Shown: piece by piece, positions 1 through 58,635 of the stretch
How the letters are laid out: every line of letters begins with the position of its first letter
How positions within the stretch are numbered: the first letter of the stretch is position 1
Origin: Bacteroidia bacterium
Lineage (GTDB): Bacteria > Bacteroidota > Bacteroidia > NS11-12g > UBA955
Length of the DNA stretch: 58,635 bases
NCBI GenBank assembly: GCA_044373665.1
Contig: JBIPNH010000005.1
Location: forward strand, 1 to 58,635
Direction of reading: 5' to 3'
The notes under the pieces: model-generated
What the model was told of the DNA's origin: nothing
Database searches by the model: none
The model's input: the letters and a program-made list of their open reading frames with translations, nothing else
Translations under genes and position numbers: made by a program

Positions 1-732
1 GTTTAATTGAATGATTTCTTCTGCCAATAACATTTCAAAACTTTGCAGTTGTGATAATGCTTCCACAGTGTCTATCCCAGCAAGATCTCCATATTCAACA
101 GATTTTTTCAAGCCTGCTATTCTCTCTCTGCCAATATTCACGGCTTCTTTTAAAAGTGTAACTTTGGTAAACGATAGAGACCATTCGTTGTAAACATCGT
201 GGGCATAAAACAATAAGTCATTGACACTGTTTTGTCTGTCAAACTCGCTTTGCTCAAGCATCGATTTGGCTTGTTTTAAAAATGTTCTTCGTTCATCAAT
301 TAATAATCCCGAACCTATACTTGCCTTTACGCCTGTATATAATAAACCATTGGGAAGGTTTACACGATCACTTCCAATGTACTTAAATGAATTGTCACTT
401 TCTCTTAATCCCTCATTAAATTCGAAACCAATTTTAGGTTTTAAGCCATACCATGTAGGAATACTAACCTCTGTTAATAACTGCTGCCAGTAGTTTTTAT
501 TGTCAAATGTTTTTTGGTCGAACGAACCCCTAATTGTAGGGTCAAATTGCCCTCTGGCGCTTAGTAAGTTAGCCCGAGCTTGTTGTTTTAATATCTCAGC
601 TTGTTTTGCTATTGGGTGAAACTTAACAACAACTCCAACAAATTCTTTTAGTGAAAACACAAAAGTGGAATCAGCATAAGTGCTGTATTGACAAAAAAGT
701 AAAATAACGAGTACTAAAATCTTACTTCTCAT
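1..732 (-). CDS. TolC/OprM-family outer membrane efflux protein, N-terminal part (runs off left edge)
   Basis: Absent from the ORF track because it has no stop in the window. My reverse-complement translation from the ATG at 732 gives MRSKILVLVILLFCQYSTYA (signal peptide) then ...KFHPIAKQAEILKQQARANLLSARGQFDPTIRGSFDQKTFDNKNYW..., a typical TolC-family N-terminus. It overlaps the HlyD stop by 11 nt and is the third gene of the ABC-HlyD operon. Confidence 0.75.
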   Translation of the reverse strand, partial: MRSKILVLVILLFCQYSTYADSTFVFSLKEFVGVVVKFHPIAKQAEILKQQARANLLSARGQFDPTIRGSFDQKTFDNKNYWQQLLTEVSIPTWYGLKPKIGFEFNEGLRESDNSFKYIGSDRVNLPNGLLYTGVKASIGSGLLIDERRTFLKQAKSMLEQSEFDRQNSVNDLLFYAHDVYNEWSLSFTKVTLLKEAVNIGRERIAGLKKSVEYGDLAGIDTVEALSQLQSFEMLLAEEIIQLN

Positions 733-2041
733 TCTTTTTCTGGTTTTTTGTAGAATAATAAAAATCAGGAGGGAATCCACTTAAGTTACGCCAAATTTCG
801 TAAGCAACTCTAACATTTTTCAACAAGCCTATACCTCTAGCACCTCCCCCTAATTGTATTTGTTTTGGCCAAGGATGTTCATTAGGGTCAGGAGAAACTA
901 AAACACGGTATTTCCCATTTTCACTTATATCACTGTCAATAACTGCAACAACACCACCAAATGTGCCATAACTAGCACCGGGCCATCCTGAAAAAACTAT
1001 TGTTGGCCATCCATCAAACAGTATTCTAAACTGATTTCCTTTCTTTATTAAAGGCAAGTCCATTGGTTTTACATATAATTCTACCGCTAAATTTGGCTCA
1101 CTAGAGGTAATAGAAGCTACTTCTTCTCCTTGTTTGATGGTTTCTCCAATACCCGATTTTCTGATTTTTACTATCTGTCCTTTTCTTGGGGATAATAAAA
1201 AGTAATTACCATTTCTTATAGCGTAATTGCTGTATTGATTGTTTAGTTTGGAAAGTTCCTCGTCGGCTTTAAACATATCAGAATTGGTACTTTCTATTTC
1301 AGATTCTATTTTATAAATTTTACTCAAAAATTCAGATTCAATAGTGTTTAGTTCAGTAATTGCGTTAATGTTTTCACTTAAACTTATTGAAAGTTTTTGG
1401 GAAGCTACAATTTCTTTTGAAGCGGCTTCTTGTTCTTTGTTTCTTCTTTGCTCTAATGCAACTAAACTAATGTTGCCTTCTTTGTAAAGTTTTTCACCAC
1501 GTTCTAATTGTTCCTTTGAGATTTTATAATTCACAATAGCGGCTTTAAGTTCTGCGCTGTCTTGTCTTACTTTATCTCGACTTTGCCTTACTTTAACTTT
1601 GGCTTGCGAAAGTTTATTCATTAGGTTTTGTTTTTCTGCTCCAACCTGTGATTCTAGAAATTTTACTTTACTCTCATAGGAACCTATAGCACCTTCTTTG
1701 GCTACAATTTGTTCTTTGGTTCTGTTTAGTAATTTGGGGTCAAAATATTGGTCTTTTATCTCAGAAATAAAGATGATGGTATCACCTTCTTCTACCAAGT
1801 CACCTTCTCTCACATACCATTTTTCAATACGACCATCAATGATGCTTTGAATGCCTTGAGGTCTATCATAGGGAGTTAATGTGGTTACTTTTCCTTCTGA
1901 ACTAATGTTTTGTGTCCAAGGGAAAAACATTAAAACGACAATAAAAACAAAAGTGCCAATTATGTATTTTTTTAATTTTCTGGCAGTTTTTGGAACCGTT
2001 ATTAATCGTTCGCAAAGGCTATTTGATAATATATCTTCCAT
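722..2041 (-). CDS. HlyD-family membrane fusion / secretion adaptor protein
   Basis: 439 aa with one N-terminal TM helix. It has a biotinyl-lipoyl-like hairpin (GRIEKWYVREGDLVEEGDTIIFI), a long coiled-coil region and a C-terminal beta-barrel. It lies 6 nt downstream of the ABC gene. Confidence 0.85.
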   Translation of the reverse strand: MEDILSNSLCERLITVPKTARKLKKYIIGTFVFIVVLMFFPWTQNISSEGKVTTLTPYDRPQGIQSIIDGRIEKWYVREGDLVEEGDTIIFISEIKDQYFDPKLLNRTKEQIVAKEGAIGSYESKVKFLESQVGAEKQNLMNKLSQAKVKVRQSRDKVRQDSAELKAAIVNYKISKEQLERGEKLYKEGNISLVALEQRRNKEQEAASKEIVASQKLSISLSENINAITELNTIESEFLSKIYKIESEIESTNSDMFKADEELSKLNNQYSNYAIRNGNYFLLSPRKGQIVKIRKSGIGETIKQGEEVASITSSEPNLAVELYVKPMDLPLIKKGNQFRILFDGWPTIVFSGWPGASYGTFGGVVAVIDSDISENGKYRVLVSPDPNEHPWPKQIQLGGGARGIGLLKNVRVAYEIWRNLSGFPPDFYYSTKNQKKNEK

Positions 2042-2046
2042 TTATC

Positions 2047-3777
2047 TTAATTAAGTGTTTCTGTTATTTCAATTCTATTTTTGAGATTTTCGAAATGGTC
2101 GTTAATTTTTATTTCTCCTTTTTCAAGGTAAACAATTCTGTCGCACATAGAGGCAAGTATACTGCTGTTACTTACAATAATCAATGTCCATTTAGCTTCT
2201 TTTGAAGTTAGAAGTTTGCATATTCTTATTTCGTCCTCACGGCCCATGGTGCCTATAAAATCTTCAACTACTAAAATTGCTGGCTTCAATATTAAGTTTC
2301 GGGCAATTTCTATTTTTTTAACAATGGAATTTGAGAGTAATTCATCGTTAGGATACAATACCGTGTTCAATCCGTTTGGAAGACTACCAATAAATCCAGT
2401 TAAATTAGTGTCTTCTATCGCTTTGATAATCTGATTCATGTCTATATCATTTCGGCCCAAAGTTAAGTTTTCATACAAACTGCCATTGAATATACTTTGA
2501 TTGCCAAAATCCCCTGAGATATAGGTGTATAAATCTTCTAAATTGATGTTCTTGAGCGATATTTTATTGAATAAAATATTTCCTTCGTAGTTCTGATTGA
2601 TACCCGATAGTAAATTAGATAAAGTGGATTTTCCTGAACCTCCTTTGCCTACTAAACAAACTTTTTCTCCCGGTTTGATAGTTAAGTTAATGTCTTTTAG
2701 TATTTTAGCGTCGTAAATCATTGAATTGACTGATAAATTACTAATTTCAATTTCGATTTTATTGTCCTGTGTTTCTAATTTATAAACCCCTTGTTCATCT
2801 ATAGGAATTGACAATACTTCATCTAGTTTTTCAGCACTAGTTGCCACATCATAAATGGCTTCTAAACTTGTAATTAATTTTTCTACAGAACTAATTACTA
2901 AAATAATAATAATTTCCGACGCTACGAATTGACCAATATTAATTTGTTCTGCAAATATTAAGTTAGTACCAATTATTAATAAGCCTGAAGTAACTAATAA
3001 CTTAAACCCTACCAAAAACCAATATTGTTGTATTAATATTTTGAAGTGTCCTTTTCTCTCTTTCAACCAATGTGAAACCAGTTTGTCGGTTTTGTGTAAA
3101 GAGAAATCTTTGTGATTATTCAATTTGAAAATCTTTTGATTTCTTGCTACTTCTTCCAACCAAAACACAACCTTATACTTCATTTTAGATTCCTTTAAAC
3201 TAGAGGCTATACCTCTTGGTAAAGTAAAACGGAGTAAAATAAACAATAAGAATATTAAAAATAAACCAAAGAAAACAAAGAAAGGATGGTAAAATGAAAG
3301 TAACAACAACCCAAATAGAACCTGAAAAATAGCAGAAGTGAAATCTATTAAGATTTTATTTAATCCCTTTTGTATATTAGTAGCATCAAAAAAACGATTC
3401 ACCAACTCAGGTAAATACACATTATTCAGAGATTCATTCTTAAATCGTGGTATTTTGTGTGCAAACTCAAAAGCAGTAGTTGCAAAAATCCTTTCTTGAA
3501 TACTTTCCGATATCCACATCTGCATAATTTGCAGAAATCCGGAAAATAATAGACCCAACAATACCAATGAAATCAACAAGTATAGTGAAAACGACATTTG
3601 CGCTCCCATAATAAATCCTATGATGGATTGAATTCCTAGGGGTAATGATAAAGCGATGATTCCTGAAAATATTGCGTAACCATACATCAAATAAACATCC
3701 TTGGAGCTCGGTTTTAAAAGTTTAAAAAACTTTCGGATTGGGATTAAATAATTTATAAAGTGTGTATTTTGTTCCAA
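2047..3777 (-). CDS. ABC exporter (fused TMD-NBD, no C39 peptidase domain) with degenerate ATPase motifs
   Basis: 576 aa with six predicted TM helices followed by an NBD. Walker A is GKGGSGKST. The signature (LSNSI), Walker B (ILVVEDF) and H-loop (VSNSS) are non-canonical. The start in the track is TTG. Confidence 0.85.
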   Translation of the reverse strand: MEQNTHFINYLIPIRKFFKLLKPSSKDVYLMYGYAIFSGIIALSLPLGIQSIIGFIMGAQMSFSLYLLISLVLLGLLFSGFLQIMQMWISESIQERIFATTAFEFAHKIPRFKNESLNNVYLPELVNRFFDATNIQKGLNKILIDFTSAIFQVLFGLLLLSFYHPFFVFFGLFLIFLLFILLRFTLPRGIASSLKESKMKYKVVFWLEEVARNQKIFKLNNHKDFSLHKTDKLVSHWLKERKGHFKILIQQYWFLVGFKLLVTSGLLIIGTNLIFAEQINIGQFVASEIIIILVISSVEKLITSLEAIYDVATSAEKLDEVLSIPIDEQGVYKLETQDNKIEIEISNLSVNSMIYDAKILKDINLTIKPGEKVCLVGKGGSGKSTLSNLLSGINQNYEGNILFNKISLKNINLEDLYTYISGDFGNQSIFNGSLYENLTLGRNDIDMNQIIKAIEDTNLTGFIGSLPNGLNTVLYPNDELLSNSIVKKIEIARNLILKPAILVVEDFIGTMGREDEIRICKLLTSKEAKWTLIIVSNSSILASMCDRIVYLEKGEIKINDHFENLKNRIEITETLN

Positions 3778-3794
3778 TGTTATTTATTTTTTGT

Positions 3795-3802
3795 CAAATT
3801 TA
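3795..3802 (-). promoter_or_regulatory. Candidate Bacteroidota -7 promoter box (TAAATTTG) for the ABC-HlyD-TolC operon
   Basis: Exact TAnnTTTG match on the minus strand, 17 nt upstream of the ABC start codon. Confidence 0.4.
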
Positions 3803-3874
3803 TTGATATTAAGAGAATATTTTGCATACATTCGGATAAAAAGAATGTATATTTCGATAATTTTTTAATTCTTT

Positions 3875-5011
3875 ATGCTCCATTACAACAAAGAAACAGT
3901 GAATAAGGTTTTGATAACAAGTGCTTTATTGTTTATAAATGCACTGTTTTGTATTAAATATTTTGAACGTTTTACCTCTTTATTTCCTGTCATTACTATT
4001 TTAGTGTTACTAATACAATGTGGCCTTTTGTATTTCCCGTTTTACAATAAATTCTCTGTTAAGCAACAAAAAATAATTATGTATTTGTTGTTACTTCTGT
4101 CAGTAATAGGCGCTTTGTTTGTTTTTAGTAAAATACACATTTCAAGTTTGAATGTTGACAGATGGAGCGTTATTTATTCTTTTTGGGAGGCTTATTTTAA
4201 TGGCGATTATCCCTACTTCGCAAAGTCGCACATGAATAATCCACCCGGACCAATGCCTATTTATTTTGTAATCGCTTTGCCGTTTTATTTGATAAATGAA
4301 ATTGGTTGGATGCCCCTTATTGCCGTAGTTATAGGACTTATTTTAATCAAAGAATTGATTAAGAATACCACCTCACAACTGATTTTTATTCTATTTATGT
4401 TTTCATTTATGGGTTTTTATTGGGAACTCTTGTCGCGAAGTACCATCTTGTTAAATTCGATTTTAGTTATGATTGTTCTCCTTTACAGTGAAAAAAGTAT
4501 TTCCCGACATAATTATTCCTTTTATCTCAGTGCCCTGTTAACAGGAATAATTTTATCAACTCGAATGGTTTTTGTTATGCCTTTTCTTTCCTTGGGAATA
4601 ATGGTATTGCTTAGTAAAAGAGTTTCATTTCCCAAACTATTAAGCTGGACTGCATTAGCCCTTTTTGCATTTGTCCTCACATTCTTGCCTTTTTATATCG
4701 GTTTCCAAGAATCGTTTTTCGTAATGAACCCTTTCAAAGTTCAATCAGGGTTTTTGTTGCCTTCCATTTACAATTACATTTTTATATTCATTTCAATAGT
4801 ATTGAGTTTGTTTTTTTATAAGCAATTAAGTCTTTTACTACTGTCGGGATATTCATTGTTTATAAGTATTTTCATTTATTTTGTTTACCATTTAATCCAT
4901 TCTGGATTGCAAGGTGCTTATTTTCAAAGTGGTGCTGATATTTCCTATTTTTTATTTTGCGTTCCGTTTTTATTAATGCATTTTTTGATTGAAAAGGAAA
5001 TAAAAATTTAA
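3875..5011 (+). CDS. Polytopic integral membrane protein of unknown function (possibly GT-C-fold glycosyltransferase-like)
   Basis: 378 aa, very hydrophobic with about 10 predicted TM segments. An early loop reads NVDRWSVIYSFWEAYFNGDYPY. No recognisable soluble domain. Divergent from the ABC operon. Confidence 0.55.
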   Translation: MLHYNKETVNKVLITSALLFINALFCIKYFERFTSLFPVITILVLLIQCGLLYFPFYNKFSVKQQKIIMYLLLLLSVIGALFVFSKIHISSLNVDRWSVIYSFWEAYFNGDYPYFAKSHMNNPPGPMPIYFVIALPFYLINEIGWMPLIAVVIGLILIKELIKNTTSQLIFILFMFSFMGFYWELLSRSTILLNSILVMIVLLYSEKSISRHNYSFYLSALLTGIILSTRMVFVMPFLSLGIMVLLSKRVSFPKLLSWTALALFAFVLTFLPFYIGFQESFFVMNPFKVQSGFLLPSIYNYIFIFISIVLSLFFYKQLSLLLLSGYSLFISIFIYFVYHLIHSGLQGAYFQSGADISYFLFCVPFLLMHFLIEKEIKI

Positions 5012-5042
5012 TATATTCGCTTTTAAGAATTCTCGCTTAAAA

Positions 5043-8000
5043 ATGTCAGTAAACACTCAACTTACCTATGATGAAAAATTTGAACAAATTTATCAATCAC
5101 TAAATTCAAACCAAAAAGACGCAGTCAACCATATTGATGGACCTACCATGGTTATTGCAGGGCCAGGAACGGGGAAAACTCAAATATTAGCAGCTAGAAT
5201 TGCCAATATATTAAAGGAAACCGATACAGCGCCCTACCAAATATTGTGTGTTACCTTCACTGATGCTGGGGTTGTAGCCATGCGGAGTAGATTGGAGAGT
5301 TTTATTGGTCCTATCGCCTACCAAGTTAATATCCATACTTTTCACTCCCTTTGTAATCAAATTATATTAGATAATACCGATTATTTTGGATACAAGTCTG
5401 TGCAAGCTGCTTCCGATTTGGAGATTTTACAAGTCATAAGCGAAGTTATTGATGAGTTGCCTTTTCAACATCCTATCAAAAAATTAAAAGGAGAAGTATA
5501 CCAAGAAGCACAAGATTTAAAAAAGCTTTTTTCTATCATGAAAAAAGAAGATTTTTCGGTCGATTTTATTAAAACTAGAGCTGATAAGCATTTGCAAGAC
5601 ATGCTCGACAATGGTGATTTTTATTATAAAAGAGCCTACAAAGACAAAAAAGCAGGTGACTTAAAAGAAGACAGTTATAATCAAGAACATCAAAAACACG
5701 AACGCCTAAAAGCAGCAGCTGAATTATACGCCGTATTTGTTCAAAAAATGAAGGATAAAGGTTGGTATGATTTTGATGATATGATACTTTGGGTGATTAA
5801 TGCTTTCAAAAAAGACCCTTCTTTTTTGCTTAATTATCAAGAACAGTTTTTGTACTACCTAGTAGATGAATTTCAAGACACAAATGGTTCACAGTTAGAA
5901 CTAATTAATTTATTGGCAAAGTATGACGACAATCCCAACCTGTTTGTTGTAGGCGACGAAGATCAATCTATTTATAGATTTCAGGGTGCCAATATTAACA
6001 ATATTATTGATTTTGAAGAGACTTATAAAACCCATATTCATACCACAGTTTTAACAGATAATTACCGTTCCTCACAGTCGATATTAGATGCTTCCAAAGC
6101 GTTGATTTCTTACAATACCGAACGCATTCCTGGAGTCGATAAGGTTCTGTTGGCAAAAGGTTCGGTAAATGGTGCTTTCCCCAAATTACCTCCTAGTTTG
6201 GAAGTGTATCAAAACAACCTTCAAGAAGTCGTTGGAATTGGTCATCAAATAAAAATCCTTCATCAACAAGGTGTTAAATACAAAGACATAGCAGTATTAT
6301 ACAGGAATCACAAACATGTAGAAGATTTAATCGCCTATTTTAATATTCATGAAATTCCGTACAACTCATTTAAGAAAGTAAATGTATTGGAGGAGCTTTT
6401 AATTAAAAAATTACTCACTATCCTCCAGTATATCGAGGCTGAAAATAAAAAACCATTCTCAGGAGAATCCATGTTATTCCAAATTCTGAATTATGATTTT
6501 TACAATATTCATCCCCTAGATATTGCTAAAATTTCGGTTGAAGTATCCAAGTCAAGGAAAAAATGGCGTGAATATTTGGAAGAAAAAACACAAATGAGTG
6601 CATCCTTATTTGATGCTGTTAGTTCAAAAGAATCTAAAGCCGAATTGAACAGATTGGTGTCCGATTTGGAATATTGGATTAAACAATCAAATAATTTGAC
6701 TCTTCCTCAATTGGTTGAAAAAATTATTGCCAAAGGAGGTGTTTTGAGTTATGTAATGCATGCCCCCGATAAAAGATGGCAATTGCAAGTATTGAGAACC
6801 TTTTTTGATTTTGTTAAAGCTCAAGCAGCCAAAAAACCTCAAATATCTATCAATGATTTAGTGCAATTGGTAGCGGAATACAACCGTTTTGATATTTCAT
6901 TGGATGCCATACAAATGACCTCGGCGCCTGACAGTGTTAATTTAATGACTTTGCATAAGAGCAAAGGGCTCGAATTTGAATATGTCTTTATGATTAAATG
7001 TACGGAGCCCGATTGGTCTAAAAAAGGAGGAAATAAACACGATTTTGGTATTTCAAAATATGTAAGTTCACGTGTTGAAACGGTTGCCGATCAAAGGGAA
7101 ATTGAAGAGTTAAGGCGTTTGTTTTTTGTGGGAATGACAAGAGCAAAAAAACAACTCACTATTTCATATTATAACAAAACAGTTAGTGACAAAGACGTAA
7201 GTAAATTGCAGTTTGTGTCTGAATTAATTGAAAATGCTGAATTGCAAGAAAAACATGTTCATGTCGATGAAACAGATTTGTTCGATTTTGAAAGTGCTTT
7301 TTACCGCTTTGAAGAAACACCTGATTTTGACCTTATCGACCATGCTTTCATTGATGAAATACTTAAAAATTACATGCTTTCGGTAACGCATCTCAATTCG
7401 TACTTAAAATGTCCAATTACTTTTTATTTTAATAATGTTTTGAGAGTGCCAAGTGCCAAAAACGAAAATCTTGCTTTTGGAACTGCGGTTCACGCTGCTT
7501 TTGAGAATTTATTGAAAGTTAAAGCTACTCAAACAGAATTGCCAGAAATATCACTATTTACAAGTAGTTTTGCTAAATCAATGCATCAAAATAGAGACAG
7601 CTTTACAGATAAATCATTCGAAAGGATGATGGTTCACGGTCAAGATGTTTTGACGGGATATTATAATAACTATCAAGCAGAATTGTCTGCACTCAATACG
7701 TTTGATGTTGAGAAAAATTTAAATTCAGTTAATTTTAATGGCATACCACTGAAAGGAAAATTAGATTGTGTAATAACCGATGGTGCTAAAGCCTATGTTA
7801 TTGATTTCAAAACGGGTAGGCATGACAATGGTAAAAAGAAATGCAACCCACCTAAAGAGGGTGCAACCGAAGAGAGTAAGTTCGAAGACCAATTCGGTGG
7901 TGATTATTGGAGACAAATGATGTTTTATGCCATTTTGATAAAACACGATGAACGTTACAACAAACAAATGATAGGTGGTGAAATGGATTTTGTGGAACCA

Positions 8001-8234
8001 AGTGTAACAGGAAATTCAAGCAAGTTTCACAAAGAAAAATTTCAAGTATTGCCTAATGAACTCGCCATTGTAGAACATCAAATTAAAGACACCTATTTTA
8101 AAATCAAAAACCATGAATTTGAAAATGGTTGTGGTAAAGAGGAATGTGATTGGTGTAATTTTGTAAAATATTACTTAAAAAAAGAACTTCATTTAAGCAA
8201 TCAATTGCCAGGCAGTCAGATAGATGAAGACTAG
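5043..8234 (+). CDS. UvrD/PcrA/AddA-type SF1 helicase fused to a C-terminal PD-(D/E)XK (Cas4/AddB-like) nuclease
   Basis: 1063 aa. Helicase motifs seen: Walker A AGPGTGKT, motif II LVDEFQDTN, VGDEDQSIYRFQGA, TLHKSKGLEF and VGMTRAK. The C-terminus has YLKCP, GKLDCV, VIDFKTG, RQMMFY and a CGKEECDWC cysteine cluster. Confidence 0.85.
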   Translation: MSVNTQLTYDEKFEQIYQSLNSNQKDAVNHIDGPTMVIAGPGTGKTQILAARIANILKETDTAPYQILCVTFTDAGVVAMRSRLESFIGPIAYQVNIHTFHSLCNQIILDNTDYFGYKSVQAASDLEILQVISEVIDELPFQHPIKKLKGEVYQEAQDLKKLFSIMKKEDFSVDFIKTRADKHLQDMLDNGDFYYKRAYKDKKAGDLKEDSYNQEHQKHERLKAAAELYAVFVQKMKDKGWYDFDDMILWVINAFKKDPSFLLNYQEQFLYYLVDEFQDTNGSQLELINLLAKYDDNPNLFVVGDEDQSIYRFQGANINNIIDFEETYKTHIHTTVLTDNYRSSQSILDASKALISYNTERIPGVDKVLLAKGSVNGAFPKLPPSLEVYQNNLQEVVGIGHQIKILHQQGVKYKDIAVLYRNHKHVEDLIAYFNIHEIPYNSFKKVNVLEELLIKKLLTILQYIEAENKKPFSGESMLFQILNYDFYNIHPLDIAKISVEVSKSRKKWREYLEEKTQMSASLFDAVSSKESKAELNRLVSDLEYWIKQSNNLTLPQLVEKIIAKGGVLSYVMHAPDKRWQLQVLRTFFDFVKAQAAKKPQISINDLVQLVAEYNRFDISLDAIQMTSAPDSVNLMTLHKSKGLEFEYVFMIKCTEPDWSKKGGNKHDFGISKYVSSRVETVADQREIEELRRLFFVGMTRAKKQLTISYYNKTVSDKDVSKLQFVSELIENAELQEKHVHVDETDLFDFESAFYRFEETPDFDLIDHAFIDEILKNYMLSVTHLNSYLKCPITFYFNNVLRVPSAKNENLAFGTAVHAAFENLLKVKATQTELPEISLFTSSFAKSMHQNRDSFTDKSFERMMVHGQDVLTGYYNNYQAELSALNTFDVEKNLNSVNFNGIPLKGKLDCVITDGAKAYVIDFKTGRHDNGKKKCNPPKEGATEESKFEDQFGGDYWRQMMFYAILIKHDERYNKQMIGGEMDFVEPSVTGNSSKFHKEKFQVLPNELAIVEHQIKDTYFKIKNHEFENGCGKEECDWCNFVKYYLKKELHLSNQLPGSQIDED

Positions 8235-8279
8235 GCTTGGGTTTTTGTTGACTGAAACTGTTATTTGGTATTTTTTCTT

Positions 8280-8287
8280 TATTTTTG
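8280..8287 (+). promoter_or_regulatory. Candidate -7 promoter box (TATTTTTG)
   Basis: Exact TAnnTTTG match ending 4 nt before the ATG at 8292. Confidence 0.4.
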
Positions 8288-8291
8288 AAAA

Positions 8292-8759
8292 ATGAGAAAT
8301 AAATCACTCCTTCTCTTGCTATTCTTTTGTGGATTTTCACCTCTTTATTCTCAAAATATTGATGATAAGAATAGTTTTTTTAGAGTAGACTCAGCAACCA
8401 AACTAGTTGAAAATGCTGGTGTTTTTGGTGGAAGTGGTTCCATTCAATATGATTTGTTTATAAAACTATCTCGTAAAAAAATTAAATCTATTGACTCTGC
8501 TTGGGCTCACAATCAAGCTGCTATCATTGTATTTAAAGCCCCCAAAAGTGACAATGCTTTTGTGCTTAAAAAAAATAAAACATACCATCTCATAATCACA
8601 GTTCCTTTTAATCCAGACCCAAGTCCTAAACAAACTATAGTTTCAGTTTCTCCCCCTCAACCATGTCAGGATTTATTAATCCGCGTGACTCATAAAAACA
8701 AACGTCACTTCGTTTGTGTTAAACAATTTAAACTTATCCCATCTATTAATTTACCATAA
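8292..8759 (+). CDS. Small secreted protein, unknown function
   Basis: 155 aa with an N-terminal signal peptide (MRNKSLLLLLFFCGFSPLYSQ). It ends 3 nt before the next gene, so it is probably co-transcribed with the BNR-repeat protein. Confidence 0.5.
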   Translation: MRNKSLLLLLFFCGFSPLYSQNIDDKNSFFRVDSATKLVENAGVFGGSGSIQYDLFIKLSRKKIKSIDSAWAHNQAAIIVFKAPKSDNAFVLKKNKTYHLIITVPFNPDPSPKQTIVSVSPPQPCQDLLIRVTHKNKRHFVCVKQFKLIPSINLP

Positions 8760-8762
8760 TTC

Positions 8763-11669
8763 ATGTTTTATAAATCTCTTTTTATTTTTACCTTTTTTGT
8801 TTTTACAAGCACTCAAGCTCAATCTTGGCTTCAGTCTGCCGATTCAAGCGCAAGTTTTTTTGAAATTCAAAATAAATTTTACACCTATTGGAATCAAAGG
8901 CCTATGGAAAAAGGGTCAGGTTATACCGTTTTTAAAAGATGGGAATGGTTTTGGGAACCTAGGGTAGGTCAGTCGGGTCAATTCCCTAATCCTAACCATG
9001 ACAGGTTGGAATGGAATAAATTCGACCAAAATAGTAACAAAAGAAACAGTTCCAAAAGCTGGAGAAGTATTGGTCCATTCACAACGCCAAGTGGTTACAA
9101 CGGTTTGGGTAGAATCAATTGTGTGGCATTTCATCCAACTGATAAATTTACTTTTTGGGTTGGAACTCCCGGTGGCGGAATATGGAAAACAGATGACATG
9201 GGTAACACTTGGACTACCACTTCGGATAAAAATCCTGTGCTTGGGGTAAGTAGTATCGCTATTCACCCAACTGAACCCGACACTATGTACATTGCCACAG
9301 GCGATGGTGATAGAGGTAGTTTGTCTGGAATGACAGGTGGTGCAAGAGGAGATAGTAAAAGTATAGGCGTGTTAATGTCTTCTGATGGAGGTAATACTTG
9401 GAAAACTACTGGTTTAAATTGGCAAATTAGTCAGACTTTACTTATACGAACGTTGATTATTAATCCAAAAAAACCTTGGATACTACACTGCGCTGCCTCC
9501 GATGGAATATACAGAACCCTCAATGCCGGAAAAACATGGTCGAAGGTTATAAACGGCTATTTTATAGACATTGAATTTAAACCCAATAATCCGAATGTTA
9601 TTTTTGCCACTTCATTTGAGTTGAATGGGAATGCCCGAATTTATAGATCTTTGAATGGTGGCACAAATTACACCTCAATAAGAACTATTGCCAATGGGTC
9701 TAGAATAAAAATTGCTACAACAGCAGCCAATCCAAACAAAGTTCATTTCTTAGTGGCCCACAAAACTGGTGGTGGTCTGGAAGGCCTCTATGAAACCCTT
9801 GATAGTGGAAATACAATAGCAGTAAAATTTAATACAAGTAATTTGCTTTCAAATAAATATGATGGAAGTGGAACCACCGGTCAAGGTTGGTATGACTTGG
9901 CTTATGCAATTGCGCCGAATAATGAAAATTTAGCTTTTTTGGGTGGTGTAAATACTTGGAAGTCAACCAATGGAGGAAGTAATTGGACTCTCAATAATTT
10001 TTGGACAGGCTATGAACCATTCAATCCAGATAGAGTAACAGTAGTGCATGCCGATAAACATTTTTTAATGTACCACCCTTTGGATAATTCTTTGTTGTTT
10101 GAGTGTAATGATGGAGGAATTTACATGTCTTCTAATGCGGGTTCTTCTTGGAGCGATATAACGGGTAATATGGCCATAACTCAATTTTACAGAATTGGTT
10201 ACACCGAATCAGATTCTTCTTTGATAATAGGAGGAACGCAAGACAATGGAGCTAGAGTGTTTAGAGACGAAGAATGGTATGAAGCAACAGGTGGTGATGG
10301 TATGGAGTGTGCCATAGATTATAATAATTCAGACATAATATACTCTTCTTATGCTTACGGTAGATTATACAGAAGCGACGACGGATTCCTGTCTGGAAAT
10401 TATACTACTATTTCTGAAAATATTCCCGAAGGTGGTTCAGGTGCTTGGGTTACACCTTTTTTAATAGACCCAAATGAGCCTTCAAAATTATTTGCAGCCT
10501 ACAAAAGAGTGTATGTTTCGCATGATTATGGCGAAACTTGGGATGATATTTTTACAGGTGTTACCAATAATTCATTGCTCAGAAACTTAGCTGTTGCCAA
10601 AGGAGATAGTCGCTACATTTATGTGGGTGATTACTACAATATTTGGAAAAGCGATAATGGCGGAACTTCTTGGACTAGAATAGTAACGTCGTCCCCACAA
10701 CCTATCACCATGATTAAAGTGCATCCAAGTAATCATAATATTATTTATTACACCCTCTCTTCATACAATGCTGGAAATAAGGTGATTAAATTTAATAGTT
10801 CCATGCCAGTTGGTTCTCAAAGAGAGAATATTTCGAGTAATTTGCCCAATATCAGTGTCAATTGCATTCAATTGTCGAGTGCTAAAAACGAAGCCATGTA
10901 TATTGGGACTGACTTAGGGGTGTTTTATAAGGATTCTTCAAGTAACAGTTGGGAATCTTTAAATGGAAATTTGCCCAATGTAGTCGTTGCAGATATTGAG
11001 GTTAATATGACCCAAAATAAATTAGTGGCAGCTACATACGGAAGAGGGATATGGCAAACAAATTTATTGGATGAGGAATTGACAAAGGTTGTTAGTTTAA
11101 ATCCAGCACAGTTAAGTATAAATAATTCGATTGCAAGCAAACCTACAATTAATTTAAATAAACCTATAGTCAAAGGAATTGGAACCATTGTCATAAAAGA
11201 AAATGATGAAATAGTTTCAATATTGAATGTAGATTCGAACGCAGTAACGATTAACGGAACACAAGTTGAGATAAATCCGGGTGTGCAATTCAAGTTAAGT
11301 TCAACGGTGGATATCGAAATTCCCAATGGAACTTTTGTTGACATGCTTGGTTTCAATGTGCCTGCAATTGCTAAAAATGCTTGGCAATTTAACATTGAAG
11401 CTTTTGTTTCTGTCGTTAATGTCAACAATGACAAATCTTTGCAATTATTTCCTAATCCCGTTCATCAATTATTGAATGTGAATGTTAGCAATCAATGGAT
11501 TAATTCATATTTTGAAATTTATGATTTTACAGGTAAATTAGTTGAAAAAGGAGAATTTAATGCGTTGCAAAATGAAGTAATTACATCTACTTATCAATCA
11601 GGATTATACAGCCTAAAAATAAGTAAAGGTGAACAAGTGAAGACCCAATATTTTATGGTCAATCACTAA
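8763..11669 (+). CDS. Secreted BNR/Asp-box repeat beta-propeller protein with T9SS type A C-terminal sorting domain
   Basis: 968 aa with a signal peptide. Repeated SxDxGxTW Asp-boxes are present (TDDMGNTW, SSDGGNTW, LNAGKTW, STNGGSNW, SSNAGSSW, SHDYGETW, SDNGGTSW). The C-terminus LFPNPVHQLLNV...GLYSLKISKGEQVKTQYFMVNH is typical of Por/T9SS CTDs. Confidence 0.8.
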   Translation: MFYKSLFIFTFFVFTSTQAQSWLQSADSSASFFEIQNKFYTYWNQRPMEKGSGYTVFKRWEWFWEPRVGQSGQFPNPNHDRLEWNKFDQNSNKRNSSKSWRSIGPFTTPSGYNGLGRINCVAFHPTDKFTFWVGTPGGGIWKTDDMGNTWTTTSDKNPVLGVSSIAIHPTEPDTMYIATGDGDRGSLSGMTGGARGDSKSIGVLMSSDGGNTWKTTGLNWQISQTLLIRTLIINPKKPWILHCAASDGIYRTLNAGKTWSKVINGYFIDIEFKPNNPNVIFATSFELNGNARIYRSLNGGTNYTSIRTIANGSRIKIATTAANPNKVHFLVAHKTGGGLEGLYETLDSGNTIAVKFNTSNLLSNKYDGSGTTGQGWYDLAYAIAPNNENLAFLGGVNTWKSTNGGSNWTLNNFWTGYEPFNPDRVTVVHADKHFLMYHPLDNSLLFECNDGGIYMSSNAGSSWSDITGNMAITQFYRIGYTESDSSLIIGGTQDNGARVFRDEEWYEATGGDGMECAIDYNNSDIIYSSYAYGRLYRSDDGFLSGNYTTISENIPEGGSGAWVTPFLIDPNEPSKLFAAYKRVYVSHDYGETWDDIFTGVTNNSLLRNLAVAKGDSRYIYVGDYYNIWKSDNGGTSWTRIVTSSPQPITMIKVHPSNHNIIYYTLSSYNAGNKVIKFNSSMPVGSQRENISSNLPNISVNCIQLSSAKNEAMYIGTDLGVFYKDSSSNSWESLNGNLPNVVVADIEVNMTQNKLVAATYGRGIWQTNLLDEELTKVVSLNPAQLSINNSIASKPTINLNKPIVKGIGTIVIKENDEIVSILNVDSNAVTINGTQVEINPGVQFKLSSTVDIEIPNGTFVDMLGFNVPAIAKNAWQFNIEAFVSVVNVNNDKSLQLFPNPVHQLLNVNVSNQWINSYFEIYDFTGKLVEKGEFNALQNEVITSTYQSGLYSLKISKGEQVKTQYFMVNH

Positions 11670-11748
11670 AAATCCATTTAAGTAAACAGTATTAAATTGC
11701 TGTGGATTTCATTCGTTATTCAAACTGACATAATTCAGTTACTTGGGT

Positions 11749-11756
11749 TAATTTTG
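11749..11756 (+). promoter_or_regulatory. Candidate -7 promoter box (TAATTTTG) for ftsK
   Basis: Exact TAnnTTTG match 17 nt upstream of the ATG at 11774. Confidence 0.4.
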
Positions 11757-11773
11757 CCTTTTAACCCCTTTCC

Positions 11774-14323
11774 ATGGCATTTAAGAACAAAAATACATTT
11801 AGAAATGCTGCTGACGATTTTCAGCCAGAGGAATCTGCTAAGAAAAGCCGTGTCAAAGGAAACTATTTCTCATGGCTGAAAGACGAAAAAACCGCTCGAG
11901 TAATTGGCGCTTTTTTTATACTTTTTTCGTTGTTTCTGTTCATGTCTTTTATTTCTCATATAGTCAATTTATGGGGATTCGAAACCGACCAAGATTTATT
12001 GCTCTCCAACAGTTGGCAGTGGTATAAAACTAATAATCCCAAAGGTGCTGTCAATATGATGGGTTATTTGGGCGCATGGTTTAGCCACTTGTTTATTCAC
12101 AAATGGTTTGGTGTTGCTTCTTTTGTGTGGCTATTAACTTTTTTTACTTTGGGTACCAAAATGCTATTCAATTGGCAATTGTATCCTTTGTTAAAAACAT
12201 TAAGATATTCCTTTTTCATCGTTATTTGGGTGTCAATGTTAATGGGTTTCCTGTTTTACAAACATAGCTTGTTTATGGGTGGTGGATTTGGTTATTATGG
12301 CGTGTCATGGTTGAGCTCATTGTTCGGTAAATTAGGCGTTGTTTTGTTTTTAATGTTGTATGCTTTTGTGTTTGCAACTATTGTATATAATCTAGATTTT
12401 AAATCAATTAAAAGAAGTAGTTTAATCGATGATAAGGAATCTAATACACCGGGTGTGCCTTTTTCTGAACATGAATTGGAAGCAGAGTCTATCAAAAATG
12501 AATTCTTAAATCAACCTGACCCATTCGCAGTTACTGCCAATGAAATTGAAGATGAGGACGAAGGAATAGAACTGATAACCATTAGTCAAACGCCTGAAAT
12601 AAAAGAGGAAATAGAACTCGAGGAAATATTGAATCCTCAAGTTGTTAGTTTTGATGTAAACAATACCCCTAAACCAATTTCGAAAACTCAACCGAATTTT
12701 GAACTTAAAATAGAAGCACCGCAAGAGGAAGAATTAGTGATTGTGCCACCTGTAAGCGAACCTGTGCTAGACCCTTCAAATTCTGTCGCTCCTATTACAG
12801 CTTCATTTGGAGATGGTTCTCAGTACGACCCACGTTTAGATTTGGCAGGTTACCAAATGCCAACCATAGATTTACTACAAGACTATGAAGTCGCCAAAAC
12901 AGAAATAGACAGAACGGAACTTGAGCACAGTAAAAATTTAATCATAGAAACACTCAAAAACTATAATATTGGTATTTCTGAGATTAAGGCCAATATCGGT
13001 CCAACAGTTACATTGTATGAAATAATTCCTGCACCGGGCGTAAAAATTTCGAGAATCAAAAACTTAGAAGATGACATTGCCTTGAGTTTGGCAGCTTTAG
13101 GTATTCGTATTATTGCCCCTATTCCAGGAAAAGGAACCATAGGGATAGAAGTGCCTAATAAAAAACCAGAAATGGTTCCTATGAAATCCATGGTAGCAAG
13201 TAAGAAATTTCAAGAGTGTGCTTATGAGTTGCCGGTGATATTAGGAAAAACAATCTCCAATGAAATATACATTGCCGATTTAGCCAAAATGCCGCATTTA
13301 TTGTGTGCAGGAGCCACAGGGCAAGGTAAATCCGTTGGGTTAAATACCATTATTTGTTCGCTGTTGTACAAAAAACATCCTTCAGAGTTGAAGTTTGTGT
13401 TAATCGACCCAAAGAAAGTAGAATTAACTTTATACAATAAAATTGAAAGACATTTCTTAGCCAAATTGCCTGGAGATGGCGATGCCATTATCACAGATAC
13501 CAAATTGGTGACCAATACATTGAATTCGCTTTGTATGGAAATGGATGAGCGTTATGATTTGTTAAAATCAGCAGGTAAACGTAATATTATAGAATACAAT
13601 ACGAAGTTCAAAGAAAGGAAATTACTTCCTACCGAAGGGCACCGTTTTTTGCCATACATTGTGGTGGTAATAGACGAAGTTGCCGATTTAATGATGACCG
13701 CAGGCAGAGAGGTAGAAACGCCTATTGCGCGTTTGGCTCAGTTGGCTAGGGCAGTGGGAATACACGTTATCTTAGCAACACAAAGACCGTCTGTAAATAT
13801 TATTACGGGTACTATCAAAGCCAATTTCCCTGCAAGATTAGCCTTTAGGGTAACGTCCAAAATAGATTCAAGAACAATTTTAGACAGCAATGGTGCCGAT
13901 CAGTTGATAGGTAAGGGAGACATGTTGTTTAGTACGGGCAATGATTTATTGCGTTTGCAATGTCCATTTGTTGACACGCCTGAGGTAGAACGCATTACAG
14001 AATATATTGGCAATCAAAGAGGGTATAGCAGTGCCATGATATTGCCAGAATTTAGGGGCGATGAAGATGGCGGTGCAAGAGATGATTTTGACCCGAACGA
14101 CCGTGATGCTTTGTTTGAAGAGGCAGCCAGATTAATAGTGCAAACGCAACAAGGCAGTACTTCGTTAATCCAAAGAAAATTGAAGTTAGGTTATAACAGA
14201 GCAGGTCGATTGATAGATCAATTGGAACAAGCCGGCATAGTAGGTCCTTTTGAAGGCGCTAAAGCCAGAAAGGTACTGATACCAGATGAAGCGAGTTTGA
14301 ACCAGTTTTTGGATAATATGTAG
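11774..14323 (+). CDS. ftsK: DNA translocase FtsK/SpoIIIE
   Basis: 849 aa. It has an N-terminal TM region, an acidic/Pro-rich linker and a motor domain with Walker A AGATGQGKS and VVVIDEVADLMM. The C-terminal gamma winged helix reads STSLIQRKLKLGYNRAGRLIDQLEQAGIVGP. Confidence 0.92.
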   Translation: MAFKNKNTFRNAADDFQPEESAKKSRVKGNYFSWLKDEKTARVIGAFFILFSLFLFMSFISHIVNLWGFETDQDLLLSNSWQWYKTNNPKGAVNMMGYLGAWFSHLFIHKWFGVASFVWLLTFFTLGTKMLFNWQLYPLLKTLRYSFFIVIWVSMLMGFLFYKHSLFMGGGFGYYGVSWLSSLFGKLGVVLFLMLYAFVFATIVYNLDFKSIKRSSLIDDKESNTPGVPFSEHELEAESIKNEFLNQPDPFAVTANEIEDEDEGIELITISQTPEIKEEIELEEILNPQVVSFDVNNTPKPISKTQPNFELKIEAPQEEELVIVPPVSEPVLDPSNSVAPITASFGDGSQYDPRLDLAGYQMPTIDLLQDYEVAKTEIDRTELEHSKNLIIETLKNYNIGISEIKANIGPTVTLYEIIPAPGVKISRIKNLEDDIALSLAALGIRIIAPIPGKGTIGIEVPNKKPEMVPMKSMVASKKFQECAYELPVILGKTISNEIYIADLAKMPHLLCAGATGQGKSVGLNTIICSLLYKKHPSELKFVLIDPKKVELTLYNKIERHFLAKLPGDGDAIITDTKLVTNTLNSLCMEMDERYDLLKSAGKRNIIEYNTKFKERKLLPTEGHRFLPYIVVVIDEVADLMMTAGREVETPIARLAQLARAVGIHVILATQRPSVNIITGTIKANFPARLAFRVTSKIDSRTILDSNGADQLIGKGDMLFSTGNDLLRLQCPFVDTPEVERITEYIGNQRGYSSAMILPEFRGDEDGGARDDFDPNDRDALFEEAARLIVQTQQGSTSLIQRKLKLGYNRAGRLIDQLEQAGIVGPFEGAKARKVLIPDEASLNQFLDNM

Positions 14324-14580
14324 ATTTCATCTTATCCAAACAAGATTATTGAATAAGATAATATTAAAAAACATTGCTATCCATGGAGTGTTATGAAATG
14401 GATAGAACAGTGTTTCCTGTTAAAATAAGAGAAAGATAAGTAATTGATGATTTGAAATGATTAAAGCAAACTTTTTCAAGACCTCGAGATATAAATGATT
14501 TTAAAAATTTGAATTAAAGTTTTTAATTCCCATTACACATTTTATTAGCTCTTTTTTTAAATGGTAGCATCAAGTTAACT

Positions 14581-14668
14581 CTCCGAAAGTTCAGCTTTTT
14601 GGAGAGTTAATTCTCCAAAAAGATAGATATTTGGAGAGTGTAATCTCCAAAAGTTGCATTATTTGGAG
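14581..14668. repeat. Array of three 24-nt palindromic units at 32-bp phasing (candidate operators)
   Basis: The units are CTCCGAAAGTTCAGCTTTTTGGAG (14581-14604), CTCCAAAAAGATAGATATTTGGAG (14613-14636) and CTCCAAAAGTTGCATTATTTGGAG (14645-14668). The arms CTCCAAA/TTTGGAG are inverted. The last unit lies over the expected -33 region of the downstream promoter box. Confidence 0.7.
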
Positions 14669-14676
14669 ATTTGACA

Positions 14677-14684
14677 TATATTTG
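14677..14684 (+). promoter_or_regulatory. Candidate -7 promoter box (TATATTTG) for the AAA+ ATPase gene
   Basis: Exact TAnnTTTG match 15 nt upstream of the ATG at 14700. Confidence 0.45.
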
Positions 14685-14699
14685 CATCAATATATTAAC

Positions 14700-15830
14700 A
14701 TGATGGAACTAAGTAGAGTATTATCAAAAACACTTGAAAAGCAGTTATTCAAAGGTAAAACATTGATTGTGATTGGCTCAAGGCAAGTTGGTAAAACAAC
14801 GTTAATCAATCATGTCATTCAACATTATGAATCATTCTTATTTTTAGATGGTGACGATTCTCAGGTTAGACAAATTTTATCAAATAATAACACTGCAGAG
14901 ATTAAACAAATCATTGGGAATCATAAAATTGTTTTTATAGATGAAGCGCAAAGAATTAATCATATTGGTTTAACAGCAAAAATTATTCACGATCAGTTTA
15001 AGGATGTGCAACTTATTCTCAGTGGTTCATCAGCACTAGAATTGAATAATGCAGTGAATGAAACACTTACTGGAAGAAAACTAGAATACCATTTATATCC
15101 TATTTCTTGGGGGGAGTTGGTGGCACAATATGGTTATTTAAACAGTCTTCAAAATTTGAATAATCGTTTAATTTATGGCATGTATCCAGACATTATTATA
15201 AACCCAGGTCAAGAAAAAGAATTTTTAAAAAATTTAACAGAAAGTTATTTATACAAGGATATTCTAGCACTTGGAAACATAAAAAAACCAGATGTTTTAG
15301 AACGTTTACTTCAAGCTTTGGCATATCAAATAGGTTCGGAAGTTTCATATAATGAATTATCAAGTTTACTTGGCGTTGCAAAAGAAACCATCATCAGTTA
15401 TATCCAATTGCTAGAAAAAGCATATATAGTTTTTAGAGTAGATAGCTTTAGTAAAAACTTACGAAATGAGATAAAAAACAGCAAAAAGATTTACTTTTAC
15501 GACAATGGGATTAGAAATGCAATAATTAACGCATTTAATCCAATAGATATTAGACCCGACAAAGGTGTTTTATGGGAAAATTTTTTGATTTCCGAACGAA
15601 TAAAACATTTAGAGTATCATAACATTTATTGTAAATATTATTTTTGGAGAACCAAAGGACAGCAAGAAATTGATTGGATTGAGATTAAAGATTTAAAGAT
15701 AAATGCTTATGAATTTAAATGGAAGGGAGCTGAAAAAGTTAAGTTTCCAAATGCGTTCGTTGAAGCCTATCAACCTGGCATAGAAGCTGTTGATAAAACA
15801 AATTTCAATGTGTTTTTAGGAGGTGTATAA
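14700..15830 (+). CDS. AAA+ ATPase with wHTH and DUF4143-type C-terminal (restriction-endonuclease-like) domain
   Basis: Walker A GSRQVGKTT and Walker B IVFIDEAQRI are present. An HTH-like segment reads SYNELSSLLGVAKETIISYIQLLEKAYIV, followed by KIYFYDNGIRNAI and then EIDWIE...YEFKW. I moved the start to the first ATG (MMELSRV). The track's TTG start at 14631 lies inside the palindrome array. Confidence 0.85.
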   Translation: MMELSRVLSKTLEKQLFKGKTLIVIGSRQVGKTTLINHVIQHYESFLFLDGDDSQVRQILSNNNTAEIKQIIGNHKIVFIDEAQRINHIGLTAKIIHDQFKDVQLILSGSSALELNNAVNETLTGRKLEYHLYPISWGELVAQYGYLNSLQNLNNRLIYGMYPDIIINPGQEKEFLKNLTESYLYKDILALGNIKKPDVLERLLQALAYQIGSEVSYNELSSLLGVAKETIISYIQLLEKAYIVFRVDSFSKNLRNEIKNSKKIYFYDNGIRNAIINAFNPIDIRPDKGVLWENFLISERIKHLEYHNIYCKYYFWRTKGQQEIDWIEIKDLKINAYEFKWKGAEKVKFPNAFVEAYQPGIEAVDKTNFNVFLGGV

Positions 15831-15906
15831 TGGTGAATAAGTGATGTGATACATTCATTGATTATCAAATGAGATTCTTAAAGTGGATTTCTCTAAAGTT
15901 TCAATT

Positions 15907-15963
15907 TTCCAAAAAAGATAGATATTTGGAGCGTTTATTATCCGGAAGTTCAGCTATTTGGAG
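15907..15963. repeat. Two further palindromic units downstream of the ATPase gene
   Basis: TTCCAAAAAAGATAGATATTTGGAG (15907-15931) has the same spacer as upstream unit 2. ATCCGGAAGTTCAGCTATTTGGAG (15940-15963) has the same spacer as upstream unit 1. Orientation is the same as upstream but the order is reversed. Confidence 0.7.
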
Positions 15964-16216
15964 TTTTTTTATATTAGACTATTTTAAAAGAAATAGGTCA
16001 AACAAAGTTTATTGAATTGTTGGGAAAGTTTTGAAGTAGAAATTGATTTTTTCACAATACTTAAGTGTTAATAATTAGTATTTTTTTTAAGCGTTTAGGT
16101 GTTTTTTTGAATATTTTTTGGATTTTATTTTTGGGAAATTATAAAGACTCAATAAATTTAATTATTTTCGATTCGTTATTTAAAATATTTATTAAAACAA
16201 AAATAAAAACTCGCCT

Positions 16217-17392
16217 ATGAAATATAAAATCATTCTTTTTTTTATCGTTTTAACTCAAATAAGTTGTTACAAAGAGTATGAATTAATAAATCAAGATTAT
16301 TATTTTTTAAGGGGTTTGTTCGTCAATGGACAAGCCCCTAATTTTCAATTGTATTATCAAAACACACAAGGAGGTTATATGGTTAATTATACGGACTATC
16401 AACTTGAGGTCATTAATGAAAATAATACTGTTTTTAAAATGAATTCAATTGGTAATTTTTCTTTTTTGTCTATAAAGCCTAATTCTAAATACAAAGTGAG
16501 ATGGAAATTAAACAGCGAGAAAGATTGGCACGAGCTTACCAAAGAGTCTATTAACTATGAAACAACGTTAAATGACAAATCATTTGTTAAAGCCGAAAAT
16601 GAATTGTTTGTTAATAGAGATAGAAATGATTCTTTTGTTTATTTTTTATACAATCCATATGATAGAAAGACTTTTGAAGAACAGTTTTTAGAATCTTTTT
16701 TGATTGAATATCCCGATGCATTTCTTGAATTAAATCAAACAGACAATGCATTGATTTTATGGCCACCTTCCAATAAATATTATTTAGATAGATTTAAAAA
16801 TTCAACAAATTTTTGTTTCAAACCATTTACTTGGAAAATGTCAAATGGGGCAGTTTACCGAGATTTTCAACTTTATAGTATGTCTAAATCGGATTTTCAA
16901 TTTTATTATAATTTACATAAAAATGATGTAGGGAAAAATACGCCTTTGGCGGTTGGTGAAGGCATATTGTGGGATTACAGTAAAGACAATGTAAAAGCCA
17001 AAATAGTCAATATTAACAATTATAATAATATTAAAATCTTTGATTATGTAAACAGAGATGAAAGGTTATATGTTGATTTTTTGATTAATAACAAACCTAT
17101 AGATACACTTAATTATAAGATAATAAGAGTTTTTTCGAGATTTGAAAATTCAGATTATACATTTCCAGTTATGGGTTGGCAGGATCAAACGTTGTATGCT
17201 GGTTTCAAAGAATATTTTGCCCATCATTACAATGAATGTTTTAGTATGCCATGCGGTTTTATTAAAGAGGTTTATCCATTAAGGTTTTTTGTGTATTTAC
17301 ATGATTTAAAGTTAAATAGAAAAATAACCATTGGTATGCCCACCTATGAATTTACTAATGGAGATAGTGTAGTTTTAGATATTAAGTTATGA
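16217..17392 (+). CDS. Lipoprotein of unknown function (possibly a DUF4249-like partner of the adjacent receptor)
   Basis: 391 aa with a lipoprotein-type signal (MKYKIILFFIVLTQISC). It is very N/Y/F/K-rich and low in GC. It overlaps the next gene by 4 nt (ATGA). Confidence 0.6.
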   Translation: MKYKIILFFIVLTQISCYKEYELINQDYYFLRGLFVNGQAPNFQLYYQNTQGGYMVNYTDYQLEVINENNTVFKMNSIGNFSFLSIKPNSKYKVRWKLNSEKDWHELTKESINYETTLNDKSFVKAENELFVNRDRNDSFVYFLYNPYDRKTFEEQFLESFLIEYPDAFLELNQTDNALILWPPSNKYYLDRFKNSTNFCFKPFTWKMSNGAVYRDFQLYSMSKSDFQFYYNLHKNDVGKNTPLAVGEGILWDYSKDNVKAKIVNINNYNNIKIFDYVNRDERLYVDFLINNKPIDTLNYKIIRVFSRFENSDYTFPVMGWQDQTLYAGFKEYFAHHYNECFSMPCGFIKEVYPLRFFVYLHDLKLNRKITIGMPTYEFTNGDSVVLDIKL

Positions 17393-19548
17393 AAAACTTA
17401 TTGCTGTTTTGTTTTTTGTTTTTAAGCTGGGCGTTAAAAGGTCAAGTATCCCATCAAATAAATTTTAAGTTTTTAGACCAAGCAAACAATCAACCGATTT
17501 CTAATTTACTAGTCAAATATCAAAGTACTACAGCGTATAGTAATTCAGATGGTTTTGTATCTGTGTTCATACAGTCTGATACCGGTACATTCCGTTTTTA
17601 TGAATCAGATGTATATTTACAAGAGTACAAATTAAAAGCATATAATGACACTTTTATAGTATTGAAAATAGAACGCATTTATGAAATAAGTAAGTTTAAG
17701 CTAAGGGTAAATCACCAGCCCATAACTGCTAAAAATAACAGAATTTCTATAGGTCAAAATACACTTCAGTCTATTTCATTGCCACTAAGTACCAACGACC
17801 CAATTCATTTATTAAAAACATTGCCCGGGGTTAATACCAGTCAAGAAATGAATGCTAATTTAAATATCAGAGGTGGAAGTGCTTACAATACAGTCTTTTA
17901 TTTAGATAATATTCCTGTGCCTAATTTAACTCATAGTTTTGGTTTATACAGTTTTTTTGATTTGAACACTATCAGACAAATTGATTATTTCAATAATAAT
18001 GTAAGTAGTGAGTATGGCTCTAGGGGTTCAAGTTATATAAAATTTTATCTTAAAGACCCAATTTCTAATAAATCAACATCGGAATTAAATATTAATCCTT
18101 TTTTTGTTAGTGGTAATGTTAATTTGAAGTTAAAAAAAGAAAAATTGGGTGTTTTTGTTAATTACAGAAAATCTATTTTCAATACTGAATACAATGTGCT
18201 TTTTCCTCTTTTTTCAGAGTTTTCTGATTTATTAATCAAAACTAAATATAATTTTAACAGAAGGTCGTCCTTGAGTTTAATATACACCGATAATCAAGAC
18301 AGAGTTACTGATTTTAATGCAACCGGAATCAATTCTAGAGATAGTTTGCAATGGCAGTTTAAAGCCTTTTCATCACAATTTGATTTAATTTCTAAAAGTG
18401 GCATAAAACATGAAGCAGTTTTTTTTATTAAGAATCAAGTTTTATCAAGGCAATCTTTGAATAATCAGTTTAATTACAAAAATGAATTTAATGAAATGAA
18501 CTTTAAATATTCGTTAAAGAAAAGTTTTAGCCAGAATTTTAGATCATCATTTGGGTTAGAACATCAAATTCATCAAAATAATAATTCATTAAGTTTTAAC
18601 AATAAAATCATTGATAATTTAAATGTCTTATCTCTTAATACAGATAACGCATACCAATTTAAAAACTTTATTTTTAATGCTAATTTAAGGTTGAGTAATT
18701 TTATTGATTTAAATAAAACTTACCTTGAAAAAAGATTAAGTATAAATTATAAGCTTAAAAAGTCGAGTTTTATTGCAGAGTATAACACTTTTGTTAATGC
18801 CACTCACAGTTTGGTTAATAATGTTTTTCCTGTTCCTGATGATTTTAAGTTTTTGGCGAATAAAGATTTTTTACCTCAGGTAACAAATGAGTGGTTGATT
18901 GGCTACAATGTTCAATTGAAAAAATCAAATCTACAATTAAATGCATATCATAGAAATTTTCTAAATAGCTATGATTACAGAAGATTGAATATTGATAATT
19001 ATGCCTCATTTAGCAATGTTTTTAAGATGAATCATGTCAGCTATGGGGTTGAGGCTTTGTCCAATATTAATATTAATGAAAAGCATAGTTTTGTTTTGTC
19101 TTATACTTTATCAAAATCTACAATGCAAAATGATTCAGTCAATTTGGGTTTATTGTATCCAACTAGTTACGATAGGCCACATAATTTTAATTTATTGTAT
19201 AGTTTTAAGTATAAAAGATTTACGTTTACCAGTACTTTTACTTGGCAAAGTGGTAGGGTTGCAACGGTTCCTTTATTTGTAGCTTACGCTAATGCTACCC
19301 CAATTTATTCTCTAAGAAATGAGTATCGTTTAAAACCTTTTCATAAAATGGATATTGGTTTTCAATACAGTTTCAGAAATAAAGTTAAGGTTAAACAGTT
19401 TTTAAATGTTAATTTGTACAATGTGTATTTTCGTCAAAATACTTATGCTGTTGTTTGGGAAAGTAACAACAATACTAGATCTGCTGAACTCAAATATCTA
19501 ACAGCCTTCCCATTTCTCCCTTCCTTCTCTTACAGCATTAAATTTTAG
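17389..19548 (+). CDS. TonB-dependent-receptor-like outer membrane protein (CarboxypepD_reg-like N-domain, plug, beta-barrel)
   Basis: 719 aa with a signal peptide. The plug-like segment reads LKTLPGVNTSQEMNANLNIRGGSAYNTVFYLDNIPV. A long alternating beta-strand region ends in an aromatic C-terminus, FSYSIKF. Confidence 0.8.
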   Translation: MKNLLLFCFLFLSWALKGQVSHQINFKFLDQANNQPISNLLVKYQSTTAYSNSDGFVSVFIQSDTGTFRFYESDVYLQEYKLKAYNDTFIVLKIERIYEISKFKLRVNHQPITAKNNRISIGQNTLQSISLPLSTNDPIHLLKTLPGVNTSQEMNANLNIRGGSAYNTVFYLDNIPVPNLTHSFGLYSFFDLNTIRQIDYFNNNVSSEYGSRGSSYIKFYLKDPISNKSTSELNINPFFVSGNVNLKLKKEKLGVFVNYRKSIFNTEYNVLFPLFSEFSDLLIKTKYNFNRRSSLSLIYTDNQDRVTDFNATGINSRDSLQWQFKAFSSQFDLISKSGIKHEAVFFIKNQVLSRQSLNNQFNYKNEFNEMNFKYSLKKSFSQNFRSSFGLEHQIHQNNNSLSFNNKIIDNLNVLSLNTDNAYQFKNFIFNANLRLSNFIDLNKTYLEKRLSINYKLKKSSFIAEYNTFVNATHSLVNNVFPVPDDFKFLANKDFLPQVTNEWLIGYNVQLKKSNLQLNAYHRNFLNSYDYRRLNIDNYASFSNVFKMNHVSYGVEALSNININEKHSFVLSYTLSKSTMQNDSVNLGLLYPTSYDRPHNFNLLYSFKYKRFTFTSTFTWQSGRVATVPLFVAYANATPIYSLRNEYRLKPFHKMDIGFQYSFRNKVKVKQFLNVNLYNVYFRQNTYAVVWESNNNTRSAELKYLTAFPFLPSFSYSIKF

Positions 19549-19664
19549 TTTTTTCACTTTTTTAGTTTTCAACTTCATGATGCACTTAGGGATTTAAAGT
19601 TATATACTCAAGTAAACTTAGTTTGGAACGCTATTTGGATAGCTTGAATAATAAATAATAATAT

Positions 19665-19672
19665 TAAATTTG
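19665..19672 (+). promoter_or_regulatory. Candidate -7 promoter box (TAAATTTG) for lolA
   Basis: Exact TAnnTTTG match ending 6 nt before the ATG at 19679. Confidence 0.4.
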
Positions 19673-19678
19673 TCCCCA

Positions 19679-20353
19679 ATGAAAATTAAAGTACTTCTTT
19701 CTTTTTTGATTCTTGTGTTAATGTCCTTTGTTGTTACGCCTCCTAAAGTGGAAAAAGACAAAGATGCTAATAAGTTATTAAAAGACGTTTCGAAAAAATA
19801 CAAAGCTTACACCTCGTTGAAAGCTGATTTTACAATGTTGAACGAACCTGCCGATGGTAAAAAAAGCACAACCGAAAAGGGTTCTTTGTGGTCGAAAGGC
19901 AATAATTTCAAGTTGAATTTTGCAGGTCAGCAGATTTTTTGTAATGGTAAGTTTATATGGACTTACACTGCCGAAACCAATGAGTGTGTCAAGGATAATT
20001 ACAATCCTAATAGTGCCAAAGGTATTAATCCCACTAAATTATTTACAATTTGGGAAAAAGGTTTTTTGTATATCAGTGAAGGTTCATACAAAAAAGGAAC
20101 TTCCACAATTTCAAAAATTAAATTAACGCCAACCGATAAGTCGGTACCATACTTTTTGATGAACTTGGAGGTAGATAATACCCTTAAAACGCTGCAAAGT
20201 ATGAAAGTGTCCTACAAAGCAGGGAATAAACAAACCTACACTATCACTCAACAAAAAGCCAATGAGGCTATTTTGGATAAAGAATTTGTATTTGATGCAA
20301 GTAAATTCAGCGGAGTGGAAATCATCGATTTAACCAGTAAATCCAAAAAATAA
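19679..20353 (+). CDS. lolA: LolA-like outer membrane lipoprotein carrier protein
   Basis: About 224 aa from the ATG at 19679 (MKIKVLLSFLILVLMS, signal peptide). The LolA-like body reads YTSLKADFTMLNEP...GSLWSKGNNFKLNFAGQQIFCNGKFIWTY. This is the usual gene partner downstream of ftsK. Confidence 0.75.
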   Translation: MKIKVLLSFLILVLMSFVVTPPKVEKDKDANKLLKDVSKKYKAYTSLKADFTMLNEPADGKKSTTEKGSLWSKGNNFKLNFAGQQIFCNGKFIWTYTAETNECVKDNYNPNSAKGINPTKLFTIWEKGFLYISEGSYKKGTSTISKIKLTPTDKSVPYFLMNLEVDNTLKTLQSMKVSYKAGNKQTYTITQQKANEAILDKEFVFDASKFSGVEIIDLTSKSKK

Positions 20354-20404
20354 ACAAATATTTTTTAAATGATTTACATCATTTATGGAGTTTGTTTTTT
20401 TTTA

Positions 20405-20412
20405 TAATTTTG
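20405..20412 (+). promoter_or_regulatory. Candidate -7 promoter box (TAATTTTG) for trhO
   Basis: Exact TAnnTTTG match ending 4 nt before the GTG at 20417. Confidence 0.4.
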
Positions 20413-20416
20413 CAAC

Positions 20417-21436
20417 GTGTTGTTACATAATAGAGTTAATAATAAAGAGTTAAAGGAAAAAATAAAGTTTAGCAACGAGGCTAGAACCACTATTTCTTTT
20501 TATAAATATCATCTTTTGGATAATCCCAAAGCGTTCAGAGATGAATTGTATTTGGCTTGGAATCAATTAGGCGTTTTAGGTAGAATCTATGTGGCAGACG
20601 AAGGGATTAATGCCCAATTATCTGTGCCAACAGACAATTTTGAAGCTTTTAAATCCCATCTGTATAGTTATGATTTTTTAAATGGTGTTCGTTTAAATAC
20701 GGCTGTTGAAGATGATGGCAAATCATTTTTTAAATTAGCGATTAAAGTCAGAAAAAAGATTGTTGCCGACGGAATAGATGATCCCAATTTTGATGTTACA
20801 AAGATTGGAACACACTTAAAAGCAGAGGATTTTAATGCACTCATCGACAATCCAGATACTATAGTTGTGGACATGCGCAACCATTATGAAAGCGAAATAG
20901 GTCATTTTGAAAAAGCTATTTTGCCTGATGTGCTTAGTTTCCGAGAGCAATTGCCCAAAGTGGCTGAGTTGTTAGAAAATCAAAAAGATAAACCTGTGTT
21001 GATGTATTGTACCGGCGGAATTAGATGCGAAAAAGCAAGTGCTTACATGCTTTACAGAGGGTTTAAGGAAGTGTATCAGTTGGAAGGTGGAATTATAAAA
21101 TATGCCAATGATATCAAAGAAAAAGGATTGCCTAATAAGTTTCATGGTAAAAATTTTGTGTTTGATGAACGTTTGGGAGAACATATTTCAACTGAGATAA
21201 TATCCAAGTGTCATCAATGTGGCAATCCAAGTGATACACACACCAATTGTGCTAATGTGGCTTGTAATTTATTGTTTATTCAATGTCCATCATGTAGAGA
21301 AAAATACAGCAATTGCTGTGATGAAAATTGTCAACACATCGCTTCTTTGCCTGAAGAGGAACAAAAAGTGTTAAGAAAAGGCACCAACAAAGGTCGCTTG
21401 GTTTTTAACAAAGGTAAGAAGTTAAAAACGCAATAG
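20417..21436 (+). CDS. trhO: Rhodanese-domain tRNA uridine(34) hydroxylase TrhO (YceA/UPF0176)
   Basis: 339 aa. The N-terminus LLHNRVNNKELKEKIKF..ARTTISFYKY matches the YceA family. The rhodanese active-site loop is MYCTGGIRCEKA, and the tail is Cys-rich. Confidence 0.85.
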   Translation: MLLHNRVNNKELKEKIKFSNEARTTISFYKYHLLDNPKAFRDELYLAWNQLGVLGRIYVADEGINAQLSVPTDNFEAFKSHLYSYDFLNGVRLNTAVEDDGKSFFKLAIKVRKKIVADGIDDPNFDVTKIGTHLKAEDFNALIDNPDTIVVDMRNHYESEIGHFEKAILPDVLSFREQLPKVAELLENQKDKPVLMYCTGGIRCEKASAYMLYRGFKEVYQLEGGIIKYANDIKEKGLPNKFHGKNFVFDERLGEHISTEIISKCHQCGNPSDTHTNCANVACNLLFIQCPSCREKYSNCCDENCQHIASLPEEEQKVLRKGTNKGRLVFNKGKKLKTQ

Positions 21437-21437
21437 T

Positions 21438-21896
21438 TTAGTTATAAAACACAATATAGGCATTCAGCGAAATAGCTGTAAAAAGCCAAATCAGATAAGG
21501 TAATAACAGTAAGTTGTAATAATGCTGAACTCTGAAATATCTTAAAAAGGTAATTATCAATACCACTTGTAATGCACTTATTGCTAAAAGTGCCAATACA
21601 TCATATTGGAAATAAAAGAAAATTGGGTTCCACATAATATTGAGAATCCATTGTATTCCATATAAAATATAAATGGTTTTAGATTGAGATTTTACATTTT
21701 CTATCAAAGATTTTAGATAAAAGGCATAACAAATCATAATGGTGGTCCAAGCTGCACCAAAAACCCAACCCGGTGGTGTCCAAGGTGCTTTGTTAATCGT
21801 TTGGTACCAATCGCTAGAAACGCCACTGCCTGTGAATTGTCCGCCAATGGCAAGTGCTAGGAAATTTAAAGTCAAGAATATTATAGTGTTACGCAT
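21438..21896 (-). CDS. tspO: TspO/MBR tryptophan-rich sensory protein
   Basis: Five TM helices, with WYQTINKAPWTPPGWVFGAAWTTIM. I trimmed the start to MRNTIIF (ATG at 21896) because the upstream 30 nt of the track ORF are the glnN terminator hairpin. Confidence 0.85.
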   Translation of the reverse strand: MRNTIIFLTLNFLALAIGGQFTGSGVSSDWYQTINKAPWTPPGWVFGAAWTTIMICYAFYLKSLIENVKSQSKTIYILYGIQWILNIMWNPIFFYFQYDVLALLAISALQVVLIITFLRYFRVQHYYNLLLLPYLIWLFTAISLNAYIVFYN

Positions 21897-21934
21897 AAAA
21901 AAAGGGTTGTTGCAAATGTACAACAACCCTTTTT
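21897..21934 (-). terminator. Rho-independent terminator downstream of glnN
   Basis: The minus strand reads GGGTTGTTG-TACATTTG-CAACAACCC followed by TTTTTTT. That is a 9-bp stem, an 8-nt loop and a T7 tract. An A-tract upstream makes it potentially bidirectional. Confidence 0.7.
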
Positions 21935-21952
21935 GTTAAAGTTAGTTTATTT

Positions 21953-24106
21953 TTATTTTAAGAATAACAAGTCACGGTATTTTGGAAGTTTCCACATGTC
22001 GTTGTCAATTAGTTCTTCCAATTTGTCTGCACTTTCTCTAATTTCATCAAAGTAAGGTTTTACTTTATCGCAATAAGCTTTTGCTTTTTTGTCTGCATGT
22101 TCTATTAAGTTAGCTTTTCTGCGCTCTTCAGTCATTTTTGCGTTATTACTCCAAATAGAATTGATATGCTTAGAAATTTCCTTGGTTAGTTCAAGCAATG
22201 TTTTGGTTTCTTGTTTTGTTTGACCAATTTTGGTTAATCCTTCAATAGTATCAATCAATTGTTTTTGATATTTAACAGCTGATGGAATTACGTAATTTTT
22301 AGCCAATTCACCCAAAATTCTTCCTTCAATTTGAATTTTTAACACATAATCTTCAAATTTTATTTCAGTACGTGCTTCCAATTCTTTTTTGGTATAAATG
22401 CCGTTGTCAACAAAAATAGATTGACTTTCTTTTTTATTGTAAGCATCTAAAGCATATGGAGTAGTTTTGATATTACTCAAACCTCTTTTTGCAGCTTCTT
22501 TAACCCACTCTTCACCGTAACCATTGCCTTCAAAAATAATTTTTTTAGAAGATTTAATGTAGCCAATTAATGTTTTTTCAATAGCAGCTTGTTTGCTTAC
22601 TTTTTTCTTTAATAATGCATCTACTTCTTTTTTAAACGCCATTAATTGATTGGCAACTATGGTGTTTAAAACGATAACAGCATTTGCACAATGATCGCTT
22701 GAACCTACAGCTCTAAATTCAAATTTATTACCAGTAAAGGCAAAAGGAGATGTTCTGTTTCTGTCTGTATTGTCCAATAATATTTCAGGAATACGGTAAA
22801 TATTAATGGTTTTTTCACTTACTCTGCCAGGTTTTTGTTCAGTTTTAGAATTTTCAAAACGGTTTAATACTTCTGAAAGTGTACTTCCAATAAACACAGA
22901 CATAATAGCAGGAGGCGCTTCATTAGCACCCAATCTGTGGTCATTCCCCGCAGTTGCTATACTTGCTCTTAATAAGTCTGCATGGTCGTGAACGGCCTTA
23001 ATCGTATTAATAAAGAAAGTTAAAAACTGTAAATTGTCTTGAGGGCTTTGACCCGGAGATAGTAAATTAACTCCTGTGTCTGTAATGATTGACCAATTGT
23101 TGTGTTTTCCAGAGCCATTTACCCCTTTAAATGGTTTTTCGTGCCATAGTACTTTTAGTTTATGTTTGCTAGCAACAGCTTGCATTACATCCATTAATAA
23201 TGAATTATGGTCGATTGCAATATCGGCTTCCTCAAACATAGGTGCACATTCATATTGTCCTGGTGCAACTTCATTGTGACGGGTTTTTAAAGGAATACCA
23301 AGTTTAAAGGCTTCTTTTTCAAAATCAGTCATGTAGTTATAGATACGCTCAGGAATACTTCCAAAATAGTGGTCTTCCAACTGTTGTCCTTTTGCAGGCA
23401 TATTACCAACTAAGGTTCTTCCTGCAAAAACTAGGTCGGGACGTTGGTGGTATAATTCTTCGTCAATTAGAAAATATTCTTGCTCAATACCCAAAGAGAT
23501 TTTAGTGTTTTTAACGTTGATGTCAAACAATTGACAAACATCTGTTGAAGCTTTTGATAAAATATTGGTTGATTTAATTAATGGCGCCTTATAATCTAAT
23601 GCCTCACCTGTGTAAGAAACGAAAATAGTAGGAATACACAATGTTTTTCCACTTGCTTTTTCCATAATAAATGCCGGAGAGGAAGGGTCCCAAGCACTGT
23701 AACCACGGGCTTCAAAAGTGTTTCTTATACCACCGTTAGGGAAACTTGATGCGTCAGGTTCTTGTTGAACAAGTGCTTTGCCTGGAAATTTTTCTACACC
23801 AGAGTCAATTCCTGTAGGTTCAAAAAATGAATCGTGTTTTTCGGCTGTAGAACCTCTTAGTGGTTGAAACCAATGGGTGTAGTGTGTTGCACCTCTTTCT
23901 ATTGCCCAATTTTTCATGCCTTCTGCAATTAAATTAGCCATTTTCATGTCAAGAGGGTGACCTGTAGTTCTAGATTCGTTAACAGCTTTGATGGCTTCTT
24001 TACTTACATACTCTGCCATGGCTTTTGGTCCAAAAACATTTTTACCGAAGTACTCGGAAATTTGTTTGGTGGTTTTCGACTTACTTTTTCCAGCGGATTG
24101 TATCAT
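21953..24106 (-). CDS. glnN: Glutamine synthetase type III
   Basis: About 717 aa, the GSIII length class. Conserved blocks include THYTHWFQPL, EQEYFLID, HNEVAPGQYE, KPFKGVNGSGKHNNWS and NDHRLGANEAPPAI. The start is placed at the ATG at 24106 (MIQSAGK). The track's TTG start overlaps the promoter box. Confidence 0.9.
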   Translation of the reverse strand: MIQSAGKSKSKTTKQISEYFGKNVFGPKAMAEYVSKEAIKAVNESRTTGHPLDMKMANLIAEGMKNWAIERGATHYTHWFQPLRGSTAEKHDSFFEPTGIDSGVEKFPGKALVQQEPDASSFPNGGIRNTFEARGYSAWDPSSPAFIMEKASGKTLCIPTIFVSYTGEALDYKAPLIKSTNILSKASTDVCQLFDINVKNTKISLGIEQEYFLIDEELYHQRPDLVFAGRTLVGNMPAKGQQLEDHYFGSIPERIYNYMTDFEKEAFKLGIPLKTRHNEVAPGQYECAPMFEEADIAIDHNSLLMDVMQAVASKHKLKVLWHEKPFKGVNGSGKHNNWSIITDTGVNLLSPGQSPQDNLQFLTFFINTIKAVHDHADLLRASIATAGNDHRLGANEAPPAIMSVFIGSTLSEVLNRFENSKTEQKPGRVSEKTINIYRIPEILLDNTDRNRTSPFAFTGNKFEFRAVGSSDHCANAVIVLNTIVANQLMAFKKEVDALLKKKVSKQAAIEKTLIGYIKSSKKIIFEGNGYGEEWVKEAAKRGLSNIKTTPYALDAYNKKESQSIFVDNGIYTKKELEARTEIKFEDYVLKIQIEGRILGELAKNYVIPSAVKYQKQLIDTIEGLTKIGQTKQETKTLLELTKEISKHINSIWSNNAKMTEERRKANLIEHADKKAKAYCDKVKPYFDEIRESADKLEELIDNDMWKLPKYRDLLFLK

Positions 24107-24124
24107 TTTATTATTATTTGACTG

Positions 24125-24132
24125 CAAAATTA
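24125..24132 (-). promoter_or_regulatory. Candidate -7 promoter box (TAATTTTG) for glnN
   Basis: Exact TAnnTTTG match on the minus strand, 18 nt upstream of the ATG at 24106. Confidence 0.4.
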
Positions 24133-24234
24133 GGGTTTAAGGGGGCAATAAAGATGGTTTTAAGGGTAAAAAAATTAACAAAATTTCAATATTTGTTAAA
24201 ATATGTCGAAAAAAATTAATAATTTCGACACGAA

Positions 24235-25308
24235 TTGTTAAATAGTCAAATTCCATACAATCAATTGCCATTATTAACTGAGATTCAGTTTAAACCAAGC
24301 GATAGATTATTGGCTGTTAGTCGGCAATGTCAAATGTCTATCTCGTATTTAAAGGGTTATTTGGATGCTTTGCCACAAAATGATTTGTTTTATATTTCTA
24401 AATGGTTTCAGTTGTTAGAACTTAAGTATTCGTTCGACTTGGAAAATAATTCAATCTCTATCCAAAGATTGTTTGAATCCTCCGTTTCAAAACAAAAAAA
24501 CAACGACAAAACAACGCAACTTATTTTAGAACAGTTTGTTGCTGAAAGTAAAATAATAGGGAAGGATTTAAGTGATTTTAATAGGTTTTATATTGCCAAA
24601 GTGGGTAAAAAGAAGTCGGAATTAAGTTTTTACAGAGAAAAGACTAAAGCCGTGATTAAAAGTTATTTTACCAATTTGGTGTTATATACTGCACCCGATC
24701 AAGCCAATGTGCTAAGTCGACTAAAAAAAGATTTGAATAAAGGTTTACTGACAAAGCCGTTTGAGGATGATTTGATAAATTTGTGTTTAATCCATCTTCA
24801 AATTAGGGCAGTTGCACCATTCACACAGTTTAACGATGCTTCAGCTAGATTTAATTCTCAATTTATTATTCAAACTTTATTGGAACGGTTTATCCCAATT
24901 CCTTTTTCACAACAATTGATGTCGGTGAAAGAGGATTATAATGTGATTCTTAAAAATGCCTTGTTTAATGAGGCTTATGAATCATGGTGTTTGTTGTTAA
25001 TCAATGCAATACAAGAGTCTATTGAAAAAATGGTTATGAATCTGAAACAAATTTTTCAATTGAAAGAAAAGCAATCATTGATAATAATGAAATATACCAA
25101 TTATAAATTGCCTGACGAGTTACTATTGGTTTTGATGAAACATCCCTTTGTTAAAACCTCAGACATCATGTTGTTGTTAAACTGTCACAGACAAACAGCC
25201 TACACGTACCTCAAGCAAATGGTAAATGCAGGACTTTTGATTTCAAAAAAATCGGGAAGGGAACAAGTTTATTACAACAAGGAATTGATGGATGTATTGA
25301 TTTATTGA
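24235..25308 (+). CDS. Fic/DOC-family-like protein with degenerate catalytic motif and C-terminal wHTH
   Basis: 357 aa with a TTG start. The Fic_N-like N-terminus reads YNQLPLL...LELKYSFDLENNSISIQRLF. The core position reads IHLQIRAVAPFTQFNDASARF instead of HPFxDGNGRxxR. The C-terminal wHTH reads TSDIMLLLNCHRQTAYTYLKQMVNAGLLISKK. Confidence 0.65.
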   Translation: MLNSQIPYNQLPLLTEIQFKPSDRLLAVSRQCQMSISYLKGYLDALPQNDLFYISKWFQLLELKYSFDLENNSISIQRLFESSVSKQKNNDKTTQLILEQFVAESKIIGKDLSDFNRFYIAKVGKKKSELSFYREKTKAVIKSYFTNLVLYTAPDQANVLSRLKKDLNKGLLTKPFEDDLINLCLIHLQIRAVAPFTQFNDASARFNSQFIIQTLLERFIPIPFSQQLMSVKEDYNVILKNALFNEAYESWCLLLINAIQESIEKMVMNLKQIFQLKEKQSLIIMKYTNYKLPDELLLVLMKHPFVKTSDIMLLLNCHRQTAYTYLKQMVNAGLLISKKSGREQVYYNKELMDVLIY

Positions 25309-25323
25309 GTGTGTTTCGCAAGA

Positions 25324-25840
25324 AACCGTCATTCTGGAATTCGGCTTTGCGAATATTCAGAATCTTTTCATTAATGCTCCGCAATTCAGAAGATTCCGTA
25401 TAAACGCTCCCAACACAAACCCAATCCGCAGCGTTTTACGGAATGACTGATGTGGGAATAGTTCATAATTTTATCATTCGTGCTCTCAGAGTAACCGTCA
25501 TTCTGGAATTCGGCTTTGCGAATATTCAGAATCTTTTCATTAATGCTCCGCAATTCAGAAGATTCCGTATAAACGCTCCCAACACAAGCCAAATCCGCAG
25601 CGTTTTACGGAATGACTGATGTGTGAATAGCTCATAATTTTATCATTCGTGCTCTCAGAGTAACCGTCATCCTGAATAAAGTTCAGGACAGGTCTCTGGA
25701 ATTCGGCTTTGCGAATATGCAGAATCTTTTCATTAATGCTCCGCAATTCAGAAGATTCCGTATAAACGCTCCCAACACAAACCCAATCCGCAGCGTTTTA
25801 CGGAATGACTGATGTGGGAATAGTTCAGAATCTTATCATT
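25324..25840. repeat. Three tandem copies of a 169-bp hairpin-rich repeat
   Basis: Copies lie at 25324-25492, 25493-25661 and 25662-25840. The third carries a 24-bp insertion at 25671-25694 and is truncated at its 3' end. The copies differ at only a few positions. Each contains a 14-15 bp stem, ATTCCGTATAAACGC...GCGTTTTACGGAAT. Confidence 0.9.
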
Positions 25841-25884
25841 TTATCTCTTTTGCGGATAAAATAAAATAGTAACAATAAAGTTGT

Positions 25885-25892
25885 TATTTTTG
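25885..25892 (+). promoter_or_regulatory. Candidate -7 promoter box (TATTTTTG) for the msbA-like operon
   Basis: Exact TAnnTTTG match ending 9 nt before the ATG at 25902. Confidence 0.4.
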
Positions 25893-25901
25893 CCATTGTA
25901 A

Positions 25902-27719
25902 ATGAGTGCCATGTTACGCATATTGAAATTAATAGTGCCATTCAAAGGTTTAGCGCTTTTGAACATGGTTTTCAATTTAATTCAAATCGTGGCAGGTTTG
26001 TTTTCATTAGCGCTCATTATGCCTCTGTTAGACTTTATGTTTAATAACAACAAAGAATTGTTGGAGCGAAATTTGTCAAAAAAACAAGGGGGATTCAATG
26101 AATTCTACACCGACTTTATCAATTGGATGACACAATTGGTGCAAGATGACAAAAGACAAGCTTTACTATACATTAGTATTGCGCTTGTTTTGGCAACAGT
26201 TATCAAAAATATTTCACGCTATTTGGCGCTTTACTACTTAGTGATATTAAGAAATAAAGTAATTCAGGATATACGCAAAAAGGTTTTTAATAAAATGCTT
26301 GATTTGCCTATTTCATATTTTAGTAATGAAAGAAAAGGGGATTTAATATCGCGAATGAGTAATGATGTTAAGGAGGTTGAGTGGAGTTTAATGGCCTCTT
26401 TGGAAGCAATCTTTAAAGAACCTGTTACCATATTGGTTTACATTGCAACTTTGGTTTTTATGAGTCCTAAGTTAACCTTATTTGTAGTGGTTTTGTTACC
26501 CGTAGCGGGTGGTTCTATCGCTTTATTGGGCAAATCGTTAAGGAGGAAGTCTAAAAGAAATCAGGAACAACAAAGTTTGGTGCTTTCTTTCTTAGAAGAA
26601 TCAATTGGTGGAGTTAGAATTATCAAGGCTTTTGTTGTAGAATCTATTTTTAAGAAAAAATTTGCAGACATCAATCAGTCCGCAACTACAGCCAATATCA
26701 AAGTGAATCACAGGGGAGATATGGCATCACCAATTTCAGAAACTTTGGGTATTACAGTTGCAGCTGTCATTTTGTGGTTTGGTGGTAATATGGTTTTTAA
26801 TGAACAGCTAACGGGCTCTGCTTTTTTAGCTTATTTTGCTATTTTTAGTCAAGTTATTCCTCCTTTCAAACAATTGTCTAATGCTTTTCCAATGTTTCAA
26901 AGAGGGGCAGTTAGTATGGACAGATACGAAGAGATTTTAAATGCGGACATTAAAATACCTGAACCTGAAAATCCAGTAATTGTTGAACAATTTAATCACT
27001 CTATTGAATTTAACAATGTAAGTTTTTCATACGGTAAAGAAGAGGTTGTTAAGCAAGTTAGTTTTTCAATCCCAAAGAATAAAAAAATTGCATTGGTTGG
27101 TTCAAGTGGGAGTGGTAAAAGTACTTTAGCAGATTTATTGCCCCGTTTTTATGATGTTACTAAGGGTGAAATTACGATTGATGGTGTCAATGTCAAAGAT
27201 ATTTCTACACAACAATTGCGTTCTTTAATGGGCATAGTGACCCAAGAGGCTATATTGTTTAATGATACCATTGCCAATAATATTAAATTTGGTTTAGACA
27301 ATGTCAGTCAAGCGCAATTGGAAGAAGCCTGTAAAATGGCAAATGCCTTAGATTTTATTAATGAAACTGAACATCAGTTTGAAACTGTAATAGGAGAGAG
27401 GGGTAGTAAATTGAGTGGTGGTCAAAGACAAAGAATAGCCATTGCCCGTGCTTTGCTTAGAAATCCTCAAATCTTAATTTTAGATGAAGCAACAAGTGCA
27501 TTGGACAATGAAAGTGAAAGATTGGTCCAAGAAGCGCTCGACCATTTAAAAGAGGGTCGAACCAGTTTGGTTATTGCCCATAGATTAAGTACTATCAAAG
27601 ATGCAGATGAGATTATTATTTTAAAACATGGTAAAATAATAGAACGAGGAAATCATTATGATTTAATGACTCGAGAAGGAGTTTATTATAATTTGGCTAG
27701 AATGACAGAAGGTTTTTAA
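25902..27719 (+). CDS. msbA: ABC exporter, MsbA-like (lipid A/LPS flippase type)
   Basis: 605 aa with a six-helix TMD and a canonical NBD (GSSGSGKST, LSGGQRQRIAIAR, ILILDEATSALD, VIAHRL). The msbA symbol is assigned from family resemblance and the waaA gene downstream. Confidence 0.75.
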   Translation: MSAMLRILKLIVPFKGLALLNMVFNLIQIVAGLFSLALIMPLLDFMFNNNKELLERNLSKKQGGFNEFYTDFINWMTQLVQDDKRQALLYISIALVLATVIKNISRYLALYYLVILRNKVIQDIRKKVFNKMLDLPISYFSNERKGDLISRMSNDVKEVEWSLMASLEAIFKEPVTILVYIATLVFMSPKLTLFVVVLLPVAGGSIALLGKSLRRKSKRNQEQQSLVLSFLEESIGGVRIIKAFVVESIFKKKFADINQSATTANIKVNHRGDMASPISETLGITVAAVILWFGGNMVFNEQLTGSAFLAYFAIFSQVIPPFKQLSNAFPMFQRGAVSMDRYEEILNADIKIPEPENPVIVEQFNHSIEFNNVSFSYGKEEVVKQVSFSIPKNKKIALVGSSGSGKSTLADLLPRFYDVTKGEITIDGVNVKDISTQQLRSLMGIVTQEAILFNDTIANNIKFGLDNVSQAQLEEACKMANALDFINETEHQFETVIGERGSKLSGGQRQRIAIARALLRNPQILILDEATSALDNESERLVQEALDHLKEGRTSLVIAHRLSTIKDADEIIILKHGKIIERGNHYDLMTREGVYYNLARMTEGF

Positions 27720-27777
27720 GTCCTTAATGATAGTTTTGAAAATGAATTTTATTTGAAAGAATTCTTATATTTGTTGA

Positions 27778-28551
27778 ATGTTACTCAGGTTTTTTATATT
27801 AATTAATTGTTTTATAAGTATTGTATTGTCAGCACAAAAGATGGCTGAAAAAAAAGACTATCGAAATACGTTGTTGATGGGAATTACTTATGGCCGTCAA
27901 CAATCCATAGGTGTCTTAAATGAAAGGTTTGGCGGTAGTAATACTGTTGGACTTAATACTAGTTATAAATTTGGTAAAAACTGGCAGGCTAGTTTTCAAC
28001 TTAATACTTTGTTTGGTTCTGTAGTCAAAGAAAATGGAATGTTTGATTCTATCAGTAAAAATGGAACCGACTTGTTGGATGTAAATGGAAATTTTGCTGA
28101 AATTAGGTTGTATCAACGCGGCTATATGTGGCATTTTGATTTTGGGAAAGTAATTCCATTGTCGCCTTTAAACAAAAATTCGGGTTTATTAATGACCGCA
28201 GGTTTGGGTTTTATGGAACACAAAATCAAGTTTTTTTATCAAAGAGACGTATTGCCACAATTGGAAAATGGCTATTTTAAAGGATACGATAGGTTGACTA
28301 ATGGTTTTATGTGGAGAGGATTTGTAGGTTATCAAAGGATTGATGATGAGCAGATGTTGAACTTTATTGCAGGCCTTGAATGGATGCATGGTTTAACTCA
28401 AAGTAGACGTTCTTTTGATTTTGATACCAGAAAAGCTGATTTACGCCAAAGGAATGATTTGTTAATTGGTCTGAAAATTGGGGTAATGATTGCCATTCAA
28501 GGGAGAAAAGCAGGTGCCAAAAAAGGACAAGAAGAAAGGTACTTTGATTGA
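27778..28551 (+). CDS. Secreted, probable outer-membrane beta-barrel protein of unknown function
   Basis: 257 aa with a signal peptide (MLLRFFILINCFISIVLSAQ). It has alternating aromatic/Gly-rich strands. It overlaps the waaA start by 4 nt. Confidence 0.5.
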   Translation: MLLRFFILINCFISIVLSAQKMAEKKDYRNTLLMGITYGRQQSIGVLNERFGGSNTVGLNTSYKFGKNWQASFQLNTLFGSVVKENGMFDSISKNGTDLLDVNGNFAEIRLYQRGYMWHFDFGKVIPLSPLNKNSGLLMTAGLGFMEHKIKFFYQRDVLPQLENGYFKGYDRLTNGFMWRGFVGYQRIDDEQMLNFIAGLEWMHGLTQSRRSFDFDTRKADLRQRNDLLIGLKIGVMIAIQGRKAGAKKGQEERYFD

Positions 28552-29774
28552 TGCGTTATTTGTACACTTTTCTGTTAACTATAGCAGATGCTTGTTTGCC
28601 TTTGGCCGCTTTATTGTTAAGGAAAGGAAAGACACACACATTTGTTGCAGGTAGAATAGCCCAAAGGGAAATTAATTTGCCCGAAAAAATAGGACAACGA
28701 ATATGGATTCATTGCGCCAGTTTAGGTGAATTTGAACAAGTAAAGCCAATTATAGAAAGCATAAAACACCAACAAAACTGTCAAATAGTAGTTAGTTTTT
28801 TTTCTCCGTCAGGGTATCAATATTCTCAAAATTATCCATTTGTTGATGCAGTGCTTTATTTGCCATTAGATACTCCACGAAATGCCGAAAGATTTATCAA
28901 AGCAATTAATCCCGATAAGGTCATCTTTGTCAAATACGAATTTTGGTTTCACTTTTTAACAGAATTGTTTGCCAAAGACATTCCGGTTTATTTGGTTTCT
29001 GCGGTTTTTAGACCCAATCAGTTTCTGTTTTCTAAATTTGGGAAATGGTTGTTTCGATTATTGCCAAAGTACAAATCCATCTTTGTGCAAGATAAAAATT
29101 CATTAGATTGTTTGATTTCTCATGGGATTAATAATACAATATTGTCTGGAGATACCAGATATGACAAGGTTTACTATACTTCGTTGAATGTAAAAACGAA
29201 TCCAATTATCGAAGCCTTTAAAGGCAAATCTACTTTATTGATTATAGGAAGCAGTTGGTCTGCGGAGGAAGATTTGTTGCTGCATTATTTGTCAAAGGGA
29301 AATGAAATTAAGTTAAAAATTCTTATTGCCCCACATGACATATCGCAAGGACATATCAATGAAATTTTACATAAGTTTAAAGACATTACGCCATTACTTT
29401 ATTCAAAATTAAAACCAACAGATTCCATGTCTCAAGTCATGGTTTTAGATACTATTGGACATTTAGCAAGTGCTTATTATTACGGGAATGTGGCCTTAGT
29501 TGGTGGGGCATTTGGTAAGGGATTGCATAATATTTTGGAGCCCATAGCCTTTGGCGTTCCTGTGATTTTTGGTCCTCATACTCAAAAGTATCCTGAGGCA
29601 CAATTAGCGATTAACAATCAAATTGCTATTCAGGTAAATACCGCAGAGGAGTTTGTAAATGCATTAGAAGGATTAATGAACAATCCACCCAAACAAGCGT
29701 GTTTGGAATTTATAAAATCGAATAAAGGGGCGAGTGAAATTGTGGTAAAGGAATTGTTGAATTTAAAACAATGA
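28548..29774 (+). CDS. waaA: 3-deoxy-D-manno-octulosonic acid (Kdo) transferase
   Basis: 408 aa with an N-terminal anchor. Motifs [26 protein letters not shown] and [14 protein letters not shown] are typical of KdtA/WaaA. Confidence 0.9.
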
Positions 29775-30788
29775 GTTCCCTTTACTGTAGTGAACTCTAC
29801 CGAGGTGTTTAAAGGCTAATTCTGTTGCTTCACGTCCTCTAGCAGTACGCATTAAATAGCCTTCTTGAATCAAGAATGGTTCATAAACCTCTTCAATCGT
29901 TCCCGGTTCTTCACCTACAGCGGTGGCAATAGTATTTAATCCAACAGGTCCACCTTTAAATTTGTCTATTATTGTGCTTAAAATGCGGTTGTCCATTTCA
30001 TCCAAACCATTGTAATCCACATTTAGGGCATCAAGTGCTATTTTGGCAATAGTCATATCAATATTGCCACTTCCTTTTATTTGAGCAAAATCTCTTGTTC
30101 TTCTTAATAAAGCATTGGCAATACGAGGGGTTCCACGACTTCTTCTAGCAATTTCGTAGGCTGCTTCATTAACGATAGGAATATTGATAATTCCCGAGGA
30201 TCGGGTAATGATTTTTGCTAACAAATCGGTGTTATAATATTCCAAACGGTTGGTAATACCAAAACGGGCTCTCAGAGGAGAAGTTAACAATCCTGAACGG
30301 GTGGTTGCTCCAACTAAAGTGAAAGGTGCCAAACTGATTTGAACACTTCGCGCACTTGGACCACTGTCCAGCATAATATCAATTTTATAATCCTCCATAG
30401 CGGAATATAAATATTCTTCAACGACCGGACTTAAACGGTGGATTTCATCAATAAACAACACATCGCCTTCTTCAAGATTGGTTAACAATCCAGCTAAATC
30501 TCCAGGTTTCTCCAACACAGGTCCGCTAGTAATTTTTATATTACTGTTTAATTCATTGGCGATAATGTTAGCTAAGGTTGTTTTTCCTAATCCTGGAGGG
30601 CCGTGTAATAAAACATGGTCCAATGCTTCGCCCCTTTGAACGGCTGCTTTTACAAATATTTTTAGATTTTCTAAAATCTTGTCTTGACCCGCAAAATCAT
30701 CAAAATTTGCCGGTCTTAATACCTTCTCAATGTCTTTGTCCGTAGAACTTAATTGTTCGGAGTCTGGATTTAAATGCTCGTTTTTCAT
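29763..30788 (-). CDS. ruvB: Holliday junction branch migration helicase RuvB
   Basis: 341 aa with [40 protein letters not shown] and [17 protein letters not shown]. Confidence 0.95.
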
Positions 30789-30796
30789 CCTTTACA

Positions 30797-30804
30797 CAAA
30801 GGTA
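30797..30804 (-). promoter_or_regulatory. Candidate -7 promoter box (TACCTTTG) for ruvB
   Basis: Exact TAnnTTTG match on the minus strand, 8 nt upstream of the ATG at 30788. Confidence 0.4.
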
Positions 30805-30967
30805 GGGCATTGTTTAATCAATCCAAAAATTGATATTCACATTTCATTGTGTTTTCTATCGTTATGTTTTGACACGTTTTCATTCTTTCAAAGAGATAAA
30901 GCAACTTTTTGTCTTTTTTTTGCTACTTAATAAATAAATTGCACGAAATTTGTTATCCAATATAAAA

Positions 30968-32056
30968 ATGAAATTTTTAATTACTGCTACCTTTTTAATG
31001 TTGTTTCAACTCACCTTTTCACAGGTTAACAACGCTATTCTCTTTGATAAAATGATTCACGATTTTGGTGATGTGAACGAGGAAAGTAATGAAGTTACTT
31101 GTGTTTTTACATTTAAAAATACCTCTGACCAACCAATCAAAATATTAAGAGTCGAAACCAGTTGTGGTTGCACTACGCCTCAATATTCTCGAGAAGATAT
31201 CAACCCTGGTGACAGTGGAATAATTAAAGCGGTTTATGGAACCCGAGGAAGACCTAATAGTTTTAACAAGAATCTTTATGTCCATTTTTCTAACTCTACA
31301 GCATTTCAAACCTTGGTTATTAAGGGAAATGTAATTCCTGCAGCAAATATTGCAAAAAAACCACAAGAGTACACCACCAATTATTCTAATTTGTCATTTA
31401 ATCAAACGATAGCTTCTTTTCCTAAGTTAACAAAATACCAAATATTACATTCAAAAATAAAAATATACAATTACAATGGTTATCCAATCAAAATAATAGG
31501 AGTTAAATCATTGCCCGACTATGTAACTTTAGATTTGCAAGACAGTATTTTAGATGTCGATGATTCATTGGTTATAACTGTAACTTGTGATGGAAGTAAG
31601 GTAACAAAGATTGGGGATAATTATGAGCAAATTTCTTTGTTAACAGATGATGAAGGAAGTGATATAAAAAGTATTTATGTTCACACAAATTTGCGCGAAG
31701 ATTACTCAAAATTATCGGCAAAAGAGTTAGCAATGGCACCTGTTTTACAAATTGACAAAACATTGCCTTTGGATTATGGTGTTAAAACAGCAGGGGCTAG
31801 ATTCAAAGATGTCATAGTGATTACTAATAAAGGGAAAAAAGATTTAGATATAATTAAAATAATTCCAAGTTGTTCATGTATTTCTTTTACAATTGCGAAT
31901 CAGAAAGTAAAGCCAAACGAGTCTGTAAAATTGTTTATTAATATAGATACAGTCAATCAATCAATTGCATTACATAATAAGTACTTAACAATTATCAGCA
32001 ATGATCCTAAGAAACCTGAAATGAGTATTAAAATGATTATGGATATTAGACATTAA
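30968..32056 (+). CDS. DUF1573-repeat secreted protein
   Basis: Start placed at the ATG at 30968 (MKFLITATFLMLFQLTFSQ, signal peptide). It has HDFGDV...ILRVETSCGCTTP and a second IIPSCSCISF unit, which are DUF1573 signatures. Confidence 0.75.
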   Translation: MKFLITATFLMLFQLTFSQVNNAILFDKMIHDFGDVNEESNEVTCVFTFKNTSDQPIKILRVETSCGCTTPQYSREDINPGDSGIIKAVYGTRGRPNSFNKNLYVHFSNSTAFQTLVIKGNVIPAANIAKKPQEYTTNYSNLSFNQTIASFPKLTKYQILHSKIKIYNYNGYPIKIIGVKSLPDYVTLDLQDSILDVDDSLVITVTCDGSKVTKIGDNYEQISLLTDDEGSDIKSIYVHTNLREDYSKLSAKELAMAPVLQIDKTLPLDYGVKTAGARFKDVIVITNKGKKDLDIIKIIPSCSCISFTIANQKVKPNESVKLFINIDTVNQSIALHNKYLTIISNDPKKPEMSIKMIMDIRH

Positions 32057-32064
32057 TTATAGGT

Positions 32065-33489
32065 ATGAAAAAATTGATATTAAACGGAGTTTTGTCACTT
32101 GTTTTTGGTGTTACAGGTGCTTTTTTATTTCAATATTTTAATTCAAATTCCCAAGAAAACACCATTAGTTTACAAGATTTAAGAGCTACTTTAGTTAATT
32201 ACAATGGAACAGCTACAGAACAAAGTTTAAATTTTGTATTAGCGTCTAAAGTAAGTACACCAAGTGTTGTTTTTATTAAAACTACGGCAATGGTAAGGCA
32301 ACGCAATCCTTTTGGTTTTTTCTTTGATGGTTGGGATCCATTTGGAAGTATTGGTCAGGTTAGTAGTACAGGTAGCGGAGTTATTGTTAGGAAAGATGGT
32401 TACATAGTAACAAACTTACATGTAATTAAAGATGCTGAAACTATTGAGGTAGTTCTTAATAATAAGAAAAAAACATACAAAGCAACTTTAATTGGTACCG
32501 ATCCTTCTACAGATTTGGCTTTGCTTAAAATTGAAGCGGAATCATTGCCCGCTATTGCTATTGCTGATTCAGATAATTTAGAAATTGGAGAATGGGTTGT
32601 GGCGGTAGGTAATCCGTTCAATCTTACGTCAACTGTTACAGCAGGAATTGTAAGTGCCAAAGGCAGAAATATTAATGTGGTTAATAATCAGTTTCCAATT
32701 GAATCTTTTATTCAAACTGATGCTGCAATTAATCCAGGAAATAGTGGAGGCGCTTTGGTGAATTTAAATGGGGAGTTAGTGGGAATTAATACAGCTATTT
32801 TTAGTAAAACAGGAAGTTACACCGGTTATGGTTTTGCTATTCCTGCCAACATTGTATCTAAATCAGTAAAAGATTTAATTGATTTTGGGGAAATTCAACG
32901 TGGATATCACGGAATGGAAATAGACGAAATTACAGAAAGTAGTGAACGAATTAATAAAACAACAAATGGTGCACTTGTCGTAAAAGTATATCCTGATGGT
33001 CCTGCAAGTAAAGCAGGTTTATTGAAAGATGATATTATAGTTAAAATTCAAAATAAAACAATTTCAGGTAAGTCGTCTTTTGATGAGAATATGTCGTATT
33101 ACAGACCGGGTGATAAGCTCAAAATTAATGTTATTAGAAATGGTTCTGAAAAGGAAATAACCTTAACTTTAACCAATTTGGATGGTGAAACTTCCATAAG
33201 AAAGCGCCATGTTATAACTTCAGAAAAATTAGGGGCAAGTTTTGAGGCATTATCAAAGGTTGAATTGCAAAAGTACAGAATTCAAAATGGTGTTAAAGTG
33301 ACACAAGTTAGGGGAGGTTTAATAGGGAGTATGAACATTGAAGAGGGTTTTATTTTTGTAAAATACAATGGTCAGCCTTGTGTAAGTCCCGAAGATTTGG
33401 TAAAGCAGCTTGAAAATGCAGGAGGTAGGATGCAAATAGAAGGCGTAGGTGCCGATGGTGGAAGTAGAATTTATAATTTTTATTACTAA
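32065..33489 (+). CDS. HtrA/DegP/DegQ-family serine endoprotease with PDZ domains
   Basis: 474 aa. The catalytic triad contexts are TNLHVI, DLALLKI and GNSGGALVN. The C-terminal region is PDZ-like. Confidence 0.9.
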   Translation: MKKLILNGVLSLVFGVTGAFLFQYFNSNSQENTISLQDLRATLVNYNGTATEQSLNFVLASKVSTPSVVFIKTTAMVRQRNPFGFFFDGWDPFGSIGQVSSTGSGVIVRKDGYIVTNLHVIKDAETIEVVLNNKKKTYKATLIGTDPSTDLALLKIEAESLPAIAIADSDNLEIGEWVVAVGNPFNLTSTVTAGIVSAKGRNINVVNNQFPIESFIQTDAAINPGNSGGALVNLNGELVGINTAIFSKTGSYTGYGFAIPANIVSKSVKDLIDFGEIQRGYHGMEIDEITESSERINKTTNGALVVKVYPDGPASKAGLLKDDIIVKIQNKTISGKSSFDENMSYYRPGDKLKINVIRNGSEKEITLTLTNLDGETSIRKRHVITSEKLGASFEALSKVELQKYRIQNGVKVTQVRGGLIGSMNIEEGFIFVKYNGQPCVSPEDLVKQLENAGGRMQIEGVGADGGSRIYNFYY

Positions 33490-33543
33490 ATAAGTAATCC
33501 ATCAACAAACAAATTAACTCAATTGCTAAGTAGAACTATTTGC

Positions 33544-33909
33544 TTAAAATTTGGGAAAAAAAGCATCAACAATGTGATGTACTTCTTCTTGTTTCTTGTT
33601 GCTGATAATGCTGATAATGTCATAGCGAATTTCAACATCGCTTAGTTTTTTTACATAACAGTAATAATCTGCAATTTTGGCAAGACTTTTTTGTTGAGTT
33701 GGACTTACAAATTTTTCTGGATAGCCAAAAAAACTACTCGTCCTTGTTTTCACTTCAATAAAAACCAATAGCGTGCCTATTTTGGCTATAATATCAACCT
33801 CGTTTTTACCTGAACGCCAATTGCGCTCAAGAATTACATAGCCATTTTTAATTAAAAATGCACAAGCAATATCTTCCCCATTTTTGCCCGTAATATTATG
33901 TTGGGCCAT
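33544..33909 (-). CDS. yraN: YraN-family (UPF0102) endonuclease-like protein
   Basis: 121 aa with GEDIACAFLIKNGYVILERNWR...EVDIIAK...LVFIEVKTR, the UPF0102 PD-(D/E)XK pattern. Confidence 0.8.
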   Translation of the reverse strand: MAQHNITGKNGEDIACAFLIKNGYVILERNWRSGKNEVDIIAKIGTLLVFIEVKTRTSSFFGYPEKFVSPTQQKSLAKIADYYCYVKKLSDVEIRYDIISIISNKKQEEVHHIVDAFFPKF

Positions 33910-33916
33910 ACACCTT

Positions 33917-35260
33917 TTAGTCTACGTTATTATGAAGATATTTGTTGCCACCTTCCTTAAATCTAGGGGCTTTGTTGTCTTTCTCTTCTTCTAAAAATAC
34001 GTTTGATACATCGCCATCTTTTGAAAGTTCTTCAAAAATAACTTCATGTCTTAAATAAGCAGGGGTATTTAAATCGTTCTTGTTAATAGGTTTTTGTAAC
34101 CCTTTATCAAAAATTGGAATTGTAGTCGTCGTTCTAAAATCGAATTCATTCGGTTTGGGAACCTCTTTCTGAATGGGTTTTTCTAAATTTGTAAAGTCTA
34201 TTTCTATAACACCCGATTCTTCATCTTCGATGATTTCCTCAATTTTTTTCTCAGTTTTAAAAACATTTAAATTTTCTAAATGAACAATGTTTCTGTTTTT
34301 TTCAAAACCTGTAGCAACTACAGTTACAGACAACTCGTCACCTAAACCTTCGCTTTGTGTTAAGCCATATTTTAAATTAGCATTTTTGCCAGCTTCTTGT
34401 TGTAAGAATTCGCAAATTGCCGAAATTTCATTGGTATAAGGTTCTTCATTTCCAAAACAGATATTCAATAAAATGTGTTCTGCCCCTTCTATGCTGTTAT
34501 CGTCGAGAAGTGGAGAGTCTAATGCCATTTGTGCAGCATTTAATGCGCGATTGTCTCCTGTAGATAAGCCAGTACCCATAATAGCTCTTCCGCTGTTCTC
34601 CAATGCGGTTTTAACATCTCTGAAATCCACATTCATGTATCCTTCTACTGTTATAATTTCTGCAATACCTTTTACAGCAGTGCATAAAATATCGTCAGCT
34701 TTACTCAATGATTCTCTAATTCTCAAGTTAGAATACATTTGAATGATACGTTCATTGTTTATCACCAAAAGTGCATCAACATGCGGTTTTAATTCTTCAA
34801 TCCCTTTTTCAGCTTTATCTGATTTTAAAGGACCTTCGTTTTTGAATGGTTTGGTCACTATGCCGACAGTAAGAATTCCCATTTGTTTTGCTTTTTGAGC
34901 AATAACAGGAGCAGCACCTGTTCCAGTTCCACCTCCCATACCGGCGGTTATAAACAACATTTTGGTATTGTGTTTAAGCGCTTCTTCTATGTGGTTAATG
35001 CTTTCTAAAGCACATCTTTTTCCAAATTCAGGATCTCCTCCTGCGCCCAAGCCTTCGGTTAAACTACTGCCTAACTGAATTTTATTTTTTATTGGGCTTT
35101 TTTCAAGATGTTGCGCATCGGTATTGCATAAAAAGAAATCAACCCCTATAATACCTCTGTTGTGCATATAGTTTACAGCATTACTGCCACCACCGCCAAC
35201 TCCCATTACTTTTATAATAGAGGATTGTTCTTTTGGTAATTCTACTTTAAAATAACTCAT
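33917..35260 (-). CDS. ftsZ: Cell division GTPase FtsZ
   Basis: 447 aa with GVGGGGSNAVN and GMGGGTGTGAAPV tubulin signatures. A long disordered linker is followed by a short conserved C-terminal tail. Confidence 0.95.
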   Translation of the reverse strand: MSYFKVELPKEQSSIIKVMGVGGGGSNAVNYMHNRGIIGVDFFLCNTDAQHLEKSPIKNKIQLGSSLTEGLGAGGDPEFGKRCALESINHIEEALKHNTKMLFITAGMGGGTGTGAAPVIAQKAKQMGILTVGIVTKPFKNEGPLKSDKAEKGIEELKPHVDALLVINNERIIQMYSNLRIRESLSKADDILCTAVKGIAEIITVEGYMNVDFRDVKTALENSGRAIMGTGLSTGDNRALNAAQMALDSPLLDDNSIEGAEHILLNICFGNEEPYTNEISAICEFLQQEAGKNANLKYGLTQSEGLGDELSVTVVATGFEKNRNIVHLENLNVFKTEKKIEEIIEDEESGVIEIDFTNLEKPIQKEVPKPNEFDFRTTTTIPIFDKGLQKPINKNDLNTPAYLRHEVIFEELSKDGDVSNVFLEEEKDNKAPRFKEGGNKYLHNNVD

Positions 35261-35268
35261 AATTTTTA

Positions 35269-36567
35269 TTATTTGTTGTAATCATCTGTGCCACTGTCGT
35301 CTTTTATCCATTGTTTGAAACTGCCAATAAAGTCTAAAAACTTGCTTCCGCCTTTAATGGTTTTAGGGTTTGCAATTTTTGACTTATTCTCAGGTTTTAC
35401 ATTGTTTATATCCATGTCTTTAAACCCTTTTAATACCAAGCCAATACAAGTTGCATACATCGGACTTTTAACTTCTTCTACTAATCCTTTTCCTAGGTGT
35501 GGATCAGGTAAGCCAATTTTTACTTCACAACCCAAAACATAAGAAGCCAAATTACTCAAATCTTTTAATTGTGCACCACCGCCTGTTAAAACAACCCCTA
35601 AGTTAAGCTTGTTTTGATAGCCAGATAGTTTGATTTCCTCGTTAACCATTTCCAATATCTCTTTCATTCTTGCGTGGATAACATGAGCCAAGTTGCGTTC
35701 AACTATCTCTTTTGGTTTTCTATCGCCTATGCCCTTTACCGAAATTACAGTATTGGTTCTAGCGCCTTGTGGTGTAGCATGACCGTGTTTTACTTTAACC
35801 AATTCCGCTTGTTTTTCAATGATTTTGAAAGCGTCAACAATATCTGCTGTAATGATTTCACCACCATAAGGGATTACTGCAGTGTGTCTTATTTTGCCAT
35901 CGTGAAAAATAGCGATATCGGTAGTGCCACCACCAATGTCAATAATAGCAATTCCACTGTTTATTTCTTCTTCAGATAAAACAGCATGCGCAGATGCAAT
36001 AGGTTCAACAATAACGTCATTGGCTATTAATCCAGCGTTTTCAACACATTTTACTATGGTTTTAGCAGCACTTACTCTACCTGTTACAATGTGGTATTTG
36101 CATTCAAGTTTAGTTCCCTGCATTCCAATTGGTTCCTTGGTTGGAAAACGATCGTCTATGTTATATTCCTGTGGAAGGGCATGCAATATTTTTGAACCTG
36201 CATCCACCACAATTCTAAATTGTTCTTTATTCATGTCCTCCAATTCCTTGGCAGTTATTTCAGATTCTGAATTTTCTCTGATTTTTACTCCATTTTGTTG
36301 GAAACTTCTGATATGTTCTCCAGCTATACCAACGTGAACAGCATTAATCTGAACGTTGGAAATGTTTGAAGCTTTGGCAACCGCATGTCTTATTGCTTCT
36401 ACCGTTTTGGTGATATTGGTAACTTCGCCTCTCATAACTCCGCCCAATGAAGGATGTGAACCAACACCCAAAATGTTGATTTTACCAAATTCATTCATTT
36501 GACCTACTATTGCACACACTTTTGTTGTGCCAATATCTAAACCTACTATTAAATTATTTTCTGACAT
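35269..36567 (-). CDS. ftsA: Cell division protein FtsA
   Basis: 432 aa actin-like ATPase with VGLDIGTTKVCA, IDIGGGTTDIAIF and VLTGGGAQL. Confidence 0.95.
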   Translation of the reverse strand: MSENNLIVGLDIGTTKVCAIVGQMNEFGKINILGVGSHPSLGGVMRGEVTNITKTVEAIRHAVAKASNISNVQINAVHVGIAGEHIRSFQQNGVKIRENSESEITAKELEDMNKEQFRIVVDAGSKILHALPQEYNIDDRFPTKEPIGMQGTKLECKYHIVTGRVSAAKTIVKCVENAGLIANDVIVEPIASAHAVLSEEEINSGIAIIDIGGGTTDIAIFHDGKIRHTAVIPYGGEIITADIVDAFKIIEKQAELVKVKHGHATPQGARTNTVISVKGIGDRKPKEIVERNLAHVIHARMKEILEMVNEEIKLSGYQNKLNLGVVLTGGGAQLKDLSNLASYVLGCEVKIGLPDPHLGKGLVEEVKSPMYATCIGLVLKGFKDMDINNVKPENKSKIANPKTIKGGSKFLDFIGSFKQWIKDDSGTDDYNK

Positions 36568-36575
36568 GTTTTTCT

Positions 36576-37370
36576 TTAATTTCTTTTTTCTGCTACGATT
36601 TGACCTTTGTACTTTAAATTGATTCGATTGTATTTATCCCATCCAACTGTATTTAATCCTTTACTATATAGCGCTTTTAAGTTGTTGAATTTTTCGTCTA
36701 TAAATAATGCAGAACCAAATACAATACTATGATTTCCTACCTTAGGAATCAATATTATGTCCATAAAATTATCTACATACAATTGTTCAATTTGTGATTT
36801 CCAAAATGGATTAGCATTGCAGTAGTTCACAATTGATGTTATATCTTGTAGTATAGGACTGCTTGCAAAGTTAGAATCTGTAAGGCTTTCAGCTATATTT
36901 CCATTGGCAATAATAACCCTAGGGGTGAAGTCGGAACCAGCCGGAAATTTGTATCCATTTTTTGATACATAGTACGTTTGACCTGTGCTAGAATAAACTC
37001 TTAAAATGGCTTCTCTTTGCTTTATCTTAATAAATAATTGCCCCGATTGGTCTAGTAAGATGTCTGCATTTTCAATAAATGGATTTTTTTCTAGTTGTTT
37101 TTCCATCTCAGAAATATTTAATTCTTTGACATATAAACCGTTTGACAATGGATTGGTAAGTCGCTCGTTTATAATTGATGTGATTTTTGCACTGTCAATA
37201 AAATTAATTTCATCCGATTTTTTAATGTCAATTTTTATAGTTTTCAGCTTAAGTTCATTTTCATTTTTGTTTATGAATATAGCAAATATTATCAAACACA
37301 CACCCATGCCTATCCACACTCCTGCGTTCCAAATTTTATTGCTCTTTATGTATTCAATATACTTAAGCAT
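36576..37370 (-). CDS. ftsQ: Cell division protein FtsQ
   Basis: 264 aa with a single N-terminal TM helix followed by a POTRA-like domain. It lies between murC and ftsA. Confidence 0.8.
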   Translation of the reverse strand: MLKYIEYIKSNKIWNAGVWIGMGVCLIIFAIFINKNENELKLKTIKIDIKKSDEINFIDSAKITSIINERLTNPLSNGLYVKELNISEMEKQLEKNPFIENADILLDQSGQLFIKIKQREAILRVYSSTGQTYYVSKNGYKFPAGSDFTPRVIIANGNIAESLTDSNFASSPILQDITSIVNYCNANPFWKSQIEQLYVDNFMDIILIPKVGNHSIVFGSALFIDEKFNNLKALYSKGLNTVGWDKYNRINLKYKGQIVAEKRN

Positions 37371-38736
37371 TTTGGTATATTTCTGTGATTGGCTTTATTA
37401 ATTGATCTATATTTCCGGCACCCATAATTAATAACAACGGTACTTGTTTTTCCTTAAGTTGTTTTAAAATATTGTCATGTGAAATTAAGACCACTGGTTT
37501 TTTCATTTTCAAGGCTAAAAATTCGCTATTTATTCCCGGAATGGGTAGTTCTCTCGCCGGATAAATATCCATTAACCAACATTCGTCAAGCAAATCAAGG
37601 GATTCTGCAAATTCATCTGCAAAATCTCTGGTTCTTGAATATAAGTGTGGTTGAAATATGCCCACTGTCTTTTGATAAGGATACAATTCCTTAACTGATA
37701 ATATAAATGAACTAAGCTCTGTAGGATGGTGTGCATAATCATCTATAACAATATGGTTTTCTTGCTTTACAATGTACTCAAATCTTCTTTTTACACCCAA
37801 GAACTTTGCGCAGGATGAAACAATAGATTGTATTGGTAATCCCATTTGTAAACAAGCAGTAATGGCTGCTGTGGTGTTTTCTACATTGTGAAATCCCGGA
37901 ATACCATTACAAACATCAACAGTTGTTTCCTTATAACTATATTGGAAGTGAAATTGCCCTTCTTTAATGTTTATTTCACTAATGATGGCATCGCAATTTT
38001 CGTTTTTCCCATATTTAATATTCTCTTTGTCTTCTTTAATATCTGCTTTTTCGCAAATAATTTTCTTTCCATCTGCTTTTGTGTTTTTCAAAAACTCATG
38101 AAAAGTTTCAATGACATCGGCATGCTGACCATAAATATCCAAATGGTCGGCATCGGTTGAGGTTACTATGGCAATATTAGGTTTTAAATGGAGAAAACTG
38201 CGGTCGTATTCGTCGGCCTCCACAACAATAATATCTTCTTTTAATAGTTTAATGCCGTCCGTTTTGTGGATGTAATTTGAATTTAAATTGGTGCTTATGC
38301 CTCCAAGGAATGCAGTGAAGTTGATATTGTTGTCGTTTAAAATATGTGCAATTAAACAACTGGTTGTGGTTTTTCCATGGGTGCCAGCTATGGCAATTGT
38401 ATATTGATTTTCGGAAATCAATCCCAGTATTTCGGCTCTTTTATAAAGCTTAATTCCAAGCGATATTAAATGTACTTTTTCCTTGTGTTCATTAGGGATT
38501 GCTGGTGTATATATAACTAAGCCTTTGTTTTGTAATATCTCTTCAGGTATTGCTTTAATGTCTTCGTTATAATGGATTTCAAATCCTTCTTTTTCTAGTT
38601 GTATTGTAAAGTCATTTCTGGTTTTATCGTATCCGCTTACCTGTATACCTATTGAATTAAAATACCTTGCAATAGCACTCATGCCTATGCCACCAATACC
38701 AATAAAGTAGGCTGTTTTTATGTCAGTTAGTCTCAT
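37363..38736 (-). CDS. murC: UDP-N-acetylmuramate--L-alanine ligase
   Basis: 457 aa with GIGGIGMSAIA, AGTHGKTTT and DDYAHHPTEL. Confidence 0.93.
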   Translation of the reverse strand: MRLTDIKTAYFIGIGGIGMSAIARYFNSIGIQVSGYDKTRNDFTIQLEKEGFEIHYNEDIKAIPEEILQNKGLVIYTPAIPNEHKEKVHLISLGIKLYKRAEILGLISENQYTIAIAGTHGKTTTSCLIAHILNDNNINFTAFLGGISTNLNSNYIHKTDGIKLLKEDIIVVEADEYDRSFLHLKPNIAIVTSTDADHLDIYGQHADVIETFHEFLKNTKADGKKIICEKADIKEDKENIKYGKNENCDAIISEINIKEGQFHFQYSYKETTVDVCNGIPGFHNVENTTAAITACLQMGLPIQSIVSSCAKFLGVKRRFEYIVKQENHIVIDDYAHHPTELSSFILSVKELYPYQKTVGIFQPHLYSRTRDFADEFAESLDLLDECWLMDIYPARELPIPGINSEFLALKMKKPVVLISHDNILKQLKEKQVPLLLIMGAGNIDQLIKPITEIYQNA

Positions 38737-39821
38737 AGGATGATTTGTTCTATAACGTTTACTATTCTTACACTAGCATCTGGTTTTGCCATTTCCTTGA
38801 TGTTGTTTGATAAGGATTTTTGAAGATCTTTGTTGTTGTTTAATTCGGTAATTACCGAATTTATTTTATTTATAGCTTCACTGTCTTTAACTAAAATGGC
38901 AGCTTCATTATTACTTAACGAAAGTGCATTTTTGGTTTGGTGGTCGTCGGTTACATTGGGTGAAGGAATTAAAATAACTGGTTTTCCTACTATTTGTAAT
39001 TCGCTGATTGATAAAGCGCCAGCTCTAGAGATAATGATATCTGCTGCGGCATAAGCTTCGGTCATGTTTTGAATAAATGGACTTATTTTAAGATCTTTAT
39101 TTTCAGGAATTTCATTTTTATAATTTTTCCCAGTTTGCCAGTAAATTGAAATGGATTGGTTTAAAATACTTGTATAGTTTTTAGTAAGGGCATTGTTGAT
39201 AGTTCGAGCACCCAAGCTGCCACCAATAACCAATAAAAGAGGTTTGTTTTTGTCAAATCCAAGCTTTTCTTTCATTTTTGATTGTGAGTATTGTGACACA
39301 GTTAATATGTCTTGCCTTACTGGATTTCCTGTAAAGACAATTTTGTCATTGTCGAAAAATTGAAACATATCTTCGTAAGCAACGCAACACTTGGTGCTTT
39401 TTTGACTCAGTATTCTGTTGGTTAGTCCTGGATATGAATTTTGTTCTTGAATGACGGTTGGAATTTTCATCAAATTGGCAACATATAATACCGCAGCACT
39501 TGCATAGCCTCCAACACCAATTACGCAATCTGGTTTGTGTTTTTTTAGTATTCGAAATGAAAGATAAAGACTTGCTACTAATTTAAAAGGGACTAATAAG
39601 TTTTTTAAAGTGAGTTTTCTTTGAATACCTGCAATAGGAAGTCCTATAATAGGATATCCTGCTTGAGGTACTTTTTCCATTTCCATTTTGTTTTGCGCAC
39701 CTACAAATTGGATAGCGGCATTGGGATAACGGTTTTTTATCTCATTTGCTATTGCAATAGCCGGAAAAATATGACCTCCGGTGCCACCACCCGATATAAT
39801 AACTGATTTAATTTCCTTCAT
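38733..39821 (-). CDS. murG: UDP-GlcNAc:undecaprenyl-PP-MurNAc-pentapeptide GlcNAc transferase MurG
   Basis: SGGGTGGHIFPAIAIA lies near the N-terminus. The start is placed at the ATG at 39821 (MKEIKSV). The track's TTG at 39863 would overlap ftsW by 56 nt. Confidence 0.9.
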   Translation of the reverse strand: MKEIKSVIISGGGTGGHIFPAIAIANEIKNRYPNAAIQFVGAQNKMEMEKVPQAGYPIIGLPIAGIQRKLTLKNLLVPFKLVASLYLSFRILKKHKPDCVIGVGGYASAAVLYVANLMKIPTVIQEQNSYPGLTNRILSQKSTKCCVAYEDMFQFFDNDKIVFTGNPVRQDILTVSQYSQSKMKEKLGFDKNKPLLLVIGGSLGARTINNALTKNYTSILNQSISIYWQTGKNYKNEIPENKDLKISPFIQNMTEAYAAADIIISRAGALSISELQIVGKPVILIPSPNVTDDHQTKNALSLSNNEAAILVKDSEAINKINSVITELNNNKDLQKSLSNNIKEMAKPDASVRIVNVIEQIIL

Positions 39822-40977
39822 TGTTTGCAATATTAGTTTCAGTTTGATTGTTTTGTTCTTCAACAGTTCTACTCACACTCAGGAGCACTCCAAATGCAGC
39901 ACTTGTAAAAATGATACTTGTTCCTCCCATGCTTACTAATGGGAGCGTAAGTCCTGTTACAGGAAATAAACTACTCGCTACAGCCATATGGATAAACGCT
40001 TGAAGTGATAAGCTAAATGCCAATCCAACTGCTAGTAGCGCCCCAAATGCTTTTGGACTTTTTATAACTATTCTAATGGATCGATAGAGTATTAATAAAT
40101 ACAGTCCCATCACAGTTACTCCTCCAAATAGTAATCCGAATTCTTCAATTATTACGGCAAATATAAAGTCAGAATAGGGGTGAGGGAGGTAGGCGCTTTG
40201 CTCTCCTTTGCCTGGTCCTTTGCCAAATAAACCACCTGAAGTAATGGCTATTTTAGCTTGGACAGTTTGGAAACTCTCAGTAGAGTCTCCACCACTGAAA
40301 TTCTGAATCCTCGCTTTCCATGTGGCAAATCTTCCGGGAAGCAAATCGTCGGGTGCGTTTTTTAAAGTTAAATAACCCATTGTTAAAAAGCTAGCAGATG
40401 CCAATGTTAAAATAAGTAAAAATTTTAGTTTGGTATTGCCTATAAATAACAATAAACACGAGGTGAAAAATAAAACAAGTGAGGTGCTTAAATTCTCAGG
40501 TAAAATTAATGCACATATAACAATTATCCATGCCAGTATTTTCAAAAAGCCCTTCCAGGAGTTCAATTCTTCCTGATTTTTTGACAAATATCTTGCAATG
40601 AACATTATGAGTGCAAACTTGGCGTAGTCGCTTGCCTGAAATGTGATTCCTAAAATTGTTATTGTTCTTTTGGCGTCATTTATGTCGTGTCCAAAAATTA
40701 AAGTAGCTAACAATAAAGGAATAGCCAGAAAAATGGCAATTTGCGATAATCTCGAAAAATACACATAGTCCAATAAATGGAAAAAGTACATCAAGAAGTA
40801 GCCGCCAAATAGAAATAAAATATGCCTAAAAAGAAAGTATTCAGTATTGCCTCCAAATTTTTTGAAAGCCAAAGAACCCGTTGCACTGTATACCTCTATT
40901 AAGCCTATACTAGTTAGGCAAAATATAGCTATCCAAATGTATGGGTCGCCTTTGAATTTTAACTTTCCAATTTGCAT
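39808..40977 (-). CDS. ftsW: SEDS-family peptidoglycan polymerase FtsW
   Basis: 389 aa with about 10 TM helices, plus FQASDYAKFALIMFIA and TDFIFAV-like (SDFIFAVI) motifs. In dcw position. Confidence 0.9.
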   Translation of the reverse strand: MQIGKLKFKGDPYIWIAIFCLTSIGLIEVYSATGSLAFKKFGGNTEYFLFRHILFLFGGYFLMYFFHLLDYVYFSRLSQIAIFLAIPLLLATLIFGHDINDAKRTITILGITFQASDYAKFALIMFIARYLSKNQEELNSWKGFLKILAWIIVICALILPENLSTSLVLFFTSCLLLFIGNTKLKFLLILTLASASFLTMGYLTLKNAPDDLLPGRFATWKARIQNFSGGDSTESFQTVQAKIAITSGGLFGKGPGKGEQSAYLPHPYSDFIFAVIIEEFGLLFGGVTVMGLYLLILYRSIRIVIKSPKAFGALLAVGLAFSLSLQAFIHMAVASSLFPVTGLTLPLVSMGGTSIIFTSAAFGVLLSVSRTVEEQNNQTETNIANNEGN

Positions 40978-40986
40978 ATTTAATTC

Positions 40987-42333
40987 TTACAAATTTCTTA
41001 CAGCTTGTTTGAATTGATTGCCTCTGTCTTCGTAATTAGCAAATAAATCAAAACTTGCACATGCCGGTGAAAGCAAAACAGCATCACCTTTTTTTGCAAA
41101 TGTTTTAGCTACTAATGCAGCTTCTTCAGCGCTTGATGTATTTATCATTAAGTCAACATGTTTACCAAATGCAGAATGGATTTTACTGTTGTCTAAGCCT
41201 AAGCAAATAATCATTTTAACTTTGTCTTTAACCAAAGGGACAATACTTTCATAGTCATTGCCTTTGTCAACACCACCAGCTATCCAAATAACAGGTTTGT
41301 CCATGCTTTCAAGTGCATACCAAGCTGAATTCACATTCGTTGCTTTACTGTCATTGATGTATTCCACGCCAGCAATATTAGCGATATGTTCCAATCTGTG
41401 TTCTACATTTTGAAAGTCAAGCAAACTTTCGCGGATGGTTTCTTTGTTGATGTTTAAAACATTAGCGGCAATTGCTGCTGCCATGTTGTTGTAAGTGTTG
41501 TGGATGCCTTTAATGGCGAAATCGTTGATAAACATATTGAATTGATTTGAAGGGTTTTTAGGGTTAAGGAAATAAGCTGTTTTGTCTTTTACATAAGCGC
41601 CATTTTCGAGCACTTTTTCGTATGAAAATGATATTTTATTAGCTTCTATTTTGTGGTTTTTTAGGTGTTCTGTTACCACTTTGTCATCCTCACAATAAAT
41701 AAAAGTGTCGTTCTCATCTTGATTCATACAGATTCTAAATTTAGAAGCTACATAATTCTCAAATTGATAATTGTAACGGTCGAGGTGGTCGGGAGTAATA
41801 TTCGTTAAAATCGAAATATTAGGTTTAAAATGATAAGTATTGTCTAGTTGGAAACTGCTAATTTCCAAAACATAGTAATCGAAGTTAGAAAGCGCCACTT
41901 GACGGGCATAGCTTTTGCCAATATTCCCACCTAAGCCAACATTAAAGCCTGCCTTTTGTAATAAATGGTAACATAGCAAAGTTGTAGTTGTCTTGCCATT
42001 TGTTCCTGTAATAGCGATGTGTTTGGCTTGGGTATATTGATAAGCAAATTCAATTTCAGAGATAATTGGAATTTGTTTTGTTATTGCTTTTTGAATAATC
42101 TCTACTTTGTCTGGAATACCAGGACTTTTGATGATGATATCTGCATTCAATATTAGTGCTTCGGTGTGTTGGTTTTCTTCAAAATCAACAGACAATGAGA
42201 TGAGCTCATTTTTATAAGTTTCACCAATTGTTGATTTGTCGCTAACAAACACATCAAATTGATGTTTTTTTGCTAGAACGGCACAACCTGTTCCACTTTC
42301 ACCAGCACCTAATATGACTATTCTTTTTGACAA
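40987..42333 (-). CDS. murD: UDP-N-acetylmuramoylalanine--D-glutamate ligase
   Basis: 448 aa with VILGAGESGTG and [10 protein letters not shown]. In dcw position between mraY and ftsW. Confidence 0.92.
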   Translation of the reverse strand: MSKRIVILGAGESGTGCAVLAKKHQFDVFVSDKSTIGETYKNELISLSVDFEENQHTEALILNADIIIKSPGIPDKVEIIQKAITKQIPIISEIEFAYQYTQAKHIAITGTNGKTTTTLLCYHLLQKAGFNVGLGGNIGKSYARQVALSNFDYYVLEISSFQLDNTYHFKPNISILTNITPDHLDRYNYQFENYVASKFRICMNQDENDTFIYCEDDKVVTEHLKNHKIEANKISFSYEKVLENGAYVKDKTAYFLNPKNPSNQFNMFINDFAIKGIHNTYNNMAAAIAANVLNINKETIRESLLDFQNVEHRLEHIANIAGVEYINDSKATNVNSAWYALESMDKPVIWIAGGVDKGNDYESIVPLVKDKVKMIICLGLDNSKIHSAFGKHVDLMINTSSAEEAALVAKTFAKKGDAVLLSPACASFDLFANYEDRGNQFKQAVRNL

Positions 42334-42337
42334 TGTA

Positions 42338-43591
42338 TTATCTTAGTTTTAAAGTAATAATGGATAAAATAGCAAGGATAATTCCGATGATTAAAAAACG
42401 AGTCACGATTTTAGCTTCATGAAATCCCTTTTTTTGGTAATGGTGATGAATAGGTGACATCAAGAAAATTCTTCTCCCTTCACCGTACTTTTTCTTAGTG
42501 TATTTAAAATAGCCCACTTGAAGAACTACGCTTAAATTCTCGATTAAGAAAATACCACACAGTATTGGGATTAATAATTCTTTTCTAATGATAATAGCTA
42601 ATGCAGCAATTACTCCTCCAAGCATTAAGCTACCGGTGTCGCCCATAAAAACTTGAGCCGGATAACTGTTGTACCACAAAAATCCGATACACGCTCCAAC
42701 GTAGGCGCCTGCAAATACAAAAAGCTCACCCAAATAAGGGATGTACATTATGTTTAAATAGTCCGCAAACAAAATATTGCCAGACAAAAAGGCGAATAAT
42801 CCCAATGTAGTTCCAATAATAGCAGAGGTGCCTGCAGCTAAACCATCAATACCATCCGTAATATTTGCACCATTGGAAACGGCAGTAATTATAAAAATAA
42901 CAATTAAGGTATAGATAATCCATCCATACTTGCTATCCATTCCCAAAAAATTGCTTATTTTCTGGTAGTCAAATTCGGAATGTTTAAAGAATGGAATGGT
43001 GGTTTTAAGTGTTTTTTCGTTTTTTATAAAGTAGCTAGTGCCGTTTATTACAGTTTTGTTTAAACCAATTGTATCTATCTTGTATTGAATGGCTTCTTGC
43101 TTAGTGTAGTGATTGGTTATAACCACAGCTTTATTGAAGTAAAGGGTTAAGCCCACCACTAATCCAACTATAATTTGACCTAGTATTTTAAATCGACCCG
43201 ACAAACCTTCCTTGTCTTTTTTAAAGACTTTGATATAGTCGTCAATAAAGCCAATTAAGCCAGTTAATACAGTAACAATAATCATTAAAATTACATAAAC
43301 ATTGTTGAGTCTAGCTAGCAATAATGTAGGAATTAGAATGGCTGCTAACATTATAAGTCCACCCATTGTAGGGGTTCCTTTTTTTGCATTTTCACCTTCA
43401 AGACCTAAGTTTCTGATGGTTTCTGAAACTTGCATTTTTTGGAGCAATTGAATTAGTCTTTTGCCAAAAACAGCTGAAATGGTCAAAGATAAAATAACAG
43501 CTAAACCCATTCTAAAGGTCTGGTATTTCCAAACGCCTAATCCTATAAAATCGTAGTGGGTGTCGAGGTATGTAAAAAAATGATACAGCAT
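42338..43591 (-). CDS. mraY: Phospho-N-acetylmuramoyl-pentapeptide transferase
   Basis: 417 aa polytopic protein with [27 protein letters not shown] and PIHHH. Confidence 0.95.
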
Positions 43592-45057
43592 TATTGTATT
43601 TCTTTAAATAATTCTTGAATAATAATTCGGTCGTCAAATGGGTGTTTTACGCCATTTATTTCCTGATAGGTTTCGTGTCCTTTCCCAGCTACAAGGATTA
43701 AATCGCCTTTCTTGCAAAGCATCAATCCTGCCCTAATGGCTTCTTTTCGGTCACTGATTTTAAGTATTTTTTTGTAATCACTTGCATGGATTCCAAGCAT
43801 CATTTCTTCAATAATTTGCTGTGGATCTTCTGTTCTAGGATTGTCGCTGGTTAATATTACTTTATTGCTTTTTTGTGCAGCAATTCTTCCCATTTCTGGT
43901 CTTTTTTCTTTGTCTCTGTTGCCGCCACATCCTAGTATGCTAATAAGTTGTTCGTTTTGTGAACGTATGTTGTTAATAGTATCTAAAACATTTTCTAAGG
44001 CATCGGGCGTGTGTGCATAATCAACAATAGCAACCACACCTTCGCTGCTTTTGTATATTTCAAATCTTCCATTAACACGGTTTTGTTTGGAAAGGTGTTG
44101 TATAATAACTTCTCTTTCTTCTCCTAACAAAAATGCAACAGAGTAAGCAGCCAATAAATTGTAAGCATTAAACTTACCTACTAGGTTATACCAAGCTTCT
44201 ATTTGGTCAATTTTTAATAATAACCCATCAAAGTCTGATTCAATAATTTTGCAATTAAAATCAGCCATCGTTTTTAAGGCATAACTGTATTTAACGGCTT
44301 TTGTGTTTTGAAGCATTATACTGCCATTTTTATCGTCCTTGTTCGTCAAAGCAAAAGCATCGTTAGGCAGCATGTCAAAAAATCCTTTTTTGGCTTGGAT
44401 GTAGTTGGCAAATGTTTTATGGTAATCCAAATGATCGTGTGTGATATTTGTAAATACGCCGCCATCGAATAATAATCCGTTAATTCTTCCTTGAACAATG
44501 GCATGTGAACTTACTTCCATAAAGCAATATTCACAACCTGCCTCAACCATTTGCGACATTAAAAAGTTAAGTTTGATTGGGTCAGGCGTGGTGTGTGTGC
44601 TGTTGTATTTTTGAGTGCCAATAATATATTCAACGGTGCTGATTAATCCACATTGGTAACCCAATGAAGTAAATAAATGATAAAGGATACTTGTGCATGT
44701 GGTTTTGCCGTTTGTGCCAGTAACCCCAACTAATTTAAAGTGTTGAGAAGGGTTTTCGTAATAGGCAGAAGCAAGGAATCCACAGCTTTGTTGAACGTCA
44801 TCAACCAAAAGATATGTAACTTCTGGATTTAATTCTTTTGGTAAAGTGCTACAAACAATAACAGAAGCGCCCATTTCAATAACACTAGGAATGTATTGGT
44901 GCGCATCAGTACTTGTTCCTTTTACTGCAAAAAATAAAGCATCTTTTTTAACTTCACGTGAGTCGAGTGTTAAAAAACTAATCTCTTTTTCCAAAGAGCC
45001 GAAAACCTCAATTGGATTTTTATAGTTTTTGATGATATCTTTTACTTTAATTATCAT
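43591..45057 (-). CDS. murE: UDP-N-acetylmuramoyl-L-alanyl-D-glutamate--2,6-diaminopimelate ligase
   Basis: 488 aa with [30 protein letters not shown] and DNPR (meso-DAP type). Confidence 0.92.
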
Positions 45058-47156
45058 AAAGAGAGTTTTAAATAAATAGTGGAACCTTTAATGATTTTCG
45101 ATTGAGCAGGGATTGATTGTTGAACCACACTTCCTGCACCATTAATAATAACTTTCAAACCGCGATTCTCCAATAAATAAACAGCGTCTTTTGCGCCCAT
45201 TCCAGTTACATTTGGAACCAAGTCTGCTTGTGTTTTTAATTCAAGTAAATTAATGGATTTAATATCATAGTTGGTTCTTACCCATTCTGTTTCTGCTATA
45301 TCGGAAATTGTTTTACTGCTAATTTGCAGTTGATTTAATACGTTTTTAATATCCGTTCTGTTTCCGTTTTTTACGGAAGGCACGGAGGTCAGTGATGTTT
45401 GAACCAATGGTTTGTGAAAGCTTAAATTGGTGCTGTAAACTTTGTCTGCCACTTCTTTAAATACGGGTCCTGCAACTAAACCGCCGTAATAAACTCCGGC
45501 TGTAGGCGCATTAATAACGACGATGCAAGTGTATTGTGGATTGTTGGCAGGGAAATAGCCTACAAATGAGGCTTTGTGAGACGATTTATTATAACCACTG
45601 CCATTAGTTGCTATTTGTGCAGTTCCTGTTTTGCCCGCAACTTTATAGTCGAGTGCTTTCAAATTATTGGCAGTACCATTTTCTACAACCCCTTCTAACA
45701 ATTGCTTCAAAACTTTAATGGTTTCGGGTTTGCATATTTTTTTGTTTAAAATAACAGGTTTGTTTTTGTAAATAGATTTACCATAGTCTTTAATTTCTTT
45801 CACTATGAATGGTTTTATCATTTCACCTTGATTGGCAATGGCATTGTAAAAGGCAAGTATTTGTAATGAGCTTATTTCTAGTTCGTAGCCGATACTCATA
45901 AATGGTAGTGAAGTGCCACTCCAAGTTTTGTCTTTTGTGTTTTTAAGTTTAGGGAGTCGAGTAGATTTAATGTCAAAATCTAAGGATTCATGTAAGCCTA
46001 AGTTAAAAGCGTGCGCTAAGAATTTATCGGGATTGTTTTTGTAATGTTTTTGAACGGTTTTGGCAATGCCTACATTGCTTGAGTGCTCAAATGCATATTG
46101 GAAAGTAACGTATTTATATGGAGAATCATGTGCGTCAACCATTTTTAATGGGCCAAATTTGGTTTCGCCCCATTCTATGTCGATAGAGTCGTTTAAATTT
46201 ACATAACCATCTTCTAAAAGTGCAAGAGCACTAAGTAATTTAAAGGTACTTCCTGGGTCTGAAAATTCATTGATTGCATAGTTTTCAGCTTCGTAACATT
46301 CGTTGTTTTGGTTGCGTTTTAAATTCGCAATTGCTTTTACAGCACCAGTTTTAACCTCCATCAAAATAACTGAACCATGGTCGGCTTGGTTAGCAATTAA
46401 ACACTTTTTTAAAGCATTTTGAGCTACATCTTGAATATTAATGTCAATCGTAGTGTATACGTCGAACCCGTTTTTAGGGTCTATTTCTTTGTTGTCGTCT
46501 ATCGGTTTCCATACACCACCATAAAGCCTTTGTTCCAAACGTTTGCCAACTGTTCCGCTAAGCATAGAATCGTAAGCGCCTTCTAATCCAATTTTAATTC
46601 CTGATTGATTGGTGTATCCAATGGTTCTGCGCGCCAATTCACCAAAAGGAATCTCTCTTTTGAATTGTTCCATTTTGATAAACCCTCCCTTGTATTTTCC
46701 TAGAGAAAATATGGGCCATTTTCCCATGTTTTTTGCCGTAGTATAGTCGACATCTTTTTTAAGTAATAAATATCTTTCGCCTCTGTTACGAGCTGCTACT
46801 ATGTATTGTCTCCATTCGGGATAGGTTTTGTCTCTGAATTCTATTGATAATAGCAACGCCAAACTGTCTATTTTTTTGAAGAAATAATCATTGGTCATGC
46901 CATCTACTTTCGTATCCATTCTTATTTCGTACTTAGGAATACTAGTGGCAAGTAAACTGCCATCGTCCGAAAATATATTACCTCTCGAAGCTTGAACAGC
47001 ACGCCATTTGGTGCTTTGTGCCAAGCTTATTTTATTGTATTTGACTGATTGGTAAACTTGAAGTTTGAAAATTTGAACAAAAATAGCCACAGCAAATCCA
47101 AGGATGAGCAAAAATGCTATCCACGAACGCAGTAATATGGCTTTTTTCAAATTCAT
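45054..47156 (-). CDS. ftsI: Class B penicillin-binding protein FtsI (PBP3-type transpeptidase) with C-terminal PASTA domain
   Basis: 700 aa with an N-terminal TM anchor. The transpeptidase motifs are a SxxK motif within DPGSTFK (STFK), SSN and KTGT. The C-terminal segment VPNVTGMGAKDAVYLLENRGLKVIINGAGSVVQQSIPAQSKIIKGSTIYLKL looks like a PASTA domain. Confidence 0.9.
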   Translation of the reverse strand: MNLKKAILLRSWIAFLLILGFAVAIFVQIFKLQVYQSVKYNKISLAQSTKWRAVQASRGNIFSDDGSLLATSIPKYEIRMDTKVDGMTNDYFFKKIDSLALLLSIEFRDKTYPEWRQYIVAARNRGERYLLLKKDVDYTTAKNMGKWPIFSLGKYKGGFIKMEQFKREIPFGELARRTIGYTNQSGIKIGLEGAYDSMLSGTVGKRLEQRLYGGVWKPIDDNKEIDPKNGFDVYTTIDINIQDVAQNALKKCLIANQADHGSVILMEVKTGAVKAIANLKRNQNNECYEAENYAINEFSDPGSTFKLLSALALLEDGYVNLNDSIDIEWGETKFGPLKMVDAHDSPYKYVTFQYAFEHSSNVGIAKTVQKHYKNNPDKFLAHAFNLGLHESLDFDIKSTRLPKLKNTKDKTWSGTSLPFMSIGYELEISSLQILAFYNAIANQGEMIKPFIVKEIKDYGKSIYKNKPVILNKKICKPETIKVLKQLLEGVVENGTANNLKALDYKVAGKTGTAQIATNGSGYNKSSHKASFVGYFPANNPQYTCIVVINAPTAGVYYGGLVAGPVFKEVADKVYSTNLSFHKPLVQTSLTSVPSVKNGNRTDIKNVLNQLQISSKTISDIAETEWVRTNYDIKSINLLELKTQADLVPNVTGMGAKDAVYLLENRGLKVIINGAGSVVQQSIPAQSKIIKGSTIYLKLSL

Positions 47157-47158
47157 AT

Positions 47159-47530
47159 TTAATCTTTTTTAAGGATAATAGGTGGCGTTGTTAATTCTTT
47201 TAAACCTTCAGTTTCTAGTCTTTTTGACACTTCACTCGGATTGCTTTTTTTCATCAAGTTGCTTTTTACACTGATGTATTCAGACCTTAGTTCATTGATT
47301 TCTTTTTTTAACTCATCTTCGTTTTTTAAACTTTTAACATGGAAATGAGAAAGAGAAACATATAAAATGGTTGTAAAAACCAAAAGCAAAATCAATGGAA
47401 TAAGGTCATTTAGTTGTTCTTTTTTAATGAAAAAAGTAAATTCACTAACCTTGTTGATTGTAGAATCTACATTGTTTTCAACCCCAGGGTTTTGCGTTTG
47501 TTCTTTGGGCGAGGGTCTAAACTTATTCAT
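47159..47530 (-). CDS. FtsL-like small bitopic cell-division protein
   Basis: 123 aa with one TM helix (LIPLILLLVFTTILYVSL) followed by a coiled-coil (KNEDELKKEINELRSEY). It occupies the ftsL slot between rsmH and ftsI and overlaps the rsmH stop by 4 nt. Confidence 0.6.
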   Translation of the reverse strand: MNKFRPSPKEQTQNPGVENNVDSTINKVSEFTFFIKKEQLNDLIPLILLLVFTTILYVSLSHFHVKSLKNEDELKKEINELRSEYISVKSNLMKKSNPSEVSKRLETEGLKELTTPPIILKKD

Positions 47531-48441
47531 ATTTTTTCGGCAATTCTTAATTTAGCAGAACGGGCTCTTTTATTAATTCCAATTTCCTCATCTGTTGGGA
47601 TAATTGGTTTTTTGGTAATGACTTTAAAAGGGGTGTTTTTATTTCCGAAAAAATCTTTTGAAACCTCCCCATCTACATGACCTGAATTAATAAAGTTTTT
47701 TACAATACGGTCTTCCAAAGAATGGTAGCTCATTATCACTAATCTTCCTCCAGGTTTTAAGCAATCAACAACATTTTCAAGTAGCGTTTCCAAAGCGCTC
47801 ATTTCATCATTAACCGCTATTCTTAAAGCTTGAAAAACAGGAGATAAATATTTGCTTTCCTCCCTTTGTGGAATACAATTTTTGATAGCCGTTTTAAAAT
47901 CCTGAATGGTAACAATAGGAGTTTGTTTTCTATAGGTAAGTATAGAGTGAACTAATTTATAAGCGTTTTTTATTTCTCCATATAGGTTAAAGATTTTAAG
48001 AAGCTCTTGTTCACTATAGGTCATTACAATGTGAGCAGCTGTTAATGGGTTTTTTTGATCCATTCGCATGTCCAAAGGGCCTTCCAAGCGGTGAGCAAAT
48101 CCCTTTTCGCCTTCATTAATCTGAAAAGAAGAAATACCTAAGTCGCCCAAAATGCCATCAACAGGTGCTGCATTTAGGTAAATTAAAAATTGTTTTAAAT
48201 ACTTAAAGTTATGGTTGATAAAAACACAGCGTTCATCGTCGGGAATGTTTTGAATGGCATCAGAATCTTGGTCAAAAACATAAAGTTTGCCGTTCTCATT
48301 CAGTTGACTTAAAATAGCTTTACTGTGTCCGCCACCGCCAAAAGTCAAGTCTACATAGGTGCCATCTGGTTTAATTTGAAGTCCTTCAAGGCACTCCTTT
48401 AACATTACCGGAATGTGATATGCCTCATTTGTCATCACCAT
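47527..48441 (-). CDS. rsmH: 16S rRNA (cytosine1402-N4)-methyltransferase RsmH (MraW)
   Basis: 304 aa with YHIPVML, YVDLTFGGGGHS, GILGDLGISS and SYHSLEDRIVK. Confidence 0.93.
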   Translation of the reverse strand: MVMTNEAYHIPVMLKECLEGLQIKPDGTYVDLTFGGGGHSKAILSQLNENGKLYVFDQDSDAIQNIPDDERCVFINHNFKYLKQFLIYLNAAPVDGILGDLGISSFQINEGEKGFAHRLEGPLDMRMDQKNPLTAAHIVMTYSEQELLKIFNLYGEIKNAYKLVHSILTYRKQTPIVTIQDFKTAIKNCIPQREESKYLSPVFQALRIAVNDEMSALETLLENVVDCLKPGGRLVIMSYHSLEDRIVKNFINSGHVDGEVSKDFFGNKNTPFKVITKKPIIPTDEEIGINKRARSAKLRIAEKI

Positions 48442-48907
48442 TGTCCGTAGAATTGTTTAATTGTTGATTGCCCATTAATTCTTCTGCCATTTTAGAGAAT
48501 TCTTCCTCGTCAAACTTCAATTCTTCGTCGTAATGTTTTTTATCCCAAATTTCAATTTTGTGATTGTAACATGAAATAACAATATCGTCTTTCAATGAAG
48601 CGTAATCAATTAAAGTGTTGGGAATGTTTATTCTGCTGTTGCTGTCAATAGAAACAATGTTAGCGCCGTTGTTAAATTGACGAATGAATTTTCTGGCGTT
48701 ACGATTGAAATCGTTTAATACATTCAACTTTTCTGTTTCCATATTCCAATCTACAGAAGTGTAAAGCACTAAGCATTTTTCAAAACCTCTGTTGATGATC
48801 ATTGTTTTGGCGTCTTTATCCTCAATTTGAGCGCGCAACTTTACAGGAAGAATGATTCTCCCTTTGTTGTCTATTTTACACTCAAATTCTCCTATAAATC
48901 TTGCCAT
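48425..48907 (-). CDS. mraZ: Transcriptional regulator MraZ
   Basis: 160 aa with FIGEFECKIDNKGRIILP and a second DSNSRINIP unit (duplicated SpoVT/AbrB-like DXXXR motif). It is the first gene of the dcw operon. Confidence 0.93.
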   Translation of the reverse strand: MARFIGEFECKIDNKGRIILPVKLRAQIEDKDAKTMIINRGFEKCLVLYTSVDWNMETEKLNVLNDFNRNARKFIRQFNNGANIVSIDSNSRINIPNTLIDYASLKDDIVISCYNHKIEIWDKKHYDEELKFDEEEFSKMAEELMGNQQLNNSTDNGDDK

Positions 48908-48950
48908 GAAATGGTTTTAATTAATTACTCGGTAAAAATAAATCTAAAAA

Positions 48951-48980
48951 CCCCACTTTCCTCCACTTTCCTCCACTTTG
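48951..48980 (-). promoter_or_regulatory. MraZ operator: three direct AAAGTGG repeats at 10-bp phasing
   Basis: The minus strand reads AAAGTGGAGG AAAGTGGAGG AAAGTGGGGT, ending 43 nt upstream of the mraZ ATG. This matches the known arrangement of three GTGG-containing direct repeats bound by MraZ. Confidence 0.65.
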
Positions 48981-49195
48981 TTGATAAATATTTATAGTTT
49001 TGTATTTAATTAATTGATAGTCAAATAATTGATATGTTTATTTTGGTTTAATTTTGGGTAATAAAAAGTCGTTTATTGGCGCTTATTTGGGGGTATGACC
49101 AAAAAAATGAACAGTAAAAAAAGTAAGATTTTGCTGAAACGCTTCGGAAGTGTGGTTTTTTGGGGTAGAAAATTTAAAGTACGAAAAGGCAGTCA

Positions 49196-49223
49196 TTTTT
49201 TACTGAATTATTTCAGTAAAAAA
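49196..49223 (-). terminator. Possible weak bidirectional terminator downstream of the lipoprotein gene
   Basis: Perfect palindrome TTTTTTACTGAA-TTAT-TTCAGTAAAAAA, 42 nt past the stop at 49265. The core stem is only 6 bp and AT-rich, so confidence is low. Confidence 0.35.
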
Positions 49224-49264
49224 TGAGTTTGTAAACCTTTGAGAAATTATGGCTAAAGGTGCTA

Positions 49265-49813
49265 TTAAAGTTCTTTGAATGAACCTATAATACGGTCGAA
49301 ATCGGGCTCGTATTTTTTGAAATCTTCTTTCAACGTCCAAACGTAAACTTGGTAAAAGCCGTTTTTGCCTTCAAGAATGGCTTTTTTGCCTTTGGAAACT
49401 GTTTTTTTATCTCCTTGTGTAATTTCAGTTTCTATTTCCAAAATCTCACCCTTCATGCCATTCACTTTTATTTCTTTTTGAAGTAGTGTTTTGGTAGGCA
49501 ATTCGGTTAAAGCATCTTGATTGTTTTTTAATATCAGCACATAGTCTTCCAAAGACATATCTTCATAACCATAAAGACTTAATGTGTCTTTATGTTCGTC
49601 TAACACCAAGCAATAAAATTCTTTTTTCTGATTGCTGTATGACATACTTGCTTCGGTAGTCAATGTGTTGTCAGGTGAAAGAAAGGAAGGGTATTCTACC
49701 GTATATTTATTTGAAGCTGTAAATGTTTTCCATTTTGTTTCTAGTTGATTGCACGCAGATATTATAAGAGTAGATGTTAAAATGAAAAGAAAGCTGTTTT
49801 TGAATAACTTCAT
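49265..49813 (-). CDS. Lipoprotein of unknown function
   Basis: 182 aa with a lipobox-type signal (LTSTLIISAC). No recognisable motif. Confidence 0.55.
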   Translation of the reverse strand: MKLFKNSFLFILTSTLIISACNQLETKWKTFTASNKYTVEYPSFLSPDNTLTTEASMSYSNQKKEFYCLVLDEHKDTLSLYGYEDMSLEDYVLILKNNQDALTELPTKTLLQKEIKVNGMKGEILEIETEITQGDKKTVSKGKKAILEGKNGFYQVYVWTLKEDFKKYEPDFDRIIGSFKEL

Positions 49814-49865
49814 CGATAAAAAATTAAATTAATGCAATTTTACATCATTTAGTCGGGTTTTTCTT

Positions 49866-49873
49866 TATTTTTG
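49866..49873 (+). promoter_or_regulatory. Candidate -7 promoter box (TATTTTTG)
   Basis: Exact TAnnTTTG match 14 nt upstream of the ATG at 49888. Confidence 0.35.
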
Positions 49874-49887
49874 TTTTGCCTATTTTT

Positions 49888-50199
49888 ATGAAATCATTTT
49901 TATTATATGATTATTTTGGATTGGAAGTTTATTTCCAAGGGGAACCTACATTGCCTATTACAGTTTATGGGAAAAGAGGAAGTTTAAAAGCTGCAAAAAC
50001 CATATTTCTAAAGGATGGTTTGCTTCACAGTATAAAAGACAACAAAGTTGACAATGCCTTAGACGATTCTGACCAGGAATTGTTCAATCAATTAGTGGAA
50101 AGCAATGTAGCTGAAATTATTAAATCGTGGATAGATATTAATGTTTATGGCATAAAAAAACAACCTGAACTTATTAAGAACAGGCTGTCATCAAATTAA
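49888..50199 (+). CDS. Small hypothetical protein
   Basis: About 103 aa from the ATG at 49888 (MKSFLLYDYF). It has no signal peptide and no motif I can name with confidence. Confidence 0.4.
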   Translation: MKSFLLYDYFGLEVYFQGEPTLPITVYGKRGSLKAAKTIFLKDGLLHSIKDNKVDNALDDSDQELFNQLVESNVAEIIKSWIDINVYGIKKQPELIKNRLSSN

Positions 50200-50212
50200 A
50201 GGTTTTAAAAAT

Positions 50213-51355
50213 TTATTTTAAGATATCTCTTGAAATTACCACTCTTTGTACTTCACTAGTACCTTCGTAAATTTGGGTAATTTTAGCGTCTCTCATTAAT
50301 CTTTCTACATGGTATTCTTTTACATAGCCATAACCGCCATGTATTTGAACCGCTTCTGTAGTGGTTTTCATAGCAACTTCACTGGCAAATAATTTAGCCA
50401 TGCTACTTGCTCTGCCATAATCCATGCCGTTGTCTTTCAACCAAGCTGCTTTCAAGCATAACAATCTTGCTGCTTCTATTTCTGTTGCCATGTCGGCCAA
50501 TTTGAACTGAATAGCTTGGTGGTTTTTAATTTCTGTACCAAATGCTTTTCTTTCTTTGGCATATTGTAAAGCAAGCTCATAAGCACCACTCGCAATACCT
50601 AATGCTTGTGCAGCAATACCTATACGACCACCAGTTAAGGTTTTCATGGCGAATTTAAATCCAAATCCATCTTCACCAATTCTATTTGCTTTAGGGACTT
50701 TTACATCCGTAAACATCAAAGAATGTGTATCACTTCCTCTGATTCCCATTTTATCTTCTTTTTTACCAATTACAAAGCCTTCCATGCCTCTTTCAACAAT
50801 AAAGGCATTGATACCTTTGTGACCTGCTTCAACATTGGTTTGTGCTATTACTAAGTAAAAAGTAGCTGATTTTCCGTTGGTAATCCAGTTTTTTGTACCG
50901 TTTAGTAAGTAATAATCGCCCATGTCAACCGCAGTGGTTCTTTGTGAAGTGGCATCACTACCCGCCTCAGGTTCACTTAAACAAAATGCGCCGTGAACTT
51001 CGCCTTTAGCCAATGGAATTAAAAACTTTTGCTTTTGCTCTTCATTTCCGAAAGTTTCCAAACCCCAACAAACCAAAGAATTGTTTACAGATACTACAAC
51101 CGAAGCTGAAGCGTCTATTTTGCTCAATTCTTCCATTGCCAAAACATAGCTGATAGTGTCCATGCCACTTCCGCCGTATTTAGGGTCAACCATCATACCC
51201 AAAAAACCTAGTTCTCCTAATTTTCTGATCTGAGCCTCAGGAAACTCTTGGTTGTTGTCTCTGTCAATTACACCCGGTAACAATTCTGTTTGAGCGAAAT
51301 CTCTGGCGGCTTGTTGAACCGCTATTTGTTCTTCTGATAAGTCAAAATGCATCAT
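50213..51355 (-). CDS. Acyl-CoA dehydrogenase (short/medium-chain, butyryl-CoA dehydrogenase-like)
   Basis: 380 aa with CLSEPEAGSDA, the WITNG motif (KNWITNG), a GG(R/L)IGIAAQALG-type block and QIHGGYGY...ERLMRDAKITQIYEGTSEVQ. Confidence 0.9.
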   Translation of the reverse strand: MMHFDLSEEQIAVQQAARDFAQTELLPGVIDRDNNQEFPEAQIRKLGELGFLGMMVDPKYGGSGMDTISYVLAMEELSKIDASASVVVSVNNSLVCWGLETFGNEEQKQKFLIPLAKGEVHGAFCLSEPEAGSDATSQRTTAVDMGDYYLLNGTKNWITNGKSATFYLVIAQTNVEAGHKGINAFIVERGMEGFVIGKKEDKMGIRGSDTHSLMFTDVKVPKANRIGEDGFGFKFAMKTLTGGRIGIAAQALGIASGAYELALQYAKERKAFGTEIKNHQAIQFKLADMATEIEAARLLCLKAAWLKDNGMDYGRASSMAKLFASEVAMKTTTEAVQIHGGYGYVKEYHVERLMRDAKITQIYEGTSEVQRVVISRDILK

Positions 51356-51362
51356 TGGACTG

Positions 51363-51370
51363 CAAAAATA
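51363..51370 (-). promoter_or_regulatory. Candidate -7 promoter box (TATTTTTG) for the acyl-CoA dehydrogenase gene
   Basis: Exact TAnnTTTG match on the minus strand, 7 nt upstream of the ATG at 51355. Confidence 0.4.
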
Positions 51371-51462
51371 AGGGCTTTACTTTATTTATGAAACAGTTTA
51401 TTAAAATTTCTTTGGTTATTGGTTTTATTTATAAATAGCTTTGTACCCTATTTTTTACTAAA

Positions 51463-52455
51463 ATGCTCATTATCAAAAATTACAATACCGACCCTTATTT
51501 TAATTTGGCTGCCGAGGAATATTTATTGAAACAGTTTGATGACGATATTTTTACCCTTTGGCGTAATGATAATGCTATTATTGTGGGTAAACACCAAAAT
51601 ACTTTAGCAGAAATTAATGTAGATGTAGTCAACGAAAAAAACATCAAAGTAATCCGTCGCCTCTCTGGCGGTGGTACTGTTTTTCATGATTTGGGGAATT
51701 TGAATTTTACTTTTATTACCAACGCTAAAAATAAAGATGAAATCAAAATTGATTTTAAATTCTTTACAATGCCAATTATTGAGGTACTCAAAACATTAGG
51801 AGTAAATGCCGAATTCAGCGGCCGAAACGACTTGTTGATTGATGGAATGAAAATAAGTGGGAATGCTGAACATATTTACCATCAAAAGAAAAGAACCCTG
51901 CACCACGGTACTCTATTATTCGCCAGTCAAATAGCAGATTTGTCTGCGGCACTCAAAGTAAATCCACTTAAATTCGAAGACAAAGCGGTAAAATCGGTTA
52001 GAAGTAGGGTTACTAACATAAGTAGTCACATGCCATCTGCCCTTTCGGTAGAGGAGTTTTACCAAAAAATAATTGAATTTATGGCATCACATTATCAGAA
52101 TGTTCGCTTTTATGAATACTCTGATACTGATGTAGCTGCTATTGAACAATTGGCAAACGAAAAATACAAAACTTGGGAATGGAATTTTGGTTATTCGCCC
52201 AAATACACGTTCAAAAAAAGCAGTAAATCGCCCGGAGGATTTATTGAAGTTTATTTAATGGTGGAGAAAGGTTACATTGAACAAGCCAAAATTCATGGGG
52301 ATTTCTTTAATGCTAAGGAGGTTGAAGAGCTTGAGTTGTTATTGTTAAATTGTCCTCACAATGCGGAACAAATTCGTATAAAATTAAGAGAGGTTAATAT
52401 TGAGGATTATATTACAGGGTGTTCTCTCGACCATTTTTTAGAAGCCCTATTTTAG
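51463..52455 (+). CDS. lplA: Lipoate--protein ligase A
   Basis: 330 aa with NPYFNLAAEEYLL, IVGKHQNTLAEIN, RRLSGGGTVFHDLGN and KISGNAE...HHGTLLF. Confidence 0.88.
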   Translation: MLIIKNYNTDPYFNLAAEEYLLKQFDDDIFTLWRNDNAIIVGKHQNTLAEINVDVVNEKNIKVIRRLSGGGTVFHDLGNLNFTFITNAKNKDEIKIDFKFFTMPIIEVLKTLGVNAEFSGRNDLLIDGMKISGNAEHIYHQKKRTLHHGTLLFASQIADLSAALKVNPLKFEDKAVKSVRSRVTNISSHMPSALSVEEFYQKIIEFMASHYQNVRFYEYSDTDVAAIEQLANEKYKTWEWNFGYSPKYTFKKSSKSPGGFIEVYLMVEKGYIEQAKIHGDFFNAKEVEELELLLLNCPHNAEQIRIKLREVNIEDYITGCSLDHFLEALF

Positions 52456-55128
52456 GTAAATAAAGCCTTTGTAGTAATACGCCTTTTTTTCAAAACTCTT
52501 TACCGCAATTTGGTAATAATAGATGCCCTCTTGACAAATTTCGCCTTTGTAAGTGCCATCCCACTCTAATTGATTGCCACTGTATTTTACCAGAATTTCT
52601 CCCCATCTATTAAAAATGATAAGTTCAGCCTCTTTTAATGACTCTATTTGAGGTTTCCAAGTTTCATTGAGTCCATCTTTGTTAGGTGAGAATGAATTGG
52701 GAATTAATATGCTGTATGGACTGTGAACCTTAATTGTTTTGCTTATAGTGTCATTGCAATTGTGTTCATTTTGAGCAATTAAGGCCACATCAAAACTGCC
52801 TGTTCTTTTAAACTGGTGTTGAATGTCTGTGGTTTGGTAGTTACTAGTGTCCGAAATGAACCACAAATATTGGTTTGCTTTTATTGATTTATTGTCAATA
52901 GAAACAATGGGATTTGAGATGATTAGGTCGTAAGAAGAAGCGTTAAAATCGGCTTTAGCTTGAGGATGAACAGTAATTGTGTCAGAGAGGACAACACAGG
53001 TTTTGTCTTCACTAATTTTTTGATGGAGTAACAAGGTATAAATTCCTTCATTATCGAATGTTAAAGGAATAGGACTTTCTATTTTGCCGCTTTCTGTGTT
53101 AACGGTTTGTTGCTTACTGTTATTGATGTATAAGTCCCAAAGAAAAGGAGTAACAATGCTCGATGATTTTGAAGAGGGGATATTTAGAATTGTTCGGAAA
53201 GGTTCACAACCAGATTTTAAACCTATTAAGCTTGTATTATTGAGTTCGGGTACAACCCATATTTTTGATTTTAGGAGTATTGGATTAGAGCAATTGTCGG
53301 AAATATTCAACAGAATAGTTGTAGATTGCTTTGGGAAGTATTGGATGGTTTCGGTGTTGCCCAATATTTCGCCGGTAAGAGAATCGGTCCAAGAAAAGGA
53401 GAGGGCTTTTGTACTCGATTGGTTAATGGCCTTTAGTGTAATAGAATCACCTGAGCAAAAATAGGGTTCAAATGAATTTATGGTATGGTTTGCTCTGAGT
53501 ATTTTCTTTAGATTGAAGTAAAAAGTATCGTTTTTGCTACATTTCATTGCGGCAATGACCATGTAATTTTCTTCAACATCATTGGTGTTGAAATTAAATG
53601 TCACTTGATTTTTGCTTTTTAAAACGTTTAACAAACTTAATGAATTGCCATTTTGTTTATATAGACTTACAACAGCTGTGGAATCATTGATGTTATTGAT
53701 TATGTCAATTTTTAATTGATATAAGGAATTAACGCAGACAGTATCTTTGTTTTTTGGTGCGCTTAAATTAAAAAGCTTTGTTTTTGCTTCACAAGTTTGA
53801 CCACATACTAAACTTACGTTATAATTAAAATTAGCAACGGTTGAATTGATGTTATTCAATTGAATGTTTTTTACCAGTGTGAGAATTGAAGTGGTATGTT
53901 TGGGGACTTTAATTGTGTTGAGTTCGTGGCTTAAAACATTAAGACAACTTAATTCACTCAAAGAAATATTGCTAATTATAGCTTTACTTTTCGCCTTATT
54001 GGTGGATTCGGAGAGATAGCCTGCAACTAATATTTCATTATTTTTTGTAACATCAACATAAGCAGGTCCACTTGTATGCTTTGTATTATCTATTTCTTTG
54101 AATTGATAGTATGTTGTTTGCTTTAAATCATTATTATCTATAATTTGGAACAACATGTTAATTTCATTTCTTTGTTTATGGAATGTTCCAATTACAAATT
54201 TATTCAAATTGGGTAGAAATTTTATTGAAGATCCTCGTGTAGCATTGCCGTTTAAAACTTTGTATAATTGAATTCTTTCTAATGTGTCTTTTTTAGTGTT
54301 ATAAATGGCAATACCTTGGAAAGTTGGGTCACTATAGCCTGAGTTTACAACTACAGATAATGCTATTAAATCGGTACCCTCAATATTGCAAATATTGTCA
54401 AAACCGCTGTTGAAATAAGATCCCATGCTAAAATCATATTTCCGAATTTTTAATAGATTTCCATTGTCTGGATTAAAAGTGAGAATTCCGCTGTCGAAAA
54501 TTGAACCATTACTTAATGCTCCTGCTAAAATAATATCACCGTCACTAGATTCTGTGAGGCAATATGTAAGTTCGTTGCCTCCAGAGATGTCTTGTTCTTT
54601 AGCCCATTTTACAACCCCATCTTTTGACATTCTTCCAATAAAGTGGGTGTATGGATTGTTGCTCATCCCAAGAAAAATATAATCATCTGAATTGTTTTTA
54701 CTCATTTGATATATTCTTAGTATCTTATTTTGAAGGCCATTGCTAGCGTTAGTAATACTTTTGCTAAATAAAATTGCTCCCTGATTGCTTTCAACTTTTA
54801 GCATAAATGAATAATTAGGATTGTAGCCACCAACAACAACAATATTTTTGTCGGCATCTATCATAAAATCAAATGCAAAGTCATTTGAATTACCACTTAA
54901 ATCATATTTTTTTGACCATACAATATTGTTGTTATTGTCGTGTTTGTTTATGACAATGTCTGTAGCGCCATTTTGTGTTTCGTTAACAACACTTATTTTG
55001 TAATCATCATTTAAGGACTTGTATCCAATGGCTTGTGATAAATTATCTGAACTTAGAAACTTAATACTATTTTGAGCAAATACATTCAAACAAAGGGCTA
55101 AAAAGATTGAAAGTAATTTGTGTTTCAT
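52447..55128 (-). CDS. Large secreted protein with T9SS type B (gliding-motility CHU_C-type) C-terminal sorting domain
   Basis: 893 aa with a signal peptide (MKHKLLSIFLALCLNVFAQ). The C-terminus reads IPNSFSPNKDGLNETWKP...IFNRWGEILVKY...WDGTYKGEICQEGIYYYQI. The N-terminal 800 aa have no nameable domain. Confidence 0.8.
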   Translation of the reverse strand: MKHKLLSIFLALCLNVFAQNSIKFLSSDNLSQAIGYKSLNDDYKISVVNETQNGATDIVINKHDNNNNIVWSKKYDLSGNSNDFAFDFMIDADKNIVVVGGYNPNYSFMLKVESNQGAILFSKSITNASNGLQNKILRIYQMSKNNSDDYIFLGMSNNPYTHFIGRMSKDGVVKWAKEQDISGGNELTYCLTESSDGDIILAGALSNGSIFDSGILTFNPDNGNLLKIRKYDFSMGSYFNSGFDNICNIEGTDLIALSVVVNSGYSDPTFQGIAIYNTKKDTLERIQLYKVLNGNATRGSSIKFLPNLNKFVIGTFHKQRNEINMLFQIIDNNDLKQTTYYQFKEIDNTKHTSGPAYVDVTKNNEILVAGYLSESTNKAKSKAIISNISLSELSCLNVLSHELNTIKVPKHTTSILTLVKNIQLNNINSTVANFNYNVSLVCGQTCEAKTKLFNLSAPKNKDTVCVNSLYQLKIDIINNINDSTAVVSLYKQNGNSLSLLNVLKSKNQVTFNFNTNDVEENYMVIAAMKCSKNDTFYFNLKKILRANHTINSFEPYFCSGDSITLKAINQSSTKALSFSWTDSLTGEILGNTETIQYFPKQSTTILLNISDNCSNPILLKSKIWVVPELNNTSLIGLKSGCEPFRTILNIPSSKSSSIVTPFLWDLYINNSKQQTVNTESGKIESPIPLTFDNEGIYTLLLHQKISEDKTCVVLSDTITVHPQAKADFNASSYDLIISNPIVSIDNKSIKANQYLWFISDTSNYQTTDIQHQFKRTGSFDVALIAQNEHNCNDTISKTIKVHSPYSILIPNSFSPNKDGLNETWKPQIESLKEAELIIFNRWGEILVKYSGNQLEWDGTYKGEICQEGIYYYQIAVKSFEKKAYYYKGFIYLK

Positions 55129-55163
55129 AGTTTTAAATCACTTTTTATTTAAAAAAGGATATA

Positions 55164-55171
55164 CAAATTTA
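55164..55171 (-). promoter_or_regulatory. Candidate -7 promoter box (TAAATTTG) for the T9SS type B cargo gene
   Basis: Exact TAnnTTTG match on the minus strand, 35 nt upstream of the ATG at 55128. Confidence 0.35.
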
Positions 55172-55191
55172 ATCAATTCGCTCCAAATTTT

Positions 55192-56100
55192 CTAACGTTT
55201 TTTTGCCCTTGGATGATAAAGGGCAATGGTTTCTTTTAAGTATTTTTTGTCCAAATGTGTGTAAATTTCGGTTGTCGTTATACTCTCGTGCCCCAACATT
55301 TGCTGAACTGCTCTTAAATCTGCACCACCATTCACCAAACTTGAGGCAAAGGAATGGCGAAAGGTGTGCGGACTTATCGATTTTTTAATTTGTGCTTTTT
55401 CTGCCAACTGTTTGATGATTTTAAAAACAAATATTCGACTCAAAACCCCGCCTCGTTGGTTCAAAAAAACCATGTCACTGTTGCTTTTTATGGCAGGTAA
55501 GTGAACCCGTGTTTCTTCTATGTATATTTTTAGTGCTTTTAATGCCACTTTGCTTATCGGCACTAATCTTTCTTTGTTTCCCTTACCACTTACTTTTATA
55601 AAGGTATCCTTGTAATAAATTTCTGATATTTTTAAACCAACCAATTCGCTTACTCTTAGTCCGCAAGCAAATAAAGTTTCTATTATTGCCTTGTCGCGAT
55701 GACCCATTGGTTTACTCAAGTCTATTTGGTTCAGCATTGCATTTATCTCGCTTACTTCTAACACATCGGGCAAACTTCTTTTGAGTTTAGGTAGCTCAAT
55801 AAACTGAGTTGGATCTTGGTCTATCTCATCTTCCATCAATAAATAATGATAAAAAGCCCTCAATCCACTAATCATTCTTGCTTGACTTGTGGCTGCAATA
55901 CCTATTTGACTTAATGCCATAATGAAAGCTTGAAGATGCTTGTACTCAACCTCTTTAGGGCCTATGGTTGGAAATTCTAATTGAAGGTATTTTTCTATAG
56001 AATGAATGTCGTGCAGATAGGCGTCAATGCTATTAACCGACAATGATTTTTCAAGTTGGAGATAAAGTTTGAACCCTTTGATGGCACTGTGCCAATCCAT
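55192..56100 (-). CDS. xerD: Tyrosine site-specific recombinase XerD
   Basis: 302 aa with an N-terminal SAM-like core-binding domain. The catalytic residue contexts are ACGLRVSEL, HTFRHSFAS, LGHESITTTEIYTHL. Confidence 0.85.
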   Translation of the reverse strand: MDWHSAIKGFKLYLQLEKSLSVNSIDAYLHDIHSIEKYLQLEFPTIGPKEVEYKHLQAFIMALSQIGIAATSQARMISGLRAFYHYLLMEDEIDQDPTQFIELPKLKRSLPDVLEVSEINAMLNQIDLSKPMGHRDKAIIETLFACGLRVSELVGLKISEIYYKDTFIKVSGKGNKERLVPISKVALKALKIYIEETRVHLPAIKSNSDMVFLNQRGGVLSRIFVFKIIKQLAEKAQIKKSISPHTFRHSFASSLVNGGADLRAVQQMLGHESITTTEIYTHLDKKYLKETIALYHPRAKKR

Positions 56101-56101
56101 T

Positions 56102-56959
56102 TTATTTTAATGAGATTTGACGGACATTAACCACTTCATTGGTTATAGCATCTGTAACCACACAAACAAGATAACAATTGGCAGGTACTATGTTTGAAGG
56201 TATTTCATAACTTAATTCTTTTTCAAATACTCTGCCCGCTACCAAAGATTCTTTGAGCGGATTGCCCGTAGATAGTCCGAAAGCGTAACGCAAAACATGG
56301 TTGTGTATGTAATCGTCTTTAGGTTTGGCGCCATCTGGCATTGCTTGTTTGCTTTCTACGTTGTTCTCGGTTAAAAACAAGGAGTATTTGTGCGTGCTTG
56401 ACTCGTTTTCTGTGTAGGTTAATTTTAATTTAGCCGTTACCAAATTAGCGTTCAATGTTTTTTCGATTTCAATATTAACTTTAGTTTTTAATTTAAGTCT
56501 TGTGTTTACTAGATTTCCCCAAGTCGTATAAGCATTGAAACGAACTGTTTGAGGAGAAATGATAGCTCTGTCCACATAGCCGGAAGGTAATCCTGTTGGA
56601 GCACCTAAGGCATCTACAATCTGAAAGCTATACATATTAGTTAAGTCAGGAAATCCACTGTAAGGGGTCGTAAAGTTGGGAAGGTGAGTCGTGTAAACGC
56701 CTATTAAAACAACACTGTCTTCGGTTTTTTGGGTGATTATTTCTTTAGCTTTTGTCGCTGCTTTTGGACAATTGTTGCACTGAACTCCCGTAATGTCTTC
56801 AATTAACACCGCTTTGTGTTGAGGTGCAGGAATATTGCTGGTAATATAGGTGGTGTCTTTGGTTTGTTCCGTAGCCCCAAAGTCAATAAAAGGAGGAACT
56901 TCTTCGCAAGAGGTTAAAATAAATAAGAATAATGATGTTAACAATAAACTATTTTTCAT
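56102..56959 (-). CDS. Omp28-related outer membrane lipoprotein (tentative)
   Basis: 285 aa with a lipoprotein signal (LFLFILTSC). The IEDITGVQCNNCPKA segment resembles the Omp28 family as I remember it. The family call is unverified. Confidence 0.5.
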   Translation of the reverse strand: MKNSLLLTSLFLFILTSCEEVPPFIDFGATEQTKDTTYITSNIPAPQHKAVLIEDITGVQCNNCPKAATKAKEIITQKTEDSVVLIGVYTTHLPNFTTPYSGFPDLTNMYSFQIVDALGAPTGLPSGYVDRAIISPQTVRFNAYTTWGNLVNTRLKLKTKVNIEIEKTLNANLVTAKLKLTYTENESSTHKYSLFLTENNVESKQAMPDGAKPKDDYIHNHVLRYAFGLSTGNPLKESLVAGRVFEKELSYEIPSNIVPANCYLVCVVTDAITNEVVNVRQISLK

Positions 56960-56964
56960 ATTGA

Positions 56965-56972
56965 CAAAGATA
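56965..56972 (-). promoter_or_regulatory. Candidate -7 promoter box (TATCTTTG) for the omp28-like/xerD unit
   Basis: Exact TAnnTTTG match on the minus strand, 5 nt upstream of the ATG at 56959. Confidence 0.4.
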
Positions 56973-57082
56973 CATAGTTTTTGTTAAATTTATTAGTTTT
57001 TCAGTGTAAATGAATCTAAATTTGCAATTGATTTTTTCAAGATTAGTAAGTTAAGCAACGTTTAATCTTTATAAATCACAAT

Positions 57083-57165
57083 GCCCACGTGGTGAAATTG
57101 GTAGACACGCCACCTTGAGGGGGTGGTTTCCTTAGGATGTGCAAGTTCGAATCTTGTCGTGGGCA
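57083..57165 (+). tRNA. tRNA-Leu (anticodon GAG), type II with long variable arm
   Basis: Hand-folded. The acceptor is GCCCACG/CGTGGGC with discriminator A. The D arm is GTG-AAATTGGTAGA-CAC. The anticodon stem is CCACC/GGTGG with loop TTGAGGG. The variable arm is TTTCCTTAGGATGT. The T arm is GCAAG-TTCGAAT-CTTGT. No encoded CCA. Confidence 0.9.
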
Positions 57166-57232
57166 CTTTACTCATAGTTTAAAATAGAGTTTCAATTTCC
57201 TGAAAAATCTCTTGAAAACCCTCATTCCTCAT

Positions 57233-57832
57233 TTATTTTTTCCAAAATGACAACGATAAATTCTCGTCATGTTCTATTAATTGATAAGAGTTGGGTATGT
57301 GTTCATGCGAGGTGAAATAACTGATTAAACAAGTTCCCTTTTCTTTTTTTTCTAATTCGTTTTTTGCAAATTGAGTGTATTCGTTGAAAGCTTTGGTCTT
57401 TAATGGAATTGCAGTATCAATCGTGTTTTCTAATACAATATTTTCGAAAAAAGGGTTGTAGTAATAAAAACAATCGTAAGGTCGAAAGTCTGTTTCTGTA
57501 ATACTTTGATTGATAAATGAAACTTGACTTAATTGGTAGGAATGGGCAATAGATTGAGCGTACAAGTGAAGGTTTTTTCTTATTTCAACTCCAGTTATTT
57601 TTGCGTCTGTGAGTGCTGAGGCTATCATGCAAAATTTACCAACGCCCGAACCTATATCCAAAATATTCTTACAGTTTTCTTGACTGATGAATTCAGCACA
57701 TTTTTGTATAATCTCAAAAGGGGTCCAGTGGATTTCAGCTTGTTTGCGAATCGATTCGGGAAACAATAAATTAAACTCTTTATCGCTAATTTCTATTCCA
57801 TTTCGGATTTTATCAAACAGCATTTCTACCAA
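57233..57832 (-). CDS. Class I SAM-dependent methyltransferase
   Basis: 199 aa with motif I ILDIGSGVGKF and an acidic post-I residue (GVEIR). It overlaps the kdsC stop by 7 nt. Confidence 0.7.
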   Translation of the reverse strand: MVEMLFDKIRNGIEISDKEFNLLFPESIRKQAEIHWTPFEIIQKCAEFISQENCKNILDIGSGVGKFCMIASALTDAKITGVEIRKNLHLYAQSIAHSYQLSQVSFINQSITETDFRPYDCFYYYNPFFENIVLENTIDTAIPLKTKAFNEYTQFAKNELEKKEKGTCLISYFTSHEHIPNSYQLIEHDENLSLSFWKK

Positions 57833-58347
57833 TTATGGGTGTTGTCATTCCACCATTTTTCTTGAATTTTCATGGTTTTTTCAATAATGTCTCTAACGCA
57901 ACCTTTGCCACCATCAATGGGTGAAACATAATGGCATATCTTTTTAATATCAATAGCGGCATCTGCAGGGCAAGTAGCAACTCCAACTTTTTTTAATAGG
58001 GTATAGTCGGGCAAGTCATCACCCATATACAGAATATCACTCTCTTCTAATTGGTGTTTTCTTAAAAATTGGTTAAAAGCTTCCTCTTTGTTCGACTGAC
58101 CCAAATAAATATCTTTAACTCCCAAGGTTTCAAATCGCTTTAAAATACCGCTTGATTTACCTCCAGAAATGATGGCAATAGGATATTTGTTTTTTACGGC
58201 ATGTTGAATGGCATAACCGTCTTTGATATTGAAAGTTCTTAAGAAAAAACCATCCTCAGTCGCCATTATTCTACCATCGGTCATTACACCATCTACATCA
58301 AATATAAAGGCTCTTACTTTTTTTAAGTTATCGAAAATGAGTTCCAT
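57826..58347 (-). CDS. kdsC: 3-deoxy-D-manno-octulosonate 8-phosphate phosphatase (HAD-IIIA)
   Basis: 173 aa with FIFDVDGVMTDG, FNIKDGYAI, ISGGKS and YMGDDLPD. Confidence 0.88.
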   Translation of the reverse strand: MELIFDNLKKVRAFIFDVDGVMTDGRIMATEDGFFLRTFNIKDGYAIQHAVKNKYPIAIISGGKSSGILKRFETLGVKDIYLGQSNKEEAFNQFLRKHQLEESDILYMGDDLPDYTLLKKVGVATCPADAAIDIKKICHYVSPIDGGKGCVRDIIEKTMKIQEKWWNDNTHNW

Positions 58348-58354
58348 AGTGTTG

Positions 58355-58635
58355 TTAATTTAAGGTTTTTATTAATTCGTCGTAAAGGATGTAGGCAGCC
58401 ATTTCCGACCCTTCGTTTGAAAAGTGAAATCCGTTGTAATAGAATCGGGAATCCTTAGGCATTCTCGAAGATAAGGGAATAAATGGCGTATTTGTTTTTT
58501 TGGAAACTTCAAAGGCTACTTTATTGTATTGTTTAACAATCAATGCCATCGTTTTGCCATTTAATGTTCCTGTTTTTATTTGACCTAAGTTTACGTTACT
58601 GAAAAGGTCTTTGTCTTCTGTAAACAAGATACTTT
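58355..58635 (-). CDS. C-terminal part of a probable SGNH/GDSL-type hydrolase (runs off right edge)
   Basis: The frame stays open to the window end. The tail NGFHFSNEGSEMAAYILYDEL resembles the DxxH block V of SGNH hydrolases, but with N in place of D. Confidence 0.45.
   Translation of the reverse strand, partial: SILFTEDKDLFSNVNLGQIKTGTLNGKTMALIVKQYNKVAFEVSKKTNTPFIPLSSRMPKDSRFYYNGFHFSNEGSEMAAYILYDELIKTLN

What the first reader, a model, noticed from the sequence alone, without database searches (positions are those of the whole stretch)
14581..15963. Phased 24-nt palindrome arrays bracket an AAA+/wHTH/nuclease-like gene
Three 24-nt units sit upstream at an exact 32-bp period: CTCCGAAAGTTCAGCTTTTTGGAG (14581), CTCCAAAAAGATAGATATTTGGAG (14613) and CTCCAAAAGTTGCATTATTTGGAG (14645). 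Two more sit 77-133 nt downstream of the stop: TTCCAAAAAAGATAGATATTTGGAG (15907) and ATCCGGAAGTTCAGCTATTTGGAG (15940). All share the inverted arms CTCCAAA/TTTGGAG around a 10-nt core. The downstream units keep the cores of upstream units 2 and 1, in the same orientation but in mirrored order. This suggests duplicated DNA rather than convergent binding sites. Upstream unit 3 lies over the expected -33 region of the TATATTTG box at 14677. The downstream pair lies about 250 nt ahead of the lipoprotein/receptor operon. I see three possible readings. The units could be operators for a dimeric HTH protein, possibly the ATPase's own wHTH, which would co-regulate all three genes. They could be the ends of a mobile cassette. 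They could be ORB-like loading sites for the ATPase. I know of no described element with this layout.
Basis: partly seen in the sequence, partly recalled or inferred. Interest (0 to 1): 0.7.

Follow-up and report, generated by a model that had tools for sequence, protein, structure and literature searches.

The report
Operator array of an ATPase-nuclease gene
Three evenly spaced palindromes in front of an ATPase-nuclease gene are most likely that protein's own DNA docking sites, because across a very common but uncharacterised family of candidate anti-phage genes the DNA sites and the protein's DNA-reading helix change together.

Summary
Three 26-nt palindromes (TCTCCRAAA-N9-TTTGGAGA) sit at an exact 32-bp period at 14580-14669. 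Two decayed copies sit at 15907-15963. Nothing similar occurs elsewhere in the window.

The gene between them (14700-15830) encodes an AAA+ / winged-helix / PD-(D/E)XK nuclease protein of the AAA_14+DUF4143 family. PADLOC lists this family as the untested defence candidate PDC-S01.

The array travels with the gene. Homologues at 41-99% identity, in unrelated gene neighbourhoods, carry one to four such palindromes at a 31-33 bp period over their own promoter. The outer pentamer of each half-site differs between lineages (TCTCC, TCACC, AGCC, TCCCC, TGACC). It covaries with residues 229 and 227, at the start of the predicted recognition helix; these are the top two of 376 positions. Two blind predictions from protein sequence to DNA site were correct.

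My best reading is that the array is the ATPase's own operator and assembly site and acts mainly in autorepression. It is not a REP-like element, an RNA or a transposon end.

The downstream pair is a duplicated piece of the array. A second lineage shows the same duplication, and three independent rearrangements break at the array edge. This recombination link is unexplained. I found no description of this element in the papers searched.

The parts
14580..14605 (.). Array unit 1: TCTCCGAAAGTTCAGCTTTTTGGAGA, two inverted half-sites
   Evidence: homologous units in L001, L094, L096, L098
14612..14637 (.). Array unit 2: TCTCCAAAAAGATAGATATTTGGAGA
14644..14669 (.). Array unit 3: TCTCCAAAAGTTGCATTATTTGGAGA. 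It spans the inferred -33 region (TTG at 14654-14656) of the ATPase promoter.
   Evidence: the same placement 7-8 nt upstream of a TAnnTTTG box in L002, L003, L089 and L104
14677..14684 (+). Inferred Bacteroidota -7 promoter box TATATTTG (TAnnTTTG), 16 nt before the ATG
   Evidence: Sequence. A TAnnTTTG box lies within 70 nt of the start in 66 of 86 homologous loci. The promoter consensus is from established knowledge and was not tested here.
14700..15830 (+). ATPase-nuclease gene: AAA_14 + DUF4143, PADLOC PDC-S01. Domains are AAA+ (residues 1-135), lid (137-192), wHTH (197-266) and PD-(D/E)XK (288-364).
15378..15419 (+). Codons for A227, K228, E229 and the rest of the predicted recognition helix (228-240). 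Residues 227 and 229 covary with the half-site pentamer.
15907..15931 (.). Downstream unit A, a decayed copy of unit 2 (left arm TTCC, one extra A)
   Evidence: (D1); conserved in L001, L094, L098 and L099
15940..15963 (.). Downstream unit B, a decayed copy nearest to unit 1 (left arm ATCC; intact TCTCC in L094)
14674..16122 (.). Variable segment: promoter, ATPase gene, downstream pair and about 160 nt. In relatives L096/L097 it is replaced by a reverse XRE-type HTH gene, while the three-unit array is kept.

Best explanation
The three palindromes are the cognate DNA sites of the protein encoded immediately downstream. That protein is an AAA+ ATPase with a winged-helix domain and a PD-(D/E)XK nuclease domain (AAA_14/DUF4143, PDC-S01).

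Each half-site has a lineage-specific outer pentamer (here TCTCC) followed by an A-tract. The pentamer is read by the N-terminus of the wHTH recognition helix (A227-K228-E229-T230 here).

The six pentamer centres lie at 14582, 14603, 14614, 14635, 14646 and 14667. The intervals are 21/11/21/11/21 bp, so all six are on one face of the helix. Several protomers, probably three dimers or one higher oligomer, could therefore assemble side by side on about 90 bp.

The last unit covers the -33 region of the gene's own promoter. In other lineages the -7 box lies inside the last unit. Occupancy should therefore shut off transcription, giving cooperative autorepression of a potentially toxic ATPase-nuclease. 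Each paralogue has a private specificity, so many copies can coexist in one genome without cross-talk.

Shown here: the elements exist, they are linked to the gene across contexts, their phasing is conserved, the DNA and protein covary, and they sit over the promoter consensus. Inferred: physical binding, the sign of regulation and the stoichiometry.

The downstream pair is a duplicated two-unit piece of the array and is partly decayed. It is either a recombination scar or an auxiliary site, for example a looping partner.
For: (1) Linkage. Homologues at 99, 76, 73, 67 and 60% identity sit in unrelated neighbourhoods, and all carry 2-3 units at a 32-bp period directly upstream.

(2) Family-wide phasing. 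Over 92 loci, self-similarity of the 134 nt upstream of the start peaks at lag 32 (0.404 against about 0.29 background). Lag 32 or 33 is the best lag in 50 of the 92. 47 of 93 loci beat the 95th percentile of shuffles in an explicit array model. Strict palindromic units occur at 0.82 per locus against 0.03 in shuffles.

(3) Specificity. A strict two-unit TCTCC pattern occurs in only 3 stretches among 185,579 species genomes. Each lies next to a DUF4143 gene or its remnant. Among 103 fetched loci, the exact unit occurs only in the E229 lineage.

(4) Covariation. Residue 229 has permutation-corrected mutual information of 1.20 bits (z 13.7) with half-site class. Residue 227 has 0.73 (z 13.4). 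The next best of 376 positions has 0.58. Both flank the invariant K228 at the start of helix 228-240, which is helix 3 of a canonical wHTH in a model with pLDDT 89. The pairings are:
- A/S/T227 + E229 with TCTCC
- N227 + E229, or S/N227 + D229, with AGCC
- D227 + N229 with TCACY (27 of 29 loci)
- D227 + K229 with TCCCY or TCCCG
- N227 + I/V/T/A229 with TGACC.
The K229/TCCC and D229/AGCC pairings appear in separate branches of a tree built without the helix.

(5) Blind test. P0006 (S-K-E) was predicted to have TCTCC and does. P0037 (N-K-E) was predicted to have AGCC and does. Both have a 32-bp period.

(6) Position. The array ends 7-8 nt before the TAnnTTTG box or contains it in most strong-array loci.

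(7) Fold. The nearest solved structures are archaeal AAA+-wHTH ATPases, Apaf-1 and DNA-bound Orc1/Cdc6.

(8) Distant paralogues (29% identity) and plasmid homologues in Treponema and Moraxella have their own, different palindromes in the same place.
Against: There is no binding or expression experiment, so everything rests on comparative inference.

Covariation can be inflated by shared ancestry. The tree check is only a neighbour-joining tree, and several classes are single clades. The TCTCC class is represented by about five independent lineages.

The promoter is inferred from the Bacteroidota consensus, not mapped.

Three phased palindromes are more than simple autorepression needs. An intact nuclease domain and ATPase are not explained by a repressor role.

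Relatives L096/L097 retain the array without the gene, although it is partly decayed there.

About half of the loci at 51-60% identity show only one recognisable unit, or none under my criteria.

The downstream pair has no demonstrated function.
Confidence: 0.65

Rival explanations
1. The arrays are recombination or attachment sites of a gene cassette. The ATPase-nuclease, or a host system, cuts or recombines DNA at the array edge. This moves, duplicates, swaps or deletes the adjacent gene, and the flanking direct repeats are the product of integration at an array.
For: Two independent lineages have a two-unit direct repeat of the array after the gene, with homology confined to the array. These are the window lineage, and L033 at 58/61 identity. 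Three independent rearrangements break at the promoter-proximal edge of the array. In L096/L097 the gene is swapped for an XRE gene 3-4 nt after unit 3. In L008/L010 the array is fused about 8 nt from codon 296. The gene sits in different contexts in every lineage and on 522 plasmid records. The PD-(D/E)XK catalytic residues are invariant.
Against: 32 of 35 strong-array loci have no downstream copy within the DNA held. There is no integrase or transposase, no target-site duplication and no inverted terminal arrangement. Rearrangements at protein-bound repeats can be passive. This reading is compatible with the operator reading rather than an alternative to it.
Confidence: 0.12
2. The array is an ORB- or iteron-like assembly platform whose main role is not transcription. 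It would serve as a 'home' site where the AAA+ oligomer is loaded and held, for example as an inactive nuclease reservoir released on infection, or as an origin-like site of a small replicon.
For: The fold resembles Orc1/Cdc6 and STAND proteins. There are multiple helically phased sites. The ATPase and nuclease motifs are conserved. The family is a defence candidate and is frequent on plasmids.
Against: There is no AT-rich unwinding element, helicase or other replication gene. The loci are chromosomal and single-copy in unrelated contexts. The array consistently overlaps the gene's own promoter, which a pure loading site need not do.
Confidence: 0.15
3. The sites are bound by some other host transcription factor, or are generic REP-like or structural palindromes, and the link to the ATPase is incidental.
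For: The orphan array in L096/L097 persists without the adjacent gene.
Against: The only thing shared between loci is the ATPase gene. The half-site class tracks that protein's recognition helix. The motif is absent from the rest of the window and almost absent from 185,579 genomes.
Confidence: 0.04
4. The palindromes act as RNA hairpins, as a 5' leader structure, an attenuator or a terminator of ftsK.
For: The strand folds far better than shuffles (-43.5 kcal/mol, z -7.2). The arms show compensatory changes between lineages.
Against: The units lie upstream of the inferred promoter. Both registers are palindromic, so each arm would have two competing partners. The arm sequence, not only complementarity, is conserved within a class. 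There is no T-run terminator on the + strand. No Rfam family comes near its threshold. An RNA role does not explain the covariation with protein residues.
Confidence: 0.03

Closest known systems
PDC-S01 (PADLOC phage-defence candidate; COG1373; Pfam AAA_14 + DUF4143)
   Same: The window protein matches the PDC-S01 model PDLC04789 end to end (E 1e-159). It has the ATPase plus PD-(D/E)XK architecture described for this candidate (PMC12988326; DUF4143 is classed as PD-(D/E)XK in PMC3424549).
   Different: The literature found treats it only as an untested single-gene candidate counted in surveys. No DNA target, regulation or cis-element is described. The array and its recognition code are the new part.
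Iterons and the Rep initiators of theta-replicating plasmids
   Same: Several helically phased repeats lie next to the gene of the winged-helix protein that binds them. Inverted copies over the promoter give autorepression. Specificity diverges between related elements.
   Different: Iterons are direct repeats next to an origin on a replicon. Here the half-sites alternate in orientation, the loci are chromosomal, no origin features are seen, and the protein is an AAA+-nuclease rather than a Rep.
Archaeal Orc1/Cdc6 with ORB elements beside its own gene
   Same: The AAA+ plus wHTH fold is among the top structural matches (2qby, 2v1u). Multiple sites lie adjacent to the gene encoding the binder.
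   Different: There is no duplex-unwinding element or MCM. The repeat sequence and geometry differ. There is an extra C-terminal nuclease domain. The host is bacterial (Bacteroidota).
Controller (C) proteins and C-boxes of restriction-modification systems; BrxR/CapW-type regulators of defence systems
   Same: Palindromic operators lie over the promoter of a mobile defence-type gene. They autoregulate and fall into distinct specificity groups.
   Different: Those regulators are small dedicated HTH proteins. Here the DNA-reading domain is part of the effector itself, and there are up to four phased units.
REP/BIME-type dispersed palindromes
   Same: They are short imperfect palindromes in intergenic DNA, sometimes in clusters.
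   Different: This motif is not dispersed. It occurs at one locus per 58 kb here and at only 3 loci in 185,579 genomes under the strict pattern, always with the gene.

Membership tests
PDC-S01 / COG1373 (AAA_14 + DUF4143) protein family | Full-length match to the family profile HMMs | tested here: met
   Pfam AAA_14 1.7e-28 and DUF4143 4.8e-39. PADLOC PDLC04789 1.2e-159, covering residues 2-373 of 376.
PDC-S01 / COG1373 (AAA_14 + DUF4143) protein family | Intact Walker A/B and PD-(D/E)XK catalytic residues | tested here: met
   G26, G31, K32, T34, D81, E82, D325 and K340 are invariant, and E338 is nearly invariant, in 35 sequences. The fold model has pLDDT 89.
PDC-S01 / COG1373 (AAA_14 + DUF4143) protein family | Anti-phage activity | not testable with these tools
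   The literature describes it as an untested candidate (PMC12988326).
Autoregulatory operator of the adjacent DNA-binding protein | Sites co-occur with the gene irrespective of genomic context | tested here: met
Autoregulatory operator of the adjacent DNA-binding protein | Site sequence covaries with DNA-reading residues of the protein | tested here: met
   Residues 229 and 227 are the top two of 376 positions. Two of two blind predictions were correct.
Autoregulatory operator of the adjacent DNA-binding protein | Sites overlap the core promoter | tested here: inconclusive
   They overlap a consensus TAnnTTTG/-33 arrangement in most loci, but no transcription start has been mapped.
Autoregulatory operator of the adjacent DNA-binding protein | Physical binding and repression | not testable with these tools
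   This needs EMSA, footprinting or reporter assays.
REP-like dispersed palindromes | Many copies at unrelated intergenic sites | tested here: not met
Plasmid iterons | Direct repeats adjacent to an origin on a replicon | tested here: not met
   Half-sites alternate in orientation. The contexts are chromosomal housekeeping genes such as ftsK-lolA, gapdh and gltB. No origin features were seen.
Archaeal ORB/Orc1 origin | Initiator-type AAA+-wHTH fold | tested here: met
   Foldseek hits to 2qby and 2v1u (E 2e-6 to 2e-5, TM 0.28-0.35), so the similarity is at fold level only.
Archaeal ORB/Orc1 origin | Inverted ORBs flanking an AT-rich unwinding element, with a replicative helicase partner | tested here: not met
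   The array is contiguous, with 6-nt spacers and no DUE. No helicase gene is adjacent.
Transposon or IS terminal inverted repeats | Repeats at both ends in inverted orientation, with a target-site duplication | tested here: not met
   Only 3 of 35 strong-array loci have any downstream copy, and those are direct repeats.
CRISPR array | Repeats separated by unique spacers of similar length, with cas genes | tested here: not met
   26-nt units are separated by 6 nt. There are at most four units and no cas genes.
Known RNA family or intrinsic terminator | Rfam match at gathering score; G+C stem followed by a T-run | tested here: not met
   The best Rfam hit scores 24.5 bits against a threshold of 70. 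The only terminator-like hit is on the minus strand inside the array.

The most novel reading that the evidence does not exclude
The array is more than an operator. It would be the self-address of a single-gene selfish or defence module. The AAA+-nuclease would assemble on its own phased sites and cut or recombine DNA at the array edge. This would explain four observations: array edges are recurrent breakpoints, arrays can flank the gene as direct repeats, the gene hops between contexts and plasmids, and every paralogue keeps a private DNA specificity. That would amount to a new kind of site-specific, ATP-driven gene cassette.
Probability: 0.12. Interest if true: 0.9.

Novelty: new variant of a known kind. 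Interest (0 to 1): 0.72.

Why it matters
A 2026 survey (PMC12988326) counts PDC-S01/COG1373 proteins as the fourth most common defence candidate across prokaryotes. They often occur in many copies per genome. Nothing is known about what they bind or how they are controlled.

This finding supplies three things:
- A defined cognate DNA site.
- A simple residue-to-base code: positions 227 and 229 against the outer pentamer.
- A conserved geometry: a 32-bp period with all pentamers on one helical face.

The family therefore becomes directly testable by EMSA, specificity swaps, reporter fusions and cleavage mapping. The finding also raises the question of whether these genes are really immune effectors, self-regulated toxins or selfish cassettes. 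For annotation, it offers a way to recognise orphan arrays and gene remnants as traces of lost copies.

Tried and rejected
- REP-like dispersed element: rejected. There are no other copies in the window, 3 loci in 185,579 genomes under the strict pattern, and none in unrelated fetched loci.
- RNA element or terminator: rejected. There is no Rfam match, no + strand T-run terminator, and the position is upstream of the inferred promoter. The strong fold z-score is an automatic consequence of repeated palindromes.
- Transposon ends: rejected. Most loci have sites on one side only, and the downstream copies are direct.
- Sigma-70 promoter scan: uninformative for a Bacteroidota-type genome, with 9 hits against 12.7 expected.
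- PDB sequence search: no relative found. Only fold comparison helped.
- NCBIfam: no model for the ATPase.
- First pattern searches used wrong spacer lengths and first translations used the wrong frame. Both were repeated correctly.
- Exact look-up of the window protein failed because the recorded gene starts at the second ATG.
- The literature search for 'AAA_14' returned only noise.
- The test of co-regulation of the downstream 391-aa/719-aa operon found no support. That operon has only three homologue clusters anywhere, and it exists without the ATPase and the downstream pair in L096.
Full report
**1. The observation**

Extended by one base on each side, the units are 26-nt palindromes of the form TCTCCRAAA-N9-TTTGGAGA. 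They lie at 14580-14605, 14612-14637 and 14644-14669, an exact 32-bp period.

Two decayed copies lie at 15907-15931 and 15940-15963. They are 77-133 nt after the stop codon of the intervening gene and 254 nt before the next ATG.

With at most one mismatch, the 24-nt pattern matches only these three units. Shuffles give 0.02 expected, and 0 of 100 reach the observed count. At three mismatches, the only other notable hits in 58.6 kb are the downstream pair and one coding-region match at 43421.

Downstream unit A is identical to unit 2 over 20 nt. Unit B matches unit 1 at 21 of 23 positions.

Half-sites alternate in orientation, so the junctions between units (GGAGA-N6-TCTCC) are also inverted repeats.

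**2. The gene and its setting**

The ORF at 14700-15830 carries AAA_14 and DUF4143. It matches the PADLOC candidate-defence model PDC-S01 end to end, with E 1e-159.

An AlphaFold model built on 35 homologues (pLDDT 89, pTM 0.89) shows these domains:

| Region (residues) | Domain |
|---|---|
| 1-135 | AAA+ core |
| 137-192 | helical lid |
| 197-266 | canonical winged helix: helices 197-209, 217-224 and 228-240, then a beta-hairpin wing |
| 288-364 | PD-(D/E)XK-like domain |

The Walker A and B residues and the D325...E338-x-K340 motif are invariant or nearly invariant.

The closest solved folds are the archaeal AAA+-wHTH ATPases 2fna and 2qen, Apaf-1, and DNA-bound Orc1/Cdc6. No PDB sequence relative exists.

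The gene lies between ftsK (11774-14323) and a low-GC pair of genes: a 391-aa protein of unknown function and a 719-aa Plug-domain protein. These are followed by lolA and trhO.

**3. The array travels with the gene**

I retrieved homologues at 99% (L001), 76% (L002), 73% (L003/L004), 67% (L005) and 60% identity (L006, L007). They come from quite different neighbourhoods, including gldN/gapdh, capsule genes, trp genes, aconitase and gltB. Every one has two or three palindromes at a 32-bp period directly upstream of the start codon.

I then fetched 80 metagenomic loci at 51-60% identity and three viral-contig loci.
- Over 92 loci, self-similarity of the 134 nt before the start peaks sharply at lag 32 (0.404 against about 0.29). 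Lag 32 or 33 is the best lag in 50 loci.
- An explicit model of alternating half-sites with a 31-33 bp period beats the 95th percentile of shuffles in 47 of 93 loci, and beats every shuffle in 35.
- Strict palindromic units are 26-fold enriched, at 0.82 against 0.03 per locus.

The element is not dispersed. A two-unit TCTCC pattern scanned over 185,579 species genomes hit three stretches only. One is L002's contig. The other two (L008, L010) have the array fused to the last 78 codons of a deleted ATPase gene.

**4. The protein reads the array**

The A-tract part of the half-site (CCAAAAG) is broadly shared. The outer pentamer differs between lineages: TCTCC, TCACC/TCACT, (T)AGCC, TCCCC/TCCCG, TGACC and others.

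I classed 54 non-identical proteins by half-site and computed mutual information for every alignment column, corrected by permutation.

| Position | Corrected MI (bits) | z |
|---|---|---|
| 229 | 1.20 | 13.7 |
| 227 | 0.73 | 13.4 |
| next best of 376 | 0.58 | - |

The recognition-helix segment has the highest mean of any region. Residues 227 and 229 flank the invariant K228 and T230 at the N-terminus of helix 3 of the wHTH. That is where such domains usually contact bases (established knowledge of wHTH proteins; helix assignment).

The pairings are:

| Residues | Half-site pentamer |
|---|---|
| A/S/T227 + E229 | TCTCC |
| N227 + E229, or S/N227 + D229 | AGCC |
| D227 + N229 | TCACY (27 of 29 loci) |
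| D227 + K229 | TCCCY or TCCCG |
| N227 + I/V/T/A229 (with Q232) | TGACC |

Two of these pairings fit common side-chain/base preferences: Asn with the central A:T pair of TCACC, and Lys with the extra G of GGGGA. That point rests on my own knowledge, not on a test.

In a neighbour-joining tree built without the helix, the K229/TCCC and D229/AGCC pairings occur in separate branches.

I also made two predictions from protein sequence before fetching the DNA:
- P0006 (S-K-E) should have TCTCC.
- P0037 (N-K-E) should have AGCC.

Both were correct, and both loci have a 32-bp period.

Among all 103 fetched loci, the exact TCTCC unit occurs only in E229-lineage loci, their remnants and their orphan arrays.

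**5. Geometry and position**

In the window, the centres of the six specificity pentamers are at 14582, 14603, 14614, 14635, 14646 and 14667. The intervals are 21, 11, 21, 11 and 21 bp, which are two turns and one turn of B-DNA. All six pentamers therefore face the same side of the helix.

A Bacteroidota-type -7 box (TAnnTTTG) lies within 70 nt of the start in 66 of 86 loci. In most strong-array loci the array either ends 7-8 nt before this box, as in the window, L002, L003, L089 and L104, or contains it, as in the TCACC loci where TACTTTTG is part of the last half-site. In the window, unit 3 covers the inferred -33 region of TATATTTG (14677-14684).

The simplest functional reading is cooperative autorepression by promoter occlusion. 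This step is inferred and not shown.

**6. Generality**

Paralogues in the same contigs have their own, different arrays.
- L006 carries a K229 copy with AATCCAAAA sites next to an E229 copy with GGAGA sites.
- A 29%-identical subfamily carries two or three CTTTnGATTATCATGATAAAAnAAAG units at a 31-bp period in L008, L010 and L104.

The family is on 522 plasmid records.
- A Treponema plasmid homologue (49%) has two TCGAAAATTATTATAATATTT units 32 bp apart.
- A Moraxella bovis plasmid homologue (27%) has a perfect 44-bp palindrome 8 nt before its ATG.

**7. The downstream pair and rearrangements**

The pair is conserved in close relatives (L001, L094, L098, L099). It is homologous to about 65 nt of the upstream array.

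An independent TCACC-type locus, L033, has the same layout. Two units lie 147-179 nt after its stop codon. They are 58/61 identical to its own upstream units, and the homology is limited to the array. L017 has one degenerate unit after the stop codon.

Relatives L096/L097 (84-92% DNA identity) keep the flank and the three-unit array. In them, everything from 3-4 nt after unit 3 to window position 16122 is replaced by a reverse XRE-type gene.

Together with the L008/L010 deletion, these are three independent rearrangements with a breakpoint at the promoter-proximal edge of the array.

This does not fit a transposon, because 32 of 35 strong-array loci have no downstream copy in the DNA held. It does leave open a recombination role, or nuclease action next to the bound array.

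The 391-aa/719-aa operon exists in L096 without the ATPase or the pair, so co-regulation of all three genes is not supported.

**8. Alternatives tested**

- RNA. No Rfam family approaches its threshold.
- Terminator. The only terminator-like hit is on the minus strand inside the array.
- Folding energy. The strong fold (z -7.2) follows trivially from repeated palindromes.
- The sigma-70 scan is uninformative for this organism.

**9. Comparison with what is known**

In the papers searched, DUF4143 appears only in a PD-(D/E)XK catalogue (PMC3424549). PDC-S01 appears only as an untested candidate counted in surveys, 'the fourth most common defence across all prokaryotes' (PMC12988326). None mentions a DNA site or regulation.

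The element works like several known systems:
- Iterons with their Rep proteins.
- ORB elements beside orc1/cdc6.
- The C-boxes of restriction-modification controller proteins.

It fails the defining features of each. The half-sites alternate in orientation, there is no origin or replicon, and the reader domain is part of an ATPase-nuclease effector. I therefore class it as a new variant of a known kind: a self-recognised, phased operator array.

**10. Verdict**

My confidence that the array is the protein's cognate site is about 0.8. My confidence that its main role is autorepression is about 0.6.

The purpose of the ATPase and nuclease activities is unresolved. So is the meaning of the flanking duplicate and of the breakpoints at the array edge. 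These are the most interesting open points.

Noticed in passing
window 14324-14486 versus L001 1-520, L098 5454-6268 and L099: Close relatives (about 98% identical) carry a PIN + DUF2281 toxin-antitoxin pair between ftsK and the ATPase array. The window lacks it. The ftsK-lolA interval is a variable hotspot: L096 also has a ParE pair before lolA, and L096, L098 and L099 have a KilA-N gene after trhO that the window lacks.
   Followed up: partly
L096 785-886 and L097 1-75: An orphan three-unit TCTCC array with no adjacent ATPase gene. A reverse XRE/HTH_3 gene (L096 904-1251) occupies the place of the ATPase. Units 2 and 3 are partly decayed.
   Followed up: yes
L008 2373-2460 (minus strand) and L010 856-950: The array is fused about 8 nt from codon 296 of the ATPase gene. 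This is a deletion derivative that has lost the promoter and codons 1-295.
   Followed up: yes
L033 2228-2288: An independent lineage (TCACC type) has a two-unit direct repeat of its own array after the gene. It is 58/61 identical to the upstream copy, and the homology is limited to the array.
   Followed up: yes
window 16217-19548: The 391-aa (no Pfam hit) and 719-aa (Plug domain only) genes have about 27% GC, against about 34% in the flanks. They have only three homologue clusters among 5.8 billion proteins, so they are lineage-restricted. A divergent patch at 17106-17349 separates the window from L094.
   Followed up: partly
L077 about 1175-1300: An array of four or more units at a 33-bp period whose two half-sites differ (TCACT/TCGCT on one side, TCTCC on the other). 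Its protein has A229. It may be an asymmetric or transitional specificity.
   Followed up: no
window 14613-14636 and 15907-15931; L094 6397-6422 and about 7690-7715; L001: The core of unit 2 and the core of downstream unit A change together between genomes: GATAGATA in both in the window, and GACAGATA in both in L094. L001 is mixed. This suggests gene conversion between the two copies.
   Followed up: no
window 43421-43444: TTCTGAAACTTGCATTTTTTGGAG is a 2-mismatch match to the unit, inside the coding region 42338-43591 (minus strand). It is probably a chance match.
   Followed up: no
L091-L093 (IMG/VR) and plasmid hits H1-H15: Family members occur on contigs labelled viral (41-48% identity) and on 522 plasmid records (173 Acinetobacter, 60 Rhizobium, 39 Moraxella). 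One sits next to sul1 on a Trichlorobacter plasmid. Cultured hosts are therefore available for experiments.
   Followed up: partly
L005 4592-5770, L006 4621-5745, L003 2718-4088, L104 4196-5338: DUF4143 ATPase genes often sit in pairs (tandem, divergent or convergent). Each has a different palindrome type upstream.
   Followed up: partly
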